Of a stretch of 64,000 bases of DNA, positions 1 to 64,000 are shown piece after piece (position 1 is the first letter of the stretch; each line of letters starts with the position of its first letter). The translations under genes were made by a program, and so were the position numbers. Where the stretch lies: positions 44,601,961-44,665,960 of the forward strand of contig NC_068991.1 in the NCBI RefSeq assembly GCF_001194135.2, given 5' to 3'. The notes under the pieces are model-generated. The model was not told the DNA's origin, did no database searches, and saw only the letters and a program-made list of their open reading frames with translations. The stretch is from Octopus bimaculoides (lineage: Eukaryota).

Positions 1-143
1 ATATATATATATATGTACATATACATATATACATTAACATAATTATATGTATATATAACTATAAAATGATATATATAATTGTATGATTATACATACATGA
101 CTATATAAACAAACACGCACACATATATGTAATTATATATACT

Positions 144-205
<62 letters not shown>

Positions 206-337
206 AAAGCATTTTCCTATCTGTCTGTATATATGTATTTACAATATACAAATTTTAGTGGTATACAAATTGTATATATGAATTAAAGAAGTAGTTAGAA
301 GTCAGAGAAATAATTTTCATTATTGCTTATCCTCATA

Positions 338-590
338 GAGTGAAGTCATGTGGCCTTGTGTTTAGGATGTTTCACTCATGATTGTAAGGTTTCCATTTTA
401 ATTCCCCGATTGGGTATTGTATTCTTTTTGAGGAAGAACACATAATTTCAAGTTGTTCAGTCTACTCAACTGTAAATGAGTTCAGGCAATAATTGTGAAG
501 TTGACTTCCAATGGGCCAGCATCCTGTTCAAGGTGGAATGTTCTAATCTCTGTTACTTATATGCCAAGTGAACCAGGTTTAGCTTCAGTT
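338..590 (+). mobile_element. Decayed tRNA-derived SINE
   Basis: tRNA-like head (tggccttgtgtttag ... aattcccc) followed by caactgtaaatgag and gggccagcatcctgttcaagg blocks resembling SINE core regions. Confidence 0.5.
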
Positions 591-1744
591 TTATGAGTCC
601 TAGGGCCTCAATATTTTATTCTTTTAGCATTTTCATTCCAATTGGAAATTTTCTAAATTTGTGGAACATTAAATATATTGCTTTACATATGTGTGTGAGG
701 AATGTCAGCTGTTTGTTAAAAAATATCAAATGTCAGGAATTCAAATATTTTTTTATAAGCTCGTTTGCTTGGGTCTTGGAGTTTGGAGTGAGAACAAAGA
801 ATGTTTGAGAGTAACCACTTAAAATGTTTGGCCACCTGTGAATTGTTTTGAATTTATATGTTTGTGCATGTGTGTATGGTGAATGTTTAAACATAATTTT
901 GGGGGATGGTTGCTTTTTTAAAGCTGTTTGGGTGGCATTTATGTCCAAAAAGGCAAGCTGTTTATTGATTTCAGTGCATATAAAGAAATTTCAACTATTT
1001 ATTAAAAAAGAAGAGAGAAAGGACAAAAGAATTCTGAGTGATTGTTTTGATAAAAATCAGTTCAGAAAAGTGTAGCTATTTATTAATTTCAATAAACTGT
1101 TAAAATTAATTTATTGAATAAATCTCTTTAAATATGTATAATTATGTCTATGAATGTATATTTATAATTTTATGTAGGAATATATATATGTGTGCGTATA
1201 CATATCTACATATATAAACTTTAGGTTATTTCAAATATATTTGTGACATATTTTAACATCTAAAGGTAATTTCACTGGAGTTTACTACAGAGTGGCCTTG
1301 AGGTGATGATCATAGGTGCATTAGGCTATGTAACTACAAATTTATACAAAACTTAGAAATACTAAGTGTTTTTGTAGAAAGAGCAAAAGAAACTGAGGCA
1401 AATTCTCCAAATCTAATCTATTAGTGACACAGTTAAAATTTGTAAAACTTTCCAAAAATTCTTAATCCGTTATTCTTTAGGTGAAAAGAGGCACACACTT
1501 GGGTGTGTGCATTGACAACTCAACCAACACACCAACCCAACCACATATTTACAAACACCGGGAACTCTCTCAACTCAAAAAGACTTGTAGCTTTGTTAGC
1601 AACCAGCTTCATCTCTCTCAAGAACTTAAATAAAACTCAAAGAAAAATATATGTTCTTCTCATTGTTGTTTCTCTTGTCTGCCTTTGTATCATCTATCTG
1701 TCCAAATGTTTTAACGACCTCTATTGTGTTTTGTTCCATTTATA

Positions 1745-2105
1745 TCATCATCATCATCATCGTTTAACTTCCACTTTCCCTGCTAGCATGGGTTGGACGA
1801 TTTGACTGAGGACTGGTGAAACCAGATGGCTACACCAGGCTCCAATCTGATTTGGCAGAGTTTCTACAGCTGGATGCCTTCCTAATGCCAACCACTCCGA
1901 GAGTGTAGTGGGTGCTTTTACATGCCACCGGCACGAAGGCCAGTCATGAGGTATTGGCAACGGCCATGCTCGAAATGGTGTATTTTACGTGCCACCTGCA
2001 CAGGAGCCAGTCCAGCGGCACTGGCAACGATCTTGCTCGAATGTCTTTACATGTGCCACCAGCACAAGTGCCAGGAATGCGACGCTGAGCACAGGTGCTA
2101 AGAGC
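1745..2105 (-). mobile_element. RTE LINE 3'-end copy (or SINE sharing its tail) with (GAT)n tail
   Basis: Reverse complement aligns closely by eye with 36700-37057. Starts on + with (cat)n and includes ~60-nt ggcacc/gccagt units. Confidence 0.85.
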
Positions 2106-2146
2106 TGAGAGTTTTGTACATTGGCACTTATCACATATATATATAT

Positions 2147-2189
<43 letters not shown>

Positions 2190-2311
2190 TTTGTAATGTA
2201 ATATATGGATTCATAGAAGTCTCTTTCATTGTTCCAAGCATTTCAGTCATAAATAATAATCCTAACTTGGACAGACAAAAATTTATCAATGAGGAAGGGC
2301 TCTAAGCAATT

Positions 2312-3100
2312 GCTTGACACACAAGAAATAGCAGCTTAATCTCCCTTCCCCCAAATTTCTTGTCTAAAAAATACAATGGAGAACGTGACTTTGTATATAC
2401 TATGTGTCAAAATAAATAAATAAATAAATAAGTAAATAAGTCAGAAAAAATCCAAAAACAGGATTGTGGTTGGAACATCTTTCATCATATGTTTACTTGG
2501 TCAGGTTTAACCAACAGCAATAACTCTCAGTAGCTTGATGATTCTCAAAAAAGCTCATATCTTTTACACTATAAAAGTACAGTGCTTGACTTTTATTTTC
2601 AAAATCTAAATACTACTTTGAGGTGACTTGGAAGTTAGACGTTTTTGAGTTTCCACCATCCCTGTCTTAGTTAAGGTTTTTGTTTATATAGTCCTTGCTT
2701 TGAAATCACCAGGCCACTCACCAATGATTGTGAAAAACGTTTGTAACACACTAAGTAGTATTTATAACTTTTCTGGCTAGCTGTTTTACTAGCTTGGACA
2801 ATGTCATTTTGGTCTTTGGTCATTAGTCCTATCTAACTACTAGATGTTTAGTTGGGATAGGTGAGAGGCTTCCTATGTTTGCTGTTTAGCCCCCAGATCT
2901 ACCCTGATCAAAAGGACAAAAAAAAAAAACTACAAAAAAAAAACTTATAGACAAAGGCATACTAACCATGATCATTCAAACATCCTATATCTTTTAGAAT
3001 CATCTAGGTCTTCATTATTTAGTGTGAGTCAGCCACATCTTTTAAGAGGATGGAGTATGATTTGAAGGAGATTTGACTGCAATTTCTAGCAGGTTGAACT
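2312..3100. mobile_element. MITE-like repeat with diverged inverted termini
   Basis: aagaaatagcagcttaatctccc at 2323 is the inverse of tttgaaggagatttgactgcaatttctag at 3061-3089. A related left end occurs at 63180-63300. Confidence 0.45.
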
Positions 3101-3986
3101 ATTACATAAATGTTTTCTCTGACTCCTGGAGTTATATTTCCTCTTTATTTCTTACATTACAAACATAATTTATATGAATATCAGTCCTTTCTGATATTCC
3201 TTCATGATAATCTGGTATAGCAATGAAATTTTTGTGATTTATATTTTCACTGCTTAAGTGTGGACAATTTGCAAATGTGTGTGTTTGTGTGTGTATGTGT
3301 GTTAATAATTTTCTGAGTCATTAGGTCACTTCTAAAGAAAATGCCAAAATAACCTTATTTTCTCTCATAGATTACCAGGCTCTAAGACAAAAATGCATAA
3401 CAATGTCAATTTTCAAACAATTTGACAATCATTATTGAAATGATAGCTACCTCCCAGCAAGGCAAACTAAAGGATATTTAATAAAGACCAATATGGATGT
3501 TATTTATTTCAATCTTTCAATTAATGAAGCAAAACTAAAACATGGAAATTTGCTTGTTTTCCCACAAGATGGAATACAAAGAAGAAAAAAGCAAATAAAT
3601 CTAACAAAAAAAGAAAAAGAAGTGGAGAGGTATTTCTTTTCAGCCCAAACAATACAGCAATGTGTAAGGAGAGCTACATGTGGATAATAACACTGAATAG
3701 ATTGAACTAGCTAAATTGAGCCAGTAGTGGAAATAATAACAAGGCTATTTCTAATTAAATTCAGTAGAATAATATTTTTTGTTTAGTAAAGGAAGTTTTA
3801 GTCTAAATTTACCAGAGCACTAACTGGATCAATGAGGCAGATTATCAATAAACTGTGTTGGTGCAATTTTTTCTCTTTTACAGTAATATTTCTTTTTATC
3901 AGATACTCATAAATTAACTCATTTTCATATATAAAGAAAAGAAAATGGTGAACTGACTGAAATGTGAATAAATAAATTGACAAATG

Positions 3987-4024
<38 letters not shown>

Positions 4025-4919
4025 AATTGTCCTATTTATGAATTGGTATCTAGAAGTGAAAATATATCTAAATACATTCATACAAACACACAACACATGC
4101 ACTAACATAGTGCTTATCAAAAATGACAAGTAGGTATCTGAGTTTAGAATAAATTATATAATCATAATGTGTGCAAAAAGAGCCAAACAGTGACACTGCT
4201 TTATATATAGAAAGATATAGATACAGCTAACCCAAAAGTAGAAGAGAAAGAAAACATAGCTATCAATGTGTGTGTGTCAGGTCAGTTAGAAAAATAAACT
4301 CTCATTCTTGGCAATAGCTTTATCTACCAATTTATCTATTAACGTGTGTGTGTGTGAGTGTGTTAATTACAATTACAACCGTAAGAAACTGATGATCTTC
4401 ATTCAAGTTTGGATTTCTAAAATATTATTGTAGAAAGAGGATTATCAACTTAGCTTTATGACAAAATTCATTTAATACAAGCTCTTGTGCACATATGTAT
4501 GTGTGTTTGTGTGTGTGCATGTGTCAATGTGTGTGCGCATGGCTGTATGCATGTTTCTAAGTAGTACATGTGTATCTTTATATATTCACATATGTTTCTG
4601 CAGTGGGACAGAACCTACAAAGTAACATAAGTTTAGCACATTTAATTCTCAATACTAACATGGGAGAGGTGATTTTTGAAAATATGGATATTTGTGTATT
4701 ATTTACTGTTTACCCTTTCTAATGCCAACCACACAGCTACACAGCAAAAGTAGACACTATAGACATGCAGGTGGAAAAAACAAAAATAATGCTTTGCCTT
4801 GGTAAGAGGTATAACAATCACTATCAACCTTTTTAAGTAACCTTAACTCATATTCATTTGATTAGTAGTTCAATACATTCACCTCAGCCCTAGAACCTTT
4901 TATATATTTGTGTGTGCAT

Positions 4920-4955
<36 letters not shown>

Positions 4956-5838
4956 TAAATGCAAAAATGATATAATAGTATACACTTACATATGTGTGTG
5001 TGTATGTGCATATACACACACACACTCAAGTGGCTTTACATTTCTTTTTCTAAACATTTAAATGTAATTTTCAATATATCTTATTTACATTAATTATAAC
5101 TATTATCTTATTTTTTAAAGACATATTATTAATATTCTGAAAATTGATTTAAAAAAACCCAGAGTTGATGTGTGTGTGTGTGTGTGTGTGCTCGTGCACA
5201 TGCATGCATTTGTGAATTTGTACATAAATGTTTGCATGAATGATAAATCTAAAACCAAATTGATGAAAAAAATCATGCTATCATAAATATCTAGCAGTCT
5301 GTCATGAAATCGATTTGACTTTAAGGTTGTAGTTGTTGTGGTAGTATTGTATATGAACTGTATTAGGATAAGTAACAGTAATTGTAGCTAACTGAATATT
5401 GTAGTATGAGCATTAAATGTTAAAACTAGCAACAGTAGAAGCAGTGCCAATAAAGTGCCACTGGATATTTACATGCAAAAAGATTTTAGTGACTGGAAAC
5501 ACAGTTCTTCTAACCAGAAATACATACATTCATACATACGTATGTACATATGTAGGTATGCATTTATGTGCATGTGTATGTATAAATTAACTACATATAC
5601 CACACACACTCACATGCGTAGATATATGTGAGTCTGTGTGAGTTACTATTTTGAGCTTCTTGTTCCAGATCCTCAGAGGATTTATAAGATGTTTATATAC
5701 ACAAAACTGTCTACAGGAAACAACTGACACTGACTCAAATTTGAATAAATATTATTCCACTCTTCTTAACACTTTTGAGTAGATTCACTAAATTGATACA
5801 ATCATTCTAATACAATCATCCATTTTGTATATATAGAC

Positions 5839-5901
<63 letters not shown>

Positions 5902-7570
5902 NNNNNNNNNNNNNNNNNNNNNNNNNNNNNNNNNNNNNNNNNNNNNNNNNNNNNNNNNNNNNNTGTGTATGTGTGTGTGTGTGTGTGTGTGCGTGTGTGT
6001 GTGCATGCATGTAAATAGAATAAAAGAATAGACAAGCAAGCTACAGGTACTGAATCAGATTATAACATATTTATACAAAATCTAGTGAAAAACAAATGCA
6101 TAAAGGAGTATAAAAATCAGGAAGTCAGTAAAAATTTGATTATGGGATGTTCTTAAAAGTTGCAATGTAATCAGGTAGAATTATAGGAAAAGGCAGAAGA
6201 TAAGTCCATAGTATTGATATGAGATATTTTGGCATGCAGATGAAGGTTATCACAAGGACAGTCTTGAAACTGAAAGAAAAATATGCTGTGCAGAATAATC
6301 CTTACAGCTGTTTCAACAATTGTTGTATAATTGGTGCAATTTTCTGCATCCAAATCTTTGTGGCAACCAATTCTATCTTTAGAAGGATAATGGGTAGAAA
6401 CTCACTAAAGAAATGAATATATAAAGGGAGAGGCAGATTTATAGAAGTGAGCATACATGAAGAGGGGCAGATTTATTAAGGTTAAAACTAGAGGAAGATA
6501 TGTAAGTAAGTGCCACCATTAAGTTTAAGTGTCAATATTTAACTCACCTTAACTTATTTATTTCTGCAAAAACACAAAAATCTATCTCACTAGCTAACTG
6601 CATAAATAAATAATAAAGAATAATAGTATACCATATAGTATTACTTGGACTCTCATTGATACTGGAATGCCATATCAGAGCAATAATGCTCATGCAATTT
6701 ATGCTTGAAAGGGTCTATGCAGATCTTAATGCATAACCTCATTACCTATCAAATTGTCAGAAAAGCTATTACCACTTGTGTTCAGATTCTTTGAAACTTT
6801 CCAATTTTATCATAGATCAAAGTGTCCTGCCATAAATATATTCACACAACTCATATCCACATAAATACTAGGCTCCTTCATTAACTAACTGCCACATATC
6901 TTCCTCCATTTCTCACATTAAACAATACTTGATTCTTATTTCTCTTACCTACATTTTGAAATCCTTATTGACCAAACCCCTCAAAGCAATAAATTATACC
7001 ATACACATTATCCTACTTTCCTTGATTTAATAAATTGCTGCATACTTCATATGAACTTTTTACCATTGGTCTAGACCTACCACACAGATAGCTCATCTGA
7101 ATTTATATATATATATATATATATATATGTCATCTTTTAGTATCCTACTCCACATCCCATTAACTTTAAGTTCTATATCACACTTCACCACCTCCTGACA
7201 GACTGGCCAAACTAATAACCCCTAATCCTCCCCACTTCACAGCTACACTTCTATGTCCCATCCTTCCCATATCATCTCCATGAGTACATCTAGCTCCTAT
7301 CTATATAATCACATAGCATTTCTTATTTACATATCTTCCTCTGGATTTAGACCTTAATAAATCTGCTCCTCCTCATTTATATTCATTTCTTCAACAAGCT
7401 TCAATCCACTAACCTTCCAAAGATGGAATAGGTTGCTATAAAATTAGGATGCAGGTAACATACAGAGAACTGTATCAATTATGCACCATTCTTGAAACAA
7501 CTGTGAAGGAAATCTGCACAACATTTTTCTTTCAGTTCCAAACTATGTCATATCAATACTATAGACTTAC

Positions 7571-7594
7571 CTTCTGCCTCTTCCTGGAGTCTAC
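7571..7594 (-). CDS. Nav1: Candidate Nav exon 11, 24-nt microexon VDSRKRQK (alternative in-frame acceptor at 7609 gives LQCKQVDSRKRQK)
   Basis: Consensus donor AAG|GTAAGT at 7570, AG at 7596-7595, phase 0/0, purine-rich. Supported only by splice signals and frame. Confidence 0.55.
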
Positions 7595-7956
7595 CTGTTT
7601 ACATTGCAACTATTAAGAACTTCACATAATGGAACTTTTACTGACCTCCTACTATTTATACTCTTTTATGCATTTAGATTTTTCTCTGTATGGTGTATGA
7701 ACATGACAAAATATGATTCAGTACCTGTTGTTTGCCTGTCTTTTTGTTCTGTTATACACATACCAACTATATTGATACATTGCCTATAGCTAGTTTCACT
7801 TAGGCAGCAACCACATCCATAAATTTGAAGTTGGAGTTTAGGCACAAATTTGACTTAAGCACTAATTGCATGTACCTATTATCTTACATCATTTGACATT
7901 GTATTACACACAAATCTGATATATATATACACACACACACATACACCCACATTATA

Positions 7957-7997
<41 letters not shown>

Positions 7998-8423
7998 TCA
8001 TACATAGATATATATGTATATATTACATATGTTTACAAATACAAATTCTATTGAAATTCTTACACTCATGTATGTATTTATGTATTTAGTATTTGAATGT
8101 GAATTAAGCATACATATCCACACATGCAAACACATATATGCACCCATTTTTGTGTACCGTTGTATATCCTCAAGCAACATACATTTGTGTGTAAATGTGT
8201 TTGTGTCTATATCTAAATGTTACTGCTTGATTACAAAGTCATATTTGTTGATGATGATAGTAGTAGTAATAATAATAATAATAATAATGTGTCATGCTTT
8301 GGCCATTTTAATAAAAATGCAATACTGAAATAATGTATAGTAAAAAAAATCAGATATATTTCCATTTTTCAAGTAGCTAAAAAAATACATGCAGGTAACT
8401 TCCCAGAAGCTGTAGAAAAACAT

Positions 8424-8710
<287 letters not shown>

Positions 8711-9282
8711 AGATTATGACAATAGAAATATTATTAATAATAATGATAATGTACAGTAATGTGATGGTGATAATAATAATAGTAGTGATAATGATAGTGG
8801 TGATAGTGATAATGGTGGTAGTGATTGCAGTGTATATTCTTCAGTGTAACAAGCTACTGCTTTCTTCTTTATTTCAGAAACATTTATGTCTATCCAATTT
8901 GGAAAGGCATTTTTTGTTTCTGATTTTTCTATAAAGCAACAGACCTGTTATCTTTAATAATTATTCAATTTCAGTGGGAAGTGCCAACAAACAAGGTTAA
9001 ATTTTGTGTAACATTACTTTTTTAAAGATCTCTCTTCCATTTTTTTAAAAGAAAAGAAATATGCTTCAATTCCTTATCAAACTGGATAATAATAATGATT
9101 AAAAAGAAAACAACATAAATAAAGAATTTGGTGAGTGAGAGAGGAATAAAAAAAAAATCAGAAAAGGGTATGCTTTTTGAAAAGAATATGTGAAGGTGTA
9201 TCATGAATTGATACATAAACCTTTGCAGACTATCAAAGTCATATTTGCTGATTAAAGTAATTTGTAATCTACAAAATCTTAC

Positions 9283-9495
9283 CCTTTTACTTTTTCCAGA
9301 GAGCTTTACACTAAGCTTCCGCTTAACATCGCTCCCTGCCTCTGAGTGGATACTCATGCGATCACTCAAGTCTCCTTTGTCTGCAGCATCCACTGTGACA
9401 GCAGGCAGTTCGACACTTTTACATGAATAGTCTGATGTACTGCGAACTATTGCCTCTTCTCTACTTTTCTCTTCACACTGTTTCTCTTCTTCTTG
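9283..9495 (-). CDS. Nav1: Nav exon 10 (I-II linker: QEEEKQCEEKSREEAIVRSTSDYSCKSVELPAVTVDAADKGDLSDRMSIHSEAGSDVKRKLSVKLSGKSKR), 213 nt
   Basis: Acceptor aaactttcacag, 71 open codons in phase 0 continuing the acidic stretch of exon 9, GC-richer than flanks, donor AGG|GTAAGA. Confidence 0.88.
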
Positions 9496-9612
9496 CTGTG
9501 AAAGTTTAATGTTAGTATCAAATTTTACTTGTCGTTACAGTAAAGAAATAAAACAGTAATAAAAAAACTATATATATATATATATATATAGATATATATA
9601 TATGTATATGTG

Positions 9613-9643
<31 letters not shown>

Positions 9644-9854
9644 ATGGCGAATAAATTTTTCAGTATGCAGAATTCTAAGATAGAACCAAAATGGATTAGT
9701 TGGTGCAACAGTTTCAATTTATAGGTATATATTGCATGATATACACCCATAAAAACAAAGTACATGAATTAGGTTTGAATACAAGATGGATATTAAGGCA
9801 AGATCTCTGAGGATAAAGTTAATTATTCTGTTAGTTATGACATTAGTATTATCA

Positions 9855-9885
<31 letters not shown>

Positions 9886-10810
9886 TATTATTATTATCAA
9901 TAATAATATTATTAAGGAAAAGAAACATTCAGTTTAGAATAAGTGAAATTGTTCACTGCTTTCCAAAGAAGTTAATTTGAACTGATGGCCAAGGATTCAC
10001 AAATGAAATATAATTCATATCTGCACAAAACTTGGAAATAGTTCAAGACAAGTTTTAAGAATGACTTTTCACTTGTCATTTGATATCAAGAGTGTTAGAA
10101 GAGATTATTCAAATGATGGGGAGGAGGCTATAAAAAAGATAGCCAATAATAATAATAATTAATAAAACATTGTTATAGCTTTTAGTTTCTCTTTTTAATT
10201 CTTTCTTTCTTAAAATGAAGTCTATGAAATCTTCCTTAGACTCAAAATATAGTGGTGTACCTTTTCAATATATAGTCCATATCTTATAGCATAAATTTAA
10301 TGAATGTATCTCCCATAACAAAGTACCTTGTGTTAAGGAATAGCTTACAACTGTCTAAAAAGTTTATCACATTAAATAATAGAAAAATTCATATTTAACA
10401 ATAATTGTTATCATTATTATTATAATTTTATGAGCATTTTATTTTATTTTAATTTTTTTTCCTTGGTGGCATAATTACAATTGCTTTTATAAATTCACAT
10501 ATTTAGATATTGTTGAAATAATTACTTTTTATATCTAACCTCTTGCCTTTGAAGTTCATTAAAATTTAAAGTTGAAATTCTATTTCAGTATCTGCAAAGG
10601 ATTTTTCAGCTTGTTATGTAAATTAATCAAATCAGGTATTAGAGATAGATGTTTAAAAATATATTCTTTCTTTTTTTAAAATTTTATTTTATATTGCAAT
10701 TAAAAAAAAATAGCACTATCGATTATAGCTTTCCAGTGAGCTGCTCATTGGTTTACTGTATTTCTGACAATGAGAAATATGGAAGAACCTATAACTCAGT
10801 GGACTTCATT

Positions 10811-10864
<54 letters not shown>

Positions 10865-10944
10865 CACGCACACACACACACACATGCACACACACACACA
10901 CACACCATAGAGTTAAACATGGTTTCCAAATTCCACTCATAAGA

Positions 10945-11058
10945 TATTGGTCAACCTGACACAATGATAAAAGATACTTGCTAAAAGTGCAGCAAAGTGG
11001 GATTGAAACCAGAAACTCATGGTTACAAAGAAAACATCTTAATCACAAAGCCATACCA
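10945..11058 (-). mobile_element. tRNA-derived SINE 5' fragment
   Basis: Reverse strand reads ggtatggctttgtgattaagatg...ggtttcaatcccactttgc (A/B-box-like), then caagtatctttt. Confidence 0.55.
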
Positions 11059-12366
11059 GATCTCTGTATTTCCAGTCACCACATAAAACACTTCAATGCA
11101 CTACCTCACATTAAAAAACTTGCATTTTTGAGTTATTTATCATAGAGAGTTTAATCTTTTAATCATGGAACATTCAGTTTATTTATGTAAAAATTATAAA
11201 TCAACTAAACTGAAGCAGAAAAATGAATTTCTCTATTATTTTCTTAAAAAACAAAACAAACAATAATTTTAAATTCTTCTAGAATTTTTGAAATCTGATA
11301 GACATCCATTATTAGATTTAACATTACTTAAATAAGGTTTACTTGACTTTTTGACCTAAGATTTACCTAATTTTATAAACCCAATAAAATCTGTGAAATG
11401 TGGATCTTGTTTAACTGTTATAATTTTAATAAAGTCTGATTGTTTAAGCATATTTAATGTTTATACTGGGCATCTATATGATTCTAAATGTTTCTCTCAA
11501 TAAAGATCTTTTCTATCAGTTCAAAGCAGTGCTTTTTAAGTAATTCTTTTCAAATCCAAGCTAAATTTAGATACAGAAGTTAGTGATTACAAAATTAACA
11601 TCAGGAGTATCAAAAAGATAACTAGAAATAATTATGTGGTGATGACAACTAACAATACACAATGAGTAATATATTTTAATCATTGTGGCATATACAAGAG
11701 AAAATGCTGTTTGGTCTTATTATGAACTCATCAGCAAAACATAGACTTCACTTGCTGCAGTAATGATGGAAGAATCACTAAAATGTACAAATAGTACAAT
11801 TATGGCTTAGAAGAACAGAACTGTCTTGAAACTAAATAACTCAGAGATGTCATCTGCATGAAAACAATACTTAGTATTAACATATTTAATGTAAGTAGCA
11901 TTAAAAATAACCATCTGGAAATAATAGTGCAGTGAGGAAAAAATATTAGTTAATATTGTTTTAAATTATTGAAGCAAATATGAGAGACCACTCTTATGTT
12001 TTGGTCACATAATGTCCTCACTAGTGAAGCACAAGCTTCACTGTACTTACTGAAGAAGTGATAGAAAATTCACAAAGTACAAGATTGTACACTGGTTGAT
12101 TTAGAAAAATAAAATAAACAATAAATAAAAAGCAAGCAAGTACTTGTTAAAAAAAAAATGTTTATTCTCTTACAAGATCTTTTATATGATATATACAAGA
12201 ATTACTAGCTTAGCCTTGGTGGCAAACTAAAAATGATGTTCAGTATTGGAGTTGAACAGTAATTGATTAACCTCTCTGAGATTAAGATTATTAGATCAAT
12301 ATAAATTCTTCTATGGAAGTCAATCTTTATCATCTCTGCTATCCACACAGACATACACACACACAT

Positions 12367-12413
<47 letters not shown>

Positions 12414-12519
12414 AGGAAGACAGACTCTACACCACACTCAGAAACAATACAAAACACTGGATAATAAACTACTTGTCTGTTTGTTAAGTGTAGGTAGTAT
12501 ACAAGAACAATACTTGTAA

Positions 12520-13330
12520 AATTTAGCTATTCCTTGAAATGGAGTGCCATAGGGATCTGTCCTCTGACTCATGCTTCCATAGAATATACACAAACTCATA
12601 TGTAGATGACATCACACTCACATCCACCTACAATTTTGCAGACACTTGTTTAATCACTAAAACTATATAAATCATCTAAAAACTTAGTTCCAAAATAAAC
12701 TTTTACTAGAACATACCATAACCAATGTCACCCTTATTGCCAATAACATCAGAGAACATCAAAATATATCCAACCATCACAATCAACAATATAAACACAC
12801 TACACACACACAGAAAATAAAAATATTAGAAATTAGATATTATACTGACACAATGTACACTATACACAAAGAAGACATAGTAAAGAAAGCTAAACAATGC
12901 ACAATCATACTTAATGCACTTATCAGTACCACATTTGGCTAACAGAAAGAAACAACAATAGTATACAAATACATTAAATTCTATCATGAACTATGCCAGC
13001 CCTACCTGAACCCTCAACTATACAGAAGAGCAAACAATGAACCATCATATGTTGTACACTGATCCCCTACACAATAAAGTAAAAATATTAGAAATAAAAG
13101 ATCACTTGGACATGCAAGGAGTAAAGTATATTACTGTAGAACATTTCAACCCCAGAAGTCTCTGCTACTACATTAAAAATCAATACCAAACACTCAAAGA
13201 CACATATATAACTTGCCATAACACTACTACAACAGTACCACAAAACATTAACTCTTCTACTGAACCCAGAAAATCATAAAATACATATAAACAAAGAAAT
13301 AGCCACACATCATTAACTTCACTAGCACTA
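12520..13330 (+). mobile_element. Decayed non-LTR retrotransposon RT and C-terminal fragment (CR1/L2/Jockey-like)
   Basis: GVP*GSVL at 12540, YVDDIT at about 12599, MNYASPT near 12986. Multiple stops and frameshifts. Confidence 0.65.
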
Positions 13331-14064
13331 AATATGTACTGGGATGTACATCAACAATAAATTGCACTCAAACAAGTCTACCTAGCATGCCACTACAGTG
13401 GCCACTGCAAGTCAGTACTGGAAAGAGCACAAACTTCCATGATAGTCGCACTGAATTTTATAAGTGAGAGGATGGATCTGTGGGTTGCACATTACTAGCC
13501 AACAAACTAACTGCATGCATATCTGCTTGATAAACACTGACCAGGAGCTACACAATAACAATATTCCAATCCTTTATAGCAGATATTTCACAATAGTAAC
13601 TAGTTAAGATGGGGAGCAAAAACAGCTTTCAGTGAGGAGGCAGGCAATTACATAAAACTATTAAGAAAATGTGGAAACACAAAATTCTCAAAACAGATGC
13701 GCACAACAATGATTGAATAATCTTTCACATTTTCTTTATCAACCTCATCAATCATGCTTTTTCAATCAGTAGTGAATGGTTTTCAACACAATTCAAAAAG
13801 TAAGACGTAGACAGCTGAGGTATAATCTATAAAAACATGTATAGGTTTGGTAAATTTTTATTCAAATCAAAGTTTGATAAAAATTTTAGTTTACATCAAA
13901 TAATCAACACAAGAACGATAATTGTAAAAAGAAAAGGCTGAACAGGACTAAGTAATGTTAAAATAAATACATGTTGGTGTATCTTCACAGTTCATCATCT
14001 CCTAACATTCAGCTTAATCCTTTTCTCTTGCTCCATAAAGAATATTCTCAAACTTTCCACTTCT

Positions 14065-15225
14065 CATGAGGATTCTAAGACCCCGTAATGGGGTCTTAAC
14101 TCCAAAATTTTAGTCAGTTTGTATGATCCAAATCTAGGTCAAAAGTACTGAATGGATTTTTATGAAATTTGATAATTATATTCTATGAATAAGGGCCATA
14201 AGCCCCATGAAAATTCATATATTTTTGATTTTGATGAAATTTTAACCATAGATATTAGACACAAATGAAGTAATATTTCTAAATTTCATCATCTTAGAAG
14301 TTAGAAAGACCGCTTCATGGGGACTTAACACCCACAATTTAGTCATTTTATCTAAGCAATGACGAATACAGTTGTACTCTTGGAAGCTGTAGGGTCACCC
14401 GAGCACAAAAGATGAGCATTATTTGTAATTCAATGGTACAACAGTGTAAGAGTTTGCTTTGAGATATACTTACATTGTGATTTCTGCAATGTTGTGCATA
14501 AATTATCAAGTAAATGACAGGCATCCTTGCCTCCACTGATTCAGTTGCAAAGTGTTGAGTAAAGTTATTTCCTTGCAGACCTCCTTTGAGTCTTTTATTA
14601 TCACTGGGTCACACATAGTCCCCAAGTGGTAACATTGATTTCAAGGCCTTCCAAGATGAGTGACTGGTTATTCAAAGACATTTATAGATTGTAAATTTTT
14701 TCTATCCAGTTACCTATCGGTATAGTGGTCAGTTACAAACTCCAGAGGTGACACTTTCATTTCCCTTTAGCCCTCACGTCACACAGTTGTTAATATTTAT
14801 TTCAGTTGGGTCACGCCCTTCCAATTGCTATAGATCCGTATTGCATCTTACAGCTGTGCCTATCACCTGTATAGTGAGGAATTCTACATTGGGGGAGTAG
14901 TAACGACTAGGGTAGGGTAGCTAACTGCTTTTTGTGATCATTTGTCTTTTGGTTTCCTGTAGCTTTGCTCTGTTTTACAAACCCAATAAACATACATATA
15001 CTTCCTATTTCAAAGAAATTTGAACAATAGATATAACACCCAAGTCAAAAAGATTCTCAACAATTCAACTTCTCTGGTTGGCATTAAAACACCCACCCCC
15101 AATAGGAGCCTTAACTCCCAGATTTTAGAGCTCCATGACCTCCATTTTTCAGGAGCAAAATCCTTTTTTAACAGGTTCCATAAGACTGGAATTTTGGAAT
15201 CTGCACATAAAGATCAGTAGTATGG
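14065..15225. mobile_element. Non-autonomous DNA-element remnant, possibly Helentron/DINE-like
   Basis: Three copies of GGRNCTTAACWCC..ATTTTAG (about 14090, 14318, 15101) and aagtactgaatggatttttatgaaattt at 14143. Class assignment is tentative. Confidence 0.3.
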
Positions 15226-15826
15226 GATACATGTGTCATTATTAGAATCTTTTTAGGTTGTGTAAAGAGGGAAAGAACCCTCATCTGCAATTTTGATGAA
15301 ATTCGAATCATAGGTATTCCATTTCATTAGAGAAAATATAACAGAAAANNNNNNNNNNNNNNNNNNNNNNNNNNNNNNNNNNNNNNNNNNNNNNNNNNNN
15401 NNNNNNNNNNNNNNNNNNNNNNNNNNNNNNNNNNNNNNNNNNNNNNNNNNNNNNNNNNNNNNNNNNNNNNNNNNNNNNNNNNNNNNNNNNNNNNNNNNNN
15501 NNNNNNNNNNNNNNNNNNNNNNNNNNNNNNNNNNNNNNNNNNNNNNNNNNNNNNNNNNNNNNNNNNNNNNNNNNNNNNNNNNNNNNNNNNNNNNNNNNNN
15601 NNNNNNNNNNNNNNNNNNNNNNNNNNNNNNNNNNNNNNNNNNNNNNNNNNNNNNNNNNNNNNNNNNNNNNNNNNNNNNNNNNNNNNNNNNNNNNNNNNNN
15701 NNNNNNNNNNNNNNNNNNNNNNNNNNNNNNNNNNNNNNNNNNNNNNNNNNNNNNNNNNNNNNNNNNNNNNNNNNNNNNNNNNNNNNNNNNNNNNNNNNNN
15801 NNNNNNNNNNNNNNNNNNNNNNNNNN

Positions 15827-15864
<38 letters not shown>

Positions 15865-16501
15865 TGCACACTCAAGCAGTATATAATAGTATGAAAAACC
15901 TCACTATCTAGGTTGTAAAAGTTCTTCCTCAGGGTGATCTTGTGTTATTCTGGGAAGGGATTTGAAATATAAACAAGCAACACAGCTATGATTTTATGTG
16001 GTTAGATAGGCTATGGAATAAGTAAGTGAGTACTGTGTAAATACCAACAAAACTAATAGGGAGGGATTATCAATCTGGACAAAATACTTCATAAGCTCTC
16101 TGTTGGCACAATAAGCTAACAATATTGTTAGCCTGATCAATAGACCAATTGAGTAAACCTATCAGTAACATAACCTATAATGACTACCGGAAACAATGGT
16201 AAGCCAAATTTACTCTAATAAAGGAAAAATACGTAATGACAATCATTTATACATTGACTATATATATATATATACACATACACACAGGTAGATAGATATA
16301 TGCATATACATAATACGTAAAAATTCCATTACATATGCGTGTGTACATAAATATATACAAGCATATACATAACTATATATATATATATATATACACACAC
16401 ACATACACAAGTATGTCAGCTGTATACCCAATAGATATGTGTGTCAGTGTACACATATGTGTACACTTATATATAAATACATACACATCCTTATATATAC
16501 A

Positions 16502-17367
16502 CAGGGTAGGTAAAAAGTAACTAGGCATTAGAAATTGCTTATAGAATTTTTAGTATCACTGAAGTCATGACAAAAACAATTTTTAAGCAGACAACACTAA
16601 TGGGGATTTTTTATTTTCATATTGTCTTATTTCTTATTTTCCAGATGGCCAACCACTTGACTTTTCAGGAATGAGCTAAGATACCAGCATATTTTAATGT
16701 GTGGAATTCCATTGTTTTGGTTCAGAGATGGTGGCGTGCATGAAAAGGTAAGCATGCAACACTACATCCGAAGACAATAAAAAGTTGTCATGCAAAGCTG
16801 ATGACCATGGGCTCTGTGAACAATGCAAGAAGTGGCAATCACACTCCAATCAGCAGAGAATGTGGTAACAGTACAGGAAATGTTTAATCACAGCCTGCAA
16901 AAATCAACACGTCAAGCAGCTCATGAAAGTGGACTAACAAGATAATACAATACATATGGTGCTGCATAAAGAATTGAATTTTCATTTGTGGAAACCCCAT
17001 TACATGCAGGAGCTAAAACCTGAAGACTGTGACCACAGAAGTCCAGAAGTCCAGCACTCCAGATCTCACTCCATGTGATTTTCACCTGCGGGGGTTACAC
17101 AAAAGAGGTGTACAAAACAAAACTTTGCACACTGGAGGACTTGGAGACACGGATTCAGGAGGTTCTCAATGATATCCCAGATGATGTCCTTCAGCAGGTT
17201 GTTCATTCCATTCCTGGCCATTTGAGGAAACTGATTGACGTCACTGGTGCTTACATTGAAATGTCAAGATTTACTTTCATTTCCCATGTAATAGAGAACG
17301 TATCATTGGTGTCAATAAATTTGCAAAAGGAATATGAATTTTATTACCAATTTTTAATGCCTACTTA
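16502..17367 (+). mobile_element. Internally deleted Tc1/mariner-superfamily transposon
   Basis: Left end CAGGGT after a TA-rich tract. taactaggcattagaaattgcttatagaattt (16518) is inverse to the sequence ending 17367. SPDLTPCDF...GYxKxxVYKT...LEDLETRI at 17050-17160. Right end runs into a gap. Confidence 0.8.
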
Positions 17368-17865
17368 NNNNNNNNNNNNNNNNNNNNNNNNNNNNNNNNN
17401 NNNNNNNNNNNNNNNNNNNNNNNNNNNNNNNNNNNNNNNNNNNNNNNNNNNNNNNNNNNNNNNNNNNNNNNNNNNNNNNNNNNNNNNNNNNNNNNNNNNN
17501 NNNNNNNNNNNNNNNNNNNNNNNNNNNNNNNNNNNNNNNNNNNNNNNNNNNNNNNNNNNNNNNNNNNNNNNNNNNNNNNNNNNNNNNNNNNNNNNNNNNN
17601 NNNNNNNNNNNNNNNNNNNNNNNNNNNNNNNNNNNNNNNNNNNNNNNNNNNNNNNNNNNNNNNNNNNNNNNNNNNNNNNNNNNNNNNNNNNNNNNNNNNN
17701 NNNNNNNNNNNNNNNNNNNNNNNNNNNNNNNNNNNNNNNNNNNNNNNNNNNNNNNNNNNNNNNNNNNNNNNNNNNNNNNNNNNNNNNNNNNNNNNATATA
17801 TATATGTATAGACCTATATATATGTATATATCTATATCTATATATATATATATATATATATAATG

Positions 17866-17906
<41 letters not shown>

Positions 17907-20900
17907 CCATACATACATGCACAGAAGGAGATACCGAGAGAAAGTGAGCAAAAGAAATATAGAGAGAGAAAAGAAAAAGATACCTTCATCTAATAACATT
18001 TCCTTAATGGAATATTTGATGTGAAGGGAGGTTTGCATATAAGAATGATGTAACTTGTTTATGTTTGAATCAATGATTACATTGAGAATAACTGATGTGT
18101 ATATAAAAATCTACATGTAAAAAGGTTCTTTTGTTATAGATGTAGTCTATAAAATTAAGAACAATTTACAGACTGACATCCTTTATATATAGTTATCTAG
18201 TGTCTAGCAAGCTGTAGTAGGTGAAGCCATGTGGCCATCCTATCATTATTACAGTCATGGTATCCAATCAATGAAGACAATTTAAAGACAGCAAAATATT
18301 TGTTAGAGTAGAATATGTTAAACAAGTAAACAATGCTCCTAACCCGGTTCAATAATTGTAAATTTAGTTATATCCAATTACTTTTTGTTTAAATTGACAA
18401 ATAATATATAATATTTTCCAGTTCATGAACCAACAAAATATATCCTAAAATATTCTAAAACATTTCTGTAATATTACATATTTATATTTTTGATTTTGAA
18501 ATATTAAACACAATATAGCAAAAGCTAAAAAAATTATAACAGAATTTTTAATAAATTATAACTATTTTACTTTTATAAATATTTTTTTTTGTTATAGTCC
18601 CTACTTTGAAAATGTTATCCTTTAAGAAAAAAAGGAGTTTAATTTCCCTTTATATATAATTAGCATTTACCCTAACTTGCTTCAGCAATTATTCGTTGTA
18701 TTTTGGTTATAAATCTGAAGATAAAATCTGATGTCTGAAAATTACACAAAAGCCAGCTAATAAAAAAAGTCAAAGCATTAAATAAATTGGAAAAAAAAAA
18801 ATACAAGAAAGCTATTCTAAAATAATACTAAGCATGTAATATTAATTCTTTAAATATTTTTAAAGAATACAATGAATGAGAAAGATTTTCATGAGAGAGT
18901 TTTCAGCAGGTGATTTTTTTTATCTACATATTCAGTGCTAAGCAGATTACTACCTCTAGCAGAATGTGGCCACTGTTACCACCTAAACTACACTTCTAAG
19001 AGAGCTATCATCTGGAACATCATGCATTGGGAAACAGAAAATTCTGTTTTTAAAAGTTGCTCCATTACTCTTTCCTGTAAAGCTTAATGACTCAATTATG
19101 TATCGAATATGTTTATATACATAATATTGTAACCTGTTCATGAAAAACAAATTTTCTTTGTGCAAGAAAATAATCAATAATAAATTACAGTGATATGTAA
19201 AGAAAATGAAATAACAACACATAACAAACAAATACAGGAAATAGTAGACATTAAAGAAGAATGTAATGAATCTAAAAAATTTATTTCAAGATAAGATCAG
19301 GATAAGTGACAGAAAAAAACCAAAGCAAAAGATACTTATTGCTTGTAAGTCTTCACTTTCAGAAAATATGAGAGAGAGAGAGAGAGAACAACAAAATGTT
19401 CTTATTTGATTAATTTTTTTTTCCTTATTCTGCTTAATACTATATTAAAGATCTTTCTCATAAACATGTTTAAAATTATTTTCAAAATCTTTAATTTTTA
19501 TGTTAGTAACAAATTTACATAATAGCTTATGCACATACTTATTCTAGTCTTAGGTCAGAATCTATACTTCTCTTAACAGCCGCAATAATTTTGATATAGT
19601 TATCTGAACCCCAAATTAGTATTTATTTTGTCCAACTCATTCTTCTTGCTACCTAACTACTTTCATTCTCTCTCTGAGTCACTTACCAAACATTTGATGC
19701 AGGTTTTCAATTTGAGGACTGTGACTCTGTTTATTTACTTCCATCTCATGTTGTCTTATAATGAAATGAACATTTTAGAATGTATATTAACCATGACAGT
19801 TTCACATATCCACCACAAATTTCATTTAAGAAAACTTTCATAGCTATTGGTGGACCAGTTGATAAAAGAAGATACAGCTTATTCTGTTAATACTTTCTAT
19901 TTTTCTTTACTAATAATATTCTTGCAACTTTCAGCATTTGCTTATTTATATGGGAAAATTCTCATGAGTATCATGGATGATTCAGAAAGCTTCAAGTCAA
20001 TGCTAACTACACATGATATAGACAAAATCTCAGCTATGCCCATAAAGATATAATGCCCTCTCCTAAAATAATAAATTCTATTGTAAGAAATTTACTAATA
20101 CAACTGTGAATGTGAATCAGTTTTTAAATGGAACTTGAATATCTAGCACCCTTTTATAAAGAAACAAATCATTTGTTAAACTAACTAAAATTGTAAATTA
20201 CTATTCAATTAACCAAGAGGAATGATTGAACAAATACAGCTTTTATTTACAAGCCTATCAAGGAAGTAAAGAGAATAAATTTCAACATTTTATGAATATT
20301 AATTTAATGACTCATATTCCTTTAACAATCGATATCTTTCAATGCAGAGCACATCATAAATAATATTCTTATCAAACAAAAAATAAAAAGAGAAAAAAAG
20401 AAACTAGTTTAAATTCATAAAAAAGCAGTATAATATATATATTTATTTAGTTAAAATGAAACTCAAAGATGAGGCCCACTATTTGAATGTGAGGGTATAC
20501 ATTTAATGTTTTCAAAGGCATGATTAAAATGCAACCTAATTCTTAACTATTGATACAGTTTCAAATGATCCTAGCAACATTTATCAACCATTAAGTTTAG
20601 AAAAAAAGCCAATTTCAATCTTAGATATACTTGTAAAAATAAGGTGCATATTCATACACATACATAGTTATATTATATATGATTACACAAATATTGTACA
20701 TATAAGTTCACATAAACATTCAAACACACAACAAAACATGTATGAATACATCTTTAGTGACTGTATCAACTTCCATACAATAGTATCACACCAGTATCCA
20801 GGAATTTGAATATGGCAACCTTCAAGGGACTCTCTTGAAAGTGTTGAAATGAATGACAAGATGCTGGCATGTCACATATGTGACACAACCTATGCTCTGT

Positions 20901-21169
20901 TGCCTCCAAAAGAGAGGAAACATTTCAGTGTGACAAATTGACATTTTTTATTTAAATCTTTTTTAATTTATTTTTTAATTATAGGTGTGGGGTGGTTTAT
21001 GAAGAGTGAAATATAAATTATACTGTTTTGGACTATCATTGTATGTAGTAGCACTCTCCTGATAAATGATGTAATGTCAGTAAGCTCATCTCTATTTTAT
21101 CTTTCTTTTGCCAAGACTACAAGGAGAAATTTGCAACAAACCTCAAGTCCAGGTTAAATCCTGCAAAAA

Positions 21170-22275
21170 GTGAGTTTGGAAAAGTCACCAAACCCATACT
21201 AAAGAGGTGTACGCTTGCTTCATAGAACTCAAAAATGCATATGACCACATGCTACTGGACATGCATGTGAAGGGTTTTACAGGAGTTTGGAATTAATGGG
21301 CAACTTTTTTTAGTTGGGAAATCCCTATATAAAATGTTCAGATGTTTGTATTCAGATAAATGGTGTTAAGTTGAAACCTTTCAATGGGGGGGTGTTGGGT
21401 TTCAGCAGGGATGCATTTTGTCACCTCTCTTCATAATTTTTATGAACTGGATTGACATGTGCAGCCATTGTGAAAGTGGTATCACAATCAGTTGGTATAG
21501 GATTGGTTGGCTGATATTTGCAGATGACATGGTGCTACTTGGCTCATCAGCAAGTGACCTCTAGTATGCACTGAATTGGTTTGCTGTCAAGTTTTGCAAG
21601 GTAGGAATGAGAATTAGTGTTACAAAAACTGAAAACATTGGTCTTTTCAAGAAAGTTTTCCCAGTCCACTCTGCATATTAGTGGAACATCGCTGAGACAG
21701 GTGGTGAAGTTTAAGTATCTTGGGGTTGAATATTCTTGAGTGATGGGAAGCAGGATGCTAGATTTGCAAGTGCTAGCACCTGACAGTAATGCACCAACTC
21801 CAGCATTCAATTCTCAGGAGAGAGGTTGGTAAAAAAAGTCATACTTTCTATTTTCAAACTAGTTTTTGTGTCTACCCTTACCTATGGTCATGAATGTTGA
21901 GTAATGATAAAAAAAAGTATGATTGCCACTACATGCTCCAAAATAGGGTTACACTGAAGGATCTCTGGAATAATGTTACTCAACAGGCTACTTCAGAACA
22001 TTGAGAAATCACGGCTCTAGTACCACAAACATGATTAGATTGTCACAGGAAAGAATTGCAAGACAGATTCTTTGAGCCAAGTCAACCAGGAGGGGACCTA
22101 GAGGTAGACCAAAAACAAGATGGATGGATAATATCCATAGTCTCAGTTGGTCATGCTTGAGAATTCAATGGAGAACTCTAAGGATGGTTGCATCTGATAA
22201 GACTAGGACTCTACAGAGGAGATGCCTGAAGGCTAAGCTCCCATGACTTTTCCAGGAATAGTGGTGAAGATGGAT
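21170..22275 (+). mobile_element. Decayed RTE-clade LINE 3' half (second family)
   Basis: YACFIELKNAYDH at 21209, LIFADDMVL at 21510, KFKYLG at 21707, RRGPRGRPKTRW near 22088. Homologous to 37505-38225. Confidence 0.8.
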
Positions 22276-22289
22276 GGATAAAATTTGAA

Positions 22290-23680
22290 ATTCCACTAAA
22301 TTCAATGGGATAACATCAATACGGTAGTTTACTCTTTTAGCAATATTAACAATGAAAATGGATGCACATTGACTCAGTTCAATATTGTTGAATTCAACCT
22401 GTCAATTTCCAAGCCTCTCTTCAACAGAGCTTTGGAATTTGAAATGACGCATTGCAATAGTGTTGATAGCAATCTCAACATGATCATGAGTGTCAGAAAG
22501 TCACAGTGTTCCATGGAGAAAGACACTCATGGTTCATTTGATATTATGGTGGGCCAGCTTTGTCAAAGGAGATGCATGTAATCTAGTTGGATTATTCACC
22601 CTAAGTAATCTTAAAAAGACATTTAAGATTTTAGACATCAGGCTGGACAGAGATGACAACCTGGCTATTATTAAGAACATACATGAATAGGACCTACATA
22701 ACACAAGGAAACGAAATACCTAATTAGAACCTTTAAAGAACTAGGGAAGAATATCACTAATTACATATATAAATTTCTAGAATATTCTTATTTTTATCTC
22801 AACCAATCTAAGAACTATACAGAAAACAAAATGAAAAGCTCATTTACATCAACAGAATCTCCACCAATTTTAAAAATCTTACTAGCAATAATATAGTAAA
22901 AACTCCAGCATCTTCTCAGAAAATGGAACATTTGATAGAATTACAATCCAGTGCTACAAAATACTGTTGAATAATGGATTTAGAGAAAAAAATTAAGTTT
23001 ATCTCTAAACCTGAATCACTATAAAATCATAGAAAATGCAATGATGGTGAAATCTAATTTGGGCCACTATATTGCCCATGTGGATATTTGATGTTGCTAG
23101 GAATTTCATAAACATGATCCATTCTCTCATAGGATACAAACATTCCAAACTAGTTCACAACAAAACTTAATGGTAAACTATAGATGCAAGACAAACACAG
23201 GGGACATCCTTGCATGCTGTAGGTGCCTCAAACTACCATGAAGTTATGAGTGACAATGACTGCAACAGTCCAAATAGAATTATACCTTTGGTAATTGATG
23301 CAATGATGTATCAATGATTTATGAGCTATCATGCTAATCCAAGGAAACATATGATCTAGATTATATATTGAAATGTGCTAGTGCAGTTTCAAGAGCCAAG
23401 TCTACCTTTAGACATGCAGACAAAAAGAAACAATGGTACTTGAAATATCACAATATTGATAACTTTTAATATCACCTAATCTAAACTATTTTTCAGAAGC
23501 AAGCACATCCATTGCTATGGTTTTACTTTAAAATATTCATTGTGACCAAAACAACAAAATTACACTATTTTGACCTATTACTGTATGTGGTGGCTTCATC
23601 CTGATGAACCATGTAATGTCAATAAGCTCATTTCTAACTTTATGTTCTTCAAGACTGCAAGGAGAAATTTGCAACAAACC
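22290..23680 (+). mobile_element. Decayed Penelope-like retroelement (RT region)
   Basis: FNIVEFNLSISKPLFNRALEF and RKS..PWRK..FDI..G..CNLVGLFTLSNL..LDRDDNLAII resemble PLE RT motifs (FDIVEFYPSI, GLYRDDGL). Many disablements. Confidence 0.65.
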
Positions 23681-25996
23681 CCAGAACTAATTTCTAAGTG
23701 TTAACATGAGAATAATTTCTAACTTTCTAATCTCAAAAGAATGATTGAGCATAAAACATCTGAACAATTGAAAGTTCACAGACCACCATCCTATACAAAA
23801 GACAAACCAGAAGTCAACAAAATGATGGGCCATACTAAAAAAAAAGCTTCCTTCACAAAAAAATAATCTAACAAAAAACAATCCATATGTGTTATTCATT
23901 CCACCAGCTAGCCTCATCCAAGGATTGTCTAAGAACAGGGACATGAAACCCTGATTAATGGAATGCTGTAAGTTGTAACTATAACCCTACAAAGTTTTCT
24001 CATATTTTGTTTGTAGTATTCATAGACATATACACACATGCTCACATATATACAAATATTTTACATATACAATCACAAAACTGTTTCAAAGATAAGACGA
24101 GAAACCTATAGTTTTAAATAACTAATAGAAAATAATTAATTTTTCCATGATAACTGAAGTACTTGTCTTGCATATTCATAATCTCATCTGATTATAAGAC
24201 AAGCAATTAAAGATGTAAATCCTAATGGTTGTAGGCACTATTGCAAATTTAGTTAGTCATTTCACTTTATTTAATAACTTATTATTGATCTCTTATTTAA
24301 AATAAATGTAAACCTTCAAGATATAATATATATTTACAAAAGTAAAAACTTCAGTAGTTAAAGGAAAATTGCTAAAGTTGCTATTTAGGTGCTTAACAGT
24401 AAAAGTTAAAGTTAATGTTAAAATATTTGAAGAGAGCATTAAAAGAGATATGTGGTGAAGGATAAACAAACTTAATTGACTAATGTTATTTTCAATTATG
24501 TAGCAAGTATGGGACACAATTTTAGCAAGTACAGGAGATATGATTGGCTTTGGATCTCATCAGTAAAACAAAGTCTTCACAGTATTTCCCTGGTAGTGAT
24601 GAAATATCATTAATTGTACAATAACTGTACACTGATTGTTGTAGGAAAATAGAGTTGTTCAGTAGAGGATAAAATGTCAGAACAAGACTGAAATAGGGAA
24701 AAAAAGACTGCCTCTGAAAATACTAGTTATTAATTAAAATTGTTTTCTTTCCTTGTAGTAGATTTATTTCTAGTGAGCTTTGCGTTGTTCTCTGCATTGA
24801 ATATGTTTGCACTAACTTGGCTATTGTTTTTCATGTGGATAGTGTCTCTGATTATCTGTTTCCTTGACTAGTCAATCAACATCTTGATTTTCCCAAGTAT
24901 ATAACATTAAACTGCCCAATATTTTAGCAAACAATAACACTAAATTGATTGTGAAATGAAGATGTAGAAAATAGTATTTTAGTATTTAGTTTGGAATTAT
25001 CTTCAATGAGTAATAATTAATGTTGAATAAAAGCTTCTAAATATTTTCATACTATATGTTTATGTAATTTTTGTTTAATATGATGCAGGTTTAATATGAG
25101 CAGAATGAAGTAAATAAACAACATTATCAATATATATGTTCAAAGCTATTCTAAGCTTGACAGCTATATATTGTTCCACCACTATTTAAACCATATAATT
25201 TCTTTTCTATGTTATTTAATACATGTGACTTATTTTGTAGTAATTTTTGAAAAACAGTTGTTGCTATAACTGAAAACAATACCAATATTATAAAAATAGA
25301 TAAATAAAAAGAACTAAATGAAAACTTAAAAGAATACAAACTTTAATATGTTCACATACTGAAGGGAAACTTTGACTACTAAAATAATAAACAGACATCT
25401 TTTATAACATTAATGACATATAAGTGAAACTACTGCAATCATAGGAATATTGTGAAGGCTGTAAAGAAATTTTATGCACAGTCAGTAAATATATTATTAA
25501 AGATTACAATCTTGAAAAACATTAAAATCAACGAATTTTCTGTGATAGCAATTTAAATAAACATAGCAGGTAATATTATTAAACACCCCTTCTGTCCGTA
25601 GGGGTGGTATTTTTTTTTTGATAGTCTTTATAAAAGAATGAAATAAAATTATTATATTGGACAAATATAGCTTTGCTCTTTAGACTGGCAAAACATCCTC
25701 AATTTGCATTTAATACACATTTTTCCTCAACATACAAATGTTTTATCAATTGTGATGTTTGCTGAAATGTTTCTAGTTTGAAGTATATTAATGTGCTAAA
25801 TTCCTTAAGCATGAAGTATGATGCTACTTATATATATTGAGTAAAGCATATGGGTGAAAAGTACAATATAATTTTGCAAAAAAAGAAAAAAAAAGAAAAA
25901 GGGCATTTGAATTTGACTTTTGCCATCAAAATAAAACATTATTTAAAACAGAAGAATAAAGAACAATTATCTCAGAATGAGAATTTAAATCTTTTA

Positions 25997-26179
25997 CTGT
26001 TGTGTCTGTGGAGAGTCATTCTCTTTTAGTGCTTTATAATTTAACACACTCACCAGTAAAATTTCCACTTATTTCCTTCTTTGGTTATTTGTTTCTTTAT
26101 TTTTCTAGTAGAAATTTTACTGGTGAGTGTGTTAAATTATAAGGCACTAAAAGAGAATGATTGTCCCCAGACACAATAG
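25997..26179. mobile_element. TA-flanked palindromic MITE, 183 nt, arms about 70 nt
   Basis: TA|CTGTTGTGTCTG...CAGACACAATAG|TA. The arm tcattctcttttagtgctttataatttaacacactcaccagtaaaatttc is almost perfectly inverted at about 26110-26162. Confidence 0.9.
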
Positions 26180-26731
26180 TATATGCTTCAACACACAAAC
26201 TCACATAAAGAATCTTACAAACCAAATCCAAAAACGAAATTAAATCTTATAGCTTATAAATATTATCAAAGATAGTAATTAGTTAAACTTTTAGTCATCT
26301 AAAAAAAAGCATGCATGAATACTTGTGTGTNNNNNNNNNNATATATATATATATATACATATCAACTGTGGCTAAAAGTTTGAATACAAATTTGAAATTT
26401 AAAATTTTTCTAAATATATTTTGATATAAAGATAAAAACTAATTATCAACTGAATATTTTCAAATAACAAAGTTAATTAATTTATATTTCATATTATAAG
26501 AATGATGTCATATTTCATAATTTCAACATCTGGCTAACATTTCTGATACTATAAATTACTACCTAGAGTCATCTAGCAGTGGTCTGCCCATGTGCAGTTC
26601 CTGTGTATGTGAACACTCTCCCACACTCTCTGCCACTCCCCTGCCACTGTCAAGTAAATTATTGCAATTTCAGGTACAATGATTAGACTTGGGATGAATA
26701 CTGGAGTGGTTTCTTGTTGCCTTCTCTAGGC

Positions 26732-26852
26732 AACCACTAGGCATATGGCCTAGTGGTTAGAATGTTACACTCATGGTTACAAGATCATGGATTCAATTCC
26801 CAGATCAGGTGATGTATTGGGTTCTTGAGCAAAACACTTCATTTCATGCTGG
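26732..26852 (+). mobile_element. tRNA-derived SINE head
   Basis: tggcctagtggttaga (A box), ggattcaattccc (B box), then ttcttgagcaaaacacttcattt. Confidence 0.65.
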
Positions 26853-27555
26853 TCTGTGGGTGGAAGAGTGGCAGAATTGTTGGCTGTCATAGAACAACAC
26901 TGAGGATTGCTTGCAATTTTGCAAGGATGATAAAAATTGAATTAAGGAAGATGGCTTAAAGTCATGTTTAATCACAAAACATCAATTAAACATTTGGTAT
27001 CTAATGCTCCTTTGATTCATTTTCCATCAAACAACTGTCAGTATAAAGCTGTTGCGTGTGTAAAGTAATGCTGGTATTCAGATGATGCTTTAAAGTACAG
27101 CCATAAACTCTAAAACTTATCTGGATATTCTGAAGAACGAAGTTTCTTACACATATGATAATCTTTACTTGCACTATATTCTAATAAGATGGTCCACCCA
27201 GTCATTCTACAAAATGCAGGCAAAACCAAATAGATTTAATCTTATTATTTTATTGGATAGATAGTCAGAATAGTCTGCTAACCTGAAGCATACAAAAATT
27301 GTATAGGTTCATATAAAAAGGAAAATTGTAGCTTTAATTCTTTATTAATTTCAGATCTAAATGTGAAGAAATCACAAGTTTGAAGACACAAGGTTCTTCA
27401 AAAACTTAGTAAAAAGAGTAACTGATGCATTGCTGCCGTTGTACTGGAAGCAAAAGTGCATATCAGATATGAACACTATAATGTTGTACTTTTGTTAAAA
27501 GCCTTCTGGTTATCTACTTATTTTAATATTAAGTATACTCCTTAGTGACATTTCA

Positions 27556-27713
27556 TCAAGTCTTTATTTTCTGAGTTCAAATTCTGCCAAGGTTAACTTT
27601 GCCTTTTATCATTTTGGAGTTGGTAAAATAAGTATCAGTTGAGTATTGGGGTTGATGTAATTGACATACTCCGACCAATGAATTTGCAGGCCTTGTGCCA
27701 AAATTTGAAACCA
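27556..27713 (+). mobile_element. Abundant SINE-like repeat, + copy
   Basis: gagttcaaattctgccaaggttaactttgcc...ggccttgtgccaaaatttgaaacca. Reverse copies at 35680-35925, 52430-52530, 61023-61237, 62935-63125, 63790-63975. Confidence 0.75.
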
Positions 27714-27949
27714 GTTTTAAGTATACTCCTTGCTTTTGATATACATCATCAATGATGACACCTAAATAAGAGTATTCGTACTTTTGATAAGGAATGTATA
27801 TATTATATGTATATGTATATATGCAGTGTGTGTATGTGTGTGCATATAAACACAAACATATATATACATACACACACACACACACACACACATATATTTA
27901 CATTTACAATATAAATGTAGAAGTTTTGAAATATATATATGTATATCTA

Positions 27950-27980
<31 letters not shown>

Positions 27981-28627
27981 NNNNNNNNNNNNNNNNNNNN
28001 NNNNNNNNNNNNNNNNNNNNNNNNNNNNNNNNNNNNNNNNNNNNNNNNNNNNNNNNNNNNNNNNNNNNNNNNNNNNNNNNNNNNNNNNNNNNNNNNNNNN
28101 NNNNNNNNNNNNNNNNNNNNNNNNNNNNNNNNNNNNNNNNNNNNNNNNNNNNNNNNNNNNNNNNNNNNNNNNNNNNNNNNNNNNNNNNNNNNNNNNNNNN
28201 NNNNNNNNNNNNNNNNNNNNNNNNNNNNNNNNNNNNNNNNNNNNNNNNNNNNNNNNNNNNNNNNNNNNNNNNNNNNNNNNNNNNNNNNNNNNNNNNNNNN
28301 NNNNNNNNNNNNNNNNNNNNNNNNNNNNNNNNNNNNNNNNNNNNNNNNNNNNNNNNNNNNNNNNNNNNNNNNNNNNNNNNNNNNNNNNNNNNNNNNNNNN
28401 NNNNNNNNNNNNNNNNNNNNNNNNNNNNNNNNNNNNNNNNNNNNNNNNNNNNNNNNNNNNNNNNNNNNNNNNNNNNNNNNNNNNNNNNNNNNNNNNNNNN
28501 NNNNNNNNNNNNNNNNNNNNNNNNNNNNNNNNNNNNNNNNNNNNNNNNNNNNNNNNNNNNNNNNNNNNNNNNNNNNNNNNNNNNNNNNNNNNNNNNNNNN
28601 TTTTATATATATATATATATATATCTA

Positions 28628-28658
<31 letters not shown>

Positions 28659-31600
28659 TTATATATTAATATATATGTCTGCGTGTACATGTGCATGCGT
28701 GTGTATTCTGGAACAAAGATTATAGCATAATATTAAATTTCAGTAGGATGGATCCTTCATATTTGAAATTATTTTTCTGAATGACAATGAAAGTATTTAA
28801 AATGAACAGAAAATCAAGGGTTTAAATAAAACATATAAATTTTGAACAACTGTTACATGTTAGTGTAGAAATAGAAACCAAAATTAGAATGATGAAATTA
28901 AAACAAAAATATAAATATATGAACATACATATACAGACAAAAGGTAAGAAACACAACTAAATAATAAACATGATTGAAGTGAGCACTTACAGTCTCCTAC
29001 CCTCCCCTTCACTCATACACTAACCTTATTAGCAGAATAAGAATGTCAATATATGAAGTCTTATCTACATAATATTACAGTCCATGAAATGAGGCCAATA
29101 ATATAATAATCTCTCTAATTACATGTGTGCATGCACACACACACACACACACACAAACACATACATCAATAATATATATGTGTGAGTGTGAGTGTGTGCA
29201 TACATATGCACACATCTACATATATAACACACATACGCACACACATGCATATATATATATATANNNNNNNNNNNNNNNNNNNNNNNNNNNNNNNNNNNNN
29301 NNNNNNNNNNNNNNNNNNNNNNNNNNNNNNNNNNNNNNNNNNNNNNNNNNNNNNNNNNNNNNNNNNNNNNNNNNNNNNNNNNNNNNNNNNNNNNNNNNNN
29401 NNNNNNNNNNNNNNNNNNNNNNNNNNNNNNNNNNNNNNNNNNNNNNNNNNNNNNNNNNNNNNNNNNNNNNNNNNNNNNNNNNNNNNNNNNNNNNNNNNNN
29501 NNNNNNNNNNNNNNNNNNNNNNNNNNNNNNNNNNNNNNNNNNNNNNNNNNNNNNNNNNNNNNNNNNNNNNNNNNNNNNNNNNNNNNNATATATATATATA
29601 TATATATATATAAAGCCAAATGTTAGAGGAACTCCATATTTTCTAACATCAATGATTTTAGAAATAATTTCTGATCCATTTCAAATCAATAATGTTTTAC
29701 TTTGACCTTATTTCATTTCAACTATATCACATCAGGAAAATAATTACATTAGAATTAATATATTATTATTTTCATCTTCTTTACTGTGAAAACCCAGGTG
29801 ACACTGTTTAGAACTTATTCCAGTTGCAATAGATTTAGTTTGTTCATTTAACATAATCTTGTTACACACACAATCTTTTGACAAATTCCTACATAGAGCT
29901 ATTTTGTGACTATGTAAATTCAGAATTCAGCCACCAGATATTAAAGAAATTTCATTAAACTAACGATCAAATAAGTTTGGTGGATGACTATTTACTATTA
30001 AAGATCTGAGTGTAAAAAAAGAACATTTATTTATTGAAATTCTATTACTCCTCCATGAGTACACAAATTTAAATTGCTCAAAATATGTTACTTTACCAAA
30101 CTGCAGTTTCAAATAAATAAAATGCAATATAAAACAGACAACTAACTGCTTCTTAAAATGAAGAAGCTAGGTTTCACTTCTTTTAATAGAACAACGTTGT
30201 ATCTGTTTTTACAATTAGTTTCAAATTACTAATCATACCAGAGCTAAAGTTCATATGAACAGTAAGTTTTATACACTGCATGAATAGTACCTATAAAATG
30301 TCCAAAATAGAATAAAACAACACACATCCAATGACTTACACACTTATAGAGCCTTACTTAAAAATAATATATCCCTACTACCATACATACATGAATGTTG
30401 CTGACTTGATTCTAAACAACCTATTTAAGTGTTCATAAAGGGAACCTGTACAAAAAAAACTGCTTGACCAAAAAAAAAAAAAACTATTCCATTCTTTGAT
30501 GATAGTTATACTATGAGATTTACAGCATGTTGTCTATTGACCAGAATAACAGGAGAGAAGAAGATATATTCTTATAGACTAGCTACTGTCTCATACATAC
30601 AGACTATTCACTGCGCTAATTACATAAATACACACCCCAAATACATGCATGCATACCAATACATACATATACCCACCCATGCGTATTGTACATTGTCAAA
30701 TGGCATACTATGAAGATGGCTTTATGGAGTATACAACAATAAAATAAAGATGCCCGGAAACAGAAATATGCATAAATAATTCATATAATACTTCCTTCAG
30801 ATCAATGTTTATAGATCAGTATAATTTTCAAAATATTTCATTATGTCATTTTTCTTTTGTGGTTCAAGAAAGAAGCTCATATATTTATTTACAAATTAAT
30901 TTTGGAGTATTACTTGGTATTTTTTCAATTGAAATTTAATATAGTCAAAATTATCATTAATTTCTTAAAAAACATCCTTTTACTCAAATTGTGTATTATC
31001 AAAAGTATTTCACATAGTCCGATGTGATTAATGAAATTATAAAATATTTCAAGATAACTAATTTTAAATTGAGCTGTATGCACACATGATTCACCTTTTT
31101 GCTAAATCCTTCTGAAATTAGTCATATCGTTTTACCCGAAATATTAATTCCTTGTCAACTGAAAACTGAAAAACTTTTACTTGCTAAGACACAAATACCA
31201 AGAAAATATTAACCTTTTTGGGCAATGTTCTCATTTCTAACACCCTTTACATCTATGAATGAAAAGTTTCCAATATAAAATGGAGAAAGAAAAAAATTAA
31301 AACTTCAGATATTTTGATAAGAAACTTTTAATGAAATATAATAGCTAAAATTTATTTTATTTCAATATGATTCTTTACTTTGTCAAACAATATGTTTAGA
31401 TGATTAAGATTTTACTGTTATACAACAGAATCAGTTGCATGACTGTGAATTCAGACATTTATTAAAATAAATATCAGAATTCACAGTTGAAATACAATTG
31501 TCTGCCCTGTTCCTAATGCTAATCTTTCAACCTTTTCAGTGGCAAATGGTAGGCTTAATCTGTTACTGATGCTCCTTTAATGTCACCACCTGGTCCTTGC

Positions 31601-33227
31601 TACTTTTAGTGAAGTCTATTCTGTTGCAAGCATGTGGACCAGATCTCCACTCTGAGGATAATTCAATATTTTGATGTGTTACTTTCTACCACAGCAGCCC
31701 ATGAAATGTGACTTCTTTCTCCCTTACCCTCATCAGACTCAGAGGTCTGTACAAAAATGATGGATGTTGTCCTTTCTCTTCATGCTTAATAAAAAAAAAA
31801 ATTGAAAAAAAGATAAGCTCTCCACAAATGAATCCTGGTTTCAACTATTTCACACACTGTTATTTCTATAAAATGTTAAGCAGCATGCCTATGTAAGAAA
31901 TAAAATGTTTCCAATGTTTGTAAAGATTTAAGCAAGGGTCACTTTTATTATATTAATAACTTTCTAACATAGGCACAGAATTATTAATATTATCATCACT
32001 AGCACAAATGGTAGAGTGCCAAAAGTAGTAAAAATAAATCATTTTTGGTCTAGAAAACTATCTAACCATGCATTAGTTGCTAGTGAATTTGGTCAACAAT
32101 TGAGCATTTTCAATTTCATAGTGGCCAGGTTAAGAGGTAAGATTTTAATGGCTTACTCAGGGAATACCTAGCTTCAGTGTTAAGATACGAATTTGTTTTT
32201 AATTAAGATGCCAATGCTACATCTATTCAACTATAATGACTCCTTGAAATAAGATGACTAATTAGATTAACTAAATTTTGAAAATATATCACAGAAATTC
32301 ACTAAGAAATTAAAAAGATTATATGCATATAAATAAATTAAAGCTTCTTAAAAATAATTCCAAAATGTAAACAAAATCAATAGTTCATACATAAAAGTAA
32401 ACCAGAAATTCTGATACATTTCCAGAAACTCTTGTAGGTCACTTGACTATGCTTATATAATTTCAAAATTGATTTTTAATGATATCATATTTCTGTTTAC
32501 TCATCTATAGTTGGTGCACCATTTTTGTTATATTGCATAAATTCAAGAATACAAATAAACAAGTCAAACAATAAAGAAGAATAGAACAGAAAACATGTCT
32601 TTGAATTAAATATGGTTAATTGAAGAATCAGGAATCTAGTCAATAACAGAATGGAAAATAAAATTTCATACATTTATTACATTAAAATTCCTTATAAATT
32701 TTAAGCATTTCATTATTAATCATTAAAGTACACCAATTTGAGTATAAAACCATATATCTGATCTTATGCCCAAATTGTTTTCTCATTGTTTTTTAAGCAA
32801 CAATAATTTTTTATTGTTATTTTCAATCCAAAATACACACAACTTGAATAATTTAAACAAAAACAAAACTTTTAATGGATAGTTAAAAGATAAAAAACAT
32901 TTATAAACTGTAAATTGTAAAAAAAAATTGTGCATATTTTCGTATTTGTAATATCCTCTTTTTGTTGGGTGCTCAACAAATGTTATTTTTACTTTTTCTT
33001 TTTGAGGTATTGAAGAAGTTTCAGATACTTTAAAACTATTAAATATTGAAACATGTCTCAGGAGACATCATCAATAATTTAGTTTTATATAACTTAAGTA
33101 CAGCTCTGAAAAAGGTTTAAAGAAATATTTGATGAATGTTAATCTTTGAAAATATTTGATGGTTTAAAAAAGATAAGAAATAACTTTTAGGTTAATCAGA
33201 CTGTTTAAAACTGTTTAGATAAATCAT

Positions 33228-33248
33228 AATAATAATAATAAAAATAAA

Positions 33249-33310
<62 letters not shown>

Positions 33311-33345
33311 TAAAATTAATGATAATAATAATGATAATAATAGTT
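33228..33345. repeat. (AAT)n microsatellite
   Basis: Read directly. Confidence 0.95.
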
Positions 33346-33732
33346 TAATTGAAACTTAACTATATTGGAAGAAATCACTAAACATTCATAGTTAATTACA
33401 AAACACTAAAACTAGCTTTAAAAGATACCAACAAACATTAAGAAATATTGATAAATGTTAACACTAGTTTTTAGGGGAACATTAAACATTCAGGACTATT
33501 GATGAAATGTTAAAACTAATTTTTAATATGTTACTAAGCATTCAGGGACAGTGAAAACAAAGGCAGTACTCATCTGGTTAAAAATTGATAAAATTTTTTT
33601 ATCAAATATTTCAAGTTGACCAAATTGTTTTAATTATAACTGATATCTTGAGACAGTAGTGAAATTAAAGGTGTTAAAAAACAATAAGCTAGTTGGGAAA
33701 GGGCTTAAAATTGCCTGAAAATAATTACTAAC

Positions 33733-33897
33733 CTTCCGTTCGGCTTCCTCTTCTTCAGCATCTGCTTGGTCTTGTTTCTGTTGCTCGTCATAAGACATAG
33801 CAACAATGGCTAATATTAAATTAACCAGATAGAAAGATCCCAGAAAGATGACCAAAATAAAGAATAATGCATGAATGGGACCTTCAGCTCGTATAAC
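33733..33897 (-). CDS. Nav1: Nav exon 9 (DI-S6: [55 protein letters not shown]), 165 nt
   Basis: Acceptor ttttttttgatag, [20 protein letters not shown] signature, donor AAG|GTTAGT, phase 0. Confidence 0.97.
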
Positions 33898-35080
33898 CTA
33901 TCAAAAAAAAAAACAGTTTTTTCTTTAAATGCAAACATTTGTAATTTGGATAGGAAATTCTAAAAATCTACGTAAGTTTTATAATTCTTTATCATCTGCA
34001 GTTGAGTAAAATAAGTTTGGTAAATAAGTGAGTACCAACATGGCACAAAGAATTTGATGGAGGCAGAACAGAATCCAACAGCATAGATTTTCTTCTACGC
34101 CTAAAAACAAACTTTACAAAACCTTATGTAAAGCACAAAATTATATGAAGTATTTAAACTTGGTATATTAAACAATAGGTGGGAAACCTGTAACCTTAGA
34201 GACAAATGTGGCCTTATGAAAGAAGTATGTTGTAGGGAAAATCATTATACTAGAATATATATCTTTTCAATTACTTGAACATTTTAGAAACATTTATATT
34301 TCTTTATCTACACCTATAATTACTTCTTTAAAGTAATTACAATTGTGTTTAAAACAGGGATCTGAAGAACTTTTCAGAAAAAAGTTACAATGATGCTTAT
34401 TCCAAAACTCTGCCTTTTTTTTTTTTACACTTTGTTAGAGTTTATATGAGAAATTACATTTTATAAAATGAGAATTTAGTAGTATCAATATTTTTTTTAA
34501 TGAAGCTTTGGTAAATGGCAGTTAACTTCAATGTGGCCTTTTAACCTTAAAAAAGCTTCCCCACTGCTGCACTAAAACTATCAGGAGTAACATTTACTTA
34601 CAAGTCATTATCCTTATATTCATATACATATATGAAAGATAAGTACAAATATATTTTCATTAAAATATTAAATATATTTTATTTTTTGTGTACTTCCTTT
34701 TCCAACTGACTAAATAAATATAAATTTTCCATTGAATTGCCTGTCTCATTCAAAAGGATTTTTTGAAAAAACAAACAAACAAAAAAACCCCAGAGTTTTA
34801 AGTCCTGATATACTTCCTGTTACCAATATTCAGAAGCAACAAAAAAGATTTTACAATCAGTGTCTTTCAAGACTTATTGTAAGTATGACACCATAAGCTC
34901 ACAAGATTTTGAAGTTGACATCATACACATTAATTTTCTACATTAAAGACCAAATTGGTTCAACATATGCTACCTCAGCTGACTCTCCATATTTTTAGTA
35001 AATTTGACAGTACATTATCAGACTGATAGAGACAAAAAGACATATTTATCTAGTTGAAATATAAACAATTTGCCTTGATG

Positions 35081-35615
35081 TAGTACCAGGCAGTGGCTCT
35101 CATGGCTTCTGATCTTAACTGATTGGAAGTATTATCATGTACATTGTTTTGTCTTGGTATAAAAGATGGGCTACAGCAAATATTCTGCTCAATACCACAG
35201 ATTTGCTTGTCAATTGTTTGACCTTAACCAGTTGAGCATGTTGCTTAGTGGCTGACGATATGTGCATCTCTGATCACAAGCAGAAGTAGTGGGGGAGCAT
35301 CATAGCCATGTGTTGAGAGGAATTCTTTGGGGTTTGGATAATTCACCTCTGGTAACATAGGTGTTTCTTTCAACATCCTTAAACAACCCTTATCCAGGGG
35401 TCTTTTGAGCAGGATGGGCTACTCAACCTGAAGAAAATTCTAACTGGGCCCCACATGCATTGTTTATCTTGATATGAGATCACCATGTCATGCACACATG
35501 GTTGTGATGCATGTGCCTGGTGTACCCTTATAAGACGGGTAGTCATGATGGGTATACTCGACTTTGTACATTTTACCCCAGTATCACTTTGATGGCATGC
35601 ACTGCTCTCTCACTC

Positions 35616-35653
<38 letters not shown>
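35081..35653 (+). mobile_element. Retroposed repeat of about 540 nt ending in an (AAT)n tail
   Basis: GC-richer block with sharp edges ending ctctctcactc(aat)n, as expected for a LINE 3' UTR or SINE. Family not assigned. Confidence 0.6.
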
Positions 35654-35655
<2 letters not shown>

Positions 35656-35981
35656 GTGATAACTGTTGTTGACAGAACTATGAGACCAACAAATTTTATG
35701 TGTATTGGGGAGGAGAAGTTAGTCATCTAAACTGACCCCAGTATTTGAGTAATAATAGTAATGATTCCTAACATAGATACAAGATCACAAATGGTTAATC
35801 AATTAATTTATTGGTTCTGGAAAAATGAAAGTAAAGTCAACCTTGGCAGGATTTGAATTTAGAAAGTAAAAGAGCTGTAACTAAACAGTACAAGGCATTT
35901 TAGCTGACACACTAATGATTCTGCTAAATAACAATATAGAGAAAAATCTAGTACTTAATTAAATAACAAATACTATCTTAC

Positions 35982-36126
35982 AAGCTGGTATAAATTTTCC
36001 CAATAATCTTGAGTCATCAATCGAAAGGCACATAACATAGCCCAGGCAAAGTTGTCAAAACTTGTATATCCGAAATTTGGATTATCTCCTATTTCTTGTA
36101 AACATGTGAAATTTTCAGCACATTGT
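35982..36126 (-). CDS. Nav1: Nav exon 8 (DI pore loop: [48 protein letters not shown]), 145 nt
   Basis: Acceptor ttatctttcag, NPNxGYTSFD and FRLMTQDxWENLY signatures including the D of DEKA, donor CTT|GTAAGA. Confidence 0.97.
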
Positions 36127-36347
36127 CTGAAAGATAACAAAAAACATATATTAATAAAAAATAAAATTAATTTGGCAAATAATTATTTTCTTATGTAGAA
36201 ATTACAAAAGTTTACCAAAAATGCTTTTTTTTTATAACCAAATAAATCTGAAATTATAATTTTTTTTACATACTTAAAAGTACCTAAAATGAAAAAGAAT
36301 TCTATATTTATCAGACTGGTAATATAAATCTGCCTATATATATATAT

Positions 36348-37057
36348 ATGGGCTGTGACTGCTGAGGACATGCGTAAGCTCACAAGGAATGAAGCCAGTA
36401 TGCTCCGTTGGATGTGTAATGTCAGTGTGCATACCCGTCAGAGTGTAAGTATCTTGAGAGAAAAGCTGAACATTAGAAGCATCAGTTGTGGTGTGCAAGA
36501 GAGACGATTGCGCTGGTATGGACATGTGGTGAGAATGGATGAGGATAGCTGCGTGAAAAAGTGCCACACCCTAACAGTTGAGGGAACCCGTGGAAGAGGT
36601 AGGCCCAGGAAGACCTGGGCTGAGGTGGTGAGGCAAGACCTTCGAACATTGGGCCTCACCGAGGCAATGACTACTGACCGAAACCTTTGGANNNNNNNNN
36701 NACCATTCTGAGCGTGACCGTTGCCAGTACCGCCTGACTGGCCTTCATAGGATTTTCGAGCGAGATCGTTGCCAGTGCCCCTGGACTGGCTCTTGTGCGG
36801 GTGGCACATAAAAGACACCATTTTGAGTGTGGCCGTTGCCAGTACTGCCTGACTGGCCCTCGTGCGGGTGACACGTAAAAGCACCCACTACACTCTCTGA
36901 GTGGTTGGCGTTAGGAAGGGCATCCAGCTGTAGAAACTCTGCCAAATTAGATTGGAGCCTGGTGTTGCCATCCGGTTTCACCAGTCCTCAGTCAAATCGT
37001 CCAACCCATGCTAGCATGGAAAGCGGACGTTAAACGACGACGATGATGATGATGATG
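36348..37057 (+). mobile_element. 5'-truncated RTE LINE (last ~110 codons, 3' UTR, (GAT)n tail) inserted in a (TA)n tract
   Basis: WAVTAEDMRKL...RRLRWYGHVVRM...GTRGRGRPRKTW (ORF 36355-36711), same family as 43830-47347. Both sides are TA-rich. Confidence 0.92.
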
Positions 37058-37065
37058 CATATATA

Positions 37066-37487
37066 TCAGGTTGAGTAAAAAGTAAGCAATGTTTTGAACG
37101 ATGAAGAATTTGACCCAGATTTTTGCAGAGTTTTGGATTTTTTTAAACAATTTTTTGCAATTGTCTGATAATATAGACATAGACTTGCCAAAATGCATCA
37201 ATAAATTAACATTGATATTTTTTTTCACCATTATTACAATCATCTGAAATGGAACTGTCAAAGCGTGATATTCAGGCAATTTTGCTATTCAACTTCAAAA
37301 AAGGACATAAAGCAGCTGAAACTGCTGGCAATATCAACAAAATGTTTGGTGAAGAAATGACCAGTGAGTGGTCAGCTCAAAAATCGTTTAAACAATTTTG
37401 CAGTGGAGACCTGAGTCTTGAACATCGTGAGTGTAGTGGACGCCCATCTGTCATTGAGGATGATCAATTAAAGACTGTCATTGGGAA
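37066..37487 (+). mobile_element. Mariner 5' fragment (left TIR and transposase HTH region)
   Basis: TA|TCAGGTTG end. ORF 37249-37503 reads FKKGHKAAETAGNINKMFG...FCSGDLSLEHRECSGRP. Confidence 0.85.
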
Positions 37488-37504
37488 AGAAGTGGTATTA
37501 TAAT

Positions 37505-38225
37505 TAATGGGTATAGGATCAGTTGGCTGATATCTGTAGCTGACTTGGTGCTACTTGGCTTGACAATGTTATCTTCAACATATACTGAAAAGGTTTGCAG
37601 CCAAATTAGAATTGCAAAGACTGAGAAACTAGTCCCCTAGTGAAAGTCTTCTCAGTGCCTCTGCATATTAGTAGAACATCACTACCTCAGAGTAGTTGAA
37701 ATGAATGTTAGAATTCCAGGTGCTGGCACAGTAATGTGCTAGCTCCAACATTCAATCCTCAGAAGAGGAGAGGTTGGTGAAAAAAGCCAAACTCACTATT
37801 TTCAATTTGGTTTTTGTACCTATCCTTACCTACGTCATGAATGTTGTGAATACAAGTAGCTGAAATAAGAATCCTCTGAAGGATCTTTGAAGTAGCCGTA
37901 CTTGATAGGGCACACATCGTGAAGATCTCCAAGTTGAGCCACTACTTCAGAAAATTGAAAGATTACAGCTCCAGTACTACAGACATATGATTAGGATATT
38001 GCAGGAAAGAAAGAATCACAAGAGGGATTCTTCAAGCCAAGCCAACTGGCAAGAGACCAAGAGGTAGACTAAGAATGAGATGGTTGGATAATATGCTTAG
38101 TCTCAGTTGGTCAAGCTTGGGAATTCAGCAGGAAAATCTAATAATGGTCGCTTTTGAAAGGACCCTATGGCAAAGATGCCTGAGGACTCTATACACATGA
38201 TTCTCCTAGGGAAAATGGGCTGAGA
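37505..38225 (+). mobile_element. Decayed RTE 3' fragment, same family as 21170-22275
   Basis: Colinear blocks such as ggagaggttggtgaaaaaag, tctcagttggtcaagcttg and ggcaagagaccaagaggtagac. Confidence 0.75.
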
Positions 38226-38589
38226 AGTTAGATGAATGTAGAAGTTTGCTTTTACTAGCAGATGACCAATTTTCTATTCATTTGTCATAGATTTCAAGCC
38301 ACAATAAACTAAAAAGTTTGAAACTTTTTGTTTACAAATATAAATTTACAAGCAGTATAAGCACACACATATACACACACTCTCTGTATATTTTGGTGTT
38401 TATATTCATCTTTGAAACTTGAAAAATCTTTGGTCAATCTCGGAGGTATCTAATATATTACTTTATATTTTAAGTGCAAAACTCGAACCTTTGATATAAT
38501 TGGGAAGAAAATCTAATAACAGTGAAGGGGGAACAATTCTCATGATCTCTACAAACTTTTACATATTAGTGAGATTGAGGCAATTGATG

Positions 38590-39400
38590 TTTAACTCAAA
38601 AAACATGTAGGTCAAAGATGTGTAAGGAATGGCCTATTGGATTTATGAGTCTGGGGAGGAAAGAACCGAAGAAAGTGTTTCATACAAAGTTTGGTGTTGT
38701 GACACAATAAGGGCAATGGGAAAAGGAAAAACTATAGGGTCAGATGAGCCTAGGTGGACAAGTGTGCAACTAGCTAGTTCAGAAGCAGTAGCATCATCTC
38801 ATATATGTGAGCAGTACTCAGTGTAGGTATATCTTTAGCTATTTTTATAAAGAGATAATAATTATAGATTGGAGTTGAAGTATTTTCCTGGAGAGGAAGA
38901 TTGGTCTTTGAGTGGTTTTGGTAATGCTTTATATATTAATATGATGGAATCTTCCATCGAAGATAGCAGTGTTCAGTTTTTGTTGAACAACCTGCACAAA
39001 TGATTTGTTTATATGATCAAATGTATGCACTGTATATTAGCTCATTCCCTCCATTAAATTGATGTTGCCCAAACAAGTGCACAATATACCACATGTCAGA
39101 TGTTGAAGTGATCGCTAAGATACTAAGCATAATGTCCCCATTAAAGAATGTTCATGATCTCTATTCATGGAAACAGTATAAATTTGGTACTTAGGGTGTG
39201 TAGATGATACCTGTATTAAGAAAGCAAAGGGGGAAAGGTGGATTGTTTCATCTGCATAGGAACGTATGTTGTGTGGTTAGGAGCTACAGCAATTTGAATG
39301 ATTAATATGCAAAAAGGAAAGTATGGAAGACATTAGTGAATCCTGAGGTGTATTAAAATTTGAGTGTGGGTTAAAGAGAGCTTTGCCAGCATATGTAGTA
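38590..39400 (-). mobile_element. Heavily decayed LINE AP-endonuclease region (CR1/L2-like)
   Basis: On the minus strand, a GDFN-like motif (agcgatcacttcaacatc, about 39110) and HLGSSD (about 38745) occur in APE order. Confidence 0.4.
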
Positions 39401-41059
39401 GTGTGATCAAATATAGGAGATTTCTAATACAAGAAATGAAAGAAGTATGTAAACCATAAATGAACAATTTTGCTGGAAGCTTCTCATGTCAGACAAAGTC
39501 ATAATCTTTTCTGATGTCTAGAGCAAACAGCTGTAGTCAATGTTCTCAAAGAAGAGTGACTAGTAAAGTGTGATTTATGAAAATTTCAGGTAGGTCTCGC
39601 TCAAATGAAGCCAAACTGTATGGATTCATATGTGATGGAGGAGGTACTTGTTAACAATTATTTTAGAAAATATGATATATATACATCAATATTATCACTG
39701 TCACTTTTATATCCATATTTTCTGTGCAAGCACAGATTGCATGGAGCTGTAATATAGCATCTCTTCCTGCTAAGAGACACCTTTCTCAAATTAGAATAAT
39801 CTGTTTCCCAAAGCTACCATGTATTACTTCTACCATCAATTCTTGACACCTTTTCTCTCATCATACATCATCTATTCATATTACATACTTTCTACAGTGT
39901 AGTACTCAACAAATGTTACTTAAATCAGCTGCTTAATTCATTCATTTGTATTTGACAGTCTTATAAGCTAGGCATATAGAGTGAATAAAACTTAATATTT
40001 TTCCAGTTATATTAAAATATTTTGTATTCACTATGCATGCCTTACTGTCGTACATCATATTTCTTACCTGTTTCATATAAATTTGTCTTGTATGAAGATA
40101 GGAATCTTTTGATTCAAGTAAAAGCAAATACTTTATAAGAACTTATTTCATGTAAACTCTCACAGTAGCCACTAAGCTATCACTATTGCCATCATCACAG
40201 TTAAGTATGAATCTACATAACAAAACTCTATTACCACTTCCAGCTTGCAGATGTTTAAATTTCTTGTCACTTTATTAGAAATCTCACAGCACCTATTGGT
40301 ATTCCTTTCAACCATATAATATCACTTTATTGTTGTTGAGTGCAGCCCTGCTCAAAACTAGTACTTAAATTTTGGTAATGTTAGCCTTCAGGTTTTTTGA
40401 CTTGAGTCTGCGTTTTAAGTTTTGAACTTGTATTTCATTTTCTTCAATATGAAATTAAGATTAGGTTATCAGAACAAAAATGTTCCCATGGGTGCCAAGT
40501 TCTGGTCTTGATGATTGCTGTCGTAAGGACTATGAAGAAGAGAGGATAACTGAAGATAGATCCTAAATAGATAGCAAATTTTTTTGTGAGTGTACACAAA
40601 GCAAACTATATGAGGCATATATAAGATATTTGTAAGGCAATGAATGAGAACAATGTGTCTGAGAAATTAGCTCAGCATGATCCACTTGATGTGCCAATCT
40701 AATTACAAGAATGGTTGAATGTAAAAGATTTGAAAAGGCAGGTCATCATCAGAGATAATTTTACTGTCATATGGAAATGTCAAAAGAAAACATGATGTAT
40801 ATTGAGCAACATAGTTTGTCTGTAAAGACCACAAAAATGACCACCACCAGAGTATAGGACTTTCTATTGTTGGTGAAATATAACCAATGATAAAGGTTAG
40901 GGATCAATTAAATGAAACTGTAGTCTGTGATTGTTATCCTTATTTCTCTCTTTTTCTTTCATATACACATACATAAGAAAGTGTGAAAGAACAAACAATA
41001 GATAAATAGATTGTTGTTATTTCAGTAAGAAAAAAAGAAAATTGAATAACATTACATAC

Positions 41060-41120
41060 CCTGCGCCTGAAGCATTTCCACATACGAGAGTGTTTCCATA
41101 ATAATCTTCACCCCAATTAT
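41060..41120 (-). CDS. Nav1: Nav exon 7 (DNWGEDYYGNTLVCGNASGAG), 61 nt
   Basis: Acceptor tttttctattcag, CGNxSGAG motif, donor GG|GTATGT, phase 1 in and phase 2 out as required. Confidence 0.93.
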
Positions 41121-42947
41121 CTGAATAGAAAAATGTAAAATTAAATAACTGAAGGAAAATAAGCAATGGATCCAATTAAAGCATCTTTAGAAATATATAA
41201 ATATATCAAATGTCTGTGTTTTCGAAATGTTTATACAGTATATTTTTGCAGTACATTTATTCTAGAAATGTTTCTCTACATATTAAAGGCAATATTTTCC
41301 TTTCTGAACAAACAAATAAAAACATTTAATGAGTAGATTTCAAGTATTTCAGATCTACAAAAAGAAAGAAGGTAGTGCATATTTTCTAAAGTAATAACAA
41401 ATTTACAATATTGTTAAAGTTTGTAGATTTAGATAATTTCAAATTTTGTTGGGAAATGTGAGTGTTGGGGTTCTGATCATTAGTGATTGGCAAGTTTCCT
41501 CAGACTCTGATCTTATTTGTTATTTACAAGTATTTATTAAATAATTAAGTGAATGAAATTTTGATCTCATAGTTCAAGAGCTTGTATGTGGTTACTTAAA
41601 TGTAATCTGTTCAAGATAAGATAATACATATATCCTGGTTCAAATAACTGACAATAGAAGAAGAAATGAAACAGCTTGACAACAATGAAACAGATTGACA
41701 GTGTGTTTAACTAATATATAACTGATGAATAGTTTGGTAATTTTTAATACTAAATTGAATCCTTTTACACAAGAATAATTGAAACTATGATGAAAAGAGA
41801 GAAAATTAACAAAATAGAGTTGCTACTTGCCATGAATTGTAATAGAATTGTGGTAGCCATTTAAAACATATGTACATCATTATATTTGCTTTTGCTTTAT
41901 TCTATAATTCCATGCTAAGAATGAATTAACAGCTAAGGTTTTCAATATAAAATGATATTTGATATTATGAGCACTATTTTGAAACAGAAAAGAGTAATAA
42001 ACTCACAGACATTGACCAATAGTATTTTTTCTGTCTAAATACTTGTGGTATTTAATGCCATTTTAGTATTATACATTAAGTATCACAGCTTTTATATACA
42101 CCTATGACCTGGTCACTGATATTCTATTCTAGAGTATGTATTAGAAGTCATTTGTTGGTCAGGTCCTGATAGGCTATGGAGGAGGTTCGTTTGTTTTTAT
42201 ATTCTTCTATTCTTTTATTTTCTGTCTCATTACCTATTGGTGAACATACACTTTACAGTATTATAGAAAAGAGCATCATTCACTTGGCCATAGATGCACA
42301 ATGAAAAATTTGATAATTAATAATACATAAAACTATTACAAAATAAAAGGGAGTGAGAGTATCAATGTATTTTAAATAGTTACATGGCTCTACCATGAAG
42401 CAAGTGTTTCAGTTTCAATACAAGATCTCTAAAACAAATCTTTTGTTAAATAAGTACTTCACAATTAATTTTGTTATAAAATTCAATAATCTAATACATT
42501 TATAGATAAAGTAAAACTGTAATGCTGATCAATTAAGCTATAGTGTAAGTTTTTAAAATTTCCAAATATTTTCAGTAAGATTACAATATTTCAGGCTGGA
42601 TTCAAATCCAGCTTTCTACGATGTACATATCCAATAACAAAAGACCTGATGAGTGGAGATCTAATTGAAACATATTGTAGAAATATTGTTGATACAAATA
42701 CTGAAAATGCTTCATCTTTTAAAGATGGAGTTAATTATCTGAAAAATTATCTTGTTAACAGCAAGTAATCTCAGATGTTTAGGCATTTAATTTTCACTAA
42801 ACTTAAGTTTCTGTTTGATATGCTATGAAACTAATCACTTTCCCTATCATATCACAATGTTGCATGAGACTAGTGTATTTTCTTCTTTTAGATAGCACTG
42901 AAAAAAACAGACGAATCAGTCTCAAATATAAACAGGCATATTGCAAG

Positions 42948-43112
42948 CAGAGCTGTCTTAGCAGCATTGTAGGCCTCTGGGCAAACCATGTACAGGGCCC
43001 TATGATATTTATTTACTGACAAGGCAAAGCATAACTAGATCAGAATTGGACTGCTAGACCTGTGGGGCCCCTGGGAAATTGCCCAATGTGCTCATGCCTA
43101 AAAACTACACTG
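42948..43112. mobile_element. hAT-type MITE, 165 nt, with 8-bp target-site duplication
   Basis: Ends CAGAGCTGTCTTAG and CTAAAAACTACACTG are diverged inverted repeats. Flanks attgcaag (42940) and actgcaag (43113) match 7/8. An 8-bp TSD is characteristic of hAT. Confidence 0.75.
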
Positions 43113-43420
43113 ACTGCAAGTAGTCATTTCTTCCACAGTATGAATTGATCTTGGTGTATTGAGCCAATGAATTATTTGTCAAGTTGCAGAAGTGAATTAT
43201 ATCTCAATATACCTATTTAGATTTGTGTAAATTTAATAATTGAGAGTTAGGTATCTTGGACACAAACTCATGCATTATTAGTGAAACAATCTGAACTGTG
43301 GACCAATCAACTGGTTGTTTCATACCGATTGAATTGATCATCCATTTTCTCAGATATACCAGTAGAGAGGAGAAAAAGAGCACACAAAAAAGTGCAGTAT
43401 ATATTTTATGTTCCTCTTAC

Positions 43421-43624
43421 CTTTATTTAAAACATGTTCCATCCACTCTTCATCTGTAATATTCTCATTATCCACAATATTTTTAATACACTTGCTACGT
43501 AATGTTCCTTGGTAGAGTTGCATACCAATTAGTGCAAAGATGGACAACATGAAGCACGTAAGTATCATTACATCTCTTAACCGTCTGACGGCTTCTAATA
43601 AGGCACCCACGATTGTTTTTAAAC
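43421..43624 (-). CDS. Nav1: Nav exon 6 (S4-S5 linker, S5, start of extracellular loop: [48 protein letters not shown]...HVLNK), 204 nt
   Basis: Acceptor tgtgttcacag, GLKTIVGAL and FALIGMQL motifs, donor AAAG|GTAAGA. Overlaps track ORF 43350-43634. Confidence 0.97.
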
Positions 43625-43829
43625 CTGTGAACACAAATAAATAAGTAAATTAGTAATTTGTACAAAGCATTTCTATTTTACCTTATCTACCAGTCACCAC
43701 TGAAGAAGAATAGAAATGAGTAAAAGGTAAACAACAAAGTAAACAAAAATTATTGCTGTGGAATAAGGGAGCTCTTCTTTAAGCTAGAAATGAATAGGAA
43801 TATAAGTCCCCATATCAACAGAGTAAAAT

Positions 43830-46800
43830 GATGGCACTCTAAATGTATGCACATTGAAAGGTAGGTCTAGCGAGATTGTAGAGATGCTTGAATGGAGACG
43901 TGTTGATGTATGTTGCGTACAAGAGATAAGATGAGGAGGAGCTTCAGCCAGAGTCCTCACAGGCAAAGTACATAGGTATAAACTCTTGAGGGTAGGTAAT
44001 AGTGATGGAATAGGGGATGTGGGCATACTTCTTGCAGAGAAATGGGTGGATAAGGTCATAGAGGTAGTGAGGGTGTGCGATAGAGTACTTAAACTCAGGC
44101 TAGTCTTGCAGAATAGTATAGCTACAATTATCTCTGCCTACGCCCCACAAGCAGGCCTACCAAATGAACAGAAGGATCACTTTTATGATATTCTTCTGCA
44201 GGCTACTTCAAAGATGAGTCACAATGATCTCATCTTTAAGGCTGGAGATTTCAATGGGCATGTTGGACAGCAATCTGGTATCTTCCAAGGTGTACATGGG
44301 GGCCATGGAGTTGGTACCAGAAATGAAGAGGGAACTAGGCTCCTGGAGTTCTGCAATGCAAATAAGCTATTGATCTGCAACACCAACTTCAGGAAGCCAG
44401 CTAGCCACCTGATAACCTATCAATCTGGTGACTCTGCTAGCCAGATCGATTTCATTCTCACCAGATAGTGGGATGCATGGTTGCTCTTAAATACAAAGAC
44501 CCTCCCTGGTGAAGAATGCACCCCCACAACATAGACTAGTTATTAGTGACTTTAGACTTGAGGCCAGAAGGATGCCAAAAAGCAGACCAATCTGGAAAAG
44601 GACTTGTAAGCTTAGGAACCCTACACATGGTCAGAGATTTAGGGATACCCTTACTGAGAAATTTGATGATAGGGAGGAGGAGCTACAGTCTTGTGACATA
44701 GAAGGCAGCTGGGAATTCTTTGCGAGACAGCTTGCTGAGTGCCACAGACCAAATCTGTGGCTGGTGCAATGTCCCTTCCAGACCCAGGGTAACATGGTGG
44801 TAGAACAATACCGTAGACAGGGCCATTAGATGAAAGAAACAAGTTTGGAATGCCTGGAAGAGTGGGGGTAGCAGGAAAATGTATCAGGTAGCCAAAAGAG
44901 AAGCTAAGAGACAGGTATATATAGCCAAGGGAGTAGCAGAAAGGAAGAAGTTTGCCTATGTTCAGCGATGTGAGGACCAAAGACCTGAAGTATTTCAGAT
45001 TGCAAGATAGTGTGTGAGAGAAAACCATGATGCCATAGGAGAGATGGATGATGGTGTCCTTACGTTTAATGATTCTGCAAAGAAAGAGGTTTGGAGATGC
45101 CATTATGAAAGACTGCTGAATGGGAGAATGAATGGGAGGAGGAGAGTCTGCCAAAGGTTGACCCAATTGAGGAACCAGCTATCCAAATCAACAGTACCCA
45201 GGTAGATAAAGCAATTAAGGATATGAAGACAGGGAAAGCACCTGGCCCATCAGGAATCACTGCTGGGATGCTTAAAATATCAGGCGGTGTGGGTTATGTT
45301 CCTGTGCCCCGCATCATAACTCAGGTAGTTAATGAAGGAGTCATACCCAATGACTGGTGTAGCAGCACCATAGTCAACTGCTACAAGGGGAAAGGTGATG
45401 TTTTAGACAGAAATAACTACAGGGGTATCAAATTATTGGACCAGGTTATGAAAGTTACAGAAAGAGTCATAGCCCAACTAATTAGGGAGAGAGTTAGCCT
45501 AGATGAGATGCAGTTTGGTTTTGTGCCAGGCAGAAGCACCACTGATGCTANNNNNNNNNNGCCTAGATGAGATGCAGTTTGGTTTTGTGCCAGGCAGAAG
45601 CACCACTGATGCTATATTTCTGGTAAGGCAGCTGCAGGAGAAATACCTAGCCAAAGACAAACCCCTGTACTTGGCTTTTGTTGAATTGTAGAAAGCCTTT
45701 GACAGGGTCCCCCGATCCCTTATCTGGTGGTCAATGCGGAAACTAGGGATAGACGAGTGGCTGGTAAGAGCTGTACAAGCCCTGTACAGGGATGCTGTCA
45801 GTAAGGTGAGGGTTGGCAATGAGTATAGTGAAGAATTCCGAGCAGAAGTAGGAGTTCACCAAGGATCAGTCCTCAACCCCTTCTTATTCATCATAGTCCT
45901 CCAGGAATCCAAGACAGGTTACCACTGGGAGCTCATCTATGCTGATGACCTTGCTCTAAGAGCTGAGTCACTGCCAGAACTGGAGATGAAGTTTAGGGTG
46001 TGGAAGCAAGGTCTAGAATCAAAGGGCATTAGGGCTAACCTAGCAAAAACCAAAGTGTTAGTAAGTAAGAAGGCTGTCAAATCACAACCTGCTTCAGACA
46101 GATGGCCCTGCTCAATCTGTAGAAAAGGCGTGGGTAGAAACTCCATACAATGTACATGGTGTAAGCTATGGACACATGAAAAGTGCAGCAATATCAAAGG
46201 AAGGTTAATTAGGAAAATAATTTTTGTGTGTGGCAGATGCACTGGGGCAATAAACACTGAAGACATACAGAAAATGGATTTCATCACATGCCACGGGGAG
46301 AAACTAGAAGTAGTTAATAGCTTCCACTACCTAGGTGACCAAGTCTGTAGTGGGGGTGGCTGCTCTGAGAGTGTAGCGACTAGAGTAAGAATAGCCTGGG
46401 AAAAGTTCAGGGAGCTCCTACCTCTTCTGGCAACTAAGTACCTCTCGCTCAGGGTGAAAGGTAGACTGTATGATGCATGTATGCGAACTGCCATGCTACA
46501 TGGCAGTGAAACATGGGCCATGAATCCTGAGGACATGCATAGGCTTGAAAGAAATGAAGCTAGTATGATTCGCTGGATGTGTAATGTCAGTGTGCATACA
46601 TGACTGAGTGTAAGTGCCCCGAGAGAAAAGTTGGGTATAAGAAGCATCAAATGTGGTGTGTAAGAGAGGCATCTATGCAAGTATAGTCATGTGTTTACAT
46701 ATGAATGCAGACAGCTGTGCGAGGAAGTGCCACTCCCTAACTGTGGAAGGAACCTGTGGAAGAGGTAGACCCAGGAAGACATGGGATAAGGTGGTGAAGC

Positions 46801-47347
46801 AATGACGGGAGACTGGGACCTTTAGAGATATGCTGTGATTGAAAAGACCCAGCAACTAAATTGAGATTGCGGCTATGAATGTTTGGCCCTGTTAAGAATA
46901 CCCCTGATGCGTTGGGTGATATGATATGCTTGAGAAGACCTGTGGAGTGAAGTAAAACCAATATCATAGCTGTGGCCAGTGCCCGCTGACTGGCTTCTGT
47001 GCTGGTGGCACGTAAAAAGCACCATCCGAACGTGGTCGATGCCAGGTCCGCCTGACTGGCTCCCGTGCCGGTGGCATGTAAAAAGCACCAACCGAATGTA
47101 GCTGATGCCAGGTCTACCTGACTGACTCCCATGCCGATGACACATAAAAAGCACCAACAGATTGTGGCCGATGCCATTACTCCCGACTGCCTCTAGTGCT
47201 GGTGGCATGTAAAATGCACCATCCGAACATGATCAATGTCAGGCCCGCTTGACAGGCTCCTGTGCCGGTGGCTCCTGTACTGGGTGCCCTTCCTAACGTC
47301 AACCACTCCAAGAGGAGTGGTTGGCATTAGGAAGGGCATCCAGCTAT
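43830..47347 (+). mobile_element. Near-full-length RTE-clade LINE (APE + RT with internal PHD finger + 3' UTR), disabled, antisense to Nav in intron 5
   Basis: APE motifs GTLNV, VDVCCVQE, SAYAPQ, GDFNGHVG, SQIDFIL and QHRLV. RT motifs QFGFVPGRSTTDAIF, GVHQGSVL, LIYADDL and FHYLG. Stops at about 44466, 45689 and others, with frameshifts. Confidence 0.95.
46971..47272 (+). repeat. About 4.7 tandem units of 60-66 nt in the RTE 3' UTR
   Basis: Unit gtggccgatgccagg..gcctgactggctcccgtgccggtggcatgtaaaaagcaccaxccgaac repeated with divergence. Confidence 0.85.
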
Positions 47348-47605
47348 TTAATTGTAAATATGCATGTATATTTACATATTTATGCATAAATGTATTTACA
47401 TATTCAGATTTATAGAATGTGTTCAATCTTATCATGTCATATACAATCTATCATAAAGAGAAACTACATCAATCAAAATACATATATATTTACAAAGGGT
47501 ATGTATATCAACTCTAACTCACTCTTCATCATCTCATTATCTTCACATATAAGGAAAAAAGTGGTTTAAAGGGAGGTGGGTTGATATTCAATGAGGTTCA
47601 CATAC

Positions 47606-47697
47606 CTGGAATCACTGCGACAGTTTTTAGGGCTCGAAGCACCCTGAATGTTCGTAAAGCTGATAGATTACCCAGATCAACTACTTCTGTCAAGTAT
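47606..47697 (-). CDS. Nav1: Nav exon 5 (DI-S3/S4 voltage sensor: [31 protein letters not shown]), 92 nt
   Basis: Acceptor tttttttgtttag, S4 signature [12 protein letters not shown], donor CCAG|GTATGT. Confidence 0.97.
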
Positions 47698-47824
47698 CTA
47701 AACAAAAAAATATAGAAACCTTTATATTATAGTTATAAATATAATCCATTGTCGATTGTCATTATAATACACACACACACACACACGCACAATGTACCAC
47801 AGATACATATATACACACATAATA

Positions 47825-47826
<2 letters not shown>

Positions 47827-47886
<60 letters not shown>

Positions 47887-47940
47887 TGCATGTGTGTGTG
47901 AGTATGTATGTACGTATTATGTATGTATGTATGTATGTAT
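47827..47940. repeat. (GT)n/(GTAT)n microsatellite 130 nt upstream of the exon 5 acceptor
   Basis: Read directly. Confidence 0.95.
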
Positions 47941-48600
47941 GAAATTAATGGAATAACAAAGAAACAAAAATTACATAACCAACTTCATTAGCTTACAGCT
48001 GTTTCTGCTGTAGGATGTAGTGCACTCAGAGCTGAGTGGTCATGCATCATCTTATAGCTTCCTTAGAATCTTTAAAATCGACTGTATATTCATTTGGAAA
48101 ATATCACTCAAAAAGGTAAAAATACATAAGATATGGTGTGTAGAGTTTGTAGGATAGAAGCTGCTCTCAGAAAATATCCAGATTTAAAATAATCATATGT
48201 ATATACACAGGCACACTATGAACCCATATATAAATATTCATACACATACAGAAATATACAGAGAATATACATGCTAATACACATTCAAACAGGTGCATAT
48301 GAGTGACAGTCAGAATCCAGGTAGAAAAAAAATCTACGGAGACTGATAGAAGGGGAACGAATCTAAGCCTAAAGAAAAAAATATTGTGATAACCTTAGAG
48401 AGATAAAGAAATGGTGTGGTAAATTTGTAAATTTATCAACAAGTTAGTTGCCCATCACAAGCTAGATTGATGACAAACAGGCTAGTACAATATAGAAACA
48501 TATACACAACAAACATTTACATATATTTACATATAGAAACATACATAGACAGACAGGCAGACAGACAGAAAGACAGACACACACACACACACGCACACGC

Positions 48601-48654
<54 letters not shown>

Positions 48655-49099
48655 TATACATATCTATATCCTGCTCTTCTCATGGTAAGGGAGTTAAACA
48701 CTGGTTAATAAAATATACATAATTTAACGTATCAGATTTCTTCATTCAACATATTGAATTGTTTTTTCTATCATTAATTATGATATCTATTATCCATTAT
48801 TACTATATTCGTCTCATCACTGGGCCTTATAATTTCACTCTGCTAGAACCTAGTAAAATCTGTTTACTTATTTATTTCCAAAGGGAATACACTTTCACTA
48901 ATACGTCATATTTTAAATTTTGATATTTTAATATTATTTGCTTCTATAGCTAGCACCATTGTAACCAATTGTACCCTAAATCTCCCCTTACTGCTAGCTT
49001 CTAGTCATATCAAACTCACTGTTGTAAGGGATGTCATTTGAGAAATTCATTATCTTTTACAACCACTTTACTACCATCTAAGTCCCACCTCCCATTCTT

Positions 49100-49815
49100 G
49101 CTATCTGATGACTCTGGTTATCGCTAGTGGTCAACAATAAGATATAACTAACTGACATCTGCTACATATCTCTCTGATGATGGACTACCCAACTTATGGG
49201 AAAAAATCTGTCCATCTTTACACTTGCTACCCCTAATTTCTTTGGATAAGAATACCCCTTACTTGTCTTTGCACTCACTCCCTCTAATTTCCCTGGACAG
49301 GAATAACCTCCATTACACTGATTAGTATATATCTAGTACAAAGCTCTTATCTACCTATCTTTCTTACACCAGAGTGTTTTATTTATTCCCCCCCCCCCCA
49401 ATTTCTCTGGACTAAATACCCTGCTATACTGAATAGTATATATCTATTACAAAGCTCTTATCTATCTGTCTTTCTCACACCAGAATATATTATTTATTCC
49501 TCCTCTCAGTATTTGTCTAACTTAGAACTGCTAGCATTCATTTATCCCTACTATGGAGTACTATCTAACCATTTTTTTCTTTCACCATGGATTACTATCT
49601 AACCATTTTTTCTGACATAACTGGATCTAACTGAATCTTTCCTCCTTCTTGGACATAATGAACCACAACAACTATCATTGATGAGGAACTTTCTTCCACT
49701 ATCACTATCTAACCTATATCTCTCTGATGATGGACTACCCAACTTATGGAGTTTTCACTCAACACAATGTTCCAATAGCTGGGATATCTCAGAAACAGCT
49801 GTCAGAAACTATTTT
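49100..49815 (+). repeat. Internally duplicated repeat with CTGATGA motifs, possibly a Penelope-like element terminus
   Basis: tatctctctgatgatggactacccaacttatgg at about 49164 and 49717. A second ~80-nt duplication at 49311 and 49420. GAAACAGCTGTCAG at about 49793. Confidence 0.5.
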
Positions 49816-50071
49816 TTCTGCCATTCATTATGTAGATAGATTAAATTAGATTATATTAAATGTCCTTGTCAAGTCTTACCTAATTGTTTGCCTTTCCTCA
49901 CTACTTTAACCTATGCCTACTGACTCAAGAGGAAGCCACTTCTCACTGTTTTGAACAGCTTCAACTGCTGTTCAAACTGGAATGTTAGTGGAACACCTAT
50001 TTGAACACTCAGAATGCATATCTATTAGTTTGAGTCACTCTGACAAAAACTCTTCCCATCCTTTATGTATA

Positions 50072-50936
50072 TGTGGTCTGATCAATAAGTATCCAGATTG
50101 TTACTGTAGTAATGAAGTTAAAGCACGGAGAGTGAAGCCACTCGGTACAGAGTGACCGTGAACTCTGTTGTGCATGCACACTAAGATTTAACGTTTCAAC
50201 TCACTTTCACTGTTTACAGCAGTGTTTGGAAGGAAGGTGTGTAGCGTGTAATCATTGCATTGACTATGACAGAGAAAATTGAGCAGAAAATCAGCATCAA
50301 ATTTTGCCAAAAGCTTGACGATATCTCCTCAGAGGCCTATGCAAAATTTTCAAGAAGTTTTCATCATTCTCAACACAATCAAGAAGATCTCATGCAACTG
50401 AAACTCGACTGTCTTTTTGGTCAGCTGAAAGCAATTTTGGCACAAACTTGGCAGACACGCATCTCATGCCCAAATCTTCAGTGATAATAGATTAAACTGA
50501 GCCATAACTAATCTGCACATCCTCTGATAACACAAAGATGGTGACTTGATGATTTTCCCCTCACAGCGGGACACACATCTGCAATGTTTCTCTCAGTTCC
50601 ACTGGTTGTGTGTCTCCCAGAACGTTCATCAATATCAACATTTTTTTGGTCATCTTCGTGACGTCTTGTGTGCGGCTCATACACTTCCTGCAACTTTGTA
50701 TAGGCCTCTGAGCAGGTATCGCCATGACAACTTTCTCTGTCATGGTCAATGCGACAATCACATGCTACACGCCTTCCTTCCAAGCACTGTTGTAAACAGC
50801 GGAGGTGAGCTAGAATGTTAAAATTTAGTGTGCATGCACAGCAAAGTTCAAGGTCAATCTGTGCCAAGCAGCTTCACTCTGCATGCTTTAGCTTCGTTAC
50901 TATGGTAACAATCCGAATACTTATTGATCAGGCCTC

Positions 50937-50937
<1 letters not shown>
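50072..50937. mobile_element. Fold-back mariner made of two left ends in inverted orientation
   Basis: Both ends carry the same TIR, ~190-nt leader and ATGACAGAGAAA (MTEK) start. The minus copy continues to FVPKLL...DENFLKIL. Confidence 0.85.
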
Positions 50938-50990
<53 letters not shown>

Positions 50991-51189
50991 CACATACATC
51001 TATGTACATCTATGTAAATCTAATGTATCTCATGTCTATGACTATATCTATATAAGTATGTCTCTCTATCTAGGTATCTACCCATATATTTATGTATTGT
51101 TGCACTGTTATTTACATTTATATTTCATATTTATATGTATTTATGTACACGCACACAACATACACATATGTATGTCTTTATGTCTCATC

Positions 51190-51385
51190 ATCATAATAAT
51201 TTAATGTACATTTTCTATGCTGGCATGGGTTAAATGGTTTGACAGAATCTGGCAAGCTGCAGGGCTGTGCCAAGTTCCAGTGTCAGCTTTGGTATATTTT
51301 CTACAGCTCCTAAAACCAACAATCTTACAATCTGTACTGGGTGCTTTTTTTGTGCTACCAGCACTAGTGATGTTGCCAAGTAACT
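51190..51385 (-). mobile_element. Decayed RTE-tail copy
   Basis: catcatcat...atgctggcatgggtt...tgggtgctttt, same order as 1745-2105. Confidence 0.7.
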
Positions 51386-52829
51386 TCTAAAACAGAAAAG
51401 GGAAATTTCCTCATGACTAAGAGGAGTGGGGCTAGATTTAAGAAAGAAATATTAGTGTTTGACACCCCTATGGTAACTTGGATTAATATTAAAGAATGTA
51501 CTTCTGCTCATCTAAAAAAAGGTGTAGATGTCTCCAATTTGGCATTTAGATACACTCCAGTCTGCTTCTTTTGCTGCTATTACTGTAAAACTGTATTTCT
51601 TAAACAGTTTCCATTTGATATTGTAGTCTACAACCTTCTTCAACTGCTGTATATGCTTGGCCAGTGTAGTGATTTATGCATGTTGTAACTCTGGTTTTGA
51701 GTTCTACCTCATATACAATGGTGTCTTTGTTACAGAGACTATTGAGCAAACTAGTGATGATATTCCCACAAGAATAACTAATTTAAGAACTAGGATGGGC
51801 TTATGCAAAAGGATACTTCTCATGTTAGCTTTGGATTGGAAAAACTTTACATGTGTGTCTATTGAATAGCTTTCTGCACTTGTGTATGTGAGGAAAATAT
51901 TTATCAACTAACTTAAGGAAGGCTTACCTATGGTAGGTTTAATATTTAGAGAGAAAGTGAGTGTAAAGCAAAAAACTTCGTGGTACTGTTGTCTTTTAGG
52001 TGAGTTTAGGCTGAATGTGTAAGTGATCTCCTTCAGTTTATATATATATATTGTTCATGCATCATTATGCATAGCTGGATGGTTTTGTATTTGAATTGCC
52101 AGAATAGTTTCTTGTTTTACTGTTAGATATTATTTCCAGTATCAAAATCTAAAAATGTAAAGCTGGCTATATTCAGTTCATCAATTGGCATGGTTTTAAA
52201 ACATCAACTCTTGGATCAATAATTCAGCTCAAATCTGGAGCTTAACTCAATTTCCAAAATGTCAAGTGTTGGGAGTAACATTTCCTCTTAGATAAATAGC
52301 TAGTCTAATTCTGCTTTCTTACCCAAAGATAGGGTTCAGCACCAACAATTAAAAATTGCAAGTAATCAACTGTAGCATTACATTCAATTAGTTCAATGCA
52401 CTAAAACTGTCAAACCTGTCAATTTTGTTAACCTGATATTTATTTGAATATAAAGGGTGAGACACAAAGCTAAGCTCAGTGGAATTTGAACTATAGAAAG
52501 TTAGATTCCAAACAAGTCAGCAAATACTGACAGTAATTTTTTATCCTTCAAAAAAACAAAAAAAAAAGAAGACAAAAAACCTAAAAGCTTTTTTCTGTGC
52601 TAGAAGAAATCAAATTAATGCATACACACAAAAAAAAAAAAATAATAAATAAATAAAAGAAACAAGAAGGCAATTTTGCTTCTACTGAAAATAGATTTTG
52701 CTTTAAAAAATATTTATTTGATATCTTATAATATCACTGCCTATTGTAGCATAAATGAATTATTTAAATCTAAAATAGAAAAGAAAAAAGTATCTTTTTA
52801 AGTGTGAAAACATTTAAAAAATGACTTAC

Positions 52830-52958
52830 GCTAAACCAATGACTACGAAATCCAACCAATTCCAGGCATCTCTGAGGTATGTGAAGGGTTCTAAGATAAA
52901 TCCTCGGGCAAACAATTTTATTAATGCCTCACATGTGTAGATTCCGGTAAATACATAT
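52830..52958 (-). CDS. Nav1: Nav exon 4 (DI-S2/S3: [43 protein letters not shown]), 129 nt
   Basis: Acceptor ttttctag, LRDxWNWLDF signature, donor GC|GTAAGT, phases match both neighbours. Confidence 0.97.
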
Positions 52959-54124
52959 CTAGAAAAATTCAACAAAAGAATATATGTTTATTTTGTTAAA
53001 GAATAAGAGATTTCAGAATATTAGAGAAATGAAATTCCAATGATTAGAGTCAATGATTTTTATAATGAAAGTAGAAGAAAACCAATTTCTGCTTGTGTTT
53101 CAGGCAAAGCAGATATAATATACACTCTTAATATCTCTTTATAATTGCATTGTTTTTATCTTTTCTAAAAATTTCAGTTCGTAGTAGTGGATAATATTTC
53201 AATAACAGAAAAAATTCAGAAACAGTTTTGGAAGGATTTGATATGGAAATTGTGAACCATTCAACTGCTATGTGAAACTTTAGTTGACACCTTTATTTCC
53301 AGTTGCTTTTTATTTACTCTACGGGGAAAAAAAAAGAGAAAAAAAAAAACTAGTGCTTCAGCTTAAATATTTTGTTATTATATGACATAAGATTACACAT
53401 TGTCATATGAACATTCAATTTGTTCAGACACATTTTTGCTTCTTTTCTTAGAAGACATATTTTTATTGTTTGGCACCTTTACTACCTCAAATCCCTTAAT
53501 CTATTTCTAATTAAACAGAATGGGACATGTGAACATAATTTGTAAATATAGTTGAGAATTCAGTAAGAGATCTGGATTGAGGGATAAAAATAGGATGAGA
53601 GATAAAACAATAATGCTAAGGCTCTTTTCCTCTCATATAACTGTCAATTTCTTGGGCTCCAAGTGGCTAACTGTTTTCCTTATTCTTTAAGCTTGCTCTA
53701 TGTAAATGAGTGACTATAGAAAAGGATGAACATTAAAATTATCAAGTTAGGATACTGGTTTCACAAACTAAGGCAATAATTTGGTACTTATCATTTAATA
53801 AATACTCTTATTGTAAACACATTGTAACCCATGATAATGCATATTCCTATGAGGCATACTTAAATCACTGGCCAAGTGTTTTCAGTTTTTCCTTATATGC
53901 ATTATACTATTTTTATACATAATTATATTATTATGATTTTTACTGCAATGTTAATAGTTAAGTAATTAATAGAAAAAAGTACTTCTAGTAAGAAAATTGA
54001 TTTCATGGCTGTATCAAAATTGTTGAAAATATCATGACCAGTTACAATTAAGTGTTACAATGAATATCTAGGCATAAGAATGAAGAATATTGTTTAACAT
54101 AGTTAAAAAATAGAGAACAATTAA

Positions 54125-54335
54125 AACTCCCTTTGGTCATGAATGACCATGGGATTGCATCTAAAAAGTTCCCCTCTGAGGCACAAGTCAGGGTAAGGTT
54201 GTTTATAGAAGACCAGCAGTCACCCATGCATATCAGCATCTCCTCTCCACACCAATGATGTTATCCAGTGATGTTACAACTCATTTCTACAACTGAGTGA
54301 ACTGGAGCAACATGAAATAAAGTGTCTTGCTCAGA
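54125..54335 (-). mobile_element. SINE fragment (core and 3' part)
   Basis: ctccctttggtcatgaatgaccatggg...tgagtgaactggagcaacatgaaataaagtgtcttgctca. The reverse strand resembles the post-tRNA block of the other SINE copies. Confidence 0.55.
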
Positions 54336-54613
54336 AAAAACTAATACAGTAACAACATTTTTTTTTATTGAGCACTATCTTATCCATATTATTACAAGTG
54401 TGGTGATAATTAAATGAAATAATTCATATATGTACATGTATGATATTTTTTTATATATTTGACATTTTTTTCAAATATTTGATATTTTTAAAATCAAATA
54501 TTTGATACTTTTTTGCACAATGTGAGAATAATTAAATGGAAATATTAGTATTCCTAAATAATTCTCAGCCTATGAATTGAACCTGAGTTATTTTAATGTA
54601 TGATAAACAGACA

Positions 54614-54615
<2 letters not shown>

Positions 54616-54660
<45 letters not shown>

Positions 54661-54745
54661 ATGTACATATGTATGTACATATGTACATATGTACATACGT
54701 ACATACATACATACATACATACATACATACAGACACACATACATA
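54616..54745. repeat. (GT)n then (ACAT)n microsatellite
   Basis: Read directly. Similar (CA)n/(TA)n tracts occur at 148, 2148, 3989, 5841, 10815, 12369, 17864, 48577 and 50939. Confidence 0.95.
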
Positions 54746-55777
54746 CAATAGTTAGTCATGCTAGGTGGTAAAGAGATATAAAAGCTTTTTGTAATGGTTT
54801 CCAGGTGTTCCCCAATGACCTAAAACTAACAAAATCAATCAATAGTCATTGAGAAAATTGAAAAGAAATATAAACATGAATATCTGTTATTATATTGTAC
54901 ATTAGTGTCTTATATATAAAATCTGGCTGTATTCATTTCTGTCTTAATAGGCAATATAAACTCAAATGCAATGAATTTATTTTAGAGTGTATATGGTAGA
55001 CAGCTGCATGTTTTAGCTGCATGTTTTAGACATCAACCATCAACAATTATTGTGATCTAATTAAGTTTTCAAAGCATTTATATAAGGCATTTAATGTGGA
55101 TGATTTCCCTGAGTTATTTCCCTCAGTTACTATGTTATTGTGTCACACCTGTGTATACCTGTCTTTGTATATGAATATATTTATTTCTCTGTCTATATTG
55201 ATTTCAAAGATATGTGAATGACTGCTTCACTGAGGAGATTTAATAACTAAAACATATCCAGAGTTGTCACTTTGTTAAAGATTAGAGTATCCTTTTATTT
55301 ACCACATTATCTAATTCCAATTCTAATATTTTGGGAACCTGGTGCATCAACTCATTTCAAATGTCCTTTTTCTTTTTGATGTAGGGTTGTTGCCCTTGCT
55401 TTTGTTTAGTTTCAGCATTGTTCTACGATGTTTGTCTCTCCTTGATTGATTTAAGTTATGCTGCTCACTGCATTTGGTATATTAGCACTTCATTAGTTAT
55501 TTTTGCTTCTATTTTGTATTAAGATTAGTACACATGCAAAATAATGTGGATTAACTGGATTTAGAAGATTTGATACCTTTTCACTTAAGTGTTTATGAAA
55601 ACGTCAAGTAAAGACATGAATATAATAAAATCTTTCTATTTCACATCTATAAACCTGAAGTGTTATACTTAAGTAAAACATTATTTGCCAAGTTCTTGAA
55701 TGATCATGATTATCATAATGGCAGAGTTGATTAGATTTCAGTGAATAATAAAACCTGAATAATATTCTTAAACACCT

Positions 55778-56375
55778 TTTACACCTCAGCATTCAGACTG
55801 TTCTGTCAAATGTAATGCTTATTTATTCACATTCATCATCATAATTTAACACCTGTTGTCCATGCTGGCATGGGTTGGACAGTTTGACCGGGGTTGGCAT
55901 GCTGGAAGGCTGCACCAGACTCCAGTCTGATATGGCATAAATTTCTATGGATGGATGCCCTTCCTAGCACCAACCACTTCAAGAGTGTAATGGGTACTTT
56001 TTACGTGCCACTAGTACAGATGCCATTTGTGTGACACCGGTATCTGCCACAACCGTGATTTTGCTCAGCTTGATGGGTCTTTTTCTCGAGCATGACATAA
56101 TGCCAAAGGTTTCGGTCAGTGCCTCCATGAGGTCCAATACTCAAAAGGAACTCAGCCACTTTTTCTCTATGAGGCCCAATGCTCAAAAGGTGTTTTTTAC
56201 GTTCCACTGGCACATTGTTTTGAATTAATCATGCATAATCTTGTAGCTTCAAGACTTTGATGATGTGATAGCTTATTTCTAAAATGACATTGCAGGGTAA
56301 GTTTCAGAGGCTAGATCTAGTCATTCTGAACATAAAACAGGTAGATATGGGCTGGTTTAAACGCTAAAGGGTTAA
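55778..56375. mobile_element. TTAA-ended (piggyBac-like) MITE interrupted by an RTE-tail copy (55834-56210, minus)
   Basis: Right end AACGCTAAAGGG|TTAA, with a decayed matching left end at about 55780. The insert starts with (cat)n and is flanked by cacatt at 55828 and 56211. Confidence 0.55.
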
Positions 56376-56552
56376 AATATTGTGAAAAGTGTTTACAGAT
56401 AGATTGTTGATTGCCAATGGTTTCAAGTTATAGCAATTACTGAGACTTCAAGAAACCTATCTGAAAATTTGATATTAACCTTCTATAAAATATTCAATGA
56501 TGCTTAAAAAGAAATATTAAACTTTTTAAAGAAATTACTAAAAATTACTTAC

Positions 56553-56636
56553 TCCGCTGTGGGTAGAGGATTATCCTTCATTGTCATGAATACACAGTTG
56601 CAAACGATGGTCAAGATGACCACAAGGCTGAAAAGT
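56553..56636 (-). CDS. Nav1: Nav exon 3 (DI-S1: LFSLVVILTIVCNCVFMTMKDNPLPTAE), 84 nt
   Basis: Follows the AC acceptor, S1 motif TIxxNCVFMT, donor GA|GTAAGT, phase 2. Confidence 0.95.
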
Positions 56637-57818
56637 GTATGGATGCTAAGGAAGTCAATAACAAAGAATCTTACATAAAATTAAATCAAAATTAATAATA
56701 AATAACAACCAGAACAACTTCAACATTAACCCCAGTACTATTATCAGTATATTCATTCTGCCTTTCATAACCTTCTACTATAACTGATCAACTAAGTGCC
56801 ATTTATATATTGAGATTGCCTTGAATTTATCCCATCTGTCAAACAAATTAGTTTATTTCCTGCTAAAAGAAATAATGATAATCCATGCACCAATCAACAA
56901 ATGTACAGACATGCAAAATTCTAATGTTTGCTCATTCCTTTCAATTTAAATTGCTATAGACTCATCATAACTTGATCACTCCAGACTTACTCAGCAACAT
57001 ATTACATCAGTAAGTAGTATATACTGATTACATATGGAGATTGAGAAAGTTTTGAACAATCAAGCTATGACTAGAGTTGAACAAAATTAATTCTGTACTT
57101 GTATACATTTGAAGATCCTTCGAAATTTTACAGACTTCTACAATCATTGCTTCTATTTTTACTACAATGCCAAATTATAGCACTGACAAGAGAACTTATT
57201 TCTAGAGTGGAAAGGGAATCTCTTTGTCCTGAATAAAAAAACTCTTGAAAAAAGTTTTCAGTCATAGCTCTCTGAGCTTATCTTTACTCTGATTATGATT
57301 TAACTTTTCATATTCATTCATTTATCATTTGTCCATACAACCATATAATATTCATTTTCTCTCCAAAGCAATATCCTTTTCATAAACATTTTATTCTGCT
57401 ATAAACATTTAAATTTTCCAATTTCACAATCCTTTCAAACTTTTACTGGCTATAACACTAACAAGACAATAACTTAGTTTTAGAATAGATAGTGAATCTC
57501 TATGTCCTGAACAAAATCTCTTGAAATAAATTTTCAGTTTAATTGCTGAAATCATTAGATTTTAAGTTAACTAACTGATACACCATTTCTTTTTCACACA
57601 TGTTACTTGTTTCTGGGCAATAAGGTAATTATCTAAACAATCACTTTTCATTGAATCAAACTGTAGATAATACTATGTTTCCTGCCCAATAGCTGCACTA
57701 CCTTAACTGTTCATCTTCTGTGATACATGGAACTAAATTTTAATCACCAAAATAAATCATACAAAAAAAAGATTATATACAAAAGTGCAAGAAATCAAAG
57801 TCATTTTGAAAAGGATAT
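56637..57818 (-). other. U12-type (minor spliceosome) AT-AC intron, 1182 nt
   Basis: 5' end ATATCCTTTT at 57818, branch-like TTCCTTAGC at 56653-56645, 3' end CATAC at 56637. Removing it joins CC+A into Pro and keeps the frame. Confidence 0.93.
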
Positions 57819-57937
57819 GGATGGACCAATATACAAATAGCAAGTCGTCTTAATGGGTTAAATGGACTCAACAGAAAAATGGCTTTCGTTGCGGAAAATC
57901 TGAAGATTGTTTTATCTCTTGCTATTACACAAAAGCA
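57819..57937 (-). CDS. Nav1: Nav exon 2 ([40 protein letters not shown]), 119 nt
   Basis: Acceptor tttctttatgttacag, in frame with exon 1, motifs IFRFSAT and PFNPLR. Ends at the U12 donor ATATCCTTTT. Absent from the ORF track. Confidence 0.96.
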
Positions 57938-58715
57938 CTGTAACATAAAGAAATAAAATGATACAAATGAATTTTTTCATCATTAAAATGCATTCTAGTG
58001 CAACAAGTAAATACAATTTTGATACATTTTTCACGATGACAAATCCCCCCCTCCCACAAACACACACCAAGACACTGACAGGTGAAAAGTGAAAATTGGA
58101 GGAAAATGTCTCTTTTCTTTTAGTTTCTGAATAATAAATCCTTTAATAAAATCAAGTAGTGGGGATGAAATAAAATTTGATATTCATAGAAACTTGATAT
58201 ATTTTTAAGCTATTATTTTACTAGATGCTTTTATATTGAAAAAGAAAAATAGAAAAGATACACTGTATCTTTAGTTGCTATAAGAGGCAACTAAAAAGGT
58301 TGCTGACAGATAGAGAAACCTGGCTGTAAAACATTGCATTAAAGAGGGAGCCATGTTGAATATGATTAGACTGACATAGAGCTTGCAAGGTAAACCCTTC
58401 TTTGACAAGGAAAATTATTTTTGTTGTTATCAGGGTTGTGTACTTTTAAAAGATTTTGAAATTTGATTTGTTTCCTTCTATGGTTTTGTCAGAAAATTTA
58501 AAAGGAAAGGTGTTTATGGCTATTACCTATGATATATTGAGTGATACATGAGTTATAATTAAATTATATGAATAATTAAGTGATGTTTCTATTGCACTGT
58601 AGGGTACAAAACAAATATAAACAAATACATTTTTGCTATCTGAAGCTTTTTTTTTTTTACTACCACAGAGAAATAGTAATGCTTGGAGGAAATGTGCTAG
58701 TTGGTGATAGTTCTA

Positions 58716-59999
58716 TTAGGTTGTTCCGAAAATAATGGCTGATTTCAGAAACATAACTTTATTTTGGAAAAATTAACAATAGAAATGTTTTGATTAGCCA
58801 AAGTATGAGCCGTGAGCATCTATGCATCTCTGCCATCAATCAACAAGATTATTTATGCATCGTTGATAAAAACTTATTGGATTTGATGCTAAGAAATCTT
58901 TGAAAGCTGATGTCACCTCTGGTTTGGACCTGAAAGTTTTATCACTTAAAAACGTGTTTAAAGGCTTAAAAAAATGGTAGTCAGTGGGTGAAAGATAAGG
59001 AGAATATGGAGGATGTGGTAAAGTCTCATATCCCAAGTCTGTGAGTTCCTGCAGTGTCATTCTTGCAACATGTGACTTTGCATTATCATGGAGCAGAATT
59101 GGGCTATGCTGATTCACCAATGCAGGTCTCATTTTTCACAAGTGAGCATGCATTTCAGTGAGTTGATTGCAGTAAACCTCTGCTGTAATGCTCTGATTGG
59201 CTTCCAGAAAGCTGTAATGAACAACACCAATTGCAGACCACCAGACAGTCACCATAATCTTTTACTGATGCAACTTTGGCTTTGGAAAATGTTTGGGGGA
59301 CTCATCATGATCAAGCCATTGACCTGATCATTTATAGTTATCATAAAGGATCCACTTTGCATCACAAGTGGCTATTTGGTCAAGAAAAAGATCATTGGTG
59401 TTTCGCAGAAAGAGCATTGAGCACACTTCAAAATGCTGAACTTTTTGATTTTCATTGAGCTCATGCTGTACCCATTTATCAAGCTTTTTCACCTTACCAA
59501 TCTTCTGCAGATTGTGTGAAACTGTTGCAATACTGACACCAAGTGCCTGAGACATTTCTTTGACACTTTGACGTGGGTTTTGTTCAACAATTGCTTTTCA
59601 ATTGTTCATTGTCAAGACTGCCTGACTGTCTTCTTTCTTCTTGATCTTCAACGCACTCATCACCACAACAGAATTTCTGAAACCACCTTCGTACTGTGTG
59701 ATCACTTGTGGACCCTCTCCCTATGCTCTGTTGAAATTGGCAGCAGTTTGGGAGGCATTGTGCCCAAGCTTGAACTCATGCAAGAAAAGTAAGCAAAGGT
59801 CCTTTTTTGTCATGTTCATAATTAAGGGTGCCTATGCTTCAAGAATGTTTTCTGTCTGAAATAAGTAGAAAATTATTAAAGAGCATACATCAATTATTAG
59901 GTATGTCAAAATTCACCTAAAATATTATTAAAATACTATGATAAAATTGCATTTCAAAACACAACACTTAGAGTGGCCATTATATTTGGAACAACCTAA
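58716..59999 (-). mobile_element. Full-length (1284 nt) decayed mariner transposon
   Basis: TA|TTAGGTTGTTCC...GGAACAACCTAA|TA. Transposase pieces KKLDKWVQHEL, TCDAKWILYDN, LLHDNAKSH and HPPYSPYLSPTDYHFF, with frameshifts. Confidence 0.95.
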
Positions 60000-61022
60000 T
60001 AGTAGGATGTGTTAAGTTTAAGCAAAGACATTTTTGAAGAATTGGCAGAAAACATATAATCATTCTCTGGAGAAGCAGTTGTAAGTCAGTTAACAATGTC
60101 AATAGTCGAAATCCTTACATTAGTCTCCAATTTATTTGTGTCAGTTTTCTAAAACTTGAATTTTCTTAAATGAATTTTCTTAGGTGTAATTAATAATTTG
60201 AAAATGTACAGTAGTGGTTTCCAAAGTAGGCAATATTTTCTCACCTTCCTTGAGGGCAGGGAGTATAGTGGAAAGATCCAAAGAGTCATGAGGAAAAAGG
60301 GACCAATATAGTCAATCTCTTATGTAATGACACAGTCATTTATTATATTTAAGTGTTATCTAATACTTCATGAATGCACATATATTGATATTATATTCAG
60401 AGTGGTTAAGTACCACTTTTTGAGTGATAATATCCTAACAAGCAGCGTAAAATCTTGAGTCCTGTACAGATAATAAAATCTCTCGACCTCCTACACATTA
60501 GATTATTGATATATTAATCAATAATGCTGTATATAGATATGCCTGAGACTTCAGGATCCTTTTTACTTTTGCTAAAAATACGAGACTGGGCAATCAACCC
60601 ATTCCTGGATATCAAGAATGAGGAAACAGGAATGGTAGAGGAAGAATTGATTTCACTCTAAAATGACACTAAAATAAGGCCAAAATATGAAAAAGATTAA
60701 AAAAAATTACATTATAATGATTATCAGTTACAAAAATACATTTCTCTCTGCGATCTGCATTATTGAACAAAGTCAAGATGTATTTTATTGTTTTCCTAAC
60801 ATCATATTTAGTGGATGTAGTAGAACAAGGCTTCAGTGCATTGTCCCAGTTTCTTTCCAAACAAAGAGACTAAAAATTACTGAATGTGAGGACCTAAGAC
60901 TTTTCTCAGTACATTCCTGATTGATGTTGAGAAGTTGATACACCTGCATTAAGCATTGCCATCCCATTAAAACTGTGAAGGCAATGTAGTCACATGTGAA
61001 ATGTAAATTTACTTGCTCATAT

Positions 61023-61237
61023 TGGTTTCAAATTTTGGCACAAGGCCAGCAATTTTGAGGGAGGGGGTATATCAATTACACTGACCCAGTATTCAACTGG
61101 TATTTATTTTATTGACCCCCAAAAAGATGATAGGTAAATTTGACCTCAGTGGAATTTGAACTCAGAACCTAAAGATGGATGAAATGCTGCTAGGCATTTT
61201 GCCTGCCATGCTGATAATTCAGCCAGCTCACCACCTT
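61023..61237 (-). mobile_element. SINE-like repeat, complete reverse copy
   Basis: tggtttcaaattttggcacaaggcc...tgacctcagtggaatttgaactc...tgctaggcattttgcc, the inverse of 27556-27713. Confidence 0.8.
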
Positions 61238-62492
61238 AAATTTACTTGTCATACTGTTGACTAAATCAATTTATTGGATTAAGTTTTAATTTGTAAAATA
61301 CATAAGTTTGTTTACAGTGATAGATTAGCTATTGTAAATCTGCAGTAGACTAAATACTGATACCAAGAAAGAAGTGTGTTTGTTGTATGTGAGTGCATAG
61401 GATGGGGTGTTAGGGATGTGGCTTGTGAGCAAAGAAGGGCAGCAACTGGAAAAAGTCTAAGAACCATTGATCAACAGTAACTATTTCAGCTTGATCTTAA
61501 TCCCAAAATATGAATGTGCAGCATTCACATTCCTGTCCCATAGATTGTTAATTCTTGTAATAACATTTATTTTATTCTTTCAGTATCTAAAATTATCATA
61601 TCTTATACTTTAGGGATACTGGTCATAATTTAAGAACTCTTTCTTTTTGGAATATGTTTGATAGACTTGAATCTTTTACTCTTTCCCTTTGATCATAAAA
61701 TATACTTCTAAAATTTTAAGATTTTCACCCATTTTTATATTAATTTCTAAAATAAATTTATTCCATCTCCCCTTACTGTTACAAAATAAATTTTCATTGA
61801 CAGAAGAACAATTTTAAAATATATTTTTATAAAAAAAGAAAGCTTTCAAAATCCCATCATCACATTATCATATATCACATTTGTTTAGGCTTTAAAGAAA
61901 TCAAACTTGTTCTTAATTCTGGAGCCATTCCTAATTAGTTGAGTTAATAAACAATTCTTAAAATAGTAATTTCATTATGATAAAATGGTTGATACAACTT
62001 AAATATTATCATATCTCCAATAAGAGATGAGCAATAATGTAAAATTTGGCATAAAGAATTAGCAAGTATAGACAAAAGTCTTAATTAAAATATTTGACAA
62101 AAGTGTTATGGCTGTTATTGTTAGTCTGGCTATAAGAATAAGTGTACTAGTATCAAGCTACAAAGAAAAAAAAAGAAAAGAAAAAAGCAAGAGCACTGCA
62201 TAAACAAACCTATTTATTGTTTATTGATTTGTATAAATTGGAAAACAGTTTTAAATGCTGGGATTTGCTCAATAACTAACAATCATACACTAAATAAACT
62301 TCTGTGGGTTTTCTTTCCTTATATAGTTAAGCGACAAATTCTGTCTTTGGGAAAACAACTTATACAACCAAAAGATATCTACTAACATTTATAGAAATTA
62401 GAATTCGTAAATTATTTCAATCAAATTATTTTGACTTGCACATTATTCAGAATCAATTAAAAATTTATAGGAAAAAGTTATGTTTAACAAAC

Positions 62493-62774
62493 CTTCATAT
62501 TATGATAGTACTCATCAAGATCTTCCAGTGGCCGACCCTGAAACTTTCCAGGCACCTCCCCAATAGAAGGGGGAAGGCCTTTACCAGCTTCAAACTTAGG
62601 ATTCGGCTTCAGTTCCATTACATTTTCTTCTTCATCAGAATCTGCGTCCTCTGCTTGAGCACGCCTCTCGGCAATCCGGCGTTCGATGTCAAACAAGGTT
62701 TCCCTTGTGAACAGCCGGAAATACCCGGAACTACGAGTATCTGCTTCAGCTTCCACATCTCTGTCCGTTTCCAT
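62493..62774 (-). CDS. Nav1: Voltage-gated sodium channel alpha subunit, coding exon 1 (N-terminus METDRDVEAE...FRLFTRETLFDIERRIAE...PNPKFEAGKGLP...PLEDLDEYYHNMK, 94 aa)
   Basis: ATG at 62774 in GCCATGG context. Family motifs FRxFTRESL, PNPxLEAGKxLP and PLEDLDxYY are present. Donor AAG|GTTTGT at 62492, phase 0. An upstream acceptor (ttttttgctttcttttcag) starts the exon at 62860. Confidence 0.96.
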
Positions 62775-62860
62775 GGCTTTTATCACTACTCTCCTTCTTA
62801 GCTAGCACCAACCACACTGATTCTAAAAAATGATCCAGTGTAGCATCCTTTGAGGAAATA
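62775..62860 (-). promoter_or_regulatory. Spliced 5' UTR part of the first coding exon, containing a 7-codon uORF (62846-62823, MLHWIIF*)
   Basis: Strong acceptor at 62862-62861 implies an upstream non-coding exon. ATG...TAG read directly from the sequence. Confidence 0.7.
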
Positions 62861-63379
62861 CTGAAAAGAAAGCAAAAAACATATGTGATATTTGCTTCTT
62901 TTTAAAAGAATTTTAGCATTTATCAACAATAATAATAGTTTCTAACATGGGCGAAAAAACAACATTTTGGGATAGGTATAGTTGATTACATTGAACACAG
63001 TACTTTACCAGTACTTATTTATTGGCTTTGAAAAATAAGAGACATAATTAACTCACAACATAAAAAGATAACTAAATACAGTAAAGAATTTTGCCACATA
63101 ATCTACTGATTCTGCCATCCACCCAAATTCTAAAACATGAATAACAATGAGCTAACTAGGAAGCTTCAATGTAGTTACTTGGCCTGCTAGAAATCACACT
63201 TTACCATCTGAAAAAAAGGAAGGACCCTTTGAATAAGCTAGTCCTAGGTACACTACCTGAAAGGAAGAGGGATGGTTACAGTTGGAACACCTTTGATCAT
63301 GCACCTGTTTGTTTAGGGCTCATCCAGAGCTAAACAATGACACCAGTAATAATAACTTTGAGCTTTTATATAACTCTTA

Positions 63380-63745
63380 TCATCATCATCATCATCAACA
63401 TCATTTAACGTCCGTGTTCCATGCTGGCATGGCTTGGACGGTTTGACTGGGGACTGGCAAGCCAGTAGGCTGCACCAGGCTCCGATTTGATCTGGCAAGG
63501 TTTCTACAGCTGGATGCCCTTCCTAATGCCAACCACTCCAAGAGTGTAGTGGGTGCTGTTTATGTGCCACTGGCATGGGAACCAGTCAGATGGCACTGGC
63601 ATCAATCACTTTTGGATGGTGCTTTTTACATGCCAACAGCACAGGAGCCAATTGGGATGGAGGGTGGTTGGCATCAACCATGTTTTTATGTGGCACTGGC
63701 ATTGGGCACAACTACAATTTCCATTTTGATTTTGATCTTGATTTG
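63380..63745 (-). mobile_element. RTE-tail copy
   Basis: (cat)n...tttaacgtccgtgttccatgctggcatgg...gctggatgcccttcctaatgccaaccactcc. Confidence 0.85.
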
Positions 63746-64000
63746 ATTTTGATTAATCAAAATCAACTCTGCCAGTAACAATTATAATAATTGGTTCTAC
63801 TAAAGGCACAAAGCCTGAATTTGAGACAGTTGTCAGCTGATACTTGATTGGTATTTTATTTTATCAATCTCAAAAGGATGAAAGGCAAAGAGTTGGTCTC
63901 TTTGAACTCAGAATGTAAAGAAGCAAAAGAAATACTGCAAAGTGTTTTGTCAAAATACTCTAATGAGTCTTTCTTTAAAACATTTTAATATATTATGGTT

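Follow-up and report, generated by a model that had tools for sequence, protein, structure and literature searches.

A predicted U12-type AT-AC intron with a variant branch site in domain I of a Nav1-type sodium channel gene of Octopus bimaculoides

The minor intron in segment S1 of domain I (D1S1) is a textbook case of deep intron conservation in four-domain channels. Intron 2 of the vertebrate SCN4A and SCN5A genes is a U12-type AT-AC intron (Wu & Krainer 1999, as cited in PMC2831892), and according to published work almost every Nav and Cav gene, a snail's among them, has kept the D1S1 U12 intron (PMC6259924). Among invertebrates it has been described in Nav1/Nav2 and Cav1-3 of Lymnaea, Nematostella, Polyorchis and Trichoplax (Fux et al. 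2018, PMC6259924 Figs 5-6), a paper that in turn cites Spafford et al. 1999. A cephalopod case of the D1S1 U12 intron is not mentioned in Fux et al. 2018 (PMC6259924), where 'squid' appears only in physiological contexts.

We analysed a stretch of 64,000 nt from Octopus bimaculoides, referred to as a whole as the window, whose minus strand carries the first part of a voltage-gated sodium channel gene, from the N-terminus through domain I into the I-II linker (Table 1). The 427-aa spliced product matched Pfam Ion_trans with an E value of 3e-61 and contained the filter Asp of domain I (TQDYWE). Its best matches were para and vertebrate Nav1 proteins (58-70% identity), with Nav2/60E more distant at 53%; mollusc, insect and annelid sequences all fell at 64-71%. 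Three homology searches and a cluster look-up gave no sequence with a cephalopod name, and the closest match was a Logan contig, 84% identical over exon 1. A high AT content, the great length of the introns and the presence of intron 2, which molluscs also keep, would fit a cephalopod source. On the basis of its Ion_trans match and its greater closeness to para/Nav1 than to Nav2, the host gene is provisionally classified as a Nav1-type (para/SCN-like) channel gene. All introns seen in the window other than intron 2 had ordinary GT-AG ends. Nine runs of N, 1952 bases in total, and many (TG)n microsatellites are present in the window; since the draft assembly is rich in gaps, it may lack some linker exons in the interval from 33.7 kb to 9.5 kb. 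Two transposon-like regions were also observed. A GC-rich block inside intron 5 (GC 0.43-0.46 compared with about 0.31 elsewhere) runs antisense to the channel gene, and we take its ORFs by eye to be those of a non-LTR retrotransposon, with an endonuclease-like N-terminus and a reverse-transcriptase-like ORF containing YADDLAL. Broken ORFs in intron 1 presumably derive from a mariner-type transposase, which they resemble in the motif HPPYSPYLSPTDYHFF; in Pfam the N-terminal ORF matched HTH_24 weakly, and the C-terminal ORF had no match.

Table 1. Positions of the features described in the window (position 1 is its first letter; a caret marks a splice junction).
Feature	Position	Strand	Description	Basis
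Exon 1	62775..62493	-	ATG start (METDRDVEAEADT...); ends ...YYHNMK^gtttgt; phase 0	tblastn with Nav N-termini
Broken ORFs, mariner-like	about 59830-58840	-	in intron 1; motif HPPYSPYLSPTDYHFF	
Exon 2	57937..57819	-	119 nt; acceptor ttacag upstream; ends ...GTC CAT CC (CC of Pro codon)	
Intron 2	57818..56637	-	1182 nt; predicted U12-type, AT-AC subtype; phase 2; D1S1	homology and orthologous introns
5' splice site of intron 2	57818..57809	-	ATATCCTTTT	read from sequence
Complement of 5' splice site	57371..57382	-	UGAAAAGGAUAU in pre-mRNA; perfect 12-nt complement of AUAUCCUUUUCA; 404 nt downstream	
Direct repeat, two copies	57193-57262, 57471-57538		about 70 nt each; in intron 2	
Branch-point sequence	56653..56645	-	TTCCTTAGC; 8/9 vs TTCCTTRAY; position 8 is G, consensus A	
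Putative branch adenosine	56647	-	sole A of TTCCTTAGC; 10 nt upstream of last intron base	
3' terminal AC	56638..56637	-	context TAC^A; intron end ...CATAC	
Exon 3	56636..56553	-	84 nt; third base of Pro codon, LFSLVVILTIVCNCVFMTMKDNPLPTA, GA of Glu codon; then gtaagt	
Cryptic in-frame CAG	56630..56628	-	9 nt inside exon 3; from Phe-Ser codons TTC AGC	
Exons 4-9 (IS2 to IS6)	about 52959-52831, 47697-47604, 43625-43420, 41120-41058, 36126-35982, 33897-33733	-		motif scans and tblastn with homologues
GC-rich block	about 43980-46600	+	in intron 5; retrotransposon-like	
I-II linker exon	about 9496-9283	-		motif scans and tblastn
N runs	5902-5963, 8555-8564, 15349-15826, 17368-17795, 26331-26340, 27981-28600, 29264-29587, 36692-36701, 45551-45560			

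The 5' splice site of intron 2, ATATCCTTT (57818..57810), matches the U12 consensus RTATCCTTT (PMC8848931, PMC6259924) at all nine positions, and its position +5 is C, not G. The terminal dinucleotides are AT (57818-57817) and AC (56638-56637), and the full 3' end reads ...TTGACTTCCTTAGCATCCATAC. Between the branch adenosine and the end of the intron lies GCATCCATAC, which contains no pyrimidine tract. The terminal AC is the first YAC after the branch site and stands at the usual distance from it; the spacing of 10 nt is slightly under the optimum of 11-13 nt reported for human introns (PMC3584512). We consider it highly probable (about 0.9) that intron 2 is a U12-dependent AT-AC intron of a Nav1-type gene, orthologous to the D1S1 minor intron, because the signals are located exactly at the homology boundaries, the spliced peptide is gapless and the same position and phase are found in six other loci. 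Its removal in Octopus bimaculoides would accordingly be expected to depend on the minor spliceosome, which presupposes that the genome encodes the U11, U12, U4atac and U6atac snRNAs. A preliminary description of this DNA had proposed a minor-spliceosome AT-AC intron at the ancestral Nav position, and both the signals and the orthologous loci agree with it; the coordinates that it gave for the donor (57818), the branch sequence (56653..56645, with A 56647) and the terminal AC (56638..56637) proved exact base for base. An Rfam scan of the 64-kb window returned no matches, hence no minor snRNA gene lies within it. Among molluscs, Lottia has a reported U6atac (PMC2396436).

For the comparison with other animals, homologous genomic loci were fetched and the junction was located in each, which gave six comparator introns and, with that of the window, seven. 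The donor CATCC^ATATCCTTTT was found in the annelid Ridgeia, with branch sequence TTCCTTGAC, and in the sea slug Plakobranchus, where copies A and B share it and have the branch sequences TTTCTTAAC and TTCCTTAAC, respectively. The clam Tegillarca (branch ATCCTTAAC) and the land snail Candidula (branch TTCCTTAAC) both have CATCC^ATATCCTTTA. All five of these introns end in AC. The SCN3A-like gene of the skate Rhinoraja has CATTC^ATATCCTTCC, branch sequence TTCCTTAAC and a 3' end that is apparently AA. The six comparators thus have the ATATCCTT donor and TT(C/T)CTT(A/G)AC 9-13 nt before the end, the protostome ones ending in AC. Position and phase are common to the window and all six: the intron follows codon position 2 of the residue after His in ...ILVH(P/S)^(L/I/V)FS. 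On this shared placement and these signals, intron 2 is identified as orthologous to the minor intron that Nav and Cav genes ancestrally have in D1S1.

With the vertebrate SCN D1S1 intron, the octopus intron shares the codon position (after His-Ser/Pro, phase 2), the ATATCCTT donor and a short branch-to-3' distance; it differs in being 1182 nt long in an AT-rich genome with long introns. The presence of an AT-AC intron at the matching position of vertebrate SCN genes, also claimed in the preliminary description, is published, and the skate locus agrees in position. The skate intron itself has TTAAC in its branch site where the window has TTAGC, and apparently AA at its end where the window has AC. 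The introns of Fux et al. 2018 have in common with the window the homologous junction and the consensus elements (ATATCCTTT, TTCCTTRAC, YAC). The octopus intron resembles those of the mollusc and annelid loci, but it alone among the introns compared has G at position 8 of the branch site.

The intron is absent from the two arthropod para genes and the bdelloid rotifer Nav gene compared, whose proteins are orthologous (58-70% identity over S2-S6). In the spider Caerostris, the bee Frieseomelitta and the rotifer Rotaria, ...ILVHP(V/L)FS... is encoded on a single exon. Since exons 2 and 3 are contiguous there, the D1S1 intron was precisely lost in these three animals. The loss in the two arthropods agrees with the statement that a single calcium-channel gene of fruit flies retains a U12 intron (PMC2831892). 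A different arrangement was observed in the Nav gene of Plakobranchus ocellatus, which contains two copies of exon 3, at about 3592-3666 (IFSILVMLTILVNC...) and 9950-10015 (LFSVTVMITIITNC...) of the fetched locus. A separate U12 branch motif and AC stand before each copy, and a single ATATCCTTTT donor lies upstream. These copies may be mutually exclusive exons that use one minor-intron donor. A duplicated or alternative exon 3 was sought in the window and none was found; only (TG)n microsatellite noise matched.

The branch consensus UUCCUUAAC pairs with the GUAAGGAA segment of the U12 snRNA. The preliminary description had pointed to a variant branch site with its sole A 10 nt before the end of the intron, and this was confirmed, with a match of 8/9 to TTCCTTRAY. 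The G at position 8 (56646) is unique to the window among the seven introns, since the six comparators read TT[A/G]AC. One explanation is that the true sequence is TTCCTTAAC and that the G arose in sequencing or assembly or represents a rare allele. The draft nature of the assembly, with its nine N runs in 64 kb, and the A at position 8 of all six comparators speak for an error; there is, however, no sign of low quality at 56646 in the window, and the G variant still permits full pairing with U12 by a G-U wobble and so need not be deleterious. We regard such an error or a rare allele as unlikely and treat the G as part of the octopus intron.

The effect of the G was estimated by the anti-branch alignment and hydrogen-bond scoring described in PMC8848931. 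The variant scored 18, compared with 19 for the consensus with A at R (TTCCTTAAC) and 18 for the consensus with G at R (TTCCTTGAC). In the mouse, a shortage of minor snRNPs is reported to increase retention of those minor introns that deviate from the consensus, and scores below 17 are counted as suboptimal (PMC8848931). RNAduplex energies for U12 with the branch variants were set aside as uninformative because the geometry of the bulged A is not modelled, and hydrogen-bond counting was used in their place. The spacing after the branch motif is that of the clam Tegillarca. Because the G-U wobble keeps the U12 pairing, the score of 18 equals that of one consensus form and the spacing is clam-like, the variant is probably mild rather than crippling. 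Either A of the branch consensus can be used as the branch point in different introns (PMC3584512). From the known pairing between U12 and the branch site, A56647 would be the bulged nucleotide in the octopus intron.

As read from the genomic sequence, exon 3 starts with A CTT TTC AGC, and splicing 57819>56636 yields ...ILVHP^LFSLVVILTIVCNCVFMTM..., with His-Pro-Leu-Phe-Ser (CAT CC^A CTT TTC AGC) at the junction and ^LFSLVVILTIVCNCVFMTMKDNPLPTAE following it. The spliced 68-aa peptide of exons 2 and 3 aligned without gaps across the junction with human Nav1.1, Nav1.7, Nav1.5 and others (E about 1e-18; domain I S1), the human counterpart segment being ILVHPLFSLVVILTIVCNCVFMTM. With the same 68-aa query, the first protein search returned no candidates; longer spliced queries did match. 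An exact look-up of the exon-1 read-through ORF gave no matching record, and no transcript from Octopus bimaculoides was found. A transcript-like Logan contig of 1230 nt from a 63%-identical relative contains exons 1-5 contiguously and reads CAT CCA TTA TTT AGC at the junction. This contig is RNA-level support for the junction in a relative, not in Octopus bimaculoides.

Enumeration of AT, GT and GC donors with AG and AC acceptors near the exon ends gave 61 in-frame combinations. The preliminary claim that the frame closes only with the AT-AC sites therefore does not hold as to 'only'; it stands in the sense that, among the 61 pairs, AT(57818)-AC(56637) alone fits the U12 consensus, leaves the length unchanged and keeps the conserved H-P-L-F-S. 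One of the other pairs joins the same donor to the CAG inside exon 3. If the U12 donor were joined at least partly to this site (AT-AG), an in-frame isoform without Leu-Phe-Ser at the start of S1 would be made. The CAG lies 19 nt from A56647, a distance within the range usable by U12 introns. U12 3' splice-site choice has moreover been described as error-prone (PMC3584512). Against this, all Nav homologues compared have LFS (or I/V-F-S), introns with mixed AT-AG termini are reported to be disfavoured (PMC3584512) and no YAC precedes the AC, which stands at the usual distance. An equivalent TTY-AG is present in every comparator, and the Phe-Ser codons (TTY AGY) explain why all species have an AG shortly after the start of exon 3. 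Use of the CAG is thus very unlikely, and AC(56637) is retained as the 3' end of intron 2.

An AT-AC intron could also be removed by the major (U2-dependent) spliceosome, as is the second AT-AC intron of vertebrate SCN4A/SCN5A. U2-type AT-AC introns do exist in sodium channel genes, but all of those have G at +5 (PMC2831892), whereas the window has C at +5 within a perfect ATATCCTTT. The U12-type branch motif 10 nt from the 3' end, the lack of a pyrimidine tract before the AC and the full U12 signals in all orthologous introns also speak against U2-dependent removal, which we consider highly improbable.

Counted over the window, neither motif is enriched: ATATCCTT occurs 4 times (3.65 expected) and TTCCTTRRC 3 times (1.97 expected). 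What is non-random is their placement, since the donor falls on the first intron base set by homology and the branch motif lies at the right distance before homology resumes; under a composition model, the joint probability of both motifs at these fixed places is about 2e-10. That the true boundaries are GT-AG and the U12-like motifs a coincidence, as the chance frequency of either motif alone might suggest, is hardly credible, because only three in-frame GT-AG pairs exist, all of them using the poor donor GTTGAGTCC at 57872 and deleting 7-21 conserved residues, because the joint placement is so improbable and because the intron position is conserved across phyla. We also looked for a second U12 intron in the window and rejected the candidates, as the minus-strand RTATCCTT sites at 51816, 45224 and 3477 and TTCCTTAAC at 10340 do not adjoin coding sequence; the donor-like site at 45224 (match 45217-45224) falls inside the antisense retrotransposon-like block.

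According to the mechanism that we propose for the U12-dependent intron, the U11/U12 di-snRNP would recognise both the 5' splice site AUAUCCUUU, a perfect match, and the branch sequence UUCCUUAGC. In the latter, UUCCUU would pair with AAGGAA of the U12 snRNA, G8 would form a G-U wobble and C9 would pair with G. With UUCCUUAGC in such a full helix, A56647 (A7) alone of its bases would be an adenosine free to bulge, and it would attack the 5' splice site. In the second step the first YAC, 10 nt downstream of the branch A, would be used, and the product would join CAT CC to A CTT TTC AGC. Knock-down of the minor spliceosome lowers Nav1.5 and Cav1.2 output in rat cardiomyocytes (PMC8767276), and by analogy with other systems (PMC8767276, PMC3584512) slow U12 splicing could modulate the output of the octopus channel.

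Within intron 2, the 12-nt complement of the 5' splice site widens to 22 nt at 82% (57371-57392 with 57797-57818), and about 6e-4 such matches are expected by chance. The resulting splice-site helix appeared in both the minimum-energy and the centroid fold of the first 490 nt of the intron; the region as a whole folded no better than shuffled sequence (z +0.77). The helix was sought in the annelid and mollusc introns and was absent there, and the skate has a complement of only 8-9 nt. The predicted helix might cover the site that U11 binds, or it may have arisen by chance. A tunable brake on sodium channel production, made up of two features peculiar to this species, the single-A branch at the short end of the distance range and the 12-bp helix over the whole U11-binding 5' splice site, is conceivable and in our judgement quite improbable; if true, splicing of this intron would respond unusually strongly to the supply of minor snRNPs or to remodelling of RNA structure. 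Intron 2 also contains a direct repeat, the two copies of which are 83-88% identical and spaced about 277 nt apart, as would result from duplication within the intron or from a short repetitive element.

The prediction in the preliminary description that gene finders restricted to GT-AG would drop or mangle exons 2-3 was borne out by the models of other species. In a sample of about 198 retrieved Nav models covering D1S1, which is rich in fragments and hence biased, only 92 had the canonical junction. Read-through of the donor was seen in 29 (H-S/P-Y-P-F..., the literal translation of CAT TCA TAT CCT TT), and the 77 other models that failed the canonical test mostly lacked exon 2 or were scrambled, a few being mere sequence variants. 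Many vertebrate SCN models (P0010, P0014, P0019, P0129, P0275, P0300-P0306 and others) showed either the H-S-Y-P-F read-through of the ATATCC donor or the absence of exon 2. The Nav gene of Tegillarca is annotated as two genes with the break exactly at the D1S1 intron, and that of Plakobranchus is annotated as split, its second model starting in or adjoining the second copy of exon 3. The models of Candidula, Pinctada (P0189) and Leuciscus are corrupted at the junction. The CAG inside exon 3 is the acceptor that AG-seeking predictors tend to choose, and a recurring cause of bad models.

The biology of the D1S1 minor intron is not new, and the Octopus intron is a further instance of a documented and deeply conserved intron. 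It adds one data point to the pattern of retention and loss in protostomes, in which molluscs and an annelid keep the intron and two arthropods and a rotifer have lost it, and it places on record the rare TTAGC branch variant. The main practical value of the finding lies in annotation, as a model of this gene limited to GT-AG introns would leave the N-terminus and S1 of the channel truncated, split or corrupted.
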